In this document: positions 1-64,000 of the stretch, piece by piece
Layout of the letters: every line of letters starts with the position of its first letter
How positions within the stretch are numbered: position 1 is the stretch's first letter
Assembly: GCA_031409275.1 (NCBI GenBank)
Contig: JANNXA010000024.1
Location: 1 to 64,000, forward strand
Reading direction: 5' to 3'
Length of the DNA: 64,000 nucleotides
From: Planctomycetota bacterium
GTDB lineage: Bacteria > Planctomycetota > B15-G4 > SIAN01
The notes under the pieces: generated by a model
What the model was told of the DNA's origin: nothing
Seen by the model: the letters and a program-made list of their open reading frames with translations, nothing else
Database searches by the model: none
Position numbers and translations under genes: made by a program

Positions 1-1930
1 CGTCGAGTTCAAGGATGTGGACGTAGCCCTCGAGATTGCCGAACACCACCTCGATCTTTCCGTCGTTGTCGAGGTCGAGTGCATGCATCGTGTCGCGCGC
101 ACCCGTCCAGGTGCCTTGGCCGATGGCGGTCAGGTTCGCGTTGCTTGCCGGAGCAGTGATCGTGAACGGATTCGCCATGCCCGCGCGGATGTCATGAACC
201 GACAAAACCGCGGCGTTGTTGATCGGTGCGGAATGAACGTGCCGAAGCGTGTGCGAATAGGGATCGGGATAGACCCCGGTTGGCGGTGCAGGGGCGGGCG
301 CGGAGACGATCAGCTCGGAGTTGGCGCTCGCATTGGTTCCTACCTTGATGTCCGACCATTCACCGCCGTCGTAGATCGTGTACTCGTTTGCGCCGGGCAC
401 ATAGCCACGGAACGGGTCGTGCTCGAAGTTCTTCATGAAACGGATGTCGAGGTTTCCGCCATAAGCCAAATTGCTCGGTTCGTTGCGTGTCCAGTGGAAC
501 GGAAAGTTCACTTCCAGATCACCGTTCCAGCCACGCACGGGAACCTTCACGTCGCTGGGGCGACGATTCATGCTGAACGCCGCCACATCCCACGGCTGCT
601 GACCAGCTGCCGGACGATCAAACCGCGTCCCGAGTGCATCGACCACCGTGAAGAACGGCGCCCACAGCGTGTCGGTCGGCAGGAGCCAAGCATCCCGCGC
701 CATCGCGGCCGAGAACTCGAACTGCAGCTCGTAGAAGTCACCCAGTCCGAGCCCGAAGTCGCTGACGATCCAGCCGGTCGTGCCGGCGTAGATCTTCGGT
801 TGCAACAGCGCCATGATCCCGCTGACGAGTTGGCCGTAGGAAATGCCGTCGAGGAACGAGCGGTCGATGCCGATCGGGGCGTACGGCGCGCCACCCTCAC
901 GGTAGGGGCCGCTGGCCCACTCACCTCGCACGAAGGCCTCTGCTTCCTGGGTGCGCTGGATCGTCGTCCACGGAGTGAGCGAGTAGTTCTCGCCGACGAA
1001 CACGACGATGTCCCCGGCTTCGATCGCTTGCGCGGGCACGCTCAAGTGCTCCGTGCCGTCGCTGAAGCGCCCGCCCTCGACGATGTTGTGGAAACTGCCG
1101 GTCAGTGGCCCGCTGAACTGCTGCGGTTTCCCATCGAAGGGGCGCCAGCGGTTCTTGTTGGTCCCGAAGTTCGAAGGGTGGAAGGCGTAGTTGTAGAGCA
1201 GGATGTTGGAGTTGACGGCCGGCAGCGAGATGGTGCCGTCGTCTCTGCATGCGATGCAGATCAGCATCGACCCGCCGTTGATCTTGTACGGCCACATCAG
1301 CACATTTCGATGTCCGGTCCCGGCGACGCCGCCAGCGGTGCAGTGCCACCAACACCCCCGCTGGATCGGGATCGTCAACGCTGGGAGCCCCTGGTGCTCT
1401 GCGTTCCAGATCGCGACGTCGGGGTCAAGGATGACCTGCGGCGGCGAACTCGTCGTCCGCGGAACCACGTTGACACCCGCGAACCCGCTGCGCCGCAACA
1501 CCGTCTCGAGGTCGCGCAGATCGAGCGATGACCGCTTCATCAACTCAAAGAACGTGCCCGGATCGCCTGTACCCGGCGCGTAGCCCGACGCGAAGTGATG
1601 CGGCCCCGGGCCTGACGCCTGCTGGTATCGCTCGAAGGGAACGAATCCGCCGGTGTCGACTGCGATCTCGCCTGCCGTGAAGTCGTAGGCCCCGCTGCGA
1701 CCGTCATTGACGTAGTACGAAGTGATGCTGGTTTGCCCGCGAATCGAATGAGTCGACGCGACGCTCAGCAGCAACGCGACGAGCAGCGGCCACCAAGCGC
1801 CCGGCCTCGCCCGCGAATCAGCTTCGTGTTGAAGTGCGCCCCCCCCCGCACTCTTTTGCTGCGGCTCGACGATTCCGCCGACTAGGGCAGCGCTCGACAA
1901 CACGTCGGCCACTGCCTGCTTCGTCCTCAT
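1..1930 (-). CDS. Large secreted hypothetical protein, runs off the window at its 3' end; G-x-S-x-G motif and start of an FG-GAP/VCBS-like repeat
   Basis: Hand-translated open frame from ATG 1930 to base 1 with no stop, so it is absent from the ORF track. SD GAAGGAGG upstream. Hydrophobic segment WWPLLVALLLSVAS, motif LDGISYGQL, and DLDNDGKIEVVFGNLEGYVHIL at the window edge. Confidence 0.75.
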   Translation of the reverse strand, partial: MRTKQAVADVLSSAALVGGIVEPQQKSAGGGALQHEADSRARPGAWWPLLVALLLSVASTHSIRGQTSITSYYVNDGRSGAYDFTAGEIAVDTGGFVPFERYQQASGPGPHHFASGYAPGTGDPGTFFELMKRSSLDLRDLETVLRRSGFAGVNVVPRTTSSPPQVILDPDVAIWNAEHQGLPALTIPIQRGCWWHCTAGGVAGTGHRNVLMWPYKINGGSMLICIACRDDGTISLPAVNSNILLYNYAFHPSNFGTNKNRWRPFDGKPQQFSGPLTGSFHNIVEGGRFSDGTEHLSVPAQAIEAGDIVVFVGENYSLTPWTTIQRTQEAEAFVRGEWASGPYREGGAPYAPIGIDRSFLDGISYGQLVSGIMALLQPKIYAGTTGWIVSDFGLGLGDFYELQFEFSAAMARDAWLLPTDTLWAPFFTVVDALGTRFDRPAAGQQPWDVAAFSMNRRPSDVKVPVRGWNGDLEVNFPFHWTRNEPSNLAYGGNLDIRFMKNFEHDPFRGYVPGANEYTIYDGGEWSDIKVGTNASANSELIVSAPAPAPPTGVYPDPYSHTLRHVHSAPINNAAVLSVHDIRAGMANPFTITAPASNANLTAIGQGTWTGARDTMHALDLDNDGKIEVVFGNLEGYVHILELD

Positions 1931-2313
1931 CGCTCGCCCTCCTTCGCGGCGCGATCCGCCGCGTCTACCCCTGATGAGAGCCTGCTCCCTCGATCCGCTG
2001 CTTCGCAAGGTTGAGCATCCCGCTGCGTTCCGACCGTCAGTAGCGCTGCGGGTCGATCCGGCGAGGCTCAGGAGTAGCGCGGTGTTGCAGGGCGTCAAGG
2101 CACGCCTTGGCAAATCGTCACATCTGCTGGAGCCCGCCTCCCACCATCGAGCGTCGCCCCGGCGGCCGAGCGCTCCCGCAGCCCGTCGGGCGCACCGTCT
2201 GGCGCGCTCCGGCAGCTGGCGAGCGAGCCGATGCGCGGCGGGCCGCGCCTCCCGCAACCGCACCGCTAGATTCCACCGCCGCCGCTCGCACGCACTCCCT
2301 CGGATCGCCGCCC

Positions 2314-4524
2314 ATGACGCGTCCTTCTTTCATCCGCCGCCTCGCCTGCACACTGCTGCTGCTCGCCCCCGCCGCCCGCGCGCAATCGACTGAGGCGCTG
2401 AAGGAACTGCTCGATGGCGTCGAGACGCTGGCCGCGCCGGGCACGCCGAGCCCGCTCGCGGCGTGGAGCAAGGAGGCGTGGATCGTGCTGGTCGGCAATG
2501 GCGGCAAGGGGATCCGCGCGCCGGCCATCGTGGCGGGACGCGCCGGCTCGGGCCGCTTCGTCGCGCTGCCGCACAACGGCTACTTCGCCGGTGATGCGCT
2601 CGCGAAGGCGGGCACGGCGCGCTTCCTCGCCAATGCCGTGCGATTCTGCGGCGGCAGCAAACGCGAGCCGGTGGTCGCGGCGCGCAATCAGGAGCTCGTC
2701 GATCTGCTGGCGCAGCAAGGCATCGTCGCGCGGGTGATCGGCGGCAGGCCGCTGTTGGAGGAGCTGCGCGGCGTCGACGTCATGCTCGGCCTCTCGAGCG
2801 AGCTCGCGGACGCCGACGTGACACCGCTCGAGCAGTGGGTTCGCGCGGGCGGTGGCCTCATCGCGGGGCAGTGCGCGTGGGGTTGGTTGCAGTCGTCGGG
2901 CAAGGCGTCGCTCGATGAGAACACGTTGCAGCGGCTGTTCGGGCGCTTTGGAGTGGCTTGGACGGCGGGCTACCTCGGCAAGACCGGCGGCGACGGATTC
3001 AACACCGAGCGCGACCCGCCGCGACTGACCCACGCCGAGGCCGCGTTCGACTACCTGTCGAAACACACCAAGCCGGAGACGATCAAGAACGAGACGCCGA
3101 TGCTGCAGGCGTCGGCGACCGTGACTGCCGTCGCGCAGGTGTTGCCGCCCGACGACACGCTGCTGCGACCGCGCATGGTCTCCGTCGGCGCCAAGAAACT
3201 CAGCGCGGTCGATCCGACCCCCGCAGCGCCGCTCACCCGGCTGAACGGCGGCGATCGCGCGCTGCTGACCTTCCTGCTGCGCGAAGCCGAGCGCGTACCG
3301 GCGCACGAAGTGAAGGCGTTCGCGGCGGCGAGTTCGTTCCCGGGCGCCGTGCCCGCCGACGCGCCGCGCGCGCAGCAATCGTTGACCATCGACACGGCGC
3401 GGCCGCGCTGGCACTCGACCGGTCTCTACGCCGCGCCAGGCGAGACGATCACGCTGCGCGTGCCGGCGAACGCTGTCGGCGCCGGTCTCGCATTCCAGAT
3501 CGGCGCCCACACCGACCTGCTCTACGACCTCGACTCTTGGGAACGGGCGCCGAAGGCGTTCGTGCGGCGGCCCGTCACCGCGTTGTCGACACCAATGGCG
3601 ACCCCGCTCGGCGGGTTGATCTACGTCGATGTCCCGGAAGGTTGCACGCTCGGTCCCATCGACGTCGAGATCACCGGAGCCGTGCAAGCGCCGTGGTTCG
3701 TGCTGGGGCGCGACGACGACGCGAGCTGGGCAGCGACGCTGCGCAGCAAACCAGCACCGTGGGCCGAGCTCGAATGCGATCGCATCATCGTCACGGTGCC
3801 GTCGACCGCGATCCGCGCGCTCGCGGCACCGACGGAGCTCATGCAGACGTGGACGAAGGTCGCGGATGCGATGGCCGACCTGGTCGGCATCCCGCGCGCG
3901 CGCAAGAGCCCCGAACGCTACGTCGCCGACGTGCAGATCTCCGCCGGCTACATGCATTCGGGCTACCCGATCATGACCCACCTCGATGCCGCGCCCGCGC
4001 TCTCCGATCCCGCGCTGCTGGCCAAGGGCAATTGGGGGCTCTTCCACGAGCTCGGCCACAACCACCAGGAGCCGGAATGGACGTTCGAGGGGACCGGCGA
4101 GGTCACCAACAACGTGTTGTGCATCTACGCGCTCGAACAGGTTTGCGGCGTGCCGGTGATGGCCGGCCACGAAGCGTTGGCGGCCACCGCCGCGCGCATC
4201 GGCGACCATTTGCGCGCCGGCGCCCCCTTCGACGCCTGGAAGGAGGAACCGTTCCTCGCGCTCCAGATGTACCTGCAGGTGCAGCACGCCTTCGGCTGGG
4301 AGCCGTTCAAGAAGGCGTTCGCCGACTATCGCGCGCTGCCGCGCCGCGAACGGCCGCGCACCGACGAAGCGAAGCGCGACCTGTGGATGGTGATGCTCTC
4401 CAGGACCACGAACCGCAACCTCGGCGCCTTCTTCGCGGCTTGGGGGGTCCCGATCTCCGAAGCGGCGCGCGCGACGGTCGCCGATCGGCTGGAATGGATG
4501 CCCGAGGGGTTCCCGCCGCAGTAA
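2314..4524 (+). CDS. M60-like (enhancin/TCAF-like) zinc metallopeptidase, secreted
   Basis: Signal peptide MTRPSFIRRLACTLLLLAPAARA; WHSTGLYAAPGE M60-like N-domain; GYMHSGYPI; gluzincin motif FHELGHNHQ...GEVTNN. Confidence 0.85.
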   Translation: MTRPSFIRRLACTLLLLAPAARAQSTEALKELLDGVETLAAPGTPSPLAAWSKEAWIVLVGNGGKGIRAPAIVAGRAGSGRFVALPHNGYFAGDALAKAGTARFLANAVRFCGGSKREPVVAARNQELVDLLAQQGIVARVIGGRPLLEELRGVDVMLGLSSELADADVTPLEQWVRAGGGLIAGQCAWGWLQSSGKASLDENTLQRLFGRFGVAWTAGYLGKTGGDGFNTERDPPRLTHAEAAFDYLSKHTKPETIKNETPMLQASATVTAVAQVLPPDDTLLRPRMVSVGAKKLSAVDPTPAAPLTRLNGGDRALLTFLLREAERVPAHEVKAFAAASSFPGAVPADAPRAQQSLTIDTARPRWHSTGLYAAPGETITLRVPANAVGAGLAFQIGAHTDLLYDLDSWERAPKAFVRRPVTALSTPMATPLGGLIYVDVPEGCTLGPIDVEITGAVQAPWFVLGRDDDASWAATLRSKPAPWAELECDRIIVTVPSTAIRALAAPTELMQTWTKVADAMADLVGIPRARKSPERYVADVQISAGYMHSGYPIMTHLDAAPALSDPALLAKGNWGLFHELGHNHQEPEWTFEGTGEVTNNVLCIYALEQVCGVPVMAGHEALAATAARIGDHLRAGAPFDAWKEEPFLALQMYLQVQHAFGWEPFKKAFADYRALPRRERPRTDEAKRDLWMVMLSRTTNRNLGAFFAAWGVPISEAARATVADRLEWMPEGFPPQ

Positions 4525-4577
4525 CCTCCGCCGCTTCGCACTCCCCACCGCCCATCGCGCCGCAGCGGAGAACTCTC

Positions 4578-5030
4578 ATGGTCACCTCGAAGGCAACCTC
4601 CGTCGCGAAGTTCCTGAAGGCGCATCCGCCCGAAACGGCCGCGACGCTCACGACGCTCTGCAAGCTGGTCCGCAAGGTCGCGCCGCGCGCGCTCGAGTCA
4701 ATGCAGTACGGCATGCCGAGCTGGTTCCAGAACGGGCCGCTCTTCGCGGTGAACGCGCAGAAGAACTACTTCGCCCTCTACTGCTGCGAGGTCGACCTCG
4801 TCGCCAAGCACCAGGCGACCCTTGGCCGGGTCGATTGCGGCATGAGCTGCGTCCGCTTCCGCAAGCTCGAACAGCTCGACCTCGCCGCCGTGAAGCAGAT
4901 GCTGGAAGCCGCCGTCGCGCGCCGTGACGCCGGCGGCGTCTACCAGACGCTGCAGTCGAAGCGGGTCGCCAAGAAGAGCGCGGCGAAGCGCCCGGCGCGC
5001 AAGGCCCCGGCGAAGCGCTCTCCTCGCTGA
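4578..5030 (+). CDS. DUF1801 (YdhG-like) protein with Lys/Arg-rich tail
   Basis: ESMQYGMPSW...AQKNYFALY...GMSCVRFRKLEQLD pattern; basic C-terminus KKSAAKRPARKAPAKR. Confidence 0.8.
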   Translation: MVTSKATSVAKFLKAHPPETAATLTTLCKLVRKVAPRALESMQYGMPSWFQNGPLFAVNAQKNYFALYCCEVDLVAKHQATLGRVDCGMSCVRFRKLEQLDLAAVKQMLEAAVARRDAGGVYQTLQSKRVAKKSAAKRPARKAPAKRSPR

Positions 5031-5195
5031 CGAGCGGGCCCCGCGCGGGAACGCTCGCCGGGAACTCGCCGACGACCACTCGTTCGAACGGCACGCGCCA
5101 CGCTTTGCTTCCGCAAACGTTGGCGTTTCGGCGGCGTTGGATGCTCCTTGCGCCGCGCTCCATCTCCTCGCACGCGACCTCTTTCGGAACCTCCC

Positions 5196-8100
5196 ATGCG
5201 CACCCCGCTGCTCCTCGGCTTCGCGGTCGTCGGACTCGCCCTCGCGCCGCTGATCGCATTGCCGTTGCCGACCCCGCTCGATCCGCGCCTCGCGCAAGAG
5301 CTGTCGAGCGACGCTTCGCTGGCGAAGGTGGTCGATCGCGAAGGAGTCGGTCTGGCGCGCGCCGGCCACTCGTTGCGGTGGCGGGCGGCGGAGGCCAACG
5401 ACTCGCTCTTCGCGGGCGAGTGGCTCAAGACTGGCGCACGCGGCGCGAACGCGCTGGAACTGCGGCTGAAGGATGGCGCGCGAGTGATCCTCGGCCCGGG
5501 CGCGCAGCTCGAATTGGTCGACGCGACGACGCTTCGCGTCGCTGCCGGCGAAGTCGAGGTCGGCGCCACGACGGAGAAGCCGCTCACGCTGCGCGGACCG
5601 GGCGATGCGACACTTACGCTTTCGGCGACGACCGTCGTGCGCGCCGCGGACCTGCGCCTCGAAACGCTGAAGAGCGAGCCGCAGTGGCTGACCGGCTTCA
5701 AGTCGGGCCAGTCGACCGAAGCGATGGGTTCGCTGCTCGCCACCATCGACGGCCGCGAGGTGCCGCTCACGCTGGGCTACCACAAGGTCACGGTCGACGT
5801 GCGCGACCAGATCGCGCGCACCGTCATCGAGGAGAGCTTCGAGAATCACACCGACGCGGTGCTCGAAGGCGTCTTCTATTTCCCGCTGCCGGCCGATGCG
5901 TCGATCTCGAGCTTCGGCATGTGGATCGGCGGCGAGCTGGTCGAAGCGGACATCGTCGAGAAGGAGCGCGCGCGCGCCATCTACGAGCAGATCCTGCGCG
6001 AGAAGCGCGATCCGGGCTTGCTCGAGTGGACCGGCGGCAACCTCTTCAAGGCGCGCGTGTACCCGATCGTCGGCGAGAAGCGCATCAAGATCGGCTACAC
6101 GCAAGTCCTCGCCAAGCGCGGCGACGTCTACCGCTGGAACTACGCGCTGCAGAGCGAGCTTCTGCGTCGCACGCCGCTGAAGCAGCTCTCGATCGACGTG
6201 CACGTCAGTTCTGCCGAGCCGCTCGCGTCGGTGGCCTGCCCCTCGCACTCCTGCCGCATCGAGGCGACCGCGCATGCCGCGACCGTCTCCTTCGAAGCGC
6301 AGGAGTTCCGTCCCGACCGCGACTTCGAGCTGCGCATCGCGACGCAACCGGCCACCAACGCCGGAGCCTGGCAGGGCAACCCCAACCTCTCCTTCGTCGA
6401 CGATCAACGCGGTGACGACGGCTACTTCATGGTCCGCTTCACCGCGCCGCCGACCGAGAGCTGCCCGCCGCCCGACGAGGCGCGGCCGAGCGACTGGCTG
6501 CTCTTGTGCGACACGTCCGGATCGCTGCGCGGCCCGGCGCGGGCGACGCAGCTGCAGTTCCTGGAAGCGCTGCTCGCGTCGCTCGGACCGCACGACACGA
6601 TCCAGGTCGCGACTTGCGACGTCGAGACGCGCTTTGCGTTCCCGGCGCCCGTCGCCAACGACGAGGCGAACCGGGCCGCGGCGCTGCAGTTCGTGGAGAA
6701 GCGCGAGGCGCTCGGCTGGTCCGATCTCGCCGGCGCGTTCAGCGAGTGCTTCAAGGCGCTGCGGCCGGAGACGCAACTCGTCTACGTCGGCGATGGCGTG
6801 CCGACGCTCGGGGACGCCGATCCGGCGAAGTGCGCCGACTCCATCACGAAGGCGTTCCAGGGTCGCGGCACGGTCCACGCGGTCGTGCCGGGCAGCGCCC
6901 AGGAACCGATCGTGCTGCGCGCGATGACGAAGCTTGGCGATGGTTCATTGCGCGAGATCGGCGGCGGCAGCGATGCGACGCAGGTCGCGCAGCAGCTGAT
7001 CAGTGACGCCACCGATTGGCGCGCGACCGACCTCAAGATCGAGTTCGACGGCATCCCGGTCGCCGCCGTCTATCCGCAAACGCTGCCAAGCCTCGCGCGC
7101 GGCGAGCAGCAGATCGTCGTCGGCCGTTACGACGCGCGCACCGGCCATCGCGGCAGCGTGCGGGTCACTGGTCGCGGCCTCGCGCCGCTGGCGCTGCCGG
7201 TCGTGCTCGATGACCTCGGCGACAAGAGCTCCTTCATCCCCCGCCTCTGGGCGCGCCACCACATGGACCACCTGCTGGCGCAGCCTGCCAGCAAGGCGAC
7301 CAAGGAGCAGGTGATCGCGCTGTCCGAGGAGTTCCAGCTCGTCTCGCCCTACGCGTCGTTCCTGGTGCTCGAAAGCGAGGCCGACCGCGAGCGCTTCCGC
7401 GTGCAGAAGCAGACGCGCATGCGCGATGGCGAGGAGTTCTTCGCCAAGGGGCGCGCCGACGGCGATTTCGAACTCGCGCAGGCGCAGATGCAGAAGGCGC
7501 AGCAGTGGCGCGTCGGGGTGCGCAACGACGTGCTGGCGATGCTGGCCGGCCTCGACCGCGACTTGATCGAGCGGTTGCGGCCGCAGTCGAACGAGGTGGC
7601 CTACGGCGAGGACACGAGCCGTTACTACTTGTCCGCGCTTGGCGGCGGCGGCGGCGGCGAGGGCCGCTCGCTCGACCTCGACAGCCAGATGGCTGGCAGA
7701 GCTGGAAGCCTTCGCTTGCAGCGCGGCGGGGGTCGGAAGTTCCAACTGGATGTGCTCGACGAGTCGGTCCGCAGCGACCTGAAGAGCCTCGGGTACACCG
7801 GCTCGAGCGGCGAAGAGGTCATGGAAGCGGAAGGGGAGTCCGTCGACCTCCGCGCAGAGCTCTCGCCGGGCGACACCGAAGTCCTCGACGAAGATGAAGA
7901 GTCGGAGCCGAGCCTCACACCCGCTGCAACGGAGAAGAACCGGGGCGACGAGCTCTCTGCGTCGCTCGCGTTGCCCGCAACGCGCGAACGCAAGCTGAAG
8001 TCACGGCGAGGCCTCGCCAAGAACGTCACCGGGTTCGTCACGGCCGGAGGTTTCGGTTTCAACGACGGCGACGACGTCCTGTCGGACTTCTCGACGCTCT

Positions 8101-11100
8101 CGTTCGATCGTCGCGATGGCCGGCCGCGACCACCCTCCGATCCTTTCGCCGCGTGGTTCGACGAGGTGGCGCCACCGTGGCCCGCCTTCGCGCCCGAGTT
8201 CACCGGCGAGATCGCGGAGCTGCTGGCGGCGCTCGACCTGCGCGCCCGGATCGCGGCGCTGGCCGGCGGCCTCGACTGGCGCACGCGCGGCACGACCACC
8301 GATCGCCGCGGCACGACCCTGCTGCTCGGCGAAGGCAACGCGCTCCTCTCGCCGCGTGGCTGGATCGTCGAGCCGCTGCATCGAGCGGGCGACGACGCTC
8401 ACCTCGACTGGTGGAACGGTGCGCAGCGCGGCGCGTGGAACCGCGCGTGGCGACTCGGCCGCGTGCGCGCCTCGCAAGCCGGTGATGCCACCAGCTTCCC
8501 TTCGCTGACAGGTTTCCTTTTCAGCGACCTTTCCATCCGCTTCCGCGGTTTCGAGGCGACGTTGACGCGCGACGCCAACGGCATGGCGCTCCTGAGTTTC
8601 GTCCAGCCCGCCGCTCGCGATCAGCGGGTCGAGGTGCGGATCGACGTCGAGAAGAAGCTGGTGGTCGAAGAGAGCTGGCAGGCGAACGGTGTCGTCTACT
8701 ACCACGTGCAAGTCGAGCAGAGCACCTCGGCCGCCGGCCACTGGTGGCCGACTCGCGTCGTCACCCAATCGCCGCGTGAAGCTTCGCGTGCCGAGTGGAC
8801 CTTCACCGTCACCGAGCTCGCGGCTGCCGACTTCGATCGCGCGCTGGCGGCCGCCCTTGCGACGCGCAGCGAGCTGATCGAGATCGGCGAGCTGCCGGCC
8901 ACGCTGGCCGCCGCCAAGCAGGCCGCTGCGGAAGGCAAGGCGGGGCTCGCCGAGCGCTGGCTGCTGCTGCGCGCCGCGGCCATGCGCAACGACGCCGATG
9001 CGACGCGCGCGGCGTTCGCCGAATTCGCGGCACTCGCTTCCGGCAAGCGCAGCCTCGAGCTGCTCGATCTGGTGCTGCGCACGACGGTCCGCGACCACGA
9101 GTCGTTGCGGCTGCGGCTCCTCGAACTCGCCGCGCCGCTGAACGCCGCGCCGGCGCTCACCGACCTCGCGCGTGCGCAGACGCTGCTCGCCTTCGCGACG
9201 CCGCTGCGCCCCGGCGACGAGATGCTGGAGCTGCTGCACGCGCTCGACGCACTCTTCGCTCGCCAGGTCGACGATCCGTCGGCCCGCTTCGGCCACGCCA
9301 CTCAACTCCTCGGGCAACTGCAGGCGACGCCGCGCGTCGACGAAGCGTTCCAGGCGGCGATTCAGCTGGCGACCGATTGGCCGACGCAGGCGCAGGCGCA
9401 CATCACCCTCGCACAGCTGCGCGCGCAGCGCGGCGAAATCGACCTCGCGCTGCGCCTCCTCGCCGATGCGATCGCGGCGAAGGGACCGTGGAGCGAAGGG
9501 GAGCGCCAGGTGCTGGCCGATACGCGCTGCCACGTGCTGTGGAACGGCTACCGCCTCGAACAGCTCGTGGAGGAGACGACGGCGCTGCTGCGAGAGCAGC
9601 CCGAAGCGCCGACGCAGACGCAGCTCGAGCGCCTGCTGAGCGGGCTCGTGATGCTCGACCGCGAGACGCTCTGGTGGAAGACGATCGAGCAGTGGTTCGG
9701 CGAGGCGCGCGCCGCGGTCCGCGCGCAGCGACCGCTCACCGACGGCGAGCAGCGGCGCCTCAGCGCTGCGATTCGCCACGCGCTCGGTCAGGGCGAGGGT
9801 TGCTGGTGGTGGAACAGGACCTTCGAGCCCGCCGAGGCGACCCTGCTGGTCGCCACCGGTCGCGAACTGCTGGACGACGAGCGAGTCGGCGCGCAGGGCT
9901 CGCAACTGCTGGCGGCCGTGGCGCAGACGCTCGAGGGGCGCGAGGCGTTCGCAGCGCTCTGGCCGCGGCTGCGCGAAAGCGCGAGCCGCGAATCGGCGGC
10001 GCGCCTGTCGCGCTGGGTGTCGCTGCTGCGCCAGGTCAGCTTCCAGCCGGCCGGCGAGGATGCGACATGGCAGGCCCTCTTCGATGATCTCGCCGCACGC
10101 GCCAAGGCGGCGGCCGACGCACGCGAGCGCGCCGAGATCGAAACGATCGTCATGACCTACGCCCGGCGTCCGCTTCAGCTCGACGTGCTGCGCGATCGCG
10201 TGACGCGCGCGACCGAGGTCGGCACGCTCGAGCCGGCAGCGGCCGCTCTCTTCGCGACGTTGCTGTTGGAACCGTTCAGCGCCGCGATCGAACAGGAGCT
10301 GCGCGGGCTGATCGATCGACTCGGGCCACCGCCTTCGAACGCGGGCGCTGCCGTGCTGGAGCGCGCGCGTCGCTTCGCGCGGATCGTGGCGTGGCATGAC
10401 TTCGTCGACTGGTCGATCGATGCGCGCGCCGCCGCGGCGGTCGCCGCGATCCCGGACGGTAACGCGCTGCCGCGCAAGAAGCTGAAGCTGGCGCAGGAGG
10501 AGCAGACGCGGCTCGCCCGCAAGGTCGTGCGCACGATGCTCACGAACGAGCTCGATCGCGCGCCCGAAGGCCCCTACGCCGACTGGCTGCGGCTCGATCG
10601 CGCGTGGCTCGACGTGAAGTTGCGCGCCGACACGGAACCGGCGCGACGCGAGCTGCTGTCGATGCTGGCTCGCCACCTCGCCGCGGCCGGCCAGAAGCCC
10701 GAGGCCGAACTCGAGCTCGACGCGCGGGTGATGGCGCAGCGCGCCGCGACCACCCTGCTGCATCTGCTGGCGCGGGCCGACGACGCGTCGCGCGCCGCTC
10801 AGGAACGCGAGCTGCTGGCGCTGACCGACGCGGCGCAGGCGCAGAAATGCGCTCTGCTCGACTGGAGGGAACTCGACTGGCAGCGGCTGGTGGCGCTCGA
10901 CCGTGGCGATGAGCTCGAGGCGAAGCTCGCGCAGTGGCTCGGCGATGGCGACTCTTACGCGCTGCTGCGCTACGGCGTGTCGCTCGCGTGGATTCGCGCC
11001 GAGCGCGGCAAGCTCGACGAGGCGATCGCGCTGGGCTGGCGCCTCGGCGAGAAAGAGGAGCTCGACCACGACGATTGGCTGGCGTTGTCGAACTGGTGCA

Positions 11101-13913
11101 CGGCGCTCGGCCGGCGCGATGAAGCGGCACGCGCGCAGTTGTCGGCGTGGCTCACGCTCGATGCCGACTCGCTGCAAAACCTCCTCTACGCGGCGCGCTC
11201 GCAGCTCGACGATCGCGGCGACGGCACGCCCGGCGAGCTGCCGGCCGAGACCTTCGACCAGCTCGTCGCGATGTTGCGCAAGTCCGACTGGCCGGCTCAC
11301 CGTCTCTGGTTGCTGAACGATCTCTATGGCCGGACAAAAGACTTCCGCCTGCTCGAAGGGCTTGCGGAAGCAGTGGTCGGCCACACCGTGCAGGGCATCT
11401 ACGCCTTCCTTGGCGACCTCGCGCAGTTGCAGGGATTGATCGATGAAGAGGCGACGGTCGATCGCGTCGTGCAGGGCATCGCGAAGGTGCGCGGCCGCGC
11501 GAAGACCGCCGTCGATGGGCGCGCGCTCGACTACCTCGAGTTCATGGCGCGTTGGCGCGCGGCGACGCAGAAGAACGGCAGCGAGCCGCACGTGCGGGCC
11601 GCGGTGACGGCGATGAAGGCGGCCTTCGTGCCGCCGCGCCAGCCGGGCGAAGGGGTGCCGCTGGCTGAGTTCCTCGCGCGCTTCGAAGGCTTCACGATCC
11701 CGGAACTTGCCGCCGAGCAGCTGCGCCAGCTTGCGGCGCTGCTCGCGGCGGAGAGCGCCGGCGGCGATGCGCGACTCGCAGTGGCGGCGGCGCTCGCGAC
11801 CGCCGAATGGAACGCCAGGCGCCACGACGCGTCGCTGCGCACGCTTCAGGGCGAGCTCGCCGCGCGACGTACCGCCAACGAGGGACGTCTGCCCGACAGC
11901 GCCAATGGCCCGCTCGCCACGCTGATCGATCGGCTGGCGCAACGCGGCCGCTTCCTCGAAGGCGAGAAGCTGCTGCAGGACGAGCGCGTCGTCGCGACTC
12001 ATGAGCCGCGCACCTTCTGGCTCGACCATCAGCTCCACGCGCTGTGGGCGCGAACGCTGCACGCGAGAGGCAGCGTCGCGTTCGGCAGCGGCGAGACGCT
12101 CTTCGCCAAGGCGCGGGGAGTCGTGCTCGAACAGCTCGCGAAGAAAAGCCAGGAAGGGCGCGCCCAGGAGCAGGTCGACGAGTTCCTCAATCTTTGCCGC
12201 GCCGCGAAGGAGGCGGGTCTTGCGCGCGTCGGCGAGGTGATCGAGCGCTTCGCCTTCGAGACGCTGCCGCGCACGCTGGCGCTCTACCAGTACCGAAACG
12301 GCCAGAACATGGTCTCGAACGTGGCGCAGGCGCTCCACGATCTGGCGGGCGCGCCGACCGCCGTCGAGTTCCTGGTGACGCGCGGCGAGACCGAGCCGCG
12401 CTGGATCGCGCGCATGGGGCAATCGCTCTTCGATCAGCAAGGCTGGCAGTTGTCGCGCTGGCGCGCCGAATGCCGCCGGCTCGACGAGCGGCTCGAGCGG
12501 CGCCTGCTGGCGCTGATCACCACGGAGCTGCGCGGCGAGATGCGGCTCAGTCGCCAGCGCGCGCGCGGCTTCTACGACATCCGCCACGACACCTTCTGGG
12601 CCGCGCAGGCTGACGCATTCGCCGCCGCCGCGAAGGCCGAGCATGCCGAAGGTCGCGACGACGAGGCGGTGACGATGCGCGTCGCCGACTACCTCTATCA
12701 AGGAGTGCATCGCTACGCCGATGGCCTGGCGCTCCTGCGAGATCGCCTGCGCGGCGGGCGCCTCGCGCTCGATGGCCAGGTCACCTTCTGCGAGTGGCTC
12801 CATCAGCAAGGGGGCGACGCCGAGGCTCGGCCGCTGCTCGAATCGTTGATCACCGCGCGTCCAGGAGAGCTCTCGCTGCGCTTCACGCTGATGGCGGTCC
12901 ACACCGCGCTGCGCCAGCCCGATCAGGCCGATGCCACGCGCGCTGCCGCCGAGTCGTGGTTGCGCGAGGCCAAGCTCTGGGACGTCGAGGAGAACGTCCG
13001 CCAGCTCGGCTGGGCGTGCTACGAGGCGTCGCTGTGGGAACACGCCGCCGCCTACTACGGCGAGGCGATCACCATGCGCACGCGTGCCTACGGCGACCGC
13101 GCCAACGGCGATGGGACGCTTGGGCCCTACTACGAGCGGCGCAGCGAGGCACTGGCGAATCTCGGCCGGACACAGGAGGCGATCGATGCCGCTGCGGGGG
13201 CGATCGTCGCGTGGGGTTCGCGGCAGGAGGAGCGCACGCGCGCGCTGAGAGTGCTCGAAGCGGCGATGGTGGCGGCGAGCGATCTCGACTCGGTCTCGAA
13301 GCGGATCGATGCCGACGCGGCGAGCAGCGGGCTCGAGAACCCGCTGCTGCGAAAGGCGCTGGCGAAGGCGTGGCGCGATCGCGGCGAGCTGGCCAAGGCG
13401 CAAGCGCAGCTCGAGGCGGCGTGGGCGGCGGCGCCCGACGATCAAGAGCTGGCGCAACTGCTGCTGCAGGTGCACGACGCGCGTCGGCAACCGGATCAGG
13501 CGGTCGCCGCCCTCTTCGCCGCGCTCGATGCCCGTCCGCACGACCTCGTCCTGCTCGGCGAGCTCGGCAAGCGGCTGACCCGCCTGCAGCAGCCGGAGCG
13601 TGCCGAGCGCGTCCACACGCAGATCGTCGAGGCCTTCCTCGGCGAGAGCGAAGGGTACGAGGCGCTGGCGCACGTGCGCGACTCGCAGAAGCGCTTCGCC
13701 GACGCGGCGGTCCAGTGGCAGCAGGTCGTTCGCCTGCGCGCCACCGAGCCGACCGGCTACCTCGGGCTCGCCCTCTCGCTGATGGCGTCGGGTGACCGCG
13801 TCGCGGCGCGCGAGCCGCTCGAGAAGGTGCTTGGCGGCGAATGGGACGCCCGTTTCGGCGACGTCAAGGCGGAGGCGCGCCGCCTCCTGCGCATCGCCGG
13901 CGGGAGCTTCTGA
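5196..13913 (+). CDS. Giant (~2905 aa) secreted FecR-like/VIT/vWA/TPR-repeat protein
   Basis: Signal peptide; VIT domain (HKVTVDVRDQIARTVIEESFEN...LEGVFYFPLPADASIS...DPGLLEW); vWA MIDAS DTSGS; RLWARHHMDHL...LVSPYASFLVLE; long helical TPR-like C-terminus. Confidence 0.85.
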   Translation: MRTPLLLGFAVVGLALAPLIALPLPTPLDPRLAQELSSDASLAKVVDREGVGLARAGHSLRWRAAEANDSLFAGEWLKTGARGANALELRLKDGARVILGPGAQLELVDATTLRVAAGEVEVGATTEKPLTLRGPGDATLTLSATTVVRAADLRLETLKSEPQWLTGFKSGQSTEAMGSLLATIDGREVPLTLGYHKVTVDVRDQIARTVIEESFENHTDAVLEGVFYFPLPADASISSFGMWIGGELVEADIVEKERARAIYEQILREKRDPGLLEWTGGNLFKARVYPIVGEKRIKIGYTQVLAKRGDVYRWNYALQSELLRRTPLKQLSIDVHVSSAEPLASVACPSHSCRIEATAHAATVSFEAQEFRPDRDFELRIATQPATNAGAWQGNPNLSFVDDQRGDDGYFMVRFTAPPTESCPPPDEARPSDWLLLCDTSGSLRGPARATQLQFLEALLASLGPHDTIQVATCDVETRFAFPAPVANDEANRAAALQFVEKREALGWSDLAGAFSECFKALRPETQLVYVGDGVPTLGDADPAKCADSITKAFQGRGTVHAVVPGSAQEPIVLRAMTKLGDGSLREIGGGSDATQVAQQLISDATDWRATDLKIEFDGIPVAAVYPQTLPSLARGEQQIVVGRYDARTGHRGSVRVTGRGLAPLALPVVLDDLGDKSSFIPRLWARHHMDHLLAQPASKATKEQVIALSEEFQLVSPYASFLVLESEADRERFRVQKQTRMRDGEEFFAKGRADGDFELAQAQMQKAQQWRVGVRNDVLAMLAGLDRDLIERLRPQSNEVAYGEDTSRYYLSALGGGGGGEGRSLDLDSQMAGRAGSLRLQRGGGRKFQLDVLDESVRSDLKSLGYTGSSGEEVMEAEGESVDLRAELSPGDTEVLDEDEESEPSLTPAATEKNRGDELSASLALPATRERKLKSRRGLAKNVTGFVTAGGFGFNDGDDVLSDFSTLSFDRRDGRPRPPSDPFAAWFDEVAPPWPAFAPEFTGEIAELLAALDLRARIAALAGGLDWRTRGTTTDRRGTTLLLGEGNALLSPRGWIVEPLHRAGDDAHLDWWNGAQRGAWNRAWRLGRVRASQAGDATSFPSLTGFLFSDLSIRFRGFEATLTRDANGMALLSFVQPAARDQRVEVRIDVEKKLVVEESWQANGVVYYHVQVEQSTSAAGHWWPTRVVTQSPREASRAEWTFTVTELAAADFDRALAAALATRSELIEIGELPATLAAAKQAAAEGKAGLAERWLLLRAAAMRNDADATRAAFAEFAALASGKRSLELLDLVLRTTVRDHESLRLRLLELAAPLNAAPALTDLARAQTLLAFATPLRPGDEMLELLHALDALFARQVDDPSARFGHATQLLGQLQATPRVDEAFQAAIQLATDWPTQAQAHITLAQLRAQRGEIDLALRLLADAIAAKGPWSEGERQVLADTRCHVLWNGYRLEQLVEETTALLREQPEAPTQTQLERLLSGLVMLDRETLWWKTIEQWFGEARAAVRAQRPLTDGEQRRLSAAIRHALGQGEGCWWWNRTFEPAEATLLVATGRELLDDERVGAQGSQLLAAVAQTLEGREAFAALWPRLRESASRESAARLSRWVSLLRQVSFQPAGEDATWQALFDDLAARAKAAADARERAEIETIVMTYARRPLQLDVLRDRVTRATEVGTLEPAAAALFATLLLEPFSAAIEQELRGLIDRLGPPPSNAGAAVLERARRFARIVAWHDFVDWSIDARAAAAVAAIPDGNALPRKKLKLAQEEQTRLARKVVRTMLTNELDRAPEGPYADWLRLDRAWLDVKLRADTEPARRELLSMLARHLAAAGQKPEAELELDARVMAQRAATTLLHLLARADDASRAAQERELLALTDAAQAQKCALLDWRELDWQRLVALDRGDELEAKLAQWLGDGDSYALLRYGVSLAWIRAERGKLDEAIALGWRLGEKEELDHDDWLALSNWCTALGRRDEAARAQLSAWLTLDADSLQNLLYAARSQLDDRGDGTPGELPAETFDQLVAMLRKSDWPAHRLWLLNDLYGRTKDFRLLEGLAEAVVGHTVQGIYAFLGDLAQLQGLIDEEATVDRVVQGIAKVRGRAKTAVDGRALDYLEFMARWRAATQKNGSEPHVRAAVTAMKAAFVPPRQPGEGVPLAEFLARFEGFTIPELAAEQLRQLAALLAAESAGGDARLAVAAALATAEWNARRHDASLRTLQGELAARRTANEGRLPDSANGPLATLIDRLAQRGRFLEGEKLLQDERVVATHEPRTFWLDHQLHALWARTLHARGSVAFGSGETLFAKARGVVLEQLAKKSQEGRAQEQVDEFLNLCRAAKEAGLARVGEVIERFAFETLPRTLALYQYRNGQNMVSNVAQALHDLAGAPTAVEFLVTRGETEPRWIARMGQSLFDQQGWQLSRWRAECRRLDERLERRLLALITTELRGEMRLSRQRARGFYDIRHDTFWAAQADAFAAAAKAEHAEGRDDEAVTMRVADYLYQGVHRYADGLALLRDRLRGGRLALDGQVTFCEWLHQQGGDAEARPLLESLITARPGELSLRFTLMAVHTALRQPDQADATRAAAESWLREAKLWDVEENVRQLGWACYEASLWEHAAAYYGEAITMRTRAYGDRANGDGTLGPYYERRSEALANLGRTQEAIDAAAGAIVAWGSRQEERTRALRVLEAAMVAASDLDSVSKRIDADAASSGLENPLLRKALAKAWRDRGELAKAQAQLEAAWAAAPDDQELAQLLLQVHDARRQPDQAVAALFAALDARPHDLVLLGELGKRLTRLQQPERAERVHTQIVEAFLGESEGYEALAHVRDSQKRFADAAVQWQQVVRLRATEPTGYLGLALSLMASGDRVAAREPLEKVLGGEWDARFGDVKAEARRLLRIAGGSF

Positions 13914-13928
13914 GCGGGAGCGCGCGAG

Positions 13929-14103
13929 CAGCCCGTTCGAGCAGTCGCCGCGAGTCCGGCGCGTGGATCTCGAGTCGGAACGAGGAGGAGGTTCGAAGCC
14001 AACTCCTCGGTGAGTTGTCGAGTTGCGAAGCACGTTCTGCCGCCGACGAAGTACCGGCTTGAAAGACATCGCCGGGCGACACGGAGAGTTCTCGAGCGGG
14101 CTG
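13929..14103. mobile_element. MITE-like element, family A, copy 1 (inverted relative to the copy at 49129)
   Basis: TIR CAGCCCGTTCGAG / CTCGAGCGGGCTG (12/13 match), followed by CTAA; interior matches the reverse complement of 49129-49288 (shared blocks GTCTTTCAAGCCGGTACTTCGTCGG and GGAGTTGGCTTCGAACCTCCTCCTCGT). Confidence 0.85.
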
Positions 14104-14120
14104 CTAACCTCCCGCTCACC

Positions 14121-15572
<1,452 letters not shown>

Positions 15573-15587
15573 GCCCAGCGCCGGCGC

Positions 15588-16085
15588 TCAGCCGGTTCGT
15601 AGCGCTCCCGTCCGCGTGGCGTGGATGAAGTCGAGGCAGGGCGGCGTGTGGCCCGCGGCGCGCAGTTGCGTGAGCAGCTGCGCGCGATGGTGGGTGCCGT
15701 GCAGCGCCACGTGCAACAGCACGTCGGCCACGCGACTGGTGTGGCGCTCGCCCTTGCTGTTGACGTAGGCGATGGTCACGTCGAGCGACGCCGCGTTCGT
15801 CGCGGCATCGAGTGGCGCCGCCCACTCGCGCCAGCGCGCGCGCAACGTGGCCACTTCAGCGGCGCATGGCGCGAGCGTCCACGCGGGCCAGACCGCGCAC
15901 GGCATCGGCTCGCCGCGCAGTCGCGAGAGCCACAGGCGCGACGCCCCCACCACGTGGGCCAGCAGCCTCACCGCTGCCGGCGGCAGTGCTCCTGCCACCG
16001 CGCTCGCTTCGAGACTCGTCACCACCTCGCGATTGGCCCAGTCGTCGTAGTCGAGAAGCGTCTCGAGATGCGTCGGCAACGACAT
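15588..16085 (-). CDS. DinB family protein
   Basis: LLDYDDWANR...LAHVVGA...LLHVALHGTHHRAQL...PPCLDFI. Confidence 0.88.
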   Translation of the reverse strand: MSLPTHLETLLDYDDWANREVVTSLEASAVAGALPPAAVRLLAHVVGASRLWLSRLRGEPMPCAVWPAWTLAPCAAEVATLRARWREWAAPLDAATNAASLDVTIAYVNSKGERHTSRVADVLLHVALHGTHHRAQLLTQLRAAGHTPPCLDFIHATRTGALRTG

Positions 16086-16119
16086 CGGTGGATCTCCAGG
16101 CAGAGCCGCCCGTTGGAAT

Positions 16120-16881
16120 TCAGCGCGACGTCTGCGCGACAAAGAGCGCCACGCAACGGATCTCATCTTCGGAGAGCGTGCCCGCGAACGCCTTCATCGT
16201 GCGCGCCTCGACGCCGTCACGGACCAGTTCCTCGAGATCGTCGCGGTCACGCGTCACGACCTGCGAGTTGCCCCCGCGCAAGCGCACGAAGCCGGAGGTC
16301 GGGCGCCCCTCGCCTCGCGCTCCGTGGCATGCGGCGCACGCCTGCGCATAGACGTCCGCACCGAGACCGCTCGGGTCGCGGCCGGGATCGCCCTCGAGCG
16401 GAGTCGCGATCAGTCGCGCCGTGAAGTCGGCGACGGCGGCGACGTGCTCGTCGCTCAGCACGTCGTCGTAGGGCGGCATCGCGACCGGTGGCGTCTGGTC
16501 GGGCGCATGGCGCGTTCCGGCGGCGAACTCACCCTTCTTCGCGCCCGGCACGCGCACGCCGTGGCGCACGACCTCTGCGACCGCCTCCGGCCCAGCGCCC
16601 CAGATCCACTCGCCATCGCCAAGGTCGGGAAAGCCCGGGGTCCCTCGACGATCGTCGCCGTGGCAGCGCGCACACTCGGAGCGGAAGATCGCCGCTCCTT
16701 GCTCCAGCGCGAAGGAACTCAGCGTCGGATCGCTGGCGAGCTGATCGAAGCTTGCCACCGAAAAGCCGGGCGGTGGCGGCGGGAAACTGCGGCACTGCGG
16801 CACGCAGAGCGCGAGACTCGACGCCGCGATCACGGCAGCCACGCGAGCGAATCGCGGCGCCGCGTGCGTTCGAACGCTCAT
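16120..16881 (-). CDS. Diheme c-type cytochrome (CcoP/cbb3 subunit III-like)
   Basis: Two CxxCH motifs (CARCH, CAACH); FPDLGDGEWIWG; axial Met motifs MPPY and MKAF; N-terminal hydrophobic segment. Confidence 0.8.
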   Translation of the reverse strand: MSVRTHAAPRFARVAAVIAASSLALCVPQCRSFPPPPPGFSVASFDQLASDPTLSSFALEQGAAIFRSECARCHGDDRRGTPGFPDLGDGEWIWGAGPEAVAEVVRHGVRVPGAKKGEFAAGTRHAPDQTPPVAMPPYDDVLSDEHVAAVADFTARLIATPLEGDPGRDPSGLGADVYAQACAACHGARGEGRPTSGFVRLRGGNSQVVTRDRDDLEELVRDGVEARTMKAFAGTLSEDEIRCVALFVAQTSR

Positions 16882-16920
16882 GCAAGGACTCCGGTCGGAG
16901 GGGCGTCGGGGCGACTGCTG

Positions 16921-18687
16921 CTACTTCGCACCGCGTTGCTGCAGCCACGCGGTGACGGTGGCGAGGAAGTCGGGATCGACGGGACGCGGACGCAGATAGT
17001 CGGCAGTGGTCGGCGGAACGCTGGTCACCTTCTTGAAGAGGTGGTCGAGCAACGGCAGTCGGACCAGCGTCACGTCGGAGTGGCCCGCCCCTTCCAAGGC
17101 GGCGAGCAACGCGGGCGCATCACGCTCGGCCGAGACCTGCACGTCCTGCTCGCCCTGCACGATCAGCACGGAGCACTTCACCTGCGCGATCTGCGCGATC
17201 GGGTCGTGGAGCGCGTGGCTCTGCAGCCAGGCGCGATCGGCGAGCGCTGGCCGGTAGTCGGCGCGCACCTGCTGCGGATCGATCGGTTCGTCGCCGGTGA
17301 CGAGCTCCAGGAACTGCGCGTGCACCGCCAGCTCGTCGTCGAGCAGCTTGCCCCGCAGCCCTGCCGCTTCGAGACCGGCACGCTTCTGCTCGCGCAGGAT
17401 CGCGGTCAAGCCGCGTCCGGGCGCCGCCATCAACACGATGCCGCGCAACGATCGCTCGCAAGCGAGCACCGGCGCGGTGACGCCCCCTTCGCTGTGGCCG
17501 ATCACGAAGAGGCGCTGCGGATCGACGTCGTCGCGCGCCAGCAGGAAGTCGACGCATGCGCGCGCGTCGTCGACGAGGTCGCGCAACGTCGCACCGACCA
17601 GGCTGCCGCCGCTCTTGCCGACCCCGCGGTCGTCCACGCGCAGCACGACGAAGCCGGCGGCGGTGAGCGCATCCAGCAGCTCGTGCGTGCCGAGGTCGAT
17701 GCCGCCCGAAAGGCCGTCGCGATCCTGCGCTCCCGACCCGCTCACGAAGAAGAGGGCGGGCGCGCGGCCGCTCGCGGTCGGGAGCTTGGTGATGGCGCCC
17801 GCCAGCGTGAAGTCGCCGCGCGCGATGGTGACCTCTTCGCGCGTGAAGTCCTCGCGCGGGCGCGTCGGCGGCGAGACCTCGAAGCGCTCGATCGCGGCGT
17901 CGGTGCGGCGGATGCGGAAGCCCTGGGCCGGGATCTCGATCTCGAACAGCGAGCCGTCTTCGCGCAATCGCAGCACCTGCCCCAGCGAATCGCGCAGCTT
18001 GCGGCCGCGAAAGACGCCGCCGTCGCGCTCGACGACGTAGTCCGCCAGTCGCCGCAGCTCGTAGGAGAGCGTCGTCGCGCTCTCCGCGTGGAAGAGCGGA
18101 AGCGTCAGCGCTTCACCGGTTGTCGGCACCGCGCCGAACGCGATGAGCTCCATCAAGCCGATCCAGTTGTTGGAGAGCAGGAAGGACTCGGCACCGATGG
18201 GCGCCAGCAGCGGCTTGCTCTGCGGGCCCGACGTCGAGCTTCCGGTCGCCTGCCCCTCCGCCATGGCGAGCTCGACGACGTGCGTCATGCCGCCCGCCTC
18301 GGTGAGGAAGCGGCAGCGCAGCGGATGGCCGCTCTCGTCGACGACCACCTCGCCGCTGGCGCGCACCTCCGCCTTGCCGAGCGGTCCTTGCTGCTCGATC
18401 CGCCACCCGCCCGTGAAGCGGTGAGCCGGCGGCGTCAGGTCCGGCAGCACGCCGACGTAGTCCCACCACGAGTCACCGACGGCCACACCACCCTGCTCGA
18501 AGCGATAGGCCGACTGCGCGCCCGGCGCATAGTGGTCGGAAACGCGAAACGGCGCGCGCGCTTCGCTCGACCCCGGCGCTGGCACCTCCTGCGCTGCGGC
18601 AAGCGGCATCGTTGCCAACGTCGCGAGCGTCACCAGCCCCTGCGCCCATCGCCGCAACATCACCGTCACCGTCACCGTCACCGCCAT
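16921..18687 (-). CDS. Secreted alpha/beta hydrolase (S9/S15-like) with N-terminal beta-rich domain
   Basis: GSGAQDRDG, DDRGVGKS, nucleophile GHSEGG, QGEQDVQV, LDHLFK; alternative start at 18660. Confidence 0.85.
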   Translation of the reverse strand: MAVTVTVTVMLRRWAQGLVTLATLATMPLAAAQEVPAPGSSEARAPFRVSDHYAPGAQSAYRFEQGGVAVGDSWWDYVGVLPDLTPPAHRFTGGWRIEQQGPLGKAEVRASGEVVVDESGHPLRCRFLTEAGGMTHVVELAMAEGQATGSSTSGPQSKPLLAPIGAESFLLSNNWIGLMELIAFGAVPTTGEALTLPLFHAESATTLSYELRRLADYVVERDGGVFRGRKLRDSLGQVLRLREDGSLFEIEIPAQGFRIRRTDAAIERFEVSPPTRPREDFTREEVTIARGDFTLAGAITKLPTASGRAPALFFVSGSGAQDRDGLSGGIDLGTHELLDALTAAGFVVLRVDDRGVGKSGGSLVGATLRDLVDDARACVDFLLARDDVDPQRLFVIGHSEGGVTAPVLACERSLRGIVLMAAPGRGLTAILREQKRAGLEAAGLRGKLLDDELAVHAQFLELVTGDEPIDPQQVRADYRPALADRAWLQSHALHDPIAQIAQVKCSVLIVQGEQDVQVSAERDAPALLAALEGAGHSDVTLVRLPLLDHLFKKVTSVPPTTADYLRPRPVDPDFLATVTAWLQQRGAK

Positions 18688-18780
18688 CGCATCGCTCCAT
18701 CGCCCGAGCCGTTGCTGCGTGCCGATGGTAGCGGCCAACCACGACGCGAACGGACGCAGCGGACGGATCGAGTGGTGCGC

Positions 18781-18960
18781 TCAGCGCGGTTTGCTGGGCG
18801 TCCCTGCCCAGGCGGTGGCGAACCAGACGACGGTGGCGAGCAGCAGCCAGCGCTTCACGGCGGGCAGGTCGAGCGAACCGTGGAAGAAGGCGAACGCCGG
18901 CCACAGCGTGGTGGCGAGCGCGAGCCACGAGACGATCTGCAGCACCTTCCGGAGCGCCAT
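18781..18960 (-). CDS. Small 59-aa two-TM membrane protein
   Basis: Hand translation MALRKVLQIVSWLALATTLWPAFAFFHGSLDLPAVKRWLLLATVVWFATAWAGTPSKPR; starts 4 bp after the permease stop, with GAGGAG upstream; below the ORF-track cutoff. Confidence 0.7.
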   Translation of the reverse strand: MALRKVLQIVSWLALATTLWPAFAFFHGSLDLPAVKRWLLLATVVWFATAWAGTPSKPR

Positions 18961-18964
18961 CGCG

Positions 18965-20386
18965 TCAGCTCCTCGCCGGCGACGCGGTCGCGACGGCGGG
19001 GCGCGCGCGCCGCTGCCACGCCACGCTCAGCAGCGTGTAGAGCAGCGCCGCCAGCAACCAACCCGGCAGGCTGACGAAGTAAATCTCGACGCCGCCCCAC
19101 TGCACCAGCGCGGCGCATGCGACCAAGGTGAGCAGCCATGTCAGCGCAGCGGCGCCGTAGAAGGCGAGGCCGCGCTCGTGCGCGAACCAGCGCTGAAGGC
19201 CCAGCCGCGGCAGCAACCAGTAGTCGGCGACGATCACCGCCCCCATCGGCATCAGCACCATTCCGTAGAAGGCGACGAAGCCCAGCAGCTTCATCGCCAA
19301 CGCGGGGAAGAGGCCCGCGACGGTCGCGAGCGCGCCCGCGAACAAGGTGACCTTGAAGCGCGCGCAACGCGGCACGATCGCCTGGAAGGCCAGACCGGCT
19401 CGATAGATGGTCGGGTTCGCGGTGGTCCAGCCCGCGACGATCACGCACAGCAGTCCGGCGACGCCGCACGCCGCATCGGCCATCGGTCCCGGCAGCACGT
19501 CGTCGTGGCCCGGATCGCGCGCGAGCTGCACGGCGTAGAGCACCGACGCCGCGAGCCAAGCCATGAAGTGGCCGACGTACATGCCCGCCGCCGAGGCGAT
19601 CGCATAGCGGCTCTTCTTCGCGAAACGGAAGACGGAGAGGTCGGCCATGCCCAGATGCATCGCGAGGTTGCAGAACCAGGCGAAGAAGCAGACGTGCCAG
19701 AAGGTGAAGCGGGTGGAGCCGGCGCGCGGCTCGCCGCCCGGCCAGATCTTCGTGTTCGCGACCTCCCACACGTCGCCGAGGCGGGTCACGCCGAGTTCGC
19801 GCAAACCGATGATCCCGAACGCGAGGAAGAGCAGCACCATCCACGGCGCCGCGAGCTCGGCGAAACGCGCGACGGCGCGGTAGCCCGCGGCGGCGATGCC
19901 GGCGATCAGCGCGCCGACCACGAGCGTGGTGGCGATCCAGCCGGCGCCGGTCGGCCAGGCGTCAGCGAAGCCGGGCATCGCGATGCCCGTCCACACTCCC
20001 GCCGCGGTCGACGACACGGTGATCATCGAGCCGGCGAGGAAGCAGAACATCACGCCATTGGCGAGGTTGTAGAGCGTGACGAGCTTCCGGCCGCAGAGTC
20101 GTTCCAGGTGCGCGTAGAGCGTGAGCCGGACGCGCGTCGCGATGGGCGCGGTGACCAGCAGCCACGAAAGGACCGCGAGCGCGTTGCCGACCAGCAGCCC
20201 CAGCACGAGGTCGGACGCACCGACTCCGGTGCGCACGAACAGCGGCCCGATCATCAGCTCGGTGCCGGCGACGTGCTCGCTGGCGTACTGGCCGAGGAAG
20301 CTGCGAAAGCCCAGCTGCGCGTGCTCGGGCACGGGGGTGCGCTCGAACTCGAGGTCAGTGTTCGCTTCGTCGGCCATGGCGACCAT
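18965..20386 (-). CDS. Purine/cytosine permease (NCS1-like) family transporter
   Basis: About 12 hydrophobic segments; EHVAGTELMIGP, HLGMADLSVFRFA, AGWTTANPTIYRAGLA; TGATG overlap with the upstream stop. Confidence 0.8.
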   Translation of the reverse strand: MVAMADEANTDLEFERTPVPEHAQLGFRSFLGQYASEHVAGTELMIGPLFVRTGVGASDLVLGLLVGNALAVLSWLLVTAPIATRVRLTLYAHLERLCGRKLVTLYNLANGVMFCFLAGSMITVSSTAAGVWTGIAMPGFADAWPTGAGWIATTLVVGALIAGIAAAGYRAVARFAELAAPWMVLLFLAFGIIGLRELGVTRLGDVWEVANTKIWPGGEPRAGSTRFTFWHVCFFAWFCNLAMHLGMADLSVFRFAKKSRYAIASAAGMYVGHFMAWLAASVLYAVQLARDPGHDDVLPGPMADAACGVAGLLCVIVAGWTTANPTIYRAGLAFQAIVPRCARFKVTLFAGALATVAGLFPALAMKLLGFVAFYGMVLMPMGAVIVADYWLLPRLGLQRWFAHERGLAFYGAAALTWLLTLVACAALVQWGGVEIYFVSLPGWLLAALLYTLLSVAWQRRARPAVATASPARS

Positions 20387-21228
20387 CAATAGCCGCGTTG
20401 CCGCTCGCGCGTGCGTACGTCGAATCCCAAGGCCCTCAGCTCCGGGAGGACGTCGGCCCCAGCCGCCACCGAGAGCGCCGCCACCAGCAGCTCGTTCTTG
20501 AGGTCGACCTTGGTCCCCCCATCGAACGTCGCGCGGCATTCGTCGCGCCGTCGCCACAGCTCGCGCAGGACTTTCGGGAAGTAGCCGGCACCGCGGGCGA
20601 GGCGCAGCTGCAGCAGCTCGTAGCTGCGCCAGTCGATGCGATCGAGGGTGGGCAGCCACTCCGCCTCGCGCCGTCGCTTCCACAGCGACAGCTCCGAGTC
20701 GAGCCACGCCATGTCGGCCAGGGACTCGTTGAACCAATGCGGAATGGAGTTTCCGAGCTCGAACGCGAAGCAGTGGGTCATCTCATGGGCGTAGTTGTTC
20801 GCCGTGTCGAAGATGCCGTCGGCGCGCAGGAACATCTCCGGGTCGGCACCGCTGCGCAGCGAGAAGCCGAACGGGTAGGTGGAGCCGATGTGGACGATCA
20901 CCCAGCGCGGCGCGAAGCCGAACCACTGCGCGAGCCACTCATACTGGCGCTGCAACAGCTCGACGATCGTGGCGAGCTCGAGCGTCGGGTCGGCGTGGTT
21001 CAGGACCATGACGTTGCGGCTGAGCTGCCGAGCGACCACTGGCTCGCCGTGCCACGGCGTGGTGGCGCGCGGGTCGGCGGGCGCGGCGGACACCTCCGCG
21101 AGCGGCGCCGCAACGGGTGCGGTGCATGCCGCGGCGAGGGTGATGACGAGCGTGACGACGGCACAAGCGAGCCGCCATCCCGCCGCGGTGGCGCTCCTCC
21201 TCTCGACGGGTCGAAGCTTCGTCGTCAC
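20386..21228 (-). CDS. Putative zinc metallopeptidase lipoprotein (peptidase MA-like)
   Basis: Lipobox-like TLAAAC; YAHEMTHCF...PHWFNESLA (HExxH...E); GTG start inferred. Confidence 0.65.
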   Translation of the reverse strand: MTTKLRPVERRSATAAGWRLACAVVTLVITLAAACTAPVAAPLAEVSAAPADPRATTPWHGEPVVARQLSRNVMVLNHADPTLELATIVELLQRQYEWLAQWFGFAPRWVIVHIGSTYPFGFSLRSGADPEMFLRADGIFDTANNYAHEMTHCFAFELGNSIPHWFNESLADMAWLDSELSLWKRRREAEWLPTLDRIDWRSYELLQLRLARGAGYFPKVLRELWRRRDECRATFDGGTKVDLKNELLVAALSVAAGADVLPELRALGFDVRTRERQRGY

Positions 21229-21287
21229 GGCGGGTCGCCCTTGGGAGAGGTCAGCACCCGACGAAACTCGGAGTGCTGCGACCCGGG

Positions 21288-21890
21288 CTACGGCTTGCTC
21301 GACTCGAGGGTCACGTCGTCGATCCGGACCTCGTCCTTGCTGCCCTCGGTCGAAGCGATCAGCCGCAGCTTGATTCCCTTCGACGCGGCGAAGGGTTGCG
21401 GATCGACGAACACCGGACCGAGCACGCCATCGAGGAACATCTGCAGCTGCCCTTTCGCGGCGCGCATCTCGAAGCTGAACCAGCGGCCGGGGTAGATCCA
21501 CATCTTCGAGTCGACGGCGACGAAACGGTCGGCGCGCAGGAGGCAGCTCTTCACTCCGTCGAGGACGCTGTGGTAGCGCCCACCGAAGACGAAGGTGTAG
21601 AGCTCGGCGCCGGTGGCCGCGTCGTACGCCTTCAGCTCGAGGCTCGCCTTCTCTGCGCTCCACCCCTTGCACGTGAAGCGGAAGTCGGCGCCGATCGGGC
21701 CGGCGAAATCGAGCGCGCCGTCGCCCGTGAATCGCAACTGCCCGTCGACGACCTTGCCCGACTTCGTCGCGACTGACCAGCCGTCCGGCAGCTTCTCCTT
21801 CGCGAAGTCGAGCGTGAGCGTGTCGCTCGGCGCGGCGACCGCGACGGCAACGAACGCCAAGGAAAGCAGCGCGGTCGAAAGACGACTCAT
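21288..21890 (-). CDS. Secreted hypothetical beta-sandwich protein (ConA/DUF1080-like)
   Basis: Signal peptide; TLDF...LPDGW, GRWFSFEM...LQMFLDG, VRIDDVTLE pattern typical of ConA-like folds. Confidence 0.55.
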   Translation of the reverse strand: MSRLSTALLSLAFVAVAVAAPSDTLTLDFAKEKLPDGWSVATKSGKVVDGQLRFTGDGALDFAGPIGADFRFTCKGWSAEKASLELKAYDAATGAELYTFVFGGRYHSVLDGVKSCLLRADRFVAVDSKMWIYPGRWFSFEMRAAKGQLQMFLDGVLGPVFVDPQPFAASKGIKLRLIASTEGSKDEVRIDDVTLESSKP

Positions 21891-21959
21891 CGCGAACTCC
21901 TCAAGGCCGGGAACCGCATCGGACCAGCGGGGACATGATGAGTTCCGCGCGGGCTTTGA

Positions 21960-22739
21960 TCAGCCGTCCTCTTCCAGCGCGCTGGTGTCGTTGCCCATCG
22001 TGACCGCCCACGCCTCGGCGATCTGGTCGATCTGCCTCTCGCGGAAGATCAGGAACGGCACGCGCGGGATGCGGCGGATCTCCTCCTTGCCGCGGCTGTC
22101 GCGGACGACGATGTGACCCGCGCCGAGCAGCAGCAGCTCGAAGACGTCGGGGAACTCGACGCTGAGGCGCTTCGCCCCGCGGGTGATGGCGTCCTCCATC
22201 TCGCCGCGTCGGAAGAGGTGCAGCTCGTTGTGGGTGATGCGCCAGCGGTGATTCAGGAAGACGTTGATCGCGACGCCGATCAGTCCGACGCCGATCAGCA
22301 CGCTCATCGCGTGCATGAAGCCCGGCTCGATGCGAGCGTTCAGCGAGGCCAGCAGGTCATGGACCTGGCTCAAGACCGGGATCTTGAACGCCTCGTTGAG
22401 GTAGAGGCCGCCGACCCAGCACAACGCGATGAAGAGGAGCCATCCGATGGCGAGGTTGCGGCGGACGTCGAATCCGACGGCGATGAAGCAGGTCATCAGG
22501 ATGGTGATGTAGACCCAGGTGATCGGCCCTTGCCACTCGCCCTTCCAGTGCAGCAGCGCGGCGCAGATTTCACCGCCCACCACCAGCGGCCAGAACAGCG
22601 TGAAGAGCGGATAGCTGCCGAAGCGCATCTCGGAGACGCGCGCGGACGCGGGCTTCGCCGCCGCGGGTGCGGCAGGAGGTGGCGGGTTCGCCGGCGGCGG
22701 ATTGCCGGGGACCGGGGCTGGATCAGCCATCGTTGCCAT
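21960..22739 (-). CDS. Hypothetical membrane protein (4 TM plus soluble C-terminus)
   Basis: Pro/Ala-rich N-terminus, four hydrophobic segments, strong GC3 codon bias. Confidence 0.7.
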   Translation of the reverse strand: MATMADPAPVPGNPPPANPPPPAAPAAAKPASARVSEMRFGSYPLFTLFWPLVVGGEICAALLHWKGEWQGPITWVYITILMTCFIAVGFDVRRNLAIGWLLFIALCWVGGLYLNEAFKIPVLSQVHDLLASLNARIEPGFMHAMSVLIGVGLIGVAINVFLNHRWRITHNELHLFRRGEMEDAITRGAKRLSVEFPDVFELLLLGAGHIVVRDSRGKEEIRRIPRVPFLIFRERQIDQIAEAWAVTMGNDTSALEEDG

Positions 22740-22826
22740 CCTTCGTGAGCGGGACCGGAAGCGAAGCGCGTCGATACCGCGAAGCCGCGGCGGCGCGTTC
22801 AGCGTGTCGTCTGGGGGCGACGCCGC

Positions 22827-23615
22827 TCACGGGCGGTCGTACTCGCCCAACGGTCGCACCCAGATGTTGCGGAAGCGGACCGGGTTGCCGTGGTCCTGCA
22901 GGCGAATCGGCAGTCGATCGGGGTGCGCCTCGTAGCGCGCCAGGTCGCGGTGCGACGTCGCGCCGAGGAACTCCTGCGCATGGTGCGCGACCACGCCGTT
23001 GTGGATCACCGTCACGCGCGCCGGTCGCGCCAGCTTCTCGCCGTCGAAACGGGGCGCCTCGAAGATGATGTCGTAGGTCTGCCATTCACCGGGCGCTCGA
23101 CAGGCGTTCACGAGCGGCGGTTTCTGGCCGTAGATCGCCGCGGTCTGCCCGTCGGGGTAGGTCAAGTTCTGGAAGCAGTCGAGGATCTGCACCTCGTAAC
23201 GCTGCATGAAGTAGATGCCGCTGTTGCCGCGCCCCTGCGAGTCGCCGCTGGCCGGCGACGGCTCGCTCCATTCGAGGTGGAACTGGCAATCCCCGAAGGA
23301 GTCGCGCGACTCGACATCGCCGGTGCCGTTCACTTCGGCGCAACCGTCGGCGACCTTCCACTTCGCCTCGCCGCCGCCGCTCGTCCAGTGCGACAGGTCC
23401 TTGCCGTCGAACAGCACGATGGCATCGGACGGAACGCTGCCCGGAGTCACCACGCGCGGCTGCGGTCGGCGCGAGTCGTGGACGCACCACTTGCCGTCAG
23501 GGAGCATCGGCGTGTCGGTGTAGCCGGGGGCCTGCTGCTGCGACGCGAGGCCAAACCCGCCCAACAGGAGTGCTCCGATCGCAAGACCACCGGCCGAACG
23601 TCCCGATCCGCTCAT
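22827..23615 (-). CDS. DUF1080 / 3-keto-disaccharide hydrolase family protein
   Basis: PSDAIVLFDGKDLS, FGDCQFHLEW, GNSGIYF, YEVQILD, GEWQTYDIIF, LQDHGNPVRFRNIWVR. Confidence 0.92.
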   Translation of the reverse strand: MSGSGRSAGGLAIGALLLGGFGLASQQQAPGYTDTPMLPDGKWCVHDSRRPQPRVVTPGSVPSDAIVLFDGKDLSHWTSGGGEAKWKVADGCAEVNGTGDVESRDSFGDCQFHLEWSEPSPASGDSQGRGNSGIYFMQRYEVQILDCFQNLTYPDGQTAAIYGQKPPLVNACRAPGEWQTYDIIFEAPRFDGEKLARPARVTVIHNGVVAHHAQEFLGATSHRDLARYEAHPDRLPIRLQDHGNPVRFRNIWVRPLGEYDRP

Positions 23616-23747
23616 GAGTCGACCTCCCTGCGCCGCAACCGCTTCGCTTGTCGGTGCTGCGCGGTGGCACCATACTCTCGCCTCGTTCGCATGGACACCG
23701 CGTCACGCCATTCGGGCGTCGCGCAAGCGGGGGTGGGGAGGAACGTC

Positions 23748-24002
23748 ATGCCGGACTACAGCGCGTACCAGAAGGGCGTGATCAAGCGTTACTACGAGCA
23801 CCGCGACACCATCGCGGTGCAGAAGCTCGCCGAGATCCTCTCGGACCTCTGGCTCGAGAAGAGCAAAGCCAAGGTCTCCCAGCTGTGGGAGTCGGCCTAC
23901 AAAGAGATGCAGAAGGCCGGCGTGCCGATCAACCAGGCGTGCGTGATCGTCGAGGACCGCGACCTTCAGGCGTTCGGGAAACTGGTCGGCGAGCTGAACT
24001 GA
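23748..24002 (+). CDS. Small conserved hypothetical protein (84 aa)
   Basis: SD GAGGA; MPDYSAYQKGVIKRYYEHRDTIAVQKLAEILSDLWL; strong codon bias; resembles small Planctomycete proteins (from memory). Confidence 0.75.
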   Translation: MPDYSAYQKGVIKRYYEHRDTIAVQKLAEILSDLWLEKSKAKVSQLWESAYKEMQKAGVPINQACVIVEDRDLQAFGKLVGELN

Positions 24003-24039
24003 AGCTCACGCGCCGATCGTCACGAGAGGGAGTCGATCC

Positions 24040-24453
24040 ATGCGCAACCGTGATCTCTTCGGCGCCGTGCTGCTCGCGGCCGCGAGCTGGGCTGGCTTCG
24101 CGCGCGCGCCCGCGCAGGAGGGCGCCGGCGCGACGGCGAAAGCGCCCGTCACCGCGACGTGCGAAGACCTGGTCTGGCTGAGCGGCTCGTGGCAGCAGGG
24201 AAGCGGAGACGACGTCATCGAGGAGCACTGGACGCTCCCGGCCGGCGGCTCGCTGATCGGCATGTCGCGCACGGTGAAACGCGGTCAGACCGCGTTCTTC
24301 GAGTACCCGGCGCACGACTTCCCGAACCGCATCGTCTACGAGCGCATCGACGACGAGCTGCACGCGGCCGTCTCCGGCCCCGTCACCGCGAACGAAACGG
24401 AGCAGCGCTTCCGCTACGTGCGCGCCGGCGACGGAGTGCGCCTGCCCGACTGA
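24040..24453 (+). CDS. DUF6265-like secreted protein with an apparent in-frame internal deletion
   Basis: WLSGSW...IEEHWTLPAGGSLIGMSRTVK...FFEY joined directly to PAHDFPNRIVY. Confidence 0.7.
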   Translation: MRNRDLFGAVLLAAASWAGFARAPAQEGAGATAKAPVTATCEDLVWLSGSWQQGSGDDVIEEHWTLPAGGSLIGMSRTVKRGQTAFFEYPAHDFPNRIVYERIDDELHAAVSGPVTANETEQRFRYVRAGDGVRLPD

Positions 24454-24488
24454 CGCTTCGGAAACGACGCCACGGATGGTGGAACGCG

Positions 24489-24530
24489 AAAAGAAGACGG
24501 GGAGCCGACGCATGGCGTCGACCCCCCGTC
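24489..24530 (-). terminator. Rho-independent terminator downstream of the Gly-rich gene
   Basis: Minus strand GACGGGGGGTCGACGC-CAT-GCGTCGGCTCCCCGTC (16-bp stem including G-U pairs) followed by TTCTTTT. Confidence 0.75.
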
Positions 24531-24602
24531 CGTGCATTCTCTCCGCACCTCACGTCGGTGGGCACCGGCGCCGGCGCGAGACTGCTTCCTCGTTTCGCGG
24601 AC

Positions 24603-25550
24603 TCAGCTCGCGAGCTTGCTCGCGGCGTCCTTCGGCACTTCGACCTTGGTCGCTCCGAACGCCTTCAGCGTGTAGCTCTGCTTGCGCTTGGTGTCACCGC
24701 GCGGCGAGGTCATCGTCGTCTCGATGACGATCTGGGCGGGCATCCCGGCTGCATCGAAGGTGATCGAAGCGGTGCCGCTCGAGGTGATGGTCATGCCACC
24801 GCCCGCGCCACCCGCCGTCGCACCACCGGCACCACCACCGAAGCCGCCACCCGCGAACATCTCCTTGACGCGCTTGGCGCCCGAGAGCTCATCCGCGGCC
24901 TCTTCGCTGAGCGCGCCGCTGATGGTGCAGCCACCATCCGCGGCGGTGCAGATCAGGTCGCGCATCTTCCCGTGCATGCCCATCAACAACTCGTGCGGCA
25001 GCACCTGATTCGCGAGGCCCCCCATCGCCATGCGCTCGCGCATCGCGGACATGTCGCCGCCACCCGGCGGGCCGCCTGCGCCACCACCTGCGGCTCCACC
25101 CGTCGGCGGGCCACCCGCTCCACCGCCGGCACCACCGCGGCCGCCACCACCGAAGTCCGGCGGCGTGTAGAGCTCCCACGCATCACCCTTCTTGTAGACC
25201 ATCTTCGTGTCGTGTCGGTAGGCGACCGACTCGCCGCGCGTCAGCTCGACGCCCTTGCCGATCTCGACCTTGCCCACGGTCGGGGTCGGAGCCGGCGGCG
25301 CGCCGCCCGCATCTCCGGCGCCACCCGGCGCACCCCCCGGCCCGCCGCGTCCGCCGCGGCCGCGACCGCCCATCCCGGCGCCGTCATCGAGCGCTTCGAA
25401 CGTGTAGCTCTTCAGCGCCTGCAGCGCCGCGAGCTTCTCCTTCAACATCGCAGAGGCATCGCCGGTCGCCGCGGCCGGCGGCGGCGCGAGCTTCGCTCCG
25501 TCTTGAGCAGCGCCCGAAAGCAGCGTCGACACGAACAGGTGCAGCAACAT
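24603..25550 (-). CDS. Secreted Gly-rich low-complexity protein
   Basis: Signal peptide; three GGRG/GGAG-rich tracts separating short folded segments. Confidence 0.75.
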   Translation of the reverse strand: MLLHLFVSTLLSGAAQDGAKLAPPPAAATGDASAMLKEKLAALQALKSYTFEALDDGAGMGGRGRGGRGGPGGAPGGAGDAGGAPPAPTPTVGKVEIGKGVELTRGESVAYRHDTKMVYKKGDAWELYTPPDFGGGGRGGAGGGAGGPPTGGAAGGGAGGPPGGGDMSAMRERMAMGGLANQVLPHELLMGMHGKMRDLICTAADGGCTISGALSEEAADELSGAKRVKEMFAGGGFGGGAGGATAGGAGGGMTITSSGTASITFDAAGMPAQIVIETTMTSPRGDTKRKQSYTLKAFGATKVEVPKDAASKLAS

Positions 25551-25828
25551 CGCTTCGCTCCTTCATCCGCCCGCGACCACGCAGAGCTGCGCGAGCTCCG
25601 TTTGCGGCCGCGACGCGATGGTCACGTGCACGCGAGCGCCGCGATGCGGGGATGCAGCGACGCCACCATGGAATGCCGTCTTGTACGCCGCACGTTTCGA
25701 TCGAGTAGCGCAGCAACCCTGTCATTCTGGCGACATCTTGAGATGCGCCGGGCGCGACCGTTCCTTGGCACCCCTGCACCAACCGCCACCATTGACCCTC
25801 TCGACGTCGGCGGTGAATCTGCGCCGCG

Positions 25829-26503
25829 ATGAGACTCCTGATCGTCGAAGACTCCGAAGCGCTGCGCGTCGCGCTGCGTTCCGGCCTCGAAGGGCTCGGC
25901 TATGTCGTCGACACCGCGGCGCGCGGCGACGACGGCCTGCAGCGCGCGTTGGCCGGCGGCTACGACCTCGCCATCGTCGACGTGATGCTGCCCGGCATGG
26001 ATGGCTTCGCGATCGTGCGAGAGCTGCGCGCGAGCGGGCAGGCGACGCCGGTGCTGATGCTCACGGCGCGCGACACCGTGGCCGATCGCGTGCGCGGACT
26101 CGACCTCGGCGCCGACGACTACCTGGTGAAGCCGTTCGCCGTCGAGGAGCTCCTGGCGCGAGTCCGCTCGCTGGTGCGCCGCGGCAAGAGCGCGCCGACC
26201 CCGGTCGTGAAGGTCGAAGACGTGACCATCGACACCGTCAGCCATGTCGTGCTCCGGGCCGGTCGGCCCATCGACCTGTCGCCGCGCGAGTACGCGTTGC
26301 TCGAGTACCTGGCGCTGCGCGCCGGCAGCGTGGTCACGCGCGACGAACTCGAACGCCATCTCTTCGATCAGGCCCCCGCCGACGGCAGCAACGCCGTCGA
26401 CGTCCTCGTCGGACGGCTGCGGCGCAAGCTCTGCCCGCGCGGATCGCAGGAGCTGATCTACACGCGGCGCGGCCACGGCTACCTGATGGCGGCGCCTCCT
26501 TGA
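25829..26503 (+). CDS. OmpR-family response regulator
   Basis: IVEDS, DVMLPGMDG, LTARD, GADDYLVKPF, winged-helix C-terminus TRRGHGY. Confidence 0.95.
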   Translation: MRLLIVEDSEALRVALRSGLEGLGYVVDTAARGDDGLQRALAGGYDLAIVDVMLPGMDGFAIVRELRASGQATPVLMLTARDTVADRVRGLDLGADDYLVKPFAVEELLARVRSLVRRGKSAPTPVVKVEDVTIDTVSHVVLRAGRPIDLSPREYALLEYLALRAGSVVTRDELERHLFDQAPADGSNAVDVLVGRLRRKLCPRGSQELIYTRRGHGYLMAAPP

Positions 26504-27999
26504 GATCGATCCGCACTCGAATCACGTTGGCGGTCGTCGGCTGCACGGCGCTCACCGTCGCGATCGCCGCGACGGTCGTCGCACTGGGCGGCCGCAAGCT
26601 GCTGTTCGACGCGCTCGATGAGCGGCTCACCTCGCGCGCACGCTGGTTCAGCATGGTGCCGCGCATGATCGAGACGCCGCGCGCGACCGACGACGCGGCC
26701 GCGGCCAGCGGCGACGACGCCAGTCGCCGCGGCAGCCGCGAAGGCCGCGGCTTCGGGCCGATGCCGTTCTCGCGCGGCGACGGCAGCTCGGCGCCCACGT
26801 TCTGGTCCCTGACGCACGACGCCACCGACCACAGCGAGGTCAGCCGCTACGGCGAGCTGCCCGATGGCCTCTCGCTGGCGACGCTGGGAGTGAAGGCCGG
26901 CGCACCGCCGAGCGACGTCGAACTGGAAGATGGCCGGATCCTGCGCGTCGTCTCCATCGCAACCAGCTGGTTCGCCTTCAACCGCAACCGCCTGCCCGAA
27001 TCGGCGCCGCCCGGATCCGATGCGATCGCTCGCGACGATCGCCATCCGGCGATCACCTGGCTTGCGCTCGACGGCACCGAGGTCCACCGTGAGGCGAGCC
27101 GGCTGGTCTGGCTGCTCGCCACCGCGTGGGCCGCCGCGACGCTCCTTGCGTGGCTCGCGTCGTGGGGCGTCGCGCGCGCCGTGCTCCGACCCGTGGCCGG
27201 CCTGTCGCAGACCATCGAGTCGCTGTCGCCCGAGAACCTCGCCGCCCGCGTGCCGATGGAAGAGGTGCCGGCCGAGCTTTCCGCGGTCGGCACGCGCCTG
27301 AACGCGCTGCTGCAGCGGGTGCAGTCGGCCTTCGAGCGTGAGCGCGCCACCATCGCCAACATGGCGCACGAGCTGCGCACGCCGATCTCGGCGCTGCGCA
27401 CCGAACTCGAGTTCGCCCAGTTCCGCGCCGACGGCCGCCCCGCCGACCAGCGCACCATCGCCGCGAGCCTCGCGTTGGCGCTGCGCATGCAGTCGCTCGT
27501 GAACGCGCTGCTGACCATGTCGCGCATCGAATCGGGCCAGGAGGTCCTGGCGCGCAGCGAGATCGACCTGGTGCGCACCGTGCGCGATGCGTGGGGCACG
27601 GTGGCGGCACGTGCCAAGGAGCGGGGACTCGCGCTGCGCTACAGCGGTCCCGAGGAACTGCGCCTGCTGGCGAGCGGCGACCACCTGAACATGGTGGCCG
27701 CGAACCTGCTCGACAACGCGGTGTCGCATGGCTCGTCCGGCGACGTCGAAGTCGCCGTGAAGCGAACGGCCGACGCCATCGAGTTCACCGTCGCCAATCG
27801 CTGCGAGGGCGACGCCAGCGCGGCGGGCAACCTCTTCGAGCCGTTCTGGCGCCAGGATCCCGCGCGCAGCGACGCTCGCCATTTCGGCCTCGGTCTCGCA
27901 CTGTGCGATCGCGTCGTGCGCCTGCTTGGCGGCACCATCGAAGCCAAGCAGGACGGCGGCCGTTTCTGCGTCAAGGTGACCCTGCCAAACGCCGGGTGA
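26500..27999 (+). CDS. HAMP-domain sensor histidine kinase
   Basis: TTG start overlapping the regulator stop (TTGA); 2 TM; AHELRTP H-box; NLLDNA; FEPFWR; GLGLAL. Confidence 0.92.
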   Translation: MRSIRTRITLAVVGCTALTVAIAATVVALGGRKLLFDALDERLTSRARWFSMVPRMIETPRATDDAAAASGDDASRRGSREGRGFGPMPFSRGDGSSAPTFWSLTHDATDHSEVSRYGELPDGLSLATLGVKAGAPPSDVELEDGRILRVVSIATSWFAFNRNRLPESAPPGSDAIARDDRHPAITWLALDGTEVHREASRLVWLLATAWAAATLLAWLASWGVARAVLRPVAGLSQTIESLSPENLAARVPMEEVPAELSAVGTRLNALLQRVQSAFERERATIANMAHELRTPISALRTELEFAQFRADGRPADQRTIAASLALALRMQSLVNALLTMSRIESGQEVLARSEIDLVRTVRDAWGTVAARAKERGLALRYSGPEELRLLASGDHLNMVAANLLDNAVSHGSSGDVEVAVKRTADAIEFTVANRCEGDASAAGNLFEPFWRQDPARSDARHFGLGLALCDRVVRLLGGTIEAKQDGGRFCVKVTLPNAG

Positions 28000-28011
28000 C
28001 GGGCGCGCGTC

Positions 28012-29316
28012 TCACCCCTTCCTGCCGGCCTGCTCCGCCTTCCAGGCCGCGATGAGCTCGGCCTCCTTCGCGGCGCCCGGTCCCGTGCGCAGCAGCTCCG
28101 GATCGGGCAGTTGCGGCGCCGGCTGCCCCTTCGCCGCAGCATCCGCCACCAGCTGTGCGCCGACACGGCGACGCCGCTCCACTTCGGTGGGCCACCACGC
28201 GAGGGTCGCCTTCAGCGTGTCGTCGAGCGGCCGGAAGCGCAGCCCCGCCTTCTCCGCGCGATCGTTGCTCCAGGTGTGGAAGCCGAGTTCGTTGCCGACC
28301 GGCGGCGACCAGATCGGGAAGGTCCCTTCGGGGATCCCCGCCTTCGCCAGGAAGTCGGCCGGGATCCAGGCGACGTCGCACGAACCCTTGGGCGTGAGCT
28401 GCATGCAGCTCGCGACCACGTCGCCGAAGCGCGCGAGATCGGCCGGACCGCACGCGTTGAAAACGCCGGTCGTCGCGTTCTCCACCAGCGTCACCAGGAA
28501 GTCGGCGAGGTCGCGCGCATCGATCCACTGCATCGGATCGCTCGGCGATCCAGGAACCGCGATGGCGCCACCCTTCGAGATGCGGACCGGCCAGTAGGTG
28601 AAGCGGTCGGTCGGATCGCCAGGACCGACGATGTAGCCCGGACGCACCACCGTGCACTTGCCAGGAAACGCCGCCTGCGCCGCCTGCTCGCACAGCGTCT
28701 TCAACCCGCCGTAGAACTCGCCCCCATTGCCCATCGTCTCCACCGTCGGATCGGCGAGCTGCGCCAGCGGCCGATCCTCGTCGCCGTTCTCGACGCTGTT
28801 GTCGGCGTAGGCGGAGATGCTCGAAATGAAGATGTAGTGGCTGCAGCTCTTCGCGAGCAGTTCAGCCGACGCCTTCACCATGCGCGGGTAGTAGCCCGAG
28901 TTGTCGATGACGACGTCCCACGACTTGCCACTGAGCTGCTCGAGCCCCTTGGGCGACGCGTCGGGCGTCAGCAGCTTGCCGTCCGGGCCGCGCGTGTCGT
29001 CGGCCGGCAGGTTCGGATCGCGGTTGCCATAGAGATGGGTGACGCCTTCGAAGCCGAACGGGATGCGCTTCTCGGTGCGTCCGCGGTTGAACACGGTCAC
29101 TTCGTGGCCACGCGCCAGCGCCGCCTCGACCGTCTTCGGGCCGATGAATCCGGTCCCGCCGAGGATCAAGATCTTCTTCTTCGCGCCGGGGACCGCTCGC
29201 GCCGGTTCGCGCGCGAAGAGCGGCTGCATGCCAAGACCGCCGAGCAGCCCCGCCGCCACCGCGGCCGAACCGACGAGCGACTGGCCGAGGAACGTGCGCC
29301 GAGTCGATCGTGACAT
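28012..29316 (-). CDS. Tat-exported NAD-dependent epimerase/dehydratase family protein
   Basis: TRRTFLG twin-arginine motif; GGTGFIG Rossmann motif; YGGLK; VRPGYIVGPGD. Confidence 0.88.
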   Translation of the reverse strand: MSRSTRRTFLGQSLVGSAAVAAGLLGGLGMQPLFAREPARAVPGAKKKILILGGTGFIGPKTVEAALARGHEVTVFNRGRTEKRIPFGFEGVTHLYGNRDPNLPADDTRGPDGKLLTPDASPKGLEQLSGKSWDVVIDNSGYYPRMVKASAELLAKSCSHYIFISSISAYADNSVENGDEDRPLAQLADPTVETMGNGGEFYGGLKTLCEQAAQAAFPGKCTVVRPGYIVGPGDPTDRFTYWPVRISKGGAIAVPGSPSDPMQWIDARDLADFLVTLVENATTGVFNACGPADLARFGDVVASCMQLTPKGSCDVAWIPADFLAKAGIPEGTFPIWSPPVGNELGFHTWSNDRAEKAGLRFRPLDDTLKATLAWWPTEVERRRRVGAQLVADAAAKGQPAPQLPDPELLRTGPGAAKEAELIAAWKAEQAGRKG

Positions 29317-29491
29317 CGAGGGACGGGTCGAAGCGAACGAGGGCTGGGTCACGGCGAAGCTCCGAGCAGTGGAAGTGGACGGCTCGATTCGAGTCGTTGC
29401 GGCGACCCACGGTACGACGTCGGCGCGATCGAGTTGCATCGCACGCGGCATTACGATCGGGACCCTCCCACCTCGGACACCGGAGCTGCCC

Positions 29492-30985
29492 ATGTCCCGC
29501 TCGCTCTACGGCCTGATGAAGCGTCGTCGCATGCCGCGCGTCGATCCCGCGAGTCGCCGCGACTGGCTGAAGCACGTCGCCGCCGCGGGTGCCGCCCTCC
29601 TCTGGAGCGGGAGCTTGAGCGGCTGCGCGGGGCTCGGCGCGCGCCGCGACGGCAAGCGCGTGGTCGTGGTGGGCGGCGGATTCGCCGGCCTCACCGCCGC
29701 GAGCCAGCTGCTCGCGATGGGCTACGACGTGACGCTGCTCGAGGCGCGCTCGCGCGTCGGCGGACGAGTCGTGACCTTCTCCGACTTCGTGACCGGCCGC
29801 ACCGTCGAGGGCGGCGGCGAGCTGATCGGCAGCAACCACCCGACCTGGCTCGCGTACGCCGAGCGCTTCGGCCTCGAACTCACCGAGATCGTGGAGCCCG
29901 AGGAAGCGGAGTTCCCGGTCGTGCTCGATGGCCAGCGACTGACCGCGGAAGAGTCGGCCGCGCTCTACGAAGAGCTCGATGCCGCGGTGACCACGATCAA
30001 CGACGATGCGCGCGCCATCGATGCCGACGCGCCGTGGACGAGCGCGAACGCCGCCGCCCTCGACGCGCGCTCGACCGCCGACTGGATGACGGCGCTCGAA
30101 GTCTCGCCGCGCTGCAAGGATGCGCTGCGCGCGCAGTTCGAGGCTGACAACGGCGCGCCGCTCGAGCGCCAGAGCTACCTCGCCAACCTCGCGCAGGTGA
30201 AAGGCGGCGGCGTCGAAACCTACTGGACCGACAGCGAGACGCATCGCTGCGCCGGTGGCAATCAGCGCCTCGCGCAGGAGCTGGCGAAGACGCTGCAGGT
30301 CGACGGGAAGAGCCGCGTCCGACTCAACGCCGCCGTCGCCCGCATCGACCACGCCGGTGCGGTGGTCAAGGTGACGCTCTCCGATGGCAGCGTGCTCGAA
30401 GCGGACGATGTCGTCCTCGCGCTGCCGCCTTCGTTGTGGGGCACGATCGCGTTCGACGTCGCCCTTCCAGCCGAGCTGACGGTGCAGATGGGCGTCAACG
30501 TGAAGTACCTCGCCGCGGTGAAGAGCCGCTATTGGGAAGCGGCGGGGCTCGCGGCCGACGCGCTCTCCGATGCGACCGTCGGCTGGACGTGGGACGCGAC
30601 CCACCGCCAGGTCGGCCCCGGCGACTGTGTGTTGACGGCGTTCTCCGGCGGGCCCGGCGCCGAGCAGGCGCGCGCCTTCCCTGCCGCGCAGCGCGACGAG
30701 CGCTACGCCGCCGAGCTCGACGTGCTGCTGCCGGGCTTCCGCGCGAACTTCGTGCAGTCGCGTTTCATGGATTGGCCGAGCGATCCGCTGACGCGCGCCA
30801 GCTACTCGATTCCGACGCCCGGCCAGCTCATGCGGTTCGGCCCGCTGCTGAAGGCCGGACTCGGGAAGCTCCACTTCGCGGGCGAACACTGCAGCCACGC
30901 CTTCGTCGGCTACATGGAAGGCGCGCTCCAATCGGGCGTCGCCGTGGCGCGGCGGCTCGCGAGCCGCGACGGGCAGCTGCGCTGA
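29492..30985 (+). CDS. Flavin monoamine oxidase family protein, Tat lipoprotein
   Basis: SRRDWLK...LSGC; GGGFAGL...EARSRVGGR; FAGEH...GYMEGALQSG. Confidence 0.9.
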   Translation: MSRSLYGLMKRRRMPRVDPASRRDWLKHVAAAGAALLWSGSLSGCAGLGARRDGKRVVVVGGGFAGLTAASQLLAMGYDVTLLEARSRVGGRVVTFSDFVTGRTVEGGGELIGSNHPTWLAYAERFGLELTEIVEPEEAEFPVVLDGQRLTAEESAALYEELDAAVTTINDDARAIDADAPWTSANAAALDARSTADWMTALEVSPRCKDALRAQFEADNGAPLERQSYLANLAQVKGGGVETYWTDSETHRCAGGNQRLAQELAKTLQVDGKSRVRLNAAVARIDHAGAVVKVTLSDGSVLEADDVVLALPPSLWGTIAFDVALPAELTVQMGVNVKYLAAVKSRYWEAAGLAADALSDATVGWTWDATHRQVGPGDCVLTAFSGGPGAEQARAFPAAQRDERYAAELDVLLPGFRANFVQSRFMDWPSDPLTRASYSIPTPGQLMRFGPLLKAGLGKLHFAGEHCSHAFVGYMEGALQSGVAVARRLASRDGQLR

Positions 30986-31009
30986 CGCGACTCCGTCGGC
31001 TCGCGCGGA

Positions 31010-31365
31010 TCACCGCGGCTTGCGCGCGACACGCAAGTGCAGCGGCCAACGCACGGCTCGCACCTGCGCCGGATCGCCCCACGATCGCGCCAATCGCGGC
31101 GCGAGCGCCGCCAGCGGATCGACGCGCGTGCGCCGTCGCTGCTGCTGCACGGCCGACCAGGTCGACAGGTAGCCGAGCACCCCCGCGAAGCTCAGCTCCT
31201 GCTCGATCGCGAATCGCGGCAGCTGCTCGGTGCTGACGTCGGTCGCCAGGACGCGCGCGCGGCGAGTGGCGCGAAGAGCGCCGCGGGGTAGCGCGGACGA
31301 AACTGCGCGTACCCGGCCGCATGGCCGGCGAAGAGCGAGCGGTAGTCAGGAGGGGTCGGCGCCAT
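31010..31365 (-). pseudogene. Degraded class I SAM-dependent methyltransferase
   Basis: Fragments in different frames: DYRSLFAGHAAGYAQFRPRYPAALF / RVLATDVSTEQL / LGYLSTWSAVQ...DPLAAL...WGDP...VRWPLHLRVARK*; SAM motif I and most of the core are missing. Confidence 0.75.
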
Positions 31366-31372
31366 CACGTGA

Positions 31373-32854
31373 CTACTCCTCGAACTCCACCACCCCGCGC
31401 CGCCACTCGGGGGGCAGCGCCTCGTGCAACGGCACGATCCAGCTTGCCGGCGCGAGGTTGCGCTCGACCGCGGCAAGGTCGACGTCCGGATCGATCAGCG
31501 CCTGCGGATCGCGGCCGTTCAGCGAGCAGTCGACGATCGCGCGCACCTGCGGGCGGCGCGCGGCGCCGGTGGCGGGATCGACGACGGTGAAACGATCGGC
31601 AAGGTGATGCGCGTACTGCAGCACCATGTCGGGGCGATCGGCCATCTTCTGCGCCTGCCAGTCGGTGAGTTCAGCGCGCGGGTCGATGAGCTGGCGGGCG
31701 CCGCTCGCCGGGTCGGTGACGACGAAGGTCGCGAGCGAGCTCTTGCTGCGCAGCTTCATGTGCCAGCTGAAGAGGTGCCCCTCCTCGGTCCAGCTCACCG
31801 GTCCGGGATAGAGCAGATGGCGCAACGGGAAGAGGAGCTGGTAGGCCAACCAGAGCCCCGCCAGTGCGAGCGTCACGCGAGCGACGGCGGGAGCGCGCCG
31901 CGGCGCCGAAACGGCCGCCTTCGCGCCAACGGCGGTTGCGGGTGCATCGCTCCGCTCGAGCGCCGCGAAGACGCCTGAGTCGTAGCCGAAGAGTGCGCGC
32001 CCCGCCGCCCGCTCCTCTCGTCGCCAACCGCCGCGCAGCCGACCGATCAGTCGCGCGGGCCAATCGGGCGCGAAGAAGAGGGTCGTCGCCGCGATGGCGA
32101 GCCACGGAAAGATGCCGATGTCGAAGAGGGCGGCATTGGCGAGGTGGAACGCGGTCAGCGCCAGGAACATCGCCAACCGCGTGCGCCGCCAGCAGAGCAG
32201 CGGCACCGCCAGCAGATCGAGCAGCAACCCCGACCAGCTCATCAGCCACGGCGCCAGCGGATGGAGCAGCAGCGAGCCGACGACGGGCAGCTCGCCGCGG
32301 CTCTTCAGCCATTGGCGCAGCGGCTCGCCCTGCAGCCAATCGCTGTTGCACTTCGCCAACGCGGCGTAGCCGTAGACGATCGCCATCTGCGTCCGCAACA
32401 GCAGCAGCGTGAGACGGGACGCGGGCCGCGAGCCGTGGCGCATCGCGCGCAACGACCACGCCCCATCGGTCGGCAGCCAGGCGAGCAGCAGCGCGAGGAG
32501 CAGCACCAGATAGAGGTGGTTCAGGTAGCGCGCCTGCTCGAGCAGGAAGACGTAGCCGAACCCCGCGAAGAAGAGCAGCGCCGCCCACCGCGTCCACCAA
32601 CCGATGGCGATCAGCGCTCCGCAAGCCGCGAGTCCAGCGAACAGTGCCTGCAGCCACGGTAGCGGAAGACGCTCGACCCACCCGAAGCCGAAGTAGTCGA
32701 AGTGAAACGGGGGCGCGACGTAGTGCGACTCGATCCAGCCCGCGGTGAAGAAGCGCACCACTTCCCACACCATCAACCCGCCGAAGGCGATGCGGAAGAA
32801 GGCGAGCGAGTGCGCCGGGATGGGTGCGGCGAGGCGCTCGCGCAGCCGTTCCAT
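31373..32854 (-). CDS. HTTM-domain / vitamin K-dependent gamma-carboxylase-like membrane protein
   Basis: SLAFFRIAFG, YLNHLYL, YGYAALAKCNSDWLQGEPL, IGIFPW, WTEEGHLFSWHMKLRSK, RPDMVLQYAHHL, SLNGRDPQALIDPDVDL. Confidence 0.9.
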   Translation of the reverse strand: MERLRERLAAPIPAHSLAFFRIAFGGLMVWEVVRFFTAGWIESHYVAPPFHFDYFGFGWVERLPLPWLQALFAGLAACGALIAIGWWTRWAALLFFAGFGYVFLLEQARYLNHLYLVLLLALLLAWLPTDGAWSLRAMRHGSRPASRLTLLLLRTQMAIVYGYAALAKCNSDWLQGEPLRQWLKSRGELPVVGSLLLHPLAPWLMSWSGLLLDLLAVPLLCWRRTRLAMFLALTAFHLANAALFDIGIFPWLAIAATTLFFAPDWPARLIGRLRGGWRREERAAGRALFGYDSGVFAALERSDAPATAVGAKAAVSAPRRAPAVARVTLALAGLWLAYQLLFPLRHLLYPGPVSWTEEGHLFSWHMKLRSKSSLATFVVTDPASGARQLIDPRAELTDWQAQKMADRPDMVLQYAHHLADRFTVVDPATGAARRPQVRAIVDCSLNGRDPQALIDPDVDLAAVERNLAPASWIVPLHEALPPEWRRGVVEFEE

Positions 32855-32865
32855 GAGGCGCCCCC

Positions 32866-33471
32866 TCAGCGGATCTTCGTGAGGTTCTGCACCTCGACCA
32901 GCTTGCCGTGGAGGTCGAGCACGAAGGTCACCACCGCGCCCGGGACGATGCGCGCGACACCGTCGTCGCCCGGACGCTCCTGCACCCAGCGCGCGAGGAT
33001 GAAGTGCTGCTCGTGCTGGATCGTGTCGAAGCGCAGCGCACCGACGCCGTCGGGCAGCGCGAAGAGCGACGGATTCTTGTCGAGCAGCTGCTGCGTGAAG
33101 AGGCGAATCTGCGGATCGCCGAAGACGCCGGGGCCAAGCTTGCTCGACAGCGAGAAGCCCTTGATGGCGATCAAGCCGGCGATCGGCGCCGCGTCGGGAT
33201 CGTGCGACTCGATCTGCTGGAACTCGCGCAGGGTCCAGTCGACCGGCTGCCCATGGCGGCGGTCGCCGGCGGCGGCGAAGAAGCCGTCGTCATCGTCGTC
33301 GCAATCGTCGTCGTCATCGTCGAAGCCGTCATCGTCGTCGTCGAAGAAGTCATCATCGTCGCCATCGCAACCGCTGCGCACGCTGCAGCTCGCGCCGCCT
33401 AGCGCACCGGCCGCAAGCACCAGCACGGCGACCCTCCCGACCGTGCCGAACATCGCGCGCGCCGCGCTCAT
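32866..33471 (-). CDS. Putative lipoprotein with a poly-Asp tract and an FTP-propeptide-like C-terminal domain
   Basis: Hydrophobic signal ending GGAS-C; GCDGDDDDFFDDDDDGFDDDDDDCDDDDDGFF; stop lies 11 bp before the HTTM ATG. Confidence 0.75.
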   Translation of the reverse strand: MSAARAMFGTVGRVAVLVLAAGALGGASCSVRSGCDGDDDDFFDDDDDGFDDDDDDCDDDDDGFFAAAGDRRHGQPVDWTLREFQQIESHDPDAAPIAGLIAIKGFSLSSKLGPGVFGDPQIRLFTQQLLDKNPSLFALPDGVGALRFDTIQHEQHFILARWVQERPGDDGVARIVPGAVVTFVLDLHGKLVEVQNLTKIR

Positions 33472-33704
33472 GAGTCCGCTGCTGCCACGTTCCACGACTC
33501 GCTCCTCGCCTGCGCCTGCGCGCGAACGCCTCGCGAACGCGCGCTGCCCCCGCTCGTGTCGACGGCGATCAGAGCAAGGCGAGGGCCACCCCGTTGCAAC
33601 CTCCCCGCGTGAGCCGCCCCTGCCGCCACGGGCGGTTGCGATGCAAGATGGCGCGCTCGCAGCGCTCCGCCTGGCGCCGCACCAACGCAAGAGAGGGAAG
33701 AAGG

Positions 33705-36700
33705 ATGCGCACCGTCCTCGCGTTCGCGGCCATCGCCGCGTCGTCCGCTTCGCACCTCGCGGCGCAACAGCCGCCGCCGGCCTTCGCGACGCAGCAGCTT
33801 TCCGATCAGTTCCTGTGCGAAGGCGCTTCGTTCGGCGACTTCAACCGCGATGGCAAGGGCGACGTCGTATCGGGGCCCTACTGGTACGAGGGACCCGACT
33901 TCGCGAAGCGCCACGAGATCGCCGACCCCGTCGCCTACGACCCGCTCGGCTACTCGAAGAACTTCTTCGCCTTCCCGTTCGACTTCGACCGCGACGGCTG
34001 GCTCGACCTCTTCTTCGTCGGCTTTCCCGGCGAGCGCGCCTGGTGGGCGCAGAACCCGAAGGGCGAGGAGCGACGCTGGGTCGAGCACGACGTCTTCGCG
34101 ACCGTCGACAACGAGTCGCCCGCCTTCACCGACGTGACCGGCGACGGCCAGCCCGAGCTCGTCTGCATCAGCGGCGGCCGCTGGGGCTACGCGACGTTCG
34201 ACGCGAAGGAGCCCGCCAAGCCGTGGACTTTCCACGCGGCGTCGCCCGACCTCGGTCTGCAGCGATTCACGCACGGCCTGGGTCTCGGCGACCTGAATGG
34301 CGACGGCAAACCCGACCTGCTCGAGCGCACCGGCTGGTGGGAGCAGCCGAAGTCGCTGGCCGGCGATCCGCTCTGGACCCGGCACGACTTCCTCTTCTCC
34401 GCAGGCCACGGCGGCGCGCAGATGCTGGTGGACGACGTCGACGGCGATGGCGATGCCGACGTCATCTCGAGCCTGAACGCCCATGAGTGGGGCCTCTCCT
34501 GGTTCGAGCAGGTGAAGGACGCGAACGCGGCGATCACCTTCCTCGAACATCGCTTGATGAACTCGCCGACCGACCCGCATCCGAAGGACGTCTGCTTCTC
34601 CGAGCTGCACGCGTTGGCGCAGGCCGACATCGATGGCGATGGCCTGAAGGACTTCGTCACTGGCAAGCGCTTCTGGGCGCACGGCCCGACCGGCTCACCG
34701 GGTGCCGGCGATCCGGCGGTCCTCTACTGGTGGCAGCTGGTGCGCACGACGGCGGGCGGATCGGCCGGCCAGAGCGGCGCGGCGACGTTCGAACCGCATC
34801 TCATCGATGACGCGAGCGGCGTCGGCGTGCAGGTCGTCGCCGGCGACCTCAATGGCGACGGCAAGTGCGACGTCGTGGTCGGCAACAAGAAGGGGACGTT
34901 CGTCCACCTGCAGGTGACGGACTACGTCGATCGGGTCAAGCAGATCCTCGAGGAGAAGCGTCGCGAGCAGGAGAAGGCGCGCGGCGGGATCGTGCCGCAG
35001 GCGGCCACGACGCCGCGCCTCCACCCCGGCCGCGACGACGGCACGCTGCCGCTCGGGCTCGACGGCAAACCGCTCAACACCGACTTCGAGACGGGCGACC
35101 TGCGCGACTGGATCGCCGAGGGCGACGCCTTCGAAGGGCAGCCGATCCGCGGCGACTCACCCAAGGCACGCAGTCGCGAGTCGAGCCTCCACGACGGCGA
35201 CTGCTGGATCGGCGGCTACGAGAAGTTCGGTGACGATCGCCAGGGGACGCTGCTCTCGGCGCCGTTTCGCGTGACGCAGCCCTTCGCCAGCTTCCTGATC
35301 GGCGGCGGTCCGCACCCGACCACCGTCGCCGAGCTGCTGCGCTGCGACGCCGCAGGCGCGCCGCTCGACGCGCCGCCCTTCTTCCGCTGCTTTGGCGCGG
35401 GCTTCGAGTCGCTGCAGCCGATCGTCGTCGACCTTTCGCGCGAGCAAGGCAAGGTGATCCGCATCCGCCTCACCGACGCGCAGGGTGGCCATTGGGGGCA
35501 CGTCAACTTCGACGACTTCCGCGTGCACGCGAAGCGCCCGGAAGTGAAACGGCCGCCGGGCGTGCCGCTGATCCTCGAGCCTGATCCGCCGATCGCCAAT
35601 GGACTGGCACCGCAGGACGCGGCGAAGGCGATGAGCGTCGGGAACGGCTTCCACGTCGACCTCGTCGCCGCCGAGCCCGACCTCCATCAGCCGATCGCGC
35701 TGTGCGTCGACGCGAAGGGGCGCCTCTGGGTGGTCGAGGCGCACAGCTACCCGCAACGCGAGCCCGAAGGGCAAGGCAAGGACATCGTCCTGGTCTTCGA
35801 GGATCGCGACCTCGACGGGCGCTTCGAGACGCGCACCGAGTTCATGCAGGGGCTGAACCTCGTCTCCGGCCTCGAGGTCGGATTCGGCGGCGTCTTCATC
35901 GGCGCCTCGCCCTACCTCCTCTTCGTGCCGGACCGCAACGACGACCTCGTGCCTGACGGCGAGCCGGAAGTGCTGCTCGATGGCTGGCACTACGAGGACA
36001 CGCACGAGACGCTGAATGCCTTCGCGTGGGGCCCTGACGGCTGGCTCTACGGCTGCCACGGCGTGTTCACCCACTCGCGCGTCGGCAAGCCGGGCACACC
36101 CGACGCGCAACGCGTGCCGCTGAACGCCGCCGTCTGGCGCTACCACCCCCAGCGCCGCGATTTCGAGATCTTCGCGGAAGGGACCAGCAACCCTTGGGGG
36201 CTCGACTGGAACGACCAGGGCGAGGCGTTCATCAGCGCGTGCGTGATCCCGCACCTCTTCCATCTGGTGCCCGGCGGCCGCTACATCCGCCAGGCCGGCG
36301 GCCCGTTCAATCCCTACACCTACGTCGAGATCGACACGATCGCCGACCACCCGCACTATCCCGGCAACGATCCGTGGGGTGCCAACGGTCGCAGCCACGC
36401 GTTCGGTGGCGGCCACGCCCACTGCGGCGCGCTGATCTACCTCGCCGAGCAGTTCCCCGCCGAGTACCGCAACTCGATCTTCATGGGGAACATCCACGGC
36501 AACCGCGTGAATCGCGACCTGCTCGAACCCGACGGCTCCGGTTACGTCGGCCATCACGGCGCCGACTTCCTGCTGGCCAACGACAAGTGGTTCCGCCACA
36601 TCGCCAGCCGACTCGGCCCCGACGGCTCGATCTACATGATCGACTGGTACGACGCGCAGGCGTGCCACCACACCGACGACAAGATCTGGAATCGAACGAA

Positions 36701-39059
36701 CGGCCGCATGTACCGCGTGAGCTACGCGGCCGAAGGCGCGCCGGCGGCGGAACGACTGCCGGTCAACGTGCCGGCGATGGCCGAGAACGCGCTGCTGCGC
36801 GCGCAGGCCGACGCGAACGAGTTCTGGGTGCGCCGCAGCCGAGTCGAGCTGCAGCAACGCGGGCTCACTGCGAGTGGCGTCGCCACCGCCGAGCAGCTCT
36901 TCACGCTGCACGCCGATCCCACGCGTCGGCTGCGCGGACTGTGGCTGCTGCACGCGTGCGCGAAACTGCGGGACGAGCTGGCGCTCGCAGAGCTTCAGAA
37001 GGACAGCGACGCTCACGTCCGCGGCTGGATCGTCCGACTCCTGGCCGAAGACCACCAGGTGAGCGCGGAGGCGTTGGCGCAGTTCACGAAGCTGGCCAAG
37101 GACGATCCCTCGCCGATCGTGCGCCGCGAGATCGCCTCGGCACTGCAACGGCTGCCGCTCGAACAGCGCTGGGCCCCGCTCGCCGCGTTGCTCGCCCACG
37201 GCGAGGACAAGGACGACCGCAATCTGCCGGCGCTCTGCTGGTACGCGCTCGAGCCACTGGTGGGTGCCGACCCGGCGCGCGCGTTCGCACTGCTGCCCGG
37301 CATCGCGCACGAATCGCTGCACGAGCTGGTGATCCGCCGCGCCGCAGCCGATCCGCGCTGCCACGACGCGCTCATCCTCGCGCTCACGTTCCTGCCGGAG
37401 CCCGGCGCGCAGCGCTGGCTGCTCGACACGATGCACGGCGAACTCGAGGAGCAGCGCGGCCTCGCCACGCCAGCGGGCTGGCCGGCCGTCTACGCGAAGC
37501 TGAAGGCGCAGCCGGAGACTGCGCGCGCGGCCTTGCAGGTCGCGCTCGACTTCGGCGATCGCTCGGCGGTGCCGGAGCTGCGCGCCGCCGCCGCCGAGAA
37601 GGGCGCCGAGATCGAGTGGCGACGGCAGGCGATCGCGGCGCTCGCCCAGCTGAAGGACGGCGAGTCGGTCCGCGGCCTGATCGAGCTGATCGGCGAGCGC
37701 GAAGTGCGCCGCGACGCGCTGCGCGCGCTGGCGAGCTTCGACGACGGCACGATTCCGATGCTGGTGCTGCTCGGCTACGAGCAGTTCGACGCCACCGAGC
37801 GGCGCGAGGCGATCGACACGCTCACCGCGCGCGTCGAGTGGGCGAGGTTGCTGACCGTCGCCATCGGCGGCGGCAAGGTGGCGCGCGGCGAGTTGCACGC
37901 CACCGCGCTGCGCCGCATGCGCGATTTCAAGGACAAGGACCTCGACACGCTGATCGCCGCCAACATCGGCCTCGTCCGCGACACTCCCGAAGAGAAGCAG
38001 AAGCGGATCGCCGAGCTGAAAGCGGGACTGACCGCCGATGCGCTCGCCCGCGCCGACCTCGAGCACGGCCGCGCGCTCTTCGCCGCCACCTGCATGAAGT
38101 GCCACGCGCTGCTCGGCGTCGGCGGGAAGATCGCCCCCGACCTGACCGGCTCGAATCGCGCCGATCTCGATTACCTGCTGACCAACGTGATCGACCCGAA
38201 CCAGGTGATCGGCAAGGATTACCTGGTGACCAACGCCTTCCTGAAGGACGGCCGCATCGTCAGCGGCATCGTGCTGCGGGAGAACGACAGCGCCGTCACG
38301 TTGCAGGCGGAGAACGACGTCGTGACGGTCGCGCGCGCCGATCTGCAGTCGCTCAAGCCGAGCAAGGTGTCACTGATGCCGGAAGGGCAGCTCGACACCT
38401 TCGCGCCCGACGCGATCCGCGACCTCATCGCCTACCTGCAGAGCGGCTCGCAAGTGGCGATGCAGGCAACGGCGGCGACAGCCCCTTACCTCTTCGACGG
38501 CAAGAGCCTCGCGTTGTGGCGTGGCGACCTCGCGCTCTTCAGCGTGGAGAGCGGCGAGATCGTCGGTCGCACGACGACCGGCATCGACCACAACGCCTTC
38601 CTCCTCTCCGATCTCGTGGTGGGTGACTTCGCGCTCTCGCTCGAGGTTCGCCTCGTCGGCGACGCGGGCAACAGCGGGATCCAGTTCCGCAGCGTGCCGG
38701 TCGGCGACGATCCGTTGCGCTTCGAGATGAAGGGCTACCAGGCCGACATCGGGCCGGGCTGGTGGGGCAAGCTCTACGAGGAGCTCGGCCGCGCGATCCT
38801 CTCCGAGGTTTCGGGCGAACCGCACGTCGTGAAGGATGGCTGGAACCGCTACGAGATCGTCGCCACCGGCGGTCGCGTGCGCACCCGCATCAACGGCCAT
38901 GTGACCACCGACCTCGACGATCCGGAGGGTGCGCGGCGCGGGCAGATCGCGCTGCAGATCCATTCGGGCGGACCGACCGAGGTGCGCTTCCGGAAGCTCG
39001 AACTGGTGGTCGATCCGCCGGCGCTGCCGGCCGTGGGCGTCGACGCAGGAGCACGGTGA
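33705..39059 (+). CDS. PVC-type heme-binding CxxCH multidomain protein (FG-GAP repeats + beta-propeller dehydrogenase-like + HEAT + cytochrome c + DUF1080)
   Basis: Signal peptide; repeated GDFNRDG/GDLNGDG motifs; AAEPDLHQPIA...GRLWV, DTHETLNAFAWGPDGWLYG; HEAT-like helices; CMKCH...PDLTG...SLMPEG; C-terminal GNSGIQFRS...IALQIHSG. Confidence 0.9.
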   Translation: MRTVLAFAAIAASSASHLAAQQPPPAFATQQLSDQFLCEGASFGDFNRDGKGDVVSGPYWYEGPDFAKRHEIADPVAYDPLGYSKNFFAFPFDFDRDGWLDLFFVGFPGERAWWAQNPKGEERRWVEHDVFATVDNESPAFTDVTGDGQPELVCISGGRWGYATFDAKEPAKPWTFHAASPDLGLQRFTHGLGLGDLNGDGKPDLLERTGWWEQPKSLAGDPLWTRHDFLFSAGHGGAQMLVDDVDGDGDADVISSLNAHEWGLSWFEQVKDANAAITFLEHRLMNSPTDPHPKDVCFSELHALAQADIDGDGLKDFVTGKRFWAHGPTGSPGAGDPAVLYWWQLVRTTAGGSAGQSGAATFEPHLIDDASGVGVQVVAGDLNGDGKCDVVVGNKKGTFVHLQVTDYVDRVKQILEEKRREQEKARGGIVPQAATTPRLHPGRDDGTLPLGLDGKPLNTDFETGDLRDWIAEGDAFEGQPIRGDSPKARSRESSLHDGDCWIGGYEKFGDDRQGTLLSAPFRVTQPFASFLIGGGPHPTTVAELLRCDAAGAPLDAPPFFRCFGAGFESLQPIVVDLSREQGKVIRIRLTDAQGGHWGHVNFDDFRVHAKRPEVKRPPGVPLILEPDPPIANGLAPQDAAKAMSVGNGFHVDLVAAEPDLHQPIALCVDAKGRLWVVEAHSYPQREPEGQGKDIVLVFEDRDLDGRFETRTEFMQGLNLVSGLEVGFGGVFIGASPYLLFVPDRNDDLVPDGEPEVLLDGWHYEDTHETLNAFAWGPDGWLYGCHGVFTHSRVGKPGTPDAQRVPLNAAVWRYHPQRRDFEIFAEGTSNPWGLDWNDQGEAFISACVIPHLFHLVPGGRYIRQAGGPFNPYTYVEIDTIADHPHYPGNDPWGANGRSHAFGGGHAHCGALIYLAEQFPAEYRNSIFMGNIHGNRVNRDLLEPDGSGYVGHHGADFLLANDKWFRHIASRLGPDGSIYMIDWYDAQACHHTDDKIWNRTNGRMYRVSYAAEGAPAAERLPVNVPAMAENALLRAQADANEFWVRRSRVELQQRGLTASGVATAEQLFTLHADPTRRLRGLWLLHACAKLRDELALAELQKDSDAHVRGWIVRLLAEDHQVSAEALAQFTKLAKDDPSPIVRREIASALQRLPLEQRWAPLAALLAHGEDKDDRNLPALCWYALEPLVGADPARAFALLPGIAHESLHELVIRRAAADPRCHDALILALTFLPEPGAQRWLLDTMHGELEEQRGLATPAGWPAVYAKLKAQPETARAALQVALDFGDRSAVPELRAAAAEKGAEIEWRRQAIAALAQLKDGESVRGLIELIGEREVRRDALRALASFDDGTIPMLVLLGYEQFDATERREAIDTLTARVEWARLLTVAIGGGKVARGELHATALRRMRDFKDKDLDTLIAANIGLVRDTPEEKQKRIAELKAGLTADALARADLEHGRALFAATCMKCHALLGVGGKIAPDLTGSNRADLDYLLTNVIDPNQVIGKDYLVTNAFLKDGRIVSGIVLRENDSAVTLQAENDVVTVARADLQSLKPSKVSLMPEGQLDTFAPDAIRDLIAYLQSGSQVAMQATAATAPYLFDGKSLALWRGDLALFSVESGEIVGRTTTGIDHNAFLLSDLVVGDFALSLEVRLVGDAGNSGIQFRSVPVGDDPLRFEMKGYQADIGPGWWGKLYEELGRAILSEVSGEPHVVKDGWNRYEIVATGGRVRTRINGHVTTDLDDPEGARRGQIALQIHSGGPTEVRFRKLELVVDPPALPAVGVDAGAR

Positions 39060-39158
39060 GGCGGCGACCGAAACGGCGCTACACCGGTGCCGCAAGTGCG
39101 CTCGGGATAGGCTCCTGCCCTCGTTCCCGACTCGAACCCCCTTCTCGCGAGGCCCACG

Positions 39159-39467
39159 ATGATCGTCCACATGGTGCTGCTCAAGGTGAAGAAGAGCGTC
39201 CGCAAGCCGAAGATCGCGGCGGTCATGGACTCGATCGCGGCGCTGAGCGAAGTCGTGAAGGGGATGACGTCGTTCAGCTGGGGTCCCTACTCCTCGCCCG
39301 AAGGGCTGAACCAGGGCTTCACGCACGCTTTCTGTTCGACGTTCCGCAACGCCAAGGCGCGCGACGCCTATCTGGTCCATCCGGCCCACGAAGCGGTGAA
39401 GGCGGACGTCCTCGCCATCCTCGACGGCGGGCTCGACGCGGTGATCGCCTTCGACTACGAGGAGTGA
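39159..39467 (+). CDS. Dabb (stress-responsive A/B barrel) protein
   Basis: MIVHMVLLK...SPEGLNQGFTHAF...YLVHPAH...AFDY. Confidence 0.9.
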   Translation: MIVHMVLLKVKKSVRKPKIAAVMDSIAALSEVVKGMTSFSWGPYSSPEGLNQGFTHAFCSTFRNAKARDAYLVHPAHEAVKADVLAILDGGLDAVIAFDYEE

Positions 39468-39491
39468 ACGAGGGCGCGAGCCGCCGCGCCG

Positions 39492-40016
39492 TCACCCACC
39501 CGCGACCGTGTTCGGCGTCGCGCCGCCGCCGGTGGCGGGCGCCTGCGGGGTGATCCACTCCGCGACCAAGGCGATGCGACCGGACGCCCCGCCCGCTCCT
39601 TCGACGACCCAGCTCGAGCCGCCGCTGCCGCGCTCGAGTTCGAACAGCCGCGTGCAGCGATGGCTGCCGTCGGGCATCACGAGGCAGATGGTCGACGGCG
39701 CAGCCGGTGCCAACGTCGGCACGAAGCCAAGCTCCGTCTGCAGCTGCTGCGGGGTCGGGGCGCGCGCGAGCGCGGTGGTCACCAGGTTGCGCAGCGTCGC
39801 GAGGTCAGGGTCGCAGCAGTTGGGCCCGAGCGGCAGCGTCAACGCCTCCCAGCGCGTCTGCACCTCGGCGAGGCGCGCGGTCCGGAACGGCGCCAGCAGC
39901 TGCTCCTTCACCGCCTGCTGATCGAGCGGCGAGCGCGACTGAAACGGCGGTTGGCCGCTCGTCGGATCGACGGTCAACGAGAACGAGAGGCGGCAGGAAA
40001 CCGTCGTCGCGGGCAT
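39492..40016 (-). CDS. Hypothetical protein
   Basis: Open frame directly downstream of the kinase; start ATG 40016 or GTG 40052; no recognisable motif. Confidence 0.5.
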   Translation of the reverse strand: MPATTVSCRLSFSLTVDPTSGQPPFQSRSPLDQQAVKEQLLAPFRTARLAEVQTRWEALTLPLGPNCCDPDLATLRNLVTTALARAPTPQQLQTELGFVPTLAPAAPSTICLVMPDGSHRCTRLFELERGSGGSSWVVEGAGGASGRIALVAEWITPQAPATGGGATPNTVAGG

Positions 40017-40062
40017 CGCGGGGTCCTCGCGGGCAGGCGGGGTCGTGGACACTGGCGCGAAA

Positions 40063-42315
40063 TCATGGCCGATCGCTGGTCGCGCAGCGAATCGTCGTTT
40101 CCATGACCGGTGCCAGCATCGTCAACGATGCCGTGATCGCGAGTCCCATTGAAGCGTCGGGTTGGCGCCGCATGGCCGCGGAAGTGCCCCCCTTCGCAAC
40201 GCGATGGCTCCAGTCGACATGCCACTCGCCCTCGACGCGCTCGACCGCGATCGACTCGGTCCACTCCTGCGCATTCCCCAGCGCATGCCGCAGCCCGAAC
40301 TCCGAGATCGCGTTCGCAGCGCAGTCGTCGACGCGCTGCAGGTTGGCGTAGTCGTAGCGGTAGAGCAGGCCGACCGCCTTCGCGTCGACCACCTCCGGAG
40401 CCGGTCCGGGCGGCGGGAAGAGCGTCGCAAGCGGCGCCGTCTCGTCGCCCCACGGATAGCGATGGCCCTTGGTCCCACGCGCCGCCTTCTCCCACTCGAA
40501 CATCGTCGGCAAGCGCTTGCCCGCCCACTCGGCGTAGGCGACCGCCTCCGCGAAGGTGAGTCCAACCACCGGCAGCCGCGCCCATTCGGGATCGAGGCCC
40601 CACTGCCAGGAACGGGGCCGTTCGAGCGGCCTGCCCTCCGCAGCGCTGTCGGCGAGGAAGCGCTCGTACTGCTCGCACGAAACCTCGTTCTCGTCGATCC
40701 AGAAAGTCGGCTCGTAACGCTCGGGGTCGTAGAAGCGCGCGCCATCGTCGGGAAGCGCGAAAACGAACGGCCCCGCGGCGACGTCGACCATGCCGCGGTG
40801 CACGACGGCGACCGGGCGAATCCACGCATGAACGGCCACGTCGCCACGCGCGAAGGCGCGCGTCAGTTCGGCGAAGCCGACCCCCTCCTTCTCGACGACG
40901 ATGCGCCAAAGTCCCGGTTCGACCTCGACGTCGGCGAGCGGCACCTTGCCGATGGCGATGGCCTGTTCGAATCGACCGGTGACGGGATCGATCTTGCGAA
41001 GCGAAACGCGCGCGCCTTGCGCCGCGGCGTTGCCGGTGATGGCGAGGTGCGCCTTCGCAGCCGCGACGACACGCCGCTCGCGCCAAAGGAACAACGCCGC
41101 CAGCAACGCGGCACCACCGACCGCCCCGAGCAGCCACTCGCGATGCTGGCGCGTCCAGAACGCCAATCGTCGCGTGAAAGGGGGCGGGCTGGCCTCGATC
41201 GCCTCGTAGCTCAGGAAGTGGCGCAGGTCGCGCGCGAGATCGCCGGCGCTGGCGTAGCGGTGCTCCGGTTTGCGTTCGAGCGCGCGCAGGCAGATGGTCT
41301 CGAGGTCGCGCGGCACGCGCGACTCGTCGTCGCGAATCGACGCCGGAACGGCCGAGGAGATCGCTTCGAGCACTTTGTCGCGATTGGGTCCGTCGAAGGG
41401 ACGACGCAGCGCCAGCATCTCGTAGAGGAGAACGCCCAGCGACCAGAGGTCGCTCGCTGGGCCGACGTCGTCGCGCCGGCCGCTGACCTGCTCGGGGCTC
41501 ATGTAGTGCGGCGTGCCGACGAGGTCGCCGTCCAGCGTGATGGTGTCGTCGGCGCGATCGATGGCGAGCCCGAAGTCGAGGAGCTTCGGCTGCCCGTCGG
41601 CATCGAGCAGCACGTTGTGGGGTTTCAGGTCGCGATGGATGACCCCGCGCTGATGAGCGTGGTCGAGCGCGTCCGCGAGTGCCGCAATCAGCTCGGCCAC
41701 GCGCCGGAACCATCCGCGATCGAGCATCGGTGAGCCGCCGGGACTCGCGCCGTGGCGGTCCTTCTGCTCCTGGATCAGCTCGCCCAGCGTGCGACCGGGA
41801 ACGAACTCCATCGCGTACCAGCGGAGATCGCCTTCCTGGTGGCTCTCCAGGATCTTCACGATGCCTGGATGGTCGAGCCGCGCGGGCGCGCGCGCCTCAC
41901 GTTCGAACCGTTCGTTGCGGCCGCGCCGTGACGATCCGGCCTGCGGGAGGACCTTGATGGCGACGTCGCGCGGCAGCGAGATCTGACGCGCGAAGTAGAC
42001 GCGCCCCATCCCGCCTTCACCAATCATGCGGACGACCTGGAAGTCGCCGAGCCGCTGCCCCACCAGCGCATCGCTGGCCTTGCCGGTCGCGTCGTCCTTC
42101 GCCCGCCCCAAAAGCGCGCGCACGTCGAGCAGTTCCTGCAATCCCTGGCGCAGCGCCGGACGGAGGCGCTCGGGTTGGCGCGCGACGAAGGCCTCGAGTC
42201 CGACGCTGTTCTCCTCGACCTGCCCGTCGTCGAGGGCGCGGGAGAAGGCCAGCACCAGCGGCTCGATCGCAGGATCGGAAGGCGGCGAGTCGTCGTTGGA
42301 GAAGGGCTCGGCCAC
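40063..42315 (-). CDS. Ser/Thr protein kinase with TM segment, PEGA-like linker and FGE-sulfatase (SUMF1) domain
   Basis: IGEGGMGRVY, VAIKVL, HRDLKPHN, DFGLA, GTPHYMSPEQ; KRLPTMFEWEKAARG...YPWG...GNAQEW; GTG start inferred. Confidence 0.9.
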   Translation of the reverse strand: MAEPFSNDDSPPSDPAIEPLVLAFSRALDDGQVEENSVGLEAFVARQPERLRPALRQGLQELLDVRALLGRAKDDATGKASDALVGQRLGDFQVVRMIGEGGMGRVYFARQISLPRDVAIKVLPQAGSSRRGRNERFEREARAPARLDHPGIVKILESHQEGDLRWYAMEFVPGRTLGELIQEQKDRHGASPGGSPMLDRGWFRRVAELIAALADALDHAHQRGVIHRDLKPHNVLLDADGQPKLLDFGLAIDRADDTITLDGDLVGTPHYMSPEQVSGRRDDVGPASDLWSLGVLLYEMLALRRPFDGPNRDKVLEAISSAVPASIRDDESRVPRDLETICLRALERKPEHRYASAGDLARDLRHFLSYEAIEASPPPFTRRLAFWTRQHREWLLGAVGGAALLAALFLWRERRVVAAAKAHLAITGNAAAQGARVSLRKIDPVTGRFEQAIAIGKVPLADVEVEPGLWRIVVEKEGVGFAELTRAFARGDVAVHAWIRPVAVVHRGMVDVAAGPFVFALPDDGARFYDPERYEPTFWIDENEVSCEQYERFLADSAAEGRPLERPRSWQWGLDPEWARLPVVGLTFAEAVAYAEWAGKRLPTMFEWEKAARGTKGHRYPWGDETAPLATLFPPPGPAPEVVDAKAVGLLYRYDYANLQRVDDCAANAISEFGLRHALGNAQEWTESIAVERVEGEWHVDWSHRVAKGGTSAAMRRQPDASMGLAITASLTMLAPVMETTIRCATSDRP

Positions 42316-42482
42316 GTAAGGGGAAGATCCGCGGAACGGGGTGTCACGACCGGCGCAGGCGACGTCTAAGCGCAGCCGGCTGCCGGGCGCAACTTGGAGC
42401 TTTACCGCACGCCTGTCACGACCGAGGATCGCGATGACCACCGGAGCGCCGCCCCCGGGCGCCCATCGCCGGAGTGCCCATC

Positions 42483-43745
42483 GTGAGAAAAAGCGTCTTC
42501 CTCTTCGCGACCCTCGACACCAAGGGCCATGAGGCGGCCTTCGTGCGCGACGTCCTGCGCCGCCTGCGACTCTCCGTGAAGCTCGTCGACACCGGCTCGC
42601 TCGGCACGCCGACCGTGCGACCCGACGTGAAGCGCGAGGCACTTTTCGCAGCGGCCGGGACGACGCTGGCGGCCGTCGTGGCGCGTGGCGATCGCGGCGA
42701 GGCGGTCAACTTCGCGGCCGCCGGCGCGGCGGAGTTGGCGCGACGCGCCTTCGCGAAAGGTGAGCTGGCAGGAGTGATCGCGCTCGGCGGTTCAGCGGGC
42801 ACGACCATCGGCACGGCCGCGATGCGCACGCTGCCGATCGGAGTGCCGAAGCTGATGGTCAGCACGCTCGCGGGGACACCGCAGGCGGGCGACTACGTGG
42901 GCAGCTCCGACGTGCTCATGATGAACTCGGTGGTCGACGTGCTGGGCATCAACCGCATCAGCGCGACGGTCCTGACGCGCGCAGCGCAGGCGATGGCGGG
43001 CATGGCGCGCGGCAAGTTGCCGAAGGCGTCGAAGCGCGCGAAGCCGCTGGTCGCCGCGTCGATGTTCGGCGTGACGACTCCATGCGTCGAGCGGGCCAAA
43101 GCGCGCCTCGAGGCGGCCGGCTGCGAGGTGCTGGTCTTCCACGCGACCGGCAGCGGCGGCAAGACGCTCGAGCAGCTCGCGCGCGACGGGATGCTGGCGG
43201 GGGTGCTCGACGTGACGACGACCGAACTTGCCGACGAGCTCGTCGGCGGAATGCTCACCGCCGGCAAGTCGCGCCTCACCGCGGCCGGCGAACGCGGGAT
43301 CCCGCAAGTGGTGAGCGTCGGTGCGCTCGACATGGTCAACTTCTTCGCGGCCGAAACCGTCCCCGAGCGCTTCAAGGAGCGCAAGTTCCACCGCCACAAC
43401 GCCAACGTCACGCTGATGCGCACCACGGCCATGGAGAACGCCGAGCTCGGCGTCGAAGTCGGCCGCAAATGCGCCGCGGCAACCGGCCCATGCGCCATCT
43501 TCCTGCCGAAGCTCGGCGTCTCGGCACTCGATCGCGCCGGGCAGCCGTTCGACGATCCAGCCGCTCGCCACGTCCTCTACGACAACATCGAGGCCAACTG
43601 CGGCAGCGTCCCGGTCCACGAGCTCGACTGCCACTTGAACGACCCGGCGTTCGCCGACGCGATGGCCGATCAGCTGTTGGCGTTCATGAAGATGGGCGCG
43701 AAGTCGGCTGCGAAGCGGGCATCGCCTGCTCGACGCCGGCGCTGA
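42483..43745 (+). CDS. Tm-1-like ATP-binding domain protein (UPF0261)
   Basis: TLDTKGHE, GGSAGT, LPIGVPKLMVST, SMFGVTTPCV, VFHATGSGG, DVTTTELADE, GALDMVNF. Confidence 0.92.
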   Translation: MRKSVFLFATLDTKGHEAAFVRDVLRRLRLSVKLVDTGSLGTPTVRPDVKREALFAAAGTTLAAVVARGDRGEAVNFAAAGAAELARRAFAKGELAGVIALGGSAGTTIGTAAMRTLPIGVPKLMVSTLAGTPQAGDYVGSSDVLMMNSVVDVLGINRISATVLTRAAQAMAGMARGKLPKASKRAKPLVAASMFGVTTPCVERAKARLEAAGCEVLVFHATGSGGKTLEQLARDGMLAGVLDVTTTELADELVGGMLTAGKSRLTAAGERGIPQVVSVGALDMVNFFAAETVPERFKERKFHRHNANVTLMRTTAMENAELGVEVGRKCAAATGPCAIFLPKLGVSALDRAGQPFDDPAARHVLYDNIEANCGSVPVHELDCHLNDPAFADAMADQLLAFMKMGAKSAAKRASPARRRR

Positions 43746-43898
43746 CCGCCGCGATCGGAACGGCGCGATCGAGAGCTCGATCACGTTCGTCAGCGAGATC
43801 CCCTTCGACGCGCGCGGGTCGAGTGCGCGGCCGATCGAACGGAGCACCCGCAGCGCGTGGTGGCTCTCCCCCTCCGCCGGATCGGGGGCTCGCGCGGC

Positions 43899-44785
43899 TC
43901 ATCTCCGCTTGATGGGCGCCGGCGCGACGAACCAGTGGTAGCCGTAGACGTCGCTGAACTAGAGGCGCTCGCAACGCTGCGCGATCCAAGCGCGGAATGC
44001 CTCCGCCTCGCGCGGCGCATCGGCGGGCAGGTAACGCTCCATCCGCACTCGAGCGAGGTCGCCGTCGGGCACTTCGTCGGCGAGCGTCCGCTTCAGTGCG
44101 ACGAGGCCGGGCGCATCGCGCTTCTCGCGGAGCAGCCATTCGATCTGCTCGAAGAGCACCGGCTTGCGGTAACTGACCATCGAACTGCCACATCCAGATC
44201 AGCGTGTTGAGGAAGACCTGGCGCGCGCTGTCGGTCATCTGCGTCGGATCGCTGGCGAAGCCCCACATGAACCGGTTGCCGTGGCGGCCCCGCGCGCCCG
44301 AGTTGGGCCCCTTCGAGTTGGTGCCGCTGGAGATCACTTCGGCGTCGGGCGTGTCCTCGAAGCCCAGCGGATCGGAGACGAGGCCGTAGTCGACCGTCTT
44401 GCCGAGCTCGCCCTCCTGCACCTTCCCTGCGGTCAGCGTCGCGGGCAGATCGCGGCCAGCGTGCCAATCGCGGTAGCCCCCGGGCGTGGCCATCTCGGAC
44501 GTTTCGATCTTCGGCGCGAGCGGTGCATGAGGATCGGGTGGTCGAGGCGCATCCCGTGCGCCTCATGGCCGAGGCAGAGTCAGAGCCAATCGAGCTTGGT
44601 GTGGTGCTGCACGCCGCCCGCCATGGCGCCGAGCATCACGATCGGTTTGCGAAACTCGGGCCCGCGCTTGCAGTCGGCCTGGTCGATCGACGGGTTCTGC
44701 GCATCCATCGGGTAGAGGCGCTTGCCATCGCACACCACGACGTCGAACGACGCGGCGGCCGCGACGAGTTGATCGCGCCCGTCGG
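43899..44785 (-). pseudogene. Fragmented gene for a candidate selenoprotein (W-L-U-L-C-L), with a 1-nt frameshift, a probable deletion and an internal TAG
   Basis: Frame A ...KPIVMLG...TKLDWL-TGA(44582-44580)-LCLGHEAHGMRLDHPI; shift near 44529; frame B GLVSDPLGFEDTPDAEVISSGTNSKG...GRHGN.FMWGF...VFLNTL; frame C RMERYL...RAW...RL-TAG(43961-43959)-FSDVYGYHWF. Confidence 0.65.
44544..44564 (-). promoter_or_regulatory. Putative bacterial SECIS hairpin
   Basis: GAGGCGCA-CGGGA-TGCGCCTC, a perfect 8-bp stem starting 16 nt after the in-frame UGA; loop starts at +24 with G in loop position 2. Confidence 0.55.
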
Positions 44786-44815
44786 GGCCGCGGCGGCCCA
44801 TGCACCGTTCGGGCA

Positions 44816-44938
44816 CGCGACGCGCAACAGCTCGGGGGCTGCGCGATCGAAGAGCTCGGCGAGCGCGGCGGGCGTGCCAGCGCGGCGGAACTCGACGAAG
44901 AGCGCTTCGAGCGAACGAGGGAGGGTCGGCTTCGACAT
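44816..44938 (-). pseudogene. N-terminal remnant of an ECF-type sigma-70 factor
   Basis: Strong SD AGGAGG, then MSKPTLPRSLEALFVEFRRAGTPAALAELFDRAAPELLRVA; similarity stops where sigma region 2 (AEDxxQ) would begin. Confidence 0.55.
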
Positions 44939-44974
44939 TTCGCCCCTCCTTGCCGCCAACGCCGTCAGCGTTAC

Positions 44975-45140
44975 AGCCGGCGCCAACCTGCCACCTGCCG
45001 CGTCCGGCCGACTCCGGAGGCCGGCGCCAACAAGTCCTCGGCCGACTCCGGAGGCCGGCGCCACCCATCGGCTGTCGCGACTCGCGCCCTCACTCCGGTG
45101 CCGCCGGGCCGCGTCCGGCCGACTCTGGAGGCCGGCGCCA
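44975..45140. repeat. Cluster of REP-like palindromic repeats
   Basis: GGCCGACTCYGGAGGCCGGCGCCA at 45006-45029, 45040-45063 and 45117-45140, plus partial AGCCGGCGCCAAC at 44975-44987. Confidence 0.8.
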
Positions 45141-45145
45141 CCAGT

Positions 45146-46876
<1,731 letters not shown>

Positions 46877-46924
46877 GCGGCGGACGCTACGGCCGCCGCG
46901 TCGCGCCGAGAAGCACCCCCTCGT

Positions 46925-47527
46925 TCAGCGCGGGGCCGACTGACGCGCGGCAACGTACTCCTTCGCGCGCGCTTCGAATTCCGGCGTCTTCAGCCCGACC
47001 GACTTCGCCTCGGCCGTCGCCGCATCGAGCGCGAGGCCGCCATCGAGCGTCCGCCACGCGAGCCAGAGCGCGCCGACGCGGTTGGCGCTGGCGCAGTGGA
47101 CGAGCGCCGGTCGCTCGATGCCGTTCAACAGCTCGCGCGCGCGATCGAAGACGGCGTCGGTCAGCTCGTCCTTGTTGCTGAAGGGCAGCGTGACGTAGGT
47201 GAGGCCGAGCTGCTGCACGACCGCCGCCTCATCGAAGCCGATCGGCTCGCCCGGCTTGCGCAGGTTGAGGACCGTCTTGATGCCGTTGCTCTTCGCCTGC
47301 GCGAGGTCGTCGGCCGACGGCTGGCTCGCCAGAAAGAGGCCGTTCCAGGTGTGCAGTCGCTGGATCGTGCCGCAGGTGGCGGGCTCGAGCTTGTCGGTCG
47401 TGATGGCGTGGTGCTCGATCGCGGTTGCGGGAGAGGGCGGCGAAGCGGGCGTCGGTGATGGCGACTCGCAGGCGGACAGCAGCAGCGACGCAAACGCTCC
47501 GAGGCTGCGAACGGGTGGGCGGCTCAT
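46925..47527 (-). CDS. DUF442/tyrosine-phosphatase-like lipoprotein
   Basis: Lipobox LLSAC; GIKTVLNLR; CX5R motif VHCASANRVG. Confidence 0.8.
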   Translation of the reverse strand: MSRPPVRSLGAFASLLLSACESPSPTPASPPSPATAIEHHAITTDKLEPATCGTIQRLHTWNGLFLASQPSADDLAQAKSNGIKTVLNLRKPGEPIGFDEAAVVQQLGLTYVTLPFSNKDELTDAVFDRARELLNGIERPALVHCASANRVGALWLAWRTLDGGLALDAATAEAKSVGLKTPEFEARAKEYVAARQSAPR

Positions 47528-47690
47528 CGGACCGTGCTCCTGGATTCGGGGGCGAGATGGGGAGAGCCGCGCACGCGACTCCTCCCCTCGCCAGGATGAA
47601 GCACATTTCGCGCCGGCGTCGCCACCCGCGCCCACCGCTCGCGCGGCTACACTCCCGCCCCTTGCACGCACCTGAAGGAGGGAGAACCCG

Positions 47691-49067
47691 ATGCAGACTC
47701 GCGCCTCGTTCCGACCGACCTTTCGCGCGGCCGCCGGCCTGGTGGCGCTGACCGCCACCCTCGCCCTGCCCGGCTGCGGCGACTCGCCCTCGAGCGGCGG
47801 CGGCAGTTCGGCCGCCGTCGACACCAAGCCGCTCACCATCTGGTGGTTCGAGTGGGCGCCGCCGAAGGGGCTGCGCGAACTCTCCAAGGAGTTCACCGCG
47901 CAGACCGGCATCGCCGTCGACGTGCAGGAGATCCCGCTCAAGAGCTACCAGGACAAGACGTTCCTCGAGTTCGGCAACGCGACGACGAGCCACCCGACGA
48001 CCTTCGACATCGTCATCGGCGACAGCCAGTGGATCGGCCGCGGCGCCAGCAAGGGGCTCTACGTCGACCTGACCGACTGGCTGCCGACGGTCGTCGACAT
48101 GAAGACGATCCACGACCGTGCGGCGAAGTACTTGTGCGAGTACCCCGAGGGGAGCGGACGCTGGTTCGCGGCGCCGGCCGAGACCGATGCCATCGGCCTC
48201 GCCTACCGCAAGGACTGGTTCGACGATCCGAAGGAGCAGGCCGCGTTCGCGGCGAAGTACGGCCGACCGCTGGCGGTGCCCGACAGCTGGGACGACTTCA
48301 AGCAGGTCGCCGAGTTCTTCCAGCGCCCCGATCAGAAGCGCTTCGGATGCACGCTGCTCTCCGGCCGCGGCTACGACGCGCTGACCATGGGGCTGCAGAA
48401 CCTGCTGTGGGCGTACGGCGGCGCGTGGCATGCCGAAGGCAGCAACGCCGTGAAGGGGACGCTCGACTCGCCCGGCACCGTCGCAGCGATCGAGATGTAC
48501 CGCGAGCTGTTGAAGCTCGGGCCGAAGGGCGCGGAGAACCTCGACTACGGCGAGTCGATTGCCAACTTCGAGAACGAGTCGACGGCGATCGCGCTCAACT
48601 ACTTCGCCTTCTTCCCCGGCCTGGCGCAGAAGTTCGGCGACCGCGTCGGATTCGCGGTGGTGCCGAAGGGTCCCAAGGGCCGCGTCGCCAGCCTCGGCGG
48701 CCAGGGCTTCAGCATCTCCACCAAGATCGCGGCCGCGCGCCAGGAGCAGGCGAAGAAGTTCATCGCCTGGTTCCTGCAGAAGAGCGTCCAGGAGCAGTGG
48801 ATCACCAAGCCGGGCGGCTTCACGGCGCACACCGAGATCCTGAAGAGCGACACCTTCCGCAAGGCGACCGCCTACAACGCGCCGTTCGCCGACTCGATCG
48901 ACTCGATGCGCGACTTCTGGAACGTCCCCTGCTTCAACGAGCTGCTGACGGAGACGCAGAAGTACGTCGGCCAGGCAATCGACGGCGAGATGGACCCGAT
49001 GGCCGCGATGCAGAAGCTCGCCGAAGAGAAAGAGCGCATCCTCAAAGAGAACGGCCTGCTGAAGTAG
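47691..49067 (+). CDS. Sugar ABC transporter substrate-binding lipoprotein
   Basis: SD GAAGGAGG; LPGC lipobox; FTAQTGIAVDV, LAYRKDWF, VPDSWDDF, LGGQGFSI. Confidence 0.9.
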   Translation: MQTRASFRPTFRAAAGLVALTATLALPGCGDSPSSGGGSSAAVDTKPLTIWWFEWAPPKGLRELSKEFTAQTGIAVDVQEIPLKSYQDKTFLEFGNATTSHPTTFDIVIGDSQWIGRGASKGLYVDLTDWLPTVVDMKTIHDRAAKYLCEYPEGSGRWFAAPAETDAIGLAYRKDWFDDPKEQAAFAAKYGRPLAVPDSWDDFKQVAEFFQRPDQKRFGCTLLSGRGYDALTMGLQNLLWAYGGAWHAEGSNAVKGTLDSPGTVAAIEMYRELLKLGPKGAENLDYGESIANFENESTAIALNYFAFFPGLAQKFGDRVGFAVVPKGPKGRVASLGGQGFSISTKIAAARQEQAKKFIAWFLQKSVQEQWITKPGGFTAHTEILKSDTFRKATAYNAPFADSIDSMRDFWNVPCFNELLTETQKYVGQAIDGEMDPMAAMQKLAEEKERILKENGLLK

Positions 49068-49118
49068 CGAGTCAAGCAGGGCGTCCCGCGAGAGGCGACG
49101 CCTGGCCCGACCGCTTAA

Positions 49119-49440
49119 GAGCGCCTAACAGCCCGTTGGAGCACTCCCCGTGTCGCCTGGCGGCGTCTTTCAAGCCGGTACTTCGTCGGAGTCTCTCGAC
49201 AACTCACCGGGGAGTTGGCTTCGAACCTCCTCCTCGTCCCGACTCGAAATTCGCTCGGCAGACTCGCGGTGACTTCTCCAACGGGCTGCTAACAGAATGT
49301 CCGCTGCGTTCGACCGGCTGCGGCCACCCAGGACTTCGTCGACCTCCATCGGCGACTCTTCAGAGTCGCCTGCTTCGGCCTCCTCGTCCTGCGCGGCCTC
49401 GCTCGGTCTCGGCGCGACAAGTCCATTCTGTTAGGCGCTC
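49119..49440. mobile_element. MITE-like element, family B (outer), interrupted by a family A copy
   Basis: Removing the insert and one CTAA restores a perfect 17-bp TIR GAGCGCCTAACAGAATG / CATTCTGTTAGGCGCTC; flanked by TAA direct repeats (49116-49118, 49441-49443); about 158 bp of own sequence. Confidence 0.85.
49129..49288. mobile_element. MITE-like element, family A, copy 2 (160 bp)
   Basis: Perfect 13-bp TIR CAGCCCGTTGGAG / CTCCAACGGGCTG flanked by CTAA direct repeats (49125-49128, 49289-49292). Confidence 0.88.
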
Positions 49441-49494
49441 TAAGGAGCGTGGGGCCAGGCGCGTCAACGTGCCGCGGTCGTGATCAGGACTCGA

Positions 49495-49746
49495 TCACGA
49501 CTCGTCGTCGAGCGTGAAGCCGATCTTCACCGTGACCTGCCAGTGGGCGATCTTGCCGTCCTCGAGAGAGCCGCGCGTCTCGGTGATCTGGAACCAGCGC
49601 AGGTTCCGCAGCGTCTTCGCAGCACGCATCACGGCGTTGTTCACGGCATCGTCACTCGACTTGCTCGACGAGCCCACCAGCTCGGCGATCTTGTAGACGT
49701 TGGCAGCGCTCTTCTGCGGGTCGTTCTTCTGCTTGCCGTTCTTCAT
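49495..49746 (-). CDS. Dodecin family flavin-binding protein
   Basis: [11 protein letters not shown]...[18 protein letters not shown]...[18 protein letters not shown]. Confidence 0.92.
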
Positions 49747-49881
49747 GCGAATCTCCTGGAATAGGCGGTCCCGCACGCAGAAATGCGCGCGCGGACGTTC
49801 GCACCCTAGCGACCTAGGACGCAGTCCCGCGCTGCCATCGCAGCGTCGATTCACGCGCAGATCGCGTGGATCGGCGCTCCC

Positions 49882-51822
49882 TCACTCTTCGCGCGGCGGC
49901 ACGACGCGACGTCGCTCGCCCGCGACCAGCGTCAATTGCTGGGTCCTCTTGCGGCCATCGTTGTCGATCCACTCGAGCGTGACGGCGCCGGCCGGCACGA
50001 ACAACTCGACCTCCGACCGAATGACGTTTTTCTTCGGATCCGCGTAGGCGCTCCCGCACTTCGCGAGGCAGACGCCCTCCGCGAGGACCCGCACGCCAAC
50101 GGCGTGGCTGACACCCGGGTTCTCCTCGCCGTCGAGCACGGCATCCGCGACCGGAGAGGGATCCACTTCAAGGATCGCCGCCTTGCCGACGCGTGCCGCA
50201 ATCGTCGAGGTGCCGCGCGCCTGTACGACGAAGCCGCGCACCAGCGCGACCTCGCTCTCGCCGGCGAAGACGAGGACGTCGTAGGTGCCGGGTTCGAAAC
50301 CCACTCGCTGAAGCTCGAGTCCGTTCTCGCGCTGCTCGAACCGCTCCGCGCGATCGAGCTGTGGCACCTGCGAGCCGTCCGGGCGAAAGAAGCGGACCTC
50401 GCGAACGGCCCGCTCCGCGCCGGCCTCGTCATGCGCTTGCACCACCACCCGCTGCTGCAGCTCGACACGGACCACCACCTCGCCGGAGCTGACTCGTGCC
50501 TTCACCGGTTCCCGTGTCGCCAGCGATTCGTCGAGCGACGTGCCGGCCAGTGTCAGCACCGTGCGATTCGTCGCACCCCGAAAGCGGAAGCGCCCCTCCT
50601 TGTCGGTGGCGACGCTGGCCATCCACTCGACCGTTCCATCCTTCTCGATGAAACGCGTTCCGACCGTCCCAACGACCGGAGCGTCGTCAGGCCCGACCAG
50701 CCGGCCAACGATCTCGAGGCCGCGCTCGACCACCAATTCGAGCCACGCGGAGCGCGCCCCTTCGCGCACTTCGACCCATCCGCTGGCCGGACCATGGCAG
50801 GCGCCCGCCGCAGCGCCGCGCTCCTCGGCATCGGCCGCGAAGATCGCGAATCCGCTGGCGACGTCGGGCCAGACGAAGCGGCCGTCGCCGTCGGTGACGA
50901 TCCTGGCCCCCGACCAGCGCATCGCCCCGTAGATCGGCTCGGCTTCGCGCGCGGCGCGATCGGCAGCGGCGGCCCCGAGTTCGAGCGGCACGCAGCGGTG
51001 CCAATCCACCGCCGTGTCGGGAACCGGCACCCCGTTCGAATCGACCACCCTTCCGCTCACGAGCGGGCCGCCGCGCAGCTTCCAGCGCTTCACGATCCCC
51101 TCGCCAGCCGTGAAACGCATCGTCACGACGTCGCAATCGAGCAGCGCAAGCCCTTCGGTCAGTTCGACCTCGAGTTCGCGGTCGGTCGGCACGTCGGCGA
51201 TCAACGCCTCGCCTCGCGCGTCGGTGGTCGCTTCCACCACGAAGCGCACCGCGCCGATCCGTTCGAGCAGCCGCACCGTGACGCCCGACGCGGGGCGGCC
51301 ATCCGCCTCCAGGACGGTGGCGCGCAGCCGCGCCGGTCGCGTGAGCTGGATCACGAGCGGTTCGACGTCGGTGCGGCCGAGTTCCTGGCTGGCGACGGCG
51401 CGCGGCGCGTAGCCCTCCGCCGCGATCACGAGCCAATCGTCCTCCGCCGCCGCGAGCGCGAAACGCCCGTCGTCGTCGCTGCGCCCTTCGACCCGCATCC
51501 GCTGCAGCGACCAGACGTCGCGGCGCAGCATCCCGCCGTTGGCGGACGCCGGCCAGCCGATCGGCGCCTCGGCCAGCGCGATGCCGGTCGCCGCATCCAT
51601 GACGCGACCGTATCGCTGCGTCGTCACGCGCGTCGCGGTGCGCGCGGCCTCGCTGCTCGCCGGCGTCGCGACTTCGTCCGGCGCCGCGTCGTACACCGGT
51701 GCCTGGCGAACGACCGGTTCGAGCGACGGCCTCTCACGCTGCCACCAGGCGACGAACGCAGCGATCCCGGCGGCAGTCACCACCACCGTCACGGCGATCG
51801 GCAGCAGTCGCACCGCTCGCAT
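49882..51822 (-). CDS. Membrane-anchored carboxypeptidase-regulatory-like repeat protein
   Basis: N-terminal TM; repeated GRV.D..G.P...V / TD..GRF motifs. Confidence 0.75.
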   Translation of the reverse strand: MRAVRLLPIAVTVVVTAAGIAAFVAWWQRERPSLEPVVRQAPVYDAAPDEVATPASSEAARTATRVTTQRYGRVMDAATGIALAEAPIGWPASANGGMLRRDVWSLQRMRVEGRSDDDGRFALAAAEDDWLVIAAEGYAPRAVASQELGRTDVEPLVIQLTRPARLRATVLEADGRPASGVTVRLLERIGAVRFVVEATTDARGEALIADVPTDRELEVELTEGLALLDCDVVTMRFTAGEGIVKRWKLRGGPLVSGRVVDSNGVPVPDTAVDWHRCVPLELGAAAADRAAREAEPIYGAMRWSGARIVTDGDGRFVWPDVASGFAIFAADAEERGAAAGACHGPASGWVEVREGARSAWLELVVERGLEIVGRLVGPDDAPVVGTVGTRFIEKDGTVEWMASVATDKEGRFRFRGATNRTVLTLAGTSLDESLATREPVKARVSSGEVVVRVELQQRVVVQAHDEAGAERAVREVRFFRPDGSQVPQLDRAERFEQRENGLELQRVGFEPGTYDVLVFAGESEVALVRGFVVQARGTSTIAARVGKAAILEVDPSPVADAVLDGEENPGVSHAVGVRVLAEGVCLAKCGSAYADPKKNVIRSEVELFVPAGAVTLEWIDNDGRKRTQQLTLVAGERRRVVPPREE

Positions 51823-51860
51823 CCTCGCTCCCGTTGCGCCTCGCCCCCGTCGCGCCTCGC

Positions 51861-52643
51861 TCAGCTCCCGCCATCGCGCAGCGCGCGCGCCGCGGCCGCG
51901 ACCGTCGCATTGGCGTAGCGCAGGACGAAGTGGCCGTCGCGCCGGTGCTCGGGATCGAGATCGCAGAGCACGACGTCGTAGCCGCAGTACTGCGCCAGCG
52001 CGCGGATCGCCTCAGGCGAGCTCCAATCGAAGCAACCCGTGGTCGGATCGCTGTTGGCCGCCAGCACGCGCGGCACGTCGCCGACCAGCTTGCGCAGACC
52101 GTTGGCGGACGTGCCGTCGGCGAAAGTGCCGATGAACCAGCCCCCCAATTGCAGCACTTCGGTCGCGCCAAGGAGCAGCGCCGCCAGCTGATGGGCGGTG
52201 AGGTGGACCAGCGTGTCGATCGAGAAGAGCGCGTCGACACGACCGCTCCAGCCTTGCTGCGTCGCTGCGCGACTCACCGCGTTGGCATCGCGCTCATCGA
52301 TCAGCGCGAGCACCACCCGCCCTTGCGTCACTTCCTTCGCGAAGCGCTGCCGGCAGAGCTTCTGGAACTGCTCCGAGACGTCGAGCGCCAGCAGCTCGAC
52401 GGCGGGCGCGGCGGCCAGCACGCGCGCGGTGTACTTGCCCGCCCCCGGCCCGACTTCGATGGCGTGCTTCCACGTCGCGACGCCGCACGGCTCGAAGAGG
52501 CGGCGAAACCACGCCGACCAGAGGCGCTCGTCGCCCCACTCGTCGCCCGGCCAACCACCCGGCGGCGGCTGCGAGCGCGCCGCGTAGTCATCCCACGCTG
52601 CGGCGAACTTGCCATCCGTGGCTGCCATCGCGTCCCTCGTCAC
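51861..52643 (-). CDS. Class I SAM-dependent methyltransferase
   Basis: AIEVGPGAGKYT motif I; LDVS; DALFSIDTLVHL; GTGA overlap with the upstream gene. Confidence 0.8.
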   Translation of the reverse strand: MTRDAMAATDGKFAAAWDDYAARSQPPPGGWPGDEWGDERLWSAWFRRLFEPCGVATWKHAIEVGPGAGKYTARVLAAAPAVELLALDVSEQFQKLCRQRFAKEVTQGRVVLALIDERDANAVSRAATQQGWSGRVDALFSIDTLVHLTAHQLAALLLGATEVLQLGGWFIGTFADGTSANGLRKLVGDVPRVLAANSDPTTGCFDWSSPEAIRALAQYCGYDVVLCDLDPEHRRDGHFVLRYANATVAAAARALRDGGS

Positions 52644-54664
52644 GGCTCATCGATCACCACTTCCTCGCGGCCACCCGCCACGAGTTCCAGATCGCGCACC
52701 ACCGTACCCGCGCCGAGGCCTACGCGCAGGCGCACCGGTCCCGCCGGTGCGGTGAAGCGCTGCGTCGAGCCGAGCGCGAGCTCGCCAGCGGCGATGACCA
52801 CCGCACCGCTCTGCAATGCGACTTGCGCGAGCGTCACCGGGCCGGCGCGGTAGCGCACCTCGACGGTGGCGCCGCGCTGCAACACCACGTCGACCGCACG
52901 CGTCTCTCCTTCGGCCAGCGTGACCCCCTCGAGGAAGCCGGCGAAGCCGTCGGTGGTCGTCGCTCCGAGCGTGAAGTTCCCGGCAGGCAGCCCGTCGAAG
53001 CGGTCATCGCTGCTCGGCGTCGCACCGCGACCGCCCGTCCACGCGATCGCGTCGCCGCCTTGCTGAACCAGCAGGAAGCTCGCGGCAACCGGTTCGCCGC
53101 GCCCGTCGAAGCGCGCCACCATCACCAGCGCCGCGGCATCGGCGACCTCGATGCGCAGATCGCGGCTGCCCGCGCGCGCGTTCAGCGGCGGCGCGGCGGC
53201 GTAGCGCAAATCGGACGGCAGGAAGCGCAGCTCGTAGTCGCCTTCGGAGAGCGGCCCGGCGCGGAAGTTCCCTTCGACGTCGGCGTAGCTCGGGACCTCG
53301 CCGGCGATCGCGTTCCCGAGCTCGCGGACGCGCAACGTTCCCGGCACCGGCCCACCGCGCCGATCGAGAGCGCGCCCCGTGACGAAGAGGCCGCGCTGCG
53401 CCTGCAGTTCCACCTCGCTCGAAACGCTGCCGGCCGGCAACGACAGCGGCTGCGCGAGCGGGACGAGATCGCCGCCGGCATGGCCGAGCCCGATCCGTGA
53501 CCACGCCGCCGGCCCGATCCAGTAGTCGCCCGCCGCCACCGCGCCCCAATCGAAGCGCCCCTCCTCGTCGGTGAAAGCGCGCGCGACGACGTGCGACTCG
53601 TCGCCGGGAGTGAAGAAGGCGCTCTCCGCGTTGCGGTCGAGCTGCGCGCCCTGCGTCGCCAACCAGATCAGCACGTCGGCGAGCGGCGCGCCGGTCTCAT
53701 CGAGGAGACGTCCGCGCAGCTTGATGCCGCCGCCCAGTTGCCACGTGCGCTCGACCGTCGCGCCCGGTTCCATGCGAAGCGCGGTCGCCTCCACGATCGC
53801 CAGCTGGCCCGGCATCGACTCGGGCGGCACCACCGTGAACGAAAGGGCGGAGGAGGCGGGCAGCCCGGCGATCGTCGCGCGGCCGTCGCGATCGGTGGTG
53901 GCGGCCAACACGATCGGGGGCCCGCGCAACACCCCTTCTCCTGACCGATCGGTGCCGCGAAGGACGACGTCGAACGCGTCGAGCGCGTGCAGCGAGGCCA
54001 CGACGTCGGCCCCCTCGATCGGCAGCTCACCCGCGCCCAGCACGCGCGCCTGAAGGCGGCACTCGACGTCGAGTTCGACTGGCGCCGGCAACGCCGCATC
54101 GATCGACAGCTCTTCCGTCGTGACCCAACGCAGTCCGAAGCCGGACGCGCGCACGAAGAGGAGCCCTGGATCGGACGCCTGCGCCGGCAGCGTGAAACGG
54201 CCATCAGCGTCGCTGATCGCCAGCGGTCGCGCCGCCGGAACGAAAAGCAATACAAACGGAATGCGCCACGGGTCGCCGCGCGGTTCCTCGCCAACGAGCT
54301 CCGCCCCCTCGATCGGCGTGCCGTTCGTGGCGGTGACGCGACCGTGCAGCGGCGGCGACGGCGGGTTCGCTCTCGGTGGCCAGGCGCTCGCGTCGTGTGG
54401 CTCGTCCGGACCTCGTGCTGGCTTGAGGTCGGAAGCCGTTGCTTGCGACGCTTCCGATCGCGGCGGCGGCACCGCGGAGCGCACCGGCGATGGCAGTGGC
54501 GCCGTCGCATCGCTCGCCTCGCGCTCCACTCGACCGTTCTGCACCAGCCGTGGGCCCGCCAAGCCAAGCCACCACCACGCCGCACCCGCGAGCGCCGCGA
54601 AGGCGACGAGGAGCGCCACCGCCGCCGCCAACGCGCGGCCGCTCGTCAAGCCTCGTCGCTGCAT
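52640..54664 (-). CDS. Membrane-anchored carboxypeptidase-regulatory-like repeat protein (paralog)
   Basis: N-terminal TM; GRVTATNGTPIEGA, SDADGRF, GRLLDETGAPLADV, TDEEGRF repeats. Confidence 0.75.
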   Translation of the reverse strand: MQRRGLTSGRALAAAVALLVAFAALAGAAWWWLGLAGPRLVQNGRVEREASDATAPLPSPVRSAVPPPRSEASQATASDLKPARGPDEPHDASAWPPRANPPSPPLHGRVTATNGTPIEGAELVGEEPRGDPWRIPFVLLFVPAARPLAISDADGRFTLPAQASDPGLLFVRASGFGLRWVTTEELSIDAALPAPVELDVECRLQARVLGAGELPIEGADVVASLHALDAFDVVLRGTDRSGEGVLRGPPIVLAATTDRDGRATIAGLPASSALSFTVVPPESMPGQLAIVEATALRMEPGATVERTWQLGGGIKLRGRLLDETGAPLADVLIWLATQGAQLDRNAESAFFTPGDESHVVARAFTDEEGRFDWGAVAAGDYWIGPAAWSRIGLGHAGGDLVPLAQPLSLPAGSVSSEVELQAQRGLFVTGRALDRRGGPVPGTLRVRELGNAIAGEVPSYADVEGNFRAGPLSEGDYELRFLPSDLRYAAAPPLNARAGSRDLRIEVADAAALVMVARFDGRGEPVAASFLLVQQGGDAIAWTGGRGATPSSDDRFDGLPAGNFTLGATTTDGFAGFLEGVTLAEGETRAVDVVLQRGATVEVRYRAGPVTLAQVALQSGAVVIAAGELALGSTQRFTAPAGPVRLRVGLGAGTVVRDLELVAGGREEVVIDEP

Positions 54665-54735
54665 CGCTTGCCTCCCGTTCGGGCTCGCCAACGTCCCGGC
54701 CCGTCGCGCCGCTCGCGCCCTACAATCGCGCCCCC

Positions 54736-55626
54736 ATGAAGATCCGCAAAGCGGTGATCACGGCGGCCGGTCCCGATCAGCGCGAGCTGCCGCTGCAGCG
54801 ACTCGTCGATCGCGACGGTTCGGCGAAGTCGGCGCTGCGCCTGCTGCTCGACGAGGCGGCGGCCGCCGGCATCGGCGAGGTGGCGATCATCGTCCACCCC
54901 GACGATGGCGAGCGCTACGCCGCCGCGACGGGGGCGCCAGGCGGGGCGCCGCGCGTCGCCGATGGCGTCGAGCCCAAGCTCCACTTCGTGCCACAGGCGG
55001 CTGCGCGCGGCTATGCCGATGCGCTGTTGCAGGCGCGCGACTTCGTTGGCGACGAGCCCTTCCTCCACTTGGTGGGCGACCATCTCTTCCTGCCGCGCGG
55101 CGAGTTGCGCCCCGCCGCTGAACTCGTCGCGGTGGCGCAGCGTGAAGGGGCCGCCGTCTCGGCGGTGCAGTCGACGCGCGAATCGCATCTGCGCGAGTAC
55201 GGCGTGGTCGGCGGGCCGCGCGTCGCCGGCCGCGAGCGCCTCTTCGCCATCGACGCGGTGCTGGAGAAGCCGACTCCGACCGAAGCGGAGCAGACGCTCT
55301 TCGTGCCGGGACTGCGCGCCGGCCACTACCTCTGCTTCTTCGGGATGCACGTGCTGCCGGCCGCGATCTTCGACGCCCTCGCACAGGCGCTGCGCGACGC
55401 CGCCGAACCGCGCCGCGTCTCGTTGACGCACGCGCTCGCCACCCTGCCGGGCCGCGCGCGCTGGCTCGCGCTCGAAGTCGCCGCCACCCGCTTCAATCTC
55501 GGCGAGAAGTACGGGCTGCTGATCGCGCAGCTCGCGCTGGGACTTTCTGGGCGCGATCGCGACGACGTGCTGGCGCAGGTGACGGAACTCCTGCTCGCTC
55601 GCGAAAAGGGTCGCGCCCAAAAATGA
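54736..55626 (+). CDS. Sugar-phosphate nucleotidyltransferase (GalU-like)
   Basis: [12 protein letters not shown]...RGYADAL...[24 protein letters not shown]. Confidence 0.82.
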
Positions 55627-58600
55627 GCCGACCGCTGAGCCGACTCGTCGCGATCCTCGAAACCGCGGACGACGCGCTGCGCCACCGTTCGCTGGAGGCC
55701 GCGGTCGCCGGGCTCGATGTCGAAGCGCTGCTGCACGAGTGCCGGGCGCTCGACGCGTTCCGCGCGCGCACCGACAACCTCTACCAGCGCGTGCGCGCCC
55801 TCTTCTTCCTGCAGGCGATCCACCGCTACCACCTCGCCGCGCGCGCGCAGCGGCTCCCCGCCGCCGGCGGCCGCATCCCGTACGACGGCCAGCAGCTGCT
55901 GCTCGACCGCCGTTTCGAGGAGGCGATCGCCTGCTTCCGGCGCACGCTTGACGACGCGGGCGTGAGCGAAGCGCTCTGCTCCGCGCTGGCCGCCGCCTAC
56001 CGCGGGCTCGCGTTCCAGACGCTCGCCGATCAGGTGCGCCGCAGCGTGCGCAGCGTGCGCGGCAACCAATGGATGTTCCGCTGCGGCCATCCGCTCGATC
56101 AGCCGCTGCGGCTGCGTCCCGAACTGCTGGAACGCGATGTTGCCGGCCACTACCCGCTGCTGGTCGAACGCACGCCGGTGCGCATGGACCTCACCCATTG
56201 CGGCTGGAGCGACATCTTCTTCCTCGGCATGGACCATCCCGAGGGCGCGCGCGTGCTGAACGTCTCGATCGACCTCGGCGTGCATGGCCGTGATGCGGCA
56301 CCGGCGCCGCCGGTCGAGTGTTCGCTGCGCGTGATCGACGAGCCGCTGCTGCGCCTCACCAGCGTCGACCTCGGCGCCACCGCCGACGTCGCGGAACTGC
56401 CGCTGCTGTTCGACTTCGCGCGCGACTACCTCGGCCTGCTGAAGGCGGCGCTGCTCGCCGCCGGGCTCGTGCCGCCAGGTATCGAAGGATCGGGCACGAC
56501 GCTGCAGCAGTTGCTGGCGCAGCTGGTCGGTGAAGGACGCGGACTGGAGATCGTGGCGCACGTGCGCGGCATCCCGAAGGGCTCGCGCCTCGCCGTGTCG
56601 ACCACGCTGCTCGGCTCGCTGATCGCCTTGTGCATGCGCGCGACCGGACAGACGCGCGCGCTGACGGGCACGCTCGAGGAAGCGGAGCGGCGCACCTGCG
56701 CGGCGCGCGCGATCCTCGGCGAGTGGCTCGGCGGCTCGGGCGGCGGCTGGCAGGACTCGGGCGGGCTGTGGCCGGGCATCAAGCTGATCGAAGGGGTCGC
56801 GACGGCAGCGGGCGACCCGGAACACGGGACGAGCCGTGGCCGCCTGCTGCCGCGCCACACGTTGCTCGGCCGCGAACGCGTTCCCGACTCGACGCGCGCG
56901 CAGCTGACGCGCTCGCTCGTGCTGGTGCACGGAGGCATGGCGCAGAACGTCGGCCCCATCCTCGAGATGGTGACCGAGAAGTACCTGCTGCGCAGCGACC
57001 TTGAATGGCGGGCGCGCCAGGAGACCGGCGCCATCCTCGAGCAGCTGCTCGTCGCGCTGGCGCACGGCGACATGAAGTCGCTGGCCGAAGCGACCACGCG
57101 CAACTTCTTCGGGCCGTTGACCACGATCATTCCGCAGGCGACCAACGCCTTCACCGAGTCGGTGATCGAGCGGGTCAAGCAGCGCTTCGGCGCGCGCTTC
57201 CTCGGCTTCTGGATGCTGGGCGGCATGTCGGGCGGCGGGATGGGTTTCCTCTTCGAACCGGAGCCGATCACCGACGCGGCCCCCGACGCGGCCCGCACCG
57301 CCGATCCGCTGGCGGCGACCAAGCGCGAGCTGCAGCAGATCCTCTCCTCGGCGAAGCGCGAGCTGCAGGACGCGCTCCCCTTCGCGATGGAGCCGGTCGT
57401 CTACGACTTCGCCATCAATGACCACGGCACGCGGGCACAGTGGAGCGCGCCGCGAGTCGCCGTCGCGCCGCACCCCGCCAACGCGACCACGGCCGCGGCG
57501 AGCGACGCGCCGCTACCCGAGCTGCTGGCGCGGCTCGGCTTCGATCGCGTCGAGCACGAGCAGATCCGCGTTGATCTGAGGGCCGGCCGCATCGGGCTCG
57601 CGCAGAATCGGCTGCCCGCGCACAGCGTGCTGCGCGACGCCGAGCCAGGCGACGTCGCCGACCTGCGCGCCGGTGCTGGTGCCGAGGAGGTCGCGCGCGG
57701 CACGGCGGCGCTGCAGCGCGGCGAAGTGGCGGTGCTCACGCTCGCGGCCGGCGCCGGCAGTCGCTGGAGCGGCGGCGCGAACGTCGTGAAGGCGCTCTTC
57801 CCGTTCGCCAAGTTCGATGGCCGATTCCGCAGCTTCCTCGACGTGCATCTCGCCAAGAGCCGGCGCGTGGCACGCGCGGCCGGCGTGCCGCTGCCCCACT
57901 TCGTCGCCACCAGCTCCTTCACGCATGAAGCGATCGCACGCCAACTCGCGCTGCGCACCGGATCGGAACCGCGCGAGCGCGACGTCGAAGTCGAGCTGTC
58001 GCCCGGCCGCGCCGTCGGCCTGCGGCTGATCCCGATGGAGCGCGACCTGCGCTTCGCGTGGGAGGAGACGCGCCACCAGCGGCTCGACGTGCAGGCGCAG
58101 AAGGTGCGCGAAAGCCTGCATGCGGCGCTGATCGGGTGGGCGCGCGGTGCGGGCGAAGGCGACGACTACACCGACAACCTCGCGGTGCAGTGCCTCCATC
58201 CCGTCGGCCACTTCTACGAGCTGCCCAACCTGCTGAAAAACGGTCGCCTCGCCCGATTGCTGCGCGAGCGGCCGCAACTCTCGACGCTGCTGCTGCACAA
58301 CATCGACACGCTCGGCGCCGACGTCGACGCGGGCCTGCTCGGCCACCATCTGCGCCAGGTCGAGGATGGCGGCGCGCTCACCTTCGAGGTGATCGGCCGG
58401 CAGCTCGAGGATCGCGGCGGTGGTCTCGCGCGGGTCGATGGTCGGCTGCGGCTGGTTGAAGGGTTGGCGCTGCCGCGCGAGGAGCAGGAGCTCGAACTGC
58501 GCTGGTACAACACGATGACGACGTGGATCGACATCGACTCGCTGCTGGCGCGCTTCGGCCTCACGCGCGAGCTGCTCCTGCGCAGCGCCGAGCCGGACAC

Positions 58601-58904
58601 CGCCAGCGCCGAAGCGGCCGCTGCCGCGATCGCGACCGCGGTGCGCCGCGTCGCCGCCGAACTGCCCACCTACGTCACGCTGAAGGACGTGAAGAAGCGC
58701 TGGGGCCAGGCGCAGGAGGATGTCTTCCCCGTCACCCAGTTCGAGAAGTTGTGGAGCGACCTCACCGCGCTGCCGCAGCTCGACTGCCGCTACGTCGCCG
58801 TCCCGCGCGTGCGCGGCCAGCAGTTGAAGGAGCCCGCCCAGCTCGATCCGTGGCTGCGCGACGGCAGCGCCGCCGCCATCGCCGCGCGCTGCGACTTCCA
58901 CTGA
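55623..58904 (+). CDS. GHMP-family sugar kinase fused to a UDPGP/UAP-type pyrophosphorylase
   Basis: PVRMDL...[29 protein letters not shown]-terminal [14 protein letters not shown]...[37 protein letters not shown]. Confidence 0.82.
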
Positions 58905-58932
58905 CCGCGACGACGCGGCTCGCCCGGTCCGC

Positions 58933-60906
<1,974 letters not shown>

Positions 60907-61048
60907 GAACGGATCTCGACCGGCCCGACCAAGCCGCGCGCCGCGCAACAGGAGCAAAGGCGCGGCCGTCGCGATCGCGGCGGCCGAGAAACTGCGGGGT
61001 CAGGACCAGCGCGCTGAAGAGTAGCGCTGTCAGGGCCGGCGAGGCGGC

Positions 61049-61864
61049 TCAGAACCTCACCGACAGCGTCGCGAGCGGGCCGGAGAAGTCGAAGTCGCCG
61101 TCGTTGGTCGTCTCGTTGAAGTCCCAGACCATCCAGCGATAGCCCAAGCCGACGCGAATGGCGTCGGAGATGGGGTAGAGCAGCTCGGCGCCCCAGTCGT
61201 AGAGGCGGCGGTGGAACGAGTTGGCGGCCAGCGCGCCGTAGAGGTCGAGCGTCGCGCCGCTGCCGAAGTCGGTCGTCCATTGCGCGTGGGCGCCGGGGTA
61301 GACGCGGCTGAACTCCCGGTCCTCGTTCGCGCCGCTCGGCGCGGCCGTCACGTGAGTGTCGAGGTTCCACCACCAGGCGCCGAGCCCGACTCGGAATGCG
61401 TCCGCGGTGTCCTTCTCCTTCGAGAAGGCGTAGTCCCACTTGAGCGCCCAGGTGGTGAGGTCGAGGTCGCTCGAGACGCGATCCCCCTTGGGGTAGGAAG
61501 CGCCGTGGAACTGGTAGCCGCGCGTGATGTCGTTGCTGCCGCTGAAGCCGAGCGGGATGTACTCGATGCCGAAGCGGTGCTCGCCCATGTCGAGCGAGGC
61601 GTTCCACAGCAGCTCCCGATCGCTGTCGAGGCCGAGCTGGTCCGAGAGGCCGGCGTGGGTCGACGTCGCGGGCTGCGACCCCGCCTCGATGTCGAGGTGG
61701 CCGTCGGGTTTCGCCTGCCAGTACTTCGCGCCGAACTCGAAGCTCGATTCGCTCGGTCGCCCGGCCGGCGCCGGCAGCGGCAACGCGGAGCAGCCGGCCG
61801 CGGCGAGGGCCGCCCACAGCGCCGGAACGGACTTCAAGCGCCACGTCGTCATCGTGAACTCCAT
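61049..61864 (-). CDS. Putative outer-membrane beta-barrel protein with lipobox-like signal
   Basis: LAAAGC; alternating aromatic beta-strands; GLGYRW...DFSGPLATLSVRF with terminal Phe; alternative start 61852. Confidence 0.7.
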   Translation of the reverse strand: MEFTMTTWRLKSVPALWAALAAAGCSALPLPAPAGRPSESSFEFGAKYWQAKPDGHLDIEAGSQPATSTHAGLSDQLGLDSDRELLWNASLDMGEHRFGIEYIPLGFSGSNDITRGYQFHGASYPKGDRVSSDLDLTTWALKWDYAFSKEKDTADAFRVGLGAWWWNLDTHVTAAPSGANEDREFSRVYPGAHAQWTTDFGSGATLDLYGALAANSFHRRLYDWGAELLYPISDAIRVGLGYRWMVWDFNETTNDGDFDFSGPLATLSVRF

Positions 61865-61990
61865 CGCGGGGAGGAAACGGCGCGCCGCCGCGACATCGAT
61901 GCCGACGCGCACGGGCGCGGTCGCCGTTTTCAGCTGGCGACAGTACAGCGGCTTGGCGGGGTCGGTGCGACCGCGTATGAACGCGGCCCC

Positions 61991-62866
61991 ATGCAGGAAC
62001 GCGGAACCACCCGGCTCAAGTGGGCCTTCGTCGGCCCGACGCTGCTCTTTCTGCTGGCGTTCAACCTCTTCCCGCTCGTCTGGAGCATCGTGCTCGGGTT
62101 CCGGAACGACGAGCTGGTGGGCGGCGATTCGCGCTTCGTCGGCAGCGCCAACTACGCGCGCGTCTTCGCCGACCCTCGCTTCGCGGAAGCGGTGCGGCTC
62201 ACTGCGCGCTTCGTCGGGCTCGCCGTCCTGCTCGAGCTGCTGGTCGGCTTCACGCTGGCGCTGGCGCTTCAGCGCGACTTCAAGGGCAAGAGCGCGGTCC
62301 TCACCACGCTGCTGATCCCGATGATGCTGTCGCCGGCAGTGGTCGGCCTCTTCTGGAACCTGATCCTGAACGGCAACTACGGGATCCTGAACCAGCTGCT
62401 CGCCGCCGTCGGGCTGCCCGCGCCGCAATGGACCACCGATCGCGACTGGAAGTTCACCTCGATCCTGCTGGTCGACCTGTGGATGTGGACGCCGTTCATG
62501 CTGCTGATCTCGCTGGCGGCGCTGAACGCCATTCCGAAGTCGCTCTACGAAGCGGCGGAGATCGACCGCGCCGGCACGCTGACCGTGTTCCGCCGCATCA
62601 CGCTGCCGATGGTCGCGCCCCTGCTCGGGCTCGCCGTGCTGCTGCGCGCGACCGACGCGCTGAAGCAGTTCGACCTCGTCATGGCCATCACCGGTCCCAA
62701 CGACGCCAAGACGCAGACGCTCTCCACGCTGCTCTATCAGGTCGTCTTTCGCGACGGCAAGGTCGGCCTCGGGGCGAGCTTCGCGTGCGTCGTGCTGGTG
62801 GCGGTGATCGCCGTCGCGACGCTCTTCACGCGCTACATGGAACGGCTGCAGGAGCGGCCCTCATGA
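61991..62866 (+). CDS. Sugar ABC transporter permease 1
   Basis: FVGSANY, IPMMLSPAVVG, WMWTPF, EAA motif LYEAAEIDRAG. Confidence 0.93.
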   Translation: MQERGTTRLKWAFVGPTLLFLLAFNLFPLVWSIVLGFRNDELVGGDSRFVGSANYARVFADPRFAEAVRLTARFVGLAVLLELLVGFTLALALQRDFKGKSAVLTTLLIPMMLSPAVVGLFWNLILNGNYGILNQLLAAVGLPAPQWTTDRDWKFTSILLVDLWMWTPFMLLISLAALNAIPKSLYEAAEIDRAGTLTVFRRITLPMVAPLLGLAVLLRATDALKQFDLVMAITGPNDAKTQTLSTLLYQVVFRDGKVGLGASFACVVLVAVIAVATLFTRYMERLQERPS

Positions 62867-63738
62867 GGTGGCTCTCCCGGCTCCTGGTGGGCGGCTACCT
62901 GCTGCTGGCGACGCTGCCGCTGGTGTGGATGGCGGTGACGTCGTTCAAGGCGAAGCCCGACGCGATCAGCCTCCATCCGCGCTTCGTGCCGATTTTTACG
63001 GCGCCGGCCGAAGGCGCCGACGACGCGGAGCGCTCGACCTTCGTGGCCACGCGCGAGGCGTACGCCAAGCTCGGCGAAGTGCAGACCGGTGCGCGCGCGA
63101 GCTACTTCGAGCACCTCGGCAACAGCGCGCTGATCGGGCTGCTCTCCACGCTGCTCTCGGTGGCGCTCGGGACGCTGGCGGCCTACGGCTTCAGCCGCTT
63201 CGAGATCGCCGGCAGCAAGGACTGGCTCTTCTTCATCCTGTCGACACGCTTCCTGCCGGCGCTGGCCGTCGTCGTGCCGGTGCTGATCATGTACCGCGAG
63301 CTCGGACTGCTCGGCACCCACCTCGGCCTGGTGCTGCTCTACACGGCGTTCAACCTGTCGTTGGCGGTGTGGCTGATGAAGGGATTCATCGACGAGATCC
63401 CGCGCGCGTTCGAGGAGGCGGCGCTGGTCGACGGCTACTCGCGGCTGCAGGCGTTCTTCCGCGTGATCCTGCCGCAGGCGCGCACCGGGATGGCGGTGAC
63501 CGCGGTCTTCTGCCTGATCTCGGCGTGGAACGAGTACGGCTTCGCGATGACGCTGAACAGCTCGGGCGCGCTGACCGTGCCGGCCTACTTCGCCGGGCTG
63601 CAGGGCAACCTCGAGGGGATGCCGTGGCCGCAGGTCGCGGCCGGCGCGCTGATCTTCGTGGCGCCGATCGTCCTCTTCACCGTGCTGGTGCGCCGCCACC
63701 TGCTGCGCGGCATGACCTTCGGGACGATCAAGCAGTGA
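62863..63738 (+). CDS. Sugar ABC transporter permease 2
   Basis: ATGA overlap; AAYGFSRF, FEEAALVDG, SAWNEY, LLRGMTFG. Confidence 0.93.
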   Translation: MRWLSRLLVGGYLLLATLPLVWMAVTSFKAKPDAISLHPRFVPIFTAPAEGADDAERSTFVATREAYAKLGEVQTGARASYFEHLGNSALIGLLSTLLSVALGTLAAYGFSRFEIAGSKDWLFFILSTRFLPALAVVVPVLIMYRELGLLGTHLGLVLLYTAFNLSLAVWLMKGFIDEIPRAFEEAALVDGYSRLQAFFRVILPQARTGMAVTAVFCLISAWNEYGFAMTLNSSGALTVPAYFAGLQGNLEGMPWPQVAAGALIFVAPIVLFTVLVRRHLLRGMTFGTIKQ

Positions 63739-63917
63739 TCTCTCGAGCGGCCCGCCGACTCTTCGACCGCGCCACGCTGGCCACGATGGTCGCCGGCCTC
63801 GCGCTGCTGCTGCAGCCGTGGTGGGATGGCGGCTTGCGCGTCGGCTTCTTCGTGACGCTGGCGGGCGTCGTGCTGCAGACCATCGCGGGCCATCTGCGCG
63901 ACGAGGGCGGCGCATGA
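63735..63917 (+). CDS. Small two-TM membrane protein inside the ABC operon
   Basis: GTGA and ATGA overlaps with both neighbours; TMVAGLALLLQPWW...GFFVTLAGVVLQTIAGH. Confidence 0.7.
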   Translation: MISRAARRLFDRATLATMVAGLALLLQPWWDGGLRVGFFVTLAGVVLQTIAGHLRDEGGA

Positions 63918-64000
63918 GCGCCCACCTCGAGCTCGAGCGGCTCACGAAGACCTACCCCGACGGCACACGCGCCGTGAAGGGGATCGACTTCGCGGCGACG
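63914..64000 (+). CDS. ABC transporter ATP-binding protein, 5' part only
   Basis: MSAHLELERLTKTYPDGTRAVKGIDF, a typical MalK-like N-terminus. Confidence 0.8.
   Translation, partial: MSAHLELERLTKTYPDGTRAVKGIDFAAT

Follow-up and report, generated by a model that had tools for sequence, protein, structure and literature searches.

GGCX is the vitamin K-dependent carboxylase of the animal Gla system. According to the available texts on this enzyme, N159 and H160 hold the substrate carboxylate, an Ala mutant of Tyr395 impairs activity (PMC12647623), and R406 and H440 serve to neutralise the residue that was carboxylated before (PMC12647623; bioRxiv 10.1101/2025.02.09.637231). Homologues of GGCX are common in bacteria, and their catalytic residues are retained. 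Then, what do the bacterial enzymes carboxylate? MloH, from malonomycin biosynthesis (Law et al. 2018), is described as adding a carboxyl group to an aspartyl unit at its alpha-carbon (PMC12186529, PMC12647623, bioRxiv 10.64898/2026.08.19.745780), and this malonomycin intermediate is the only substrate of a bacterial homologue named in the available parts of the literature searched (PMC12186529, PMC12647623). In that literature, which included few subscription papers and no supplements, neither a protein substrate of a bacterial homologue nor enzymatic beta-carboxyaspartate in proteins was found. Here, we describe a planctomycete gene pair that supplies a small ribosomal candidate substrate, whose Asp loop tracks the enzyme gene.

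The gene pair

The window, that is, the whole stretch of 64,000 nucleotides analysed, lies on contig C24 (JANNXA010000024.1) of a 5.59-Mb Planctomycetota genome that is 93% complete. The pair is laid out as follows.

32866..33471, minus strand: gene of an exported poly-Asp protein, the candidate substrate (201 aa; family of 122 representatives)
32861..32867, minus strand: SD-like GAGGGGG over the TGA stop of the upstream gene, 6 nt before the carboxylase ATG
31373..32854, minus strand: gene of a full-length vitamin K-dependent carboxylase homologue, 493 aa (PF05090, PF22777, GGCX alignment, model)

In the database the poly-Asp protein has 209 aa, which corresponds to translation from a GTG at 33495, 8 codons further upstream. 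The two minus-strand reading frames 11 bp apart, as originally predicted, were reproduced, and the purine-rich stretch overlapping the upstream stop was borne out. The spacing and the SD overlap suggest co-transcription; no sigma-70-like promoter or meaningful terminator was found in 30900-33800. The pairing of enzyme and partner is real and conserved, and its genomic signal is unusually specific.

The carboxylase homologue

The downstream gene encodes a full-length GGCX-like carboxylase with an HTTM and a lumenal domain, whose quinol-, O2- and CO2-dependent activity is predicted. Its Pfam matches, PF05090 (HTTM; 245.5 bits, E 9e-73) and PF22777 (VKGC lumenal domain; 139.3 bits, E 1e-40), both pass the curated cut-offs (27.7 bits is the cut-off given for the carboxylase matches), and NCBIfam holds no name for it. 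Residues 4-490 align to human GGCX (E 2e-35), which is covered up to residue 518 of 758, and the C-terminal propeptide clamp is absent from the bacterial enzyme. The structure model (pLDDT 93) has TM-scores of 0.62-0.76 to 16 GGCX chains, and Foldseek matched it to 9wfc_A with E 4e-20 and a TM-score of 0.74. Nine membrane helices are predicted, and the C-terminal domain is predicted to be periplasmic, with Arg/Lys-rich loops alternating accordingly when the helix bounds are set by hand from the model.

The motifs NHLY, AKCNSDW, SWHMK and SLNGR..Q..IDP..D, picked out in the original prediction, are all present and align to human GGCX. Two sites of the putative chemistry are as follows.

32516..32521, minus strand: Asn112-His113, equivalent to GGCX N159/H160 (alignment)
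32351..32353, minus strand: Lys168, equivalent to the GGCX catalytic base K218 (alignment)

The catalytic residues, whose absence would count against carboxylation, are kept. That is, N159, H160 and H287 are retained, together with the catalytic base and the quinone/CO2 pocket (10/10: K218, W223, D263, A214, G259, F286, N290, F294, F299 and M401). Lys168 is invariant in 56/56 aligned homologues, among which the carboxylate-binding Asn/His pair is also invariant. The substitutions relative to human GGCX are W157Y, K217A, Y395H, M402K, H404R, R406K, R436K and H440R. Consequently, the substrate-carboxylate triad N159/H160/Y395 keeps N and H, and Y395 is replaced by His360, a His that is common to most bacterial homologues outside the imelysin clade described below. 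Since R406 and H440 neutralise the prior carboxylated residue in GGCX, the more basic site here may suit a polyanion. As for the cofactor, the genome carries two VitK2_biosynth genes (MqnA/MqnD-family, futalosine menaquinone pathway), and no match to VKOR was found in it, which leaves epoxide recycling without an explanation.

The poly-Asp partner and its family

The upstream protein is composed of three parts.

33385..33471, minus strand: signal/membrane helix ending in Cys29, the probable lipid-anchor Cys (Cys conservation; helix 4-25 in the model)
33286..33366, minus strand: poly-Asp tract, 21/27 residues Asp, Cys35 before it and Cys57 inside it, predicted disulfide-closed loop
32875..33240, minus strand: C-terminal domain resembling an M4/M36 peptidase propeptide (FTP-like), no protease domain attached

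The tract was reproduced as first described, with 21 Asp in 27 residues, one Cys just before it and one inside, and it contains no Glu. Among the 47,261 ORFs read from this genome in six frames, no other 27-mer is as rich in Asp. Slippage was ruled out as its origin, in agreement with the original argument from codon usage, by the mixture of GAC and GAT codons and by conservation of the tract in 9/9 close homologues (46-72% identity). In the partner model the tract is a low-confidence and probably flexible region.

A canonical lipobox reads [LVI][ASTVI][GAS]C. The lipoprotein-type signal that had been proposed stands in so far as a helix is followed by a near-invariant Cys, with the lipid-anchor position kept in 98/99 aligned family members; the lipobox, however, departs from the canonical form at -3, where G, S or A occurs in 88/98 members and L, V or I in none. 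Between the conserved Cys, itself included, and the domain, 96/98 members have an odd number of Cys, which is compatible with one Cys being lipidated and the others pairing in disulfides (Cys35 with Cys57 in the case of this tract). Cys29 is the probable site of lipidation in the partner.

The best structural match of the C-terminal domain is 4k90_B, an M36 peptidase propeptide (Z 7.7, rmsd 3.8, 87 aligned residues), and Atlas leads from this domain to FTP at 0.84, which is to be taken as a lead. The Z of 7.7 is middling, and Pfam (FTP PF07504 included) and NCBIfam gave no match or name for the partner. A domain profile search collected the partner family of 122 representatives at 50% clustering, and the same propeptide-like domain was also found at the N-terminus of long M36-like proteins. 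Most members have 170-280 aa and share one build, that is, a hydrophobic helix, the conserved Cys, a variable loop and a 120-aa domain, with the loop being poly-Asp, His/Asp-rich, Cys-rich or a short DxDxDG. The 105 short representatives divide into 47 with at least 12 Asp, 27 with 8-11 and 31 with at most 7. It is thus an unnamed planctomycete family that amounts to more than the tract alone, and a role in metal binding is suggested by the way in which Asp, His and Cys loops replace one another at a single position.

Co-variation of the Asp tract and the enzyme

The loop type within the partner family predicts the adjacent enzyme. We compared 44 loci with about 1.5 kb of flank (3 matches of the scan of a 339-genome class were left out), dividing them at 12 Asp per 27, a threshold chosen after the data were seen, with none of the 44 loci falling between 7 and 12. 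The enzyme is adjacent in 16/17 loci with 12-21 Asp per 27, lying upstream of the partner in one of them. At the 17th locus, G597, the contig breaks off, and the enzyme gene lies at the end of a different contig, where its upstream neighbour and the gene order match those of G596. By contrast, the enzyme is adjacent in 0/27 loci with at most 7 Asp per 27 (including one fragment without a readable loop, one peptidase fusion and one locus with 266 bp of downstream flank) and in none of 6 further loci, which makes 0/33. The linkage between HTTM enzyme and acidic lipoprotein is hence conserved in relatives and follows the Asp tract. Within the class of 339 genomes, all seven poly-Asp carriers (7/7) have the enzyme beside the tract, whereas low-Asp carriers have it anywhere in 4/29 genomes, near the background of 39/339. 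A metagenome scan gave 2 loci.

The naive Fisher p of 4e-11 for the tie between tract and enzyme is overstated, because it ignores kinship, and one clade accounts for 20/27 low-Asp loci. On a tree of the domain alone, for which 40/44 rows were used, the tract state changes 6 times (6-8 in bootstraps), and adjacency changes with it. Well-supported branches force 2 changes, so that there are 2 independent contrasts, both concordant, with a sign test p of 0.5. The cleanest case of enzyme loss going with tract decay is G016, which shares its upstream methyltransferase with the congeners G035 and G038, has a decayed loop and gives no HTTM match in a 90% complete genome. A joint loss of tract and enzyme in G001 was not counted, as a single deletion took domain and enzyme together.

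Could the gene order simply be inherited, with no functional tie, and the tract be a low-complexity spacer or a lipoprotein-sorting signal like that of Bacteroidetes? We regard this as very improbable. The small number of well-supported contrasts, the single deletion in G001 and the grouping of 13/15 partner-linked enzymes in one clade all speak for inheritance, the enzyme tree being of a quick type with weak deep support from which no conclusion on origins is drawn. The pair, however, persists in differing surroundings across several orders and classes, with either gene coming first, and enzyme loss in G016 is accompanied by tract decay. Acidic residues after the lipid Cys do mark surface export in Bacteroidetes, where the signal is described, in the available text, as K-(D/E)2 or Q-A-(D/E)2 right after this Cys (PMC5080379). 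This signal is absent from the partner, in which the first Asp stands at +8 and is preceded by neither K nor Q.

It is also conceivable that the partner is an accessory subunit, whose domain or acidic loop replaces the substrate clamp, or activates or inhibits the enzyme, the true substrate being another protein. The enzyme does lack the GGCX residues beyond about 518, the partner domain does resemble peptidase propeptides, and split systems with an accessory DUF5819 subunit have been predicted, according to the available text (bioRxiv 10.64898/2026.08.19.745780). However, the lumenal domain, which DUF5819 is described as providing in the split systems, is already part of the enzyme. In addition, 33 loci have the partner domain but no enzyme, and 49 have the enzyme but no partner domain. 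What co-varies with the enzyme is the tract, not the domain, and we find an accessory role quite improbable.

The enzyme outside the partner family

A full-length enzyme is present in 47 of the 49 enzyme loci that lack the partner domain. In 5/47, there is a nearby gene for an unrelated exported protein that reaches 12-22 Asp per 25.

L095, L096, L098, planctomycete loci: unrelated poly-Asp exported neighbours
L043, L044, alphaproteobacterial loci: poly-Asp S8 peptidase neighbours

Pfam and NCBIfam hold no name for the poly-Asp neighbours in L095, L096 and L105. The other 42/47 have no tract of at least 12 Asp per 25 nearby; the enrichment of 5/47 has p 3e-4 at the background rate of the host genome and p 0.085 at a 5% rate. 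An all-genome scan for the enzyme with six exact peptide patterns gave 23 loci, which are a biased sample because the patterns came from one protein.

The enzyme is encoded by 26 of 151 Paracoccus genomes. A poly-Asp S8 peptidase occurs in 24/26 genomes with the enzyme vs 44/125 without it, with 12 enzyme-S8 pairs lying within about 8 kb. Of 72 matches 30 were read, and the S8 proteins among these that come from genomes without the enzyme still have 11-21 Asp per 27 in 18/18 cases. Therefore, the tract there works unmodified or does not need the enzyme. This rules out the universal reading that every poly-Asp exported protein needs the enzyme, which is also contradicted in the host genome by six other acidic tracts and no second enzyme copy. 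Paracoccus salsus and Neomegalonema possess the enzyme, with D263H and G259V, and show no MqnA/D match and no MenB above cutoff. A separate enzyme clade, mostly with N290T and M401V, sits in imelysin operons, where 9/12 neighbours read are imelysins ending in an Asp-rich tail.

These observations bear on another explanation, namely that enzyme and tract share a metal or calcium job in which the tract stays plain poly-Asp, the enzyme acting on a small molecule or another protein, or only oxygenating the quinone. Besides the tracts of enzyme-free Paracoccus, it draws support from the sister proteins with His, Cys or DxDxDG loops of an unmodified type, from the many enzyme loci without a poly-Asp neighbour and from the imelysin operons of the other enzyme clade. 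It leaves unexplained, however, why linkage to the enzyme within one family is confined to Asp loops (16/17 vs 0/33), why unrelated Asp-rich exported neighbours recur, and why the carboxylate-binding Asn/His pair is invariant. On balance, we consider an unmodified tract rather unlikely.

Proposed carboxylation of the Asp loop

The best reading, in our judgement a moderately probable one drawn from genome comparisons and models, is that the Asp loop of the partner is carboxylated in the periplasm to beta-carboxyaspartate. The partner would be exported and lipidated at Cys29, and Cys35 and Cys57 would close the tract into a loop. With its active site predicted to face the periplasm, the carboxylase would use reduced menaquinone, O2 and CO2 to carboxylate the tract aspartates. 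Lys168 would deprotonate menaquinol, and the oxygenated quinone would take a proton from the carbon beside the Asp side-chain carboxylate, which Asn112, His113 and His360 would hold. The basic Lys367, Arg369, Lys371, Lys403 and Arg407 may let the enzyme work along the polyanion without a propeptide. The product would be clustered beta-carboxyaspartates, that is, a malonate-type loop predicted to bind calcium or another metal, and it may be used where sister proteins have His or Cys loops.

Both GGCX and MloH carboxylate a carbon that is adjacent to a free carboxylate. In a protein Asp this carbon is C-beta, so that beta-carboxyaspartate, a malonate-type chelator, would be expected, although beta-carboxylation of a protein Asp is an extrapolation from the alpha-carboxylation by MloH. 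This reading is supported by the tie between tract and enzyme, the unrelated poly-Asp exported proteins that flank the enzyme elsewhere, the co-occurrence of enzyme and S8 peptidase in Paracoccus, the Asp-rich imelysin tails, the kept catalytic residues, the menaquinone genes and the Asp precedent of MloH. It is weakened by the 2 contrasts that kinship leaves, by the 42/47 other enzyme loci without a poly-Asp neighbour, by the persistence of Paracoccus tracts without the enzyme and by the two alphaproteobacteria without menaquinone markers, as well as by the His at Tyr395, the absent clamp and the lack of a VKOR match. In addition, Asp is a poor substrate for mammalian GGCX, and a Leptospira homologue reportedly epoxidises vitamin K and leaves Glu substrates uncarboxylated.

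If the pair works as proposed, beta-carboxyaspartate would be a new enzymatic protein modification for bacteria, which would be relevant to how vitamin K-dependent carboxylation arose and hint at a way of making dense calcium- or metal-binding surfaces. More tentatively, with our belief falling just short of an even balance, bacteria may own a vitamin K protein-carboxylation system, in which full-length GGCX homologues processively make beta-carboxyaspartate from exported Asp runs, giving mineral- or metal-binding polyanions. Its candidate substrates might then include the partner lipoproteins, planctomycete surface proteins, Paracoccus S8 peptidases and imelysin tails, and such a system would be a prokaryotic counterpart, possibly a forerunner, of Gla chemistry.

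Comparison with known systems

Compared with animal GGCX and the Gla proteins, as far as the available texts describe them (PDB 9wfc, 9l21; PMC12647623; bioRxiv 10.1101/2025.02.09.637231), the bacterial pair shares the fold (TM-score up to 0.76) with nine membrane helices, the residues N159/H160/K218/W223/D263/F299/M401, basic residues where GGCX has R406 and H440, and a candidate substrate whose acidic residues cluster on the exported side. The bacterial enzyme differs in having no C-terminal clamp, His for Y395 and Lys/Arg for M402/H404; the candidate substrate differs in having Asp instead of Glu, no propeptide and a gene next door to that of the enzyme, and the genome differs in giving no VKOR match. 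With no clamp, no propeptide and Asp for Glu, the pair falls outside the animal Gla system.

The DAG-RiPPs (PMC13056109) resemble the pair in that a precursor with a lipoprotein signal is encoded beside its modifying enzyme. However, as described in the available text, they use MNIO iron enzymes on Cys motifs, whereas the neighbour here is an HTTM/VKGC protein; HTTM and vitamin K go unmentioned in the main text of that paper (PMC13056109). The pair is not a DAG-RiPP. The FTP propeptide (PF07504; PDB 4k90_B, 3nqz_A) is closest to the partner domain in structure, but the latter is stand-alone, membrane-anchored and free of a protease.

MloH, compared here by its description in the available texts, is likewise a bacterial orthologue of GGCX that consists of a single chain and modifies an aspartyl unit. 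Its substrate is a polyketide-peptide intermediate modified at the alpha-carbon, whereas here the candidate is a ribosomal protein for which the beta-carbon is expected, and no PKS or NRPS genes were found beside the pairs read. The split complex of DUF5819 and HTTM-DCC1 (bioRxiv 10.64898/2026.08.19.745780) is similarly a bacterial GGCX-like system of adjacent genes. According to the available text, the neighbour there is predicted to complete the enzyme, whereas here the enzyme is whole and its neighbour is an acidic exported protein.

Genes flanking the pair in the window

The gene divergent from the pair formed by the poly-Asp partner and the carboxylase, and the one lying immediately past the carboxylase gene, are as follows.

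33708-39059, plus strand: gene for a 1783-aa protein
31040-31364, minus strand: class I SAM methyltransferase gene, now a remnant

The 1783-aa protein contains FG-GAP repeats, DUF7133, HEAT repeats, cytochrome c and a 3-keto-disaccharide hydrolase domain, and a homologue occupies the equivalent position in the four genomes of the same genus. The methyltransferase gene has been shortened by internal deletions and its frame is lost; its counterpart in the compared genome G004 is intact (locus L018, 4762-5556).

Variants of the partner family

In a large clade of the partner family (loci L075-L091, L094, L129-L131, L133 and L134), a conserved loop with seven Cys, C..EDCDPC..C.C..C, replaces poly-Asp, and no carboxylase adjoins the partner-family gene at these loci. 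The loop is a candidate metal-binding or disulfide-rich module in its own right.

Two single variants were also observed. At L008/L022 of a same-genus genome (G001, contig C76, 3063-3551), unrelated sequence is joined to the partner's signal and short Asp loop, and both the propeptide-like domain and the carboxylase are missing from the locus. The family member at L010/L021 (G023, contig C105) carries an HExxH peptidase-like region in one chain with its signal, its short Asn/Asp/Glu loop and its propeptide-like domain; this is perhaps the ancestral architecture.

Other neighbours of the carboxylase

Planctomycete exported proteins with Asp runs, of two further types, also adjoin the carboxylase, four of the five being convergent with its gene; a Pfam scan of four of the five found no family.

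First type: L095, 3263-4171; L098, 3-608; L105, 3333-4139; L108, 3467-4348
Second type: L096, 3355-3933

A module of sigma factor, anti-sigma factor (both labels assigned by eye) and secreted S8 peptidase, with an N-terminal poly-Asp tract, was found at L043 (2179-6368), L044 (1784-6380) and the Paracoccus loci L135-L164, with the carboxylase linked in a subset. Among carriers with the carboxylase, two genomes were tested, Paracoccus salsus and Neomegalonema: neither yielded menaquinone markers, and their carboxylases have an altered quinone pocket, which raises the question of whether another quinol is used.

An imelysin with a DxDG(D/S)-like C-terminal tail lies directly upstream of the carboxylase at nine loci (L045, L054, L055, L057, L058, L060, L062, L113 and L117), and these carboxylases form a distinct clade. 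Finally, a DCC1-like thiol-disulfide oxidoreductase adjoins the carboxylase in three distant lineages (L042, 6319-6714; L044, 4502-4861; L098, 2632-3084), and, in the absence of VKOR, may be what recycles the quinone epoxide.

Follow-up and report, generated by a model that had tools for sequence, protein, structure and literature searches.

DsbC, DsbG, CcmG, TlpA and the periplasmic peroxiredoxins are envelope reductases fed by DsbD or ScsB, and have thioredoxin folds with a C-x-x-C motif. Selenoproteins have been gathered in a catalogue of 119 families (PMC13188914, Table 1), in which the U-x-C motif belongs to two entries, a thioredoxin-like protein and a membrane transporter, and the amidotransferase entry carries GxUxG. 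The bSECIS model given in the Fig 2 legend of that paper combines a stem of 4-16 bp, a loop of 3-9 nt with a G in its first two positions, a spacing of 16-37 nt and an MFE of -7.5 or lower. A real selenoprotein family that is apparently uncatalogued, with an unusual active-site architecture, is met here as a dead copy in the window, a 64,000-nucleotide stretch of planctomycetotal DNA.

Translation of the minus strand of the window reads ...HHTKLDWL*LCLGHEAHGMRLDHPI, with the TGA at 44582-44580. This bears out the initial annotation, which had placed a TGA in TKLDWL-U-LCLGHEAH, with protein-like sequence onward, and had named no strand (Table 1). Past LCLGHEAHGMRLDHPI the reading moves to another frame (GLVSDPLGFEDTPDAEVISSG...GRHGN..WGF) and then back to the first. 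Compared with the orthologue from the same genus (78-89% DNA identity), the window copy has lost its first 85 codons, which hold the signal-like stretch and the first strands. It also carries 1-nt and 293-nt deletions, a TAG codon and, in the middle piece, substitutions at conserved sites, and one conserved Trp is changed; the annotation was thus right to call the copy disrupted. The order GGT ... gene ... UPF0261 has been kept while the locus shrank from about 8 kb in its intact form to 1.4 kb in the window. The 42-codon remnant lies upstream in the window, in the place of the lost 5' end, and its parent gene lies downstream of the intact orthologue; its ECF label is presumptive, by resemblance, and Pfam gave no match.

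Table 1. Features of the broken copy and its flanks, in window positions
Feature	Position	Strand	Remarks
In-frame UGA, presumed selenocysteine of the U-x-C motif	44580..44582	(-)	Homologues have TGA or Cys here
Cys at +2 of the U-x-C motif	44574..44576	(-)	Kept in 28/29 phylum loci and 102/107 motif-covering database representatives
Bacterial SECIS-type hairpin	44544..44564	(-)	8-bp stem; loop CGGGA at 44556-44552; 23 nt past the UGA
Surviving 5' piece of the gene	44530..44762	(-)	Equivalent to codons 86-163 of the orthologue from the same genus (89% DNA identity)
Middle piece	44171..44529	(-)	Holds GLVSDPLGFEDTPDAEVISSG and GRHGN..WGF motifs; 1-nt deletion near 44530 shifts the frame
3' piece beyond the 293-nt deletion	43899..44170	(-)	Junction 44171/44170; terminal TGA 43899-43901
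TAC>TAG nonsense mutation within the conserved motif L-Y-F-S-D	43959..43961	(-)	
Remnant, 42 codons resembling an ECF-sigma-type gene start	44813..44938	(-)	74% over 35 aa
UPF0261 gene, flanking, convergent	42474..43745	(+)	Syntenic with the intact locus; outside the system
gamma-Glutamyltranspeptidase (GGT) gene, flanking	45146..46876	(-)	Syntenic with the intact locus; outside the system

The lesions were found letter for letter in public contigs from four runs. Contigs of runs X1 and X2 cover 43397-45026 without differing letters or gaps and those of X3 and X4 cover parts of it, all four runs belonging to one study and X1 and X2 possibly representing the source DNA of the window. Because public contigs carry the same lesions, the window copy is a pseudogene rather than an assembly slip, and makes no full protein; assembly error was ruled out by the X1 and X2 contigs across 43397-45026. 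No intact paralogue was found in the host genome (5.59 Mb, 69% GC, 93% complete).

Elsewhere in that genome, a weak match (E 3e-8) to the C-terminal helical part of the family, with a TAG inside, lies at C17:9647-9832 (L060). Between the GGT gene and the pseudogene, a 26-nt GC-rich motif stands three times (starts 45007, 45041 and 45118; window 45007-45143). It has no other copies within 2 mismatches in the genome, variant public contigs overlie the region, and the three copies may mark a rearrangement point. Neighbouring genes in the window encode an ordinary 1821-aa FG-GAP/DUF7133/HEAT/cytochrome c protein (33594-39059), an ordinary Ser/Thr kinase with an FGE-sulfatase domain (40063-42642) and an ordinary carboxypeptidase-regulatory-like repeat protein (49882-51822).

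When the middle piece was used as query, 5 of 60 other genomes contained relatives, and all seven non-self loci have TGA-x-Cys about 120-150 codons past a start, even at 22-30% identity. A profile search gave matches in 41 of 401 genomes of the phylum, some of them weak C-terminal matches alone. TGA-x-Cys stood at one column in 28 of 29 phylum loci (the 30 returned by the profile minus the window's own), in contexts as divergent as PYS-U-QCL, GFG-U-TCL, HHG-U-LCL and GYI-U-ICM, and the motif was lost in the remaining one. Across all species, a pattern scan with a bias to the DWL subfamily returned 67 loci, with Cys in 46, TGA in 19 and no motif in 2; one of its two patterns requires a Cys codon, and eight of the loci had been found before. 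Bacteroidota contributed 42 Cys, 1 TGA and 1 partial locus without the motif, Planctomycetota 16 TGA, 3 Cys and 1 without the motif, Gemmatimonadota 1 TGA, and the other two loci 1 Cys and 1 TGA. These relatives point to Planctomycetota as the phylum of the window. In total, TGA occupies the column in 42 other distinct sequences, and apart from it the frame is open in nearly all of them. As first expected, the UGA aligns to Cys: homologues have TGA or Cys there, not Trp, Arg or Gly, and a few have lost the motif. The best 150 database representatives comprise 102 with C-x-C, 5 without the motif and 43 that start just past it; the last group, and the closest intact gene, whose downstream part is a 326-aa 'hypothetical protein' in NCBI, confirm the suspicion that gene callers split the family.

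In 300 genomes sampled from the phylum of G423 (Bacteroidota), no match was found besides the centre genome, and the Cys form is thus sporadic there. A quick unrooted tree places the Cys forms within the Sec forms, the state having changed five times or more, and a Sec ancestor of the family is plausible. The Bacteroidota TGA member L115 (a Rikenellaceae record) stands in a SusC/SusD locus of a genome with selA and has a fused DsbD_N. It has no G-loop hairpin in a contiguous-stem test and groups with the Cys forms on the tree, and it possibly represents a Cys-to-Sec change or an atypical SECIS. Seven members (L054, L064, P0008, P0009, P0043, P0073 and P0151) have lost the motif and kept the remaining family sequence. 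Since these keep the fold sequence, some function survives without U/C-x-C, and on their sequences they are candidate non-catalytic binding proteins.

The window hairpin consists of the stem GAGGCGCA/UGCGCCUC and the loop CGGGA starting at +24, and is present in the MFE structure, as expected from the perfect 8-bp hairpin first reported. With one further G-U pair its energy is -14.4 kcal/mol, and its stem of 8-9, loop of 5 with G second and spacing of 23 lie within all four constraints of the model as set out in section 5 of PMC13188914. Alone, the hairpin was no better than chance in this GC-rich genome (z = -0.82 for an 83-nt stretch); 39 of 200 shuffles folded as well as that stretch, and synonymous-codon shuffles gave p = 0.09. 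It is convincing only across homologues.

Hairpins were compared in 89 distinct sequences (43 TGA and 46 Cys forms) by a strict contiguous-stem test. Of the 43 TGA forms 24 had a contiguous G-loop hairpin at or below -7.5 kcal/mol, as against 1 of 46 Cys forms, and a G stood at +25 in 42 of the TGA forms but in only 4 of the Cys forms. The mean hairpin energy was -7.4 in TGA forms versus -3.5 in synonymous shuffles, and -0.6 versus 0.0 in Cys forms, which are AT-richer. In an ungapped alignment of the TGA forms, with the structure taken from the window copy and kinship making the sequences non-independent, 70% of cells were paired, with 46 double-sided changes. None of 500 shuffles scored as high and slid controls reached 25-48% of cells; two pair-counting measures were unexceptional (101 and 266 of 500). 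Under the strict test 19 of 43 TGA forms miss -7.5 kcal/mol, some of their hairpins being bulged or weak, and the hairpin residues are also protein-constrained (A-H-G). The earlier description of the hairpin as SECIS-like thus holds in that it is conserved and covarying across TGA forms; taken singly, the window hairpin does not exceed chance, and the element is weak or missing in some TGA forms.

The selenocysteine genes to which the initial annotation had pointed were all four present in the host genome, with selA, selB and selD over curated cut-offs and selC found as tRNA-Sec. This tRNA is the sole one with a TCA anticodon, and genes near the window copy end in TGA. The selD gene adjoins selA (C40:252211-254558) and has an in-frame TGA (CAG-U-AAK) with its own hairpin; tRNA-Sec shares contig C40 with selD, and selB lies on C29. 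All 28 genomes with a verified TGA form had a selA match, versus 285 of 401 over the cut-off in the phylum, kinship among genomes making this count non-independent. A spot check of five genomes found selA in both TGA carriers, in one Cys carrier, and no full match in two Cys carriers. The lone Bacteroidota TGA form of the pattern scan is in a selA genome, and a Cys-form Flavihumibacter is without selA. The selA frequency among the sampled phylum genomes in itself suggests a large and under-surveyed selenoproteome in the phylum. From these comparisons, the conserved in-frame UGA very probably encodes selenocysteine.

Intact members of the family are 416-640 aa long, the first seven 416-539 aa and those with a fused domain up to about 640 aa. 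By a crude heuristic, a start followed by a hydrophobic signal-like stretch was found in 82 of 88 members; the other six comprise fusions at the N-terminus, loci cut by a contig edge, a single partial gene and a single near miss. AlphaFold2 models were confident (pLDDT 95.8 and 95.4), and in them one domain spans the UGA. In a fold search, residues 5-240 of the models matched class I glutamine-amidotransferase-like structures (Z 11.9-12.5; rmsd 3.0-3.5 A over 171-187 residues; 9-12% identity), with GMP synthase, ThuA-like, PhzE and HisH tied at Z 12.4-12.5. A mostly helical C-terminal domain is predicted after the first ~240 residues.

The residues that serve catalysis in this fold were then compared. 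Residue 88, which follows strand 84-87 and was placed at the elbow from DSSP rather than by residue-level superposition, is Gly in 55, Ala in 26 and Ser in 7 of 88 members, and Cys is not among the five commonest residues at positions 89-92. A His-x-Glu after the last strand was not found, columns 214-216 past W-G-F holding A/S/G, A/G and S/D; these columns would be the counterpart of the GATase motif. By DSSP of the models, U-x-C lies on a predicted strand after the elbow helix. Glu186, Gly191, Lys195, Gly212 and Asn230 are invariant; both Cys columns are invariant by construction, since the alignment omits three loci that lack the motif and one that is short.

A sequence search of the PDB returned designed TIM barrels and weak matches only, and no significant score came from aligning profiles with GATase and ThuA sets. 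ThuA-like (PF06283) did not match any of seven full proteins at E<=0.1, with an hhalign probability of 0.1-0.2%. NCBIfam gave no match for these seven and two single weak unrelated matches among 88 cores, and a Pfam scan of the seven gave one sub-threshold match. Named records and top Atlas clusters of the family are called 'hypothetical protein', and clusters at 50% identity number 419 at E<=1e-30 and 1659 at E<=0.001. No description of the family or locus was found in the literature, mostly open-access, where supplements could list a member; nor was the family met in PMC12013277, PMC13745706, PMC4807772, PMC10434189 or PMC13326102, whose supplementary tables could likewise list one. The annotation's proposal of an uncharacterised selenoprotein family agrees with the lack of a family match in Pfam, NCBIfam or the 119 families as tabulated in the catalogue.

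Gene neighbourhoods differed between the two forms. The usual order in Bacteroidota is SusC, SusD, TlpA-type thioredoxins, the family gene, a stand-alone DsbD_N gene and more TlpA, sometimes with a full DsbD or an M16 peptidase. Of 46 Cys-type loci, 45 had DsbD_N either fused to the family gene or close to it, and a C-x4/5-C pair was found in all 45 DsbD_N genes listed, most of them within 25 nt of the family gene. The same 46 loci had TlpA in 39, SusC in 27 and SusD in 21, which are undercounts, made by seed BLAST. Among Sec-type loci DsbD_N was found in 12 of 47, 11 as fusions; flanks extended only ~1.5 kb in 28 of the 47, and at least two C-x4/5-C domains that are plain to see escaped the profile. 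Thirty sampled neighbours (of 67 picked) of 18 mostly Sec-type, mostly Planctomycetota loci had no shared context. The DsbD_N fusion is C-terminal in several subfamilies and N-terminal in another. In P0040, P0100, P0128 and P0156 the family domain is joined to DsbD_N and to domains that are TlpA-like, hydrolase-like or esterase-like, labels that we presume from motifs. For one Cys form and its DsbD_N neighbour, complex prediction scored 0.48 versus 0.02 for the best control, with contact agreement of at least 73% and partner pLDDT of at least 83. The prediction was graded weak: of 157 solved pairs 116 attain its mark, as do 2 of 215 mismatched ones, yet scores of 0.60 or less take in only 18 of the 157 solved pairs and both passing mismatches.

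Taking the models and neighbourhoods together, we slightly favour the view that the family protein is an exported Sec/Cys reductase on a GATase-like fold, recharged via DsbD_N. SelB would read the hairpin and insert Sec, and the N-terminal signal would drive export. The selenolate would then attack an oxidised substrate in the old amidotransferase cleft, and Cys+2 would resolve the adduct to a selenenylsulfide, which the C-x4-C of the fused or adjoining DsbD_N, fed by DsbD/TlpA proteins, would re-reduce. In Bacteroidota the substrate would probably be a disulfide-bearing peptide or another oxidised sulfur compound, taken up through the SusC/SusD pair encoded alongside. Jointly, substrate attack, resolution by Cys+2, re-reduction by DsbD_N and a SusC/SusD-imported substrate seem a little better than an even bet. 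Against this, DsbD_N is found in just a quarter or so of Sec-type loci (12/47), and some function survives loss of the motif. A broader proposal, of a selenoenzyme class not described before, is more tentative: an amidotransferase scaffold minus its catalytic triad may have become an exported Sec/Cys oxidoreductase with its own DsbD_N shuttle, ancestrally Sec in Planctomycetota and Cys-converted in Bacteroidota, where it would form the catalytic core of a SusC/SusD-TlpA-DsbD locus that imports and reduces oxidised sulfur substrates.

The reductase proposal was weighed against other functions for a genuine selenoprotein. Side chains at i and i+2 of one strand face the same way, and U and C are so placed on the predicted strand; a bond between them would be strained, and metal binding would be equally natural. 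U-x-C and the nearby His114 (78 of 88 members) and His120 (85 of 88) might accordingly bind a metal or metalloid, with DsbD_N and TlpA merely keeping the ligands reduced, although we consider this unlikely. A part in metal storage, handoff or sensing after TonB-dependent uptake, likewise unlikely, would suit the ECF-FecR genes found with SusC/D in some loci, and one UxC selenoprotein in Table 1 of PMC13188914 is a Cu/Zn transporter. Metal-resistance genes, however, do not recur among the neighbours, His114 is replaced in Y/V subfamilies and its codon lies within the SECIS stem, and the invariant Glu186, Lys195 and Asn230 with the large second domain suggest a substrate-binding enzyme.

Unlikely, too, is a hydrolase or transferase (of the peptidase, amidase or deglycase kind) whose Sec/Cys nucleophile has been relocated. 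All 88 members have Gly, Ala or Ser at the elbow and no His-x-Glu lies past the last strand, at positions that were themselves inferred. Moreover, two linked Cys/Sec residues and a dedicated DsbD_N partner suit redox cycling better, and characterised selenoproteins are mostly redox enzymes, according to PMC13188914. In its favour are the fold neighbours, which include glutaminases, ThuA-like proteins and gamma-glutamyl peptidases, the M16 peptidase genes in 9 loci, and a forced global alignment that sets Cys108 on the GATase nucleophile (probability 0.3%, not significant).

The protein might instead be a Sec oxidoreductase acting as an oxidase or isomerase of disulfides in exported proteins, or using another electron donor, with DsbD_N incidental in Sec forms. 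Most Sec-type Planctomycetota genes do stand alone, and the weak complex prediction is in keeping with this. Nevertheless, the DsbD_N fusions at either terminus and the TlpA fusions in P0040 and P0100 (labels presumed from motifs) indicate a reducing pathway, and we regard the oxidase or isomerase reading as improbable. Finally, it is very improbable that the UGA is a true stop, between two genes or as a recurrent nonsense change, or is read as Trp or Gly in an alternative code: despite the other stops and frameshifts of the window copy and a hairpin not significant alone, the 42 further TGA sequences are mostly otherwise open, the UGA falls inside one predicted folded domain, Cys rather than Trp or Gly substitutes in continuous ORFs, and nearby genes end in TGA with tRNA-Sec as the sole TCA-anticodon tRNA. 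On TGA/Cys conservation, the tRNA set and the single folded domain, the alternative-code and two-gene readings were rejected.

The dead copy in the window matters solely as a pointer to the family. Neither the selenoprotein catalogue nor the HMM libraries checked include this large and diverse family, which is annotated as shortened 'hypothetical' fragments; it matters because databases split its genes at the UGA. The family places selenocysteine in U-x-C, within a predicted exported protein and on a fold that normally uses a different cysteine for catalysis. Since Sec marks the catalytic residue, this directs attention to the active site of a Bacteroidota protein that is so far uncharacterised. 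The family is present in cultured, harmless Bacteroidota (Flavihumibacter, Chitinophaga, Pedobacter and Flavobacterium), in which the function of the SusC/D-TlpA-DsbD loci is directly testable.

The family resembles catalogued bacterial selenoproteins, as they are described in the tables and legends of PMC13188914, in its in-frame UGA, Cys homologues, G-loop hairpin 16-37 nt downstream and host selABCD; unlike them, it matched none of the 119 families in NCBIfam and Pfam scans. It differs from both UxC entries, thioredoxin-like Sec.2 and the SO_0444 transporter NF033936, in having no domain or HMM match to them and a predicted GATase1-like fold. With the amidotransferase selenoprotein NF004836 it would share selenocysteine on a glutamine-amidotransferase-type scaffold; however, the GxUxG of that protein is of the nucleophile type, whereas U-x-C in the family lies off the elbow, and NF004836 had no NCBIfam match among the 88 members. 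The models liken it in fold to the class I GATase-like superfamily, including the GAT domain of GMP synthase (2ywb), HisH (4gud), ThuA-like proteins (4jqs/1t0b) and a Planctomyces GATase1-like protein (3rht). Unlike class I GATases, it is without the elbow cysteine or His-x-Glu, carries U-x-C on the strand after the elbow helix, and adds a predicted export signal, a further, helical domain at the C-terminus and a DsbD_N partner. Like the envelope reductases fed by DsbD or ScsB, it is a predicted exported dithiol or selenol-thiol protein encoded with DsbD_N, DsbD and TlpA genes, but it combines a predicted GATase1-like fold and U/C-x-C with a stand-alone or fused DsbD_N of its own.
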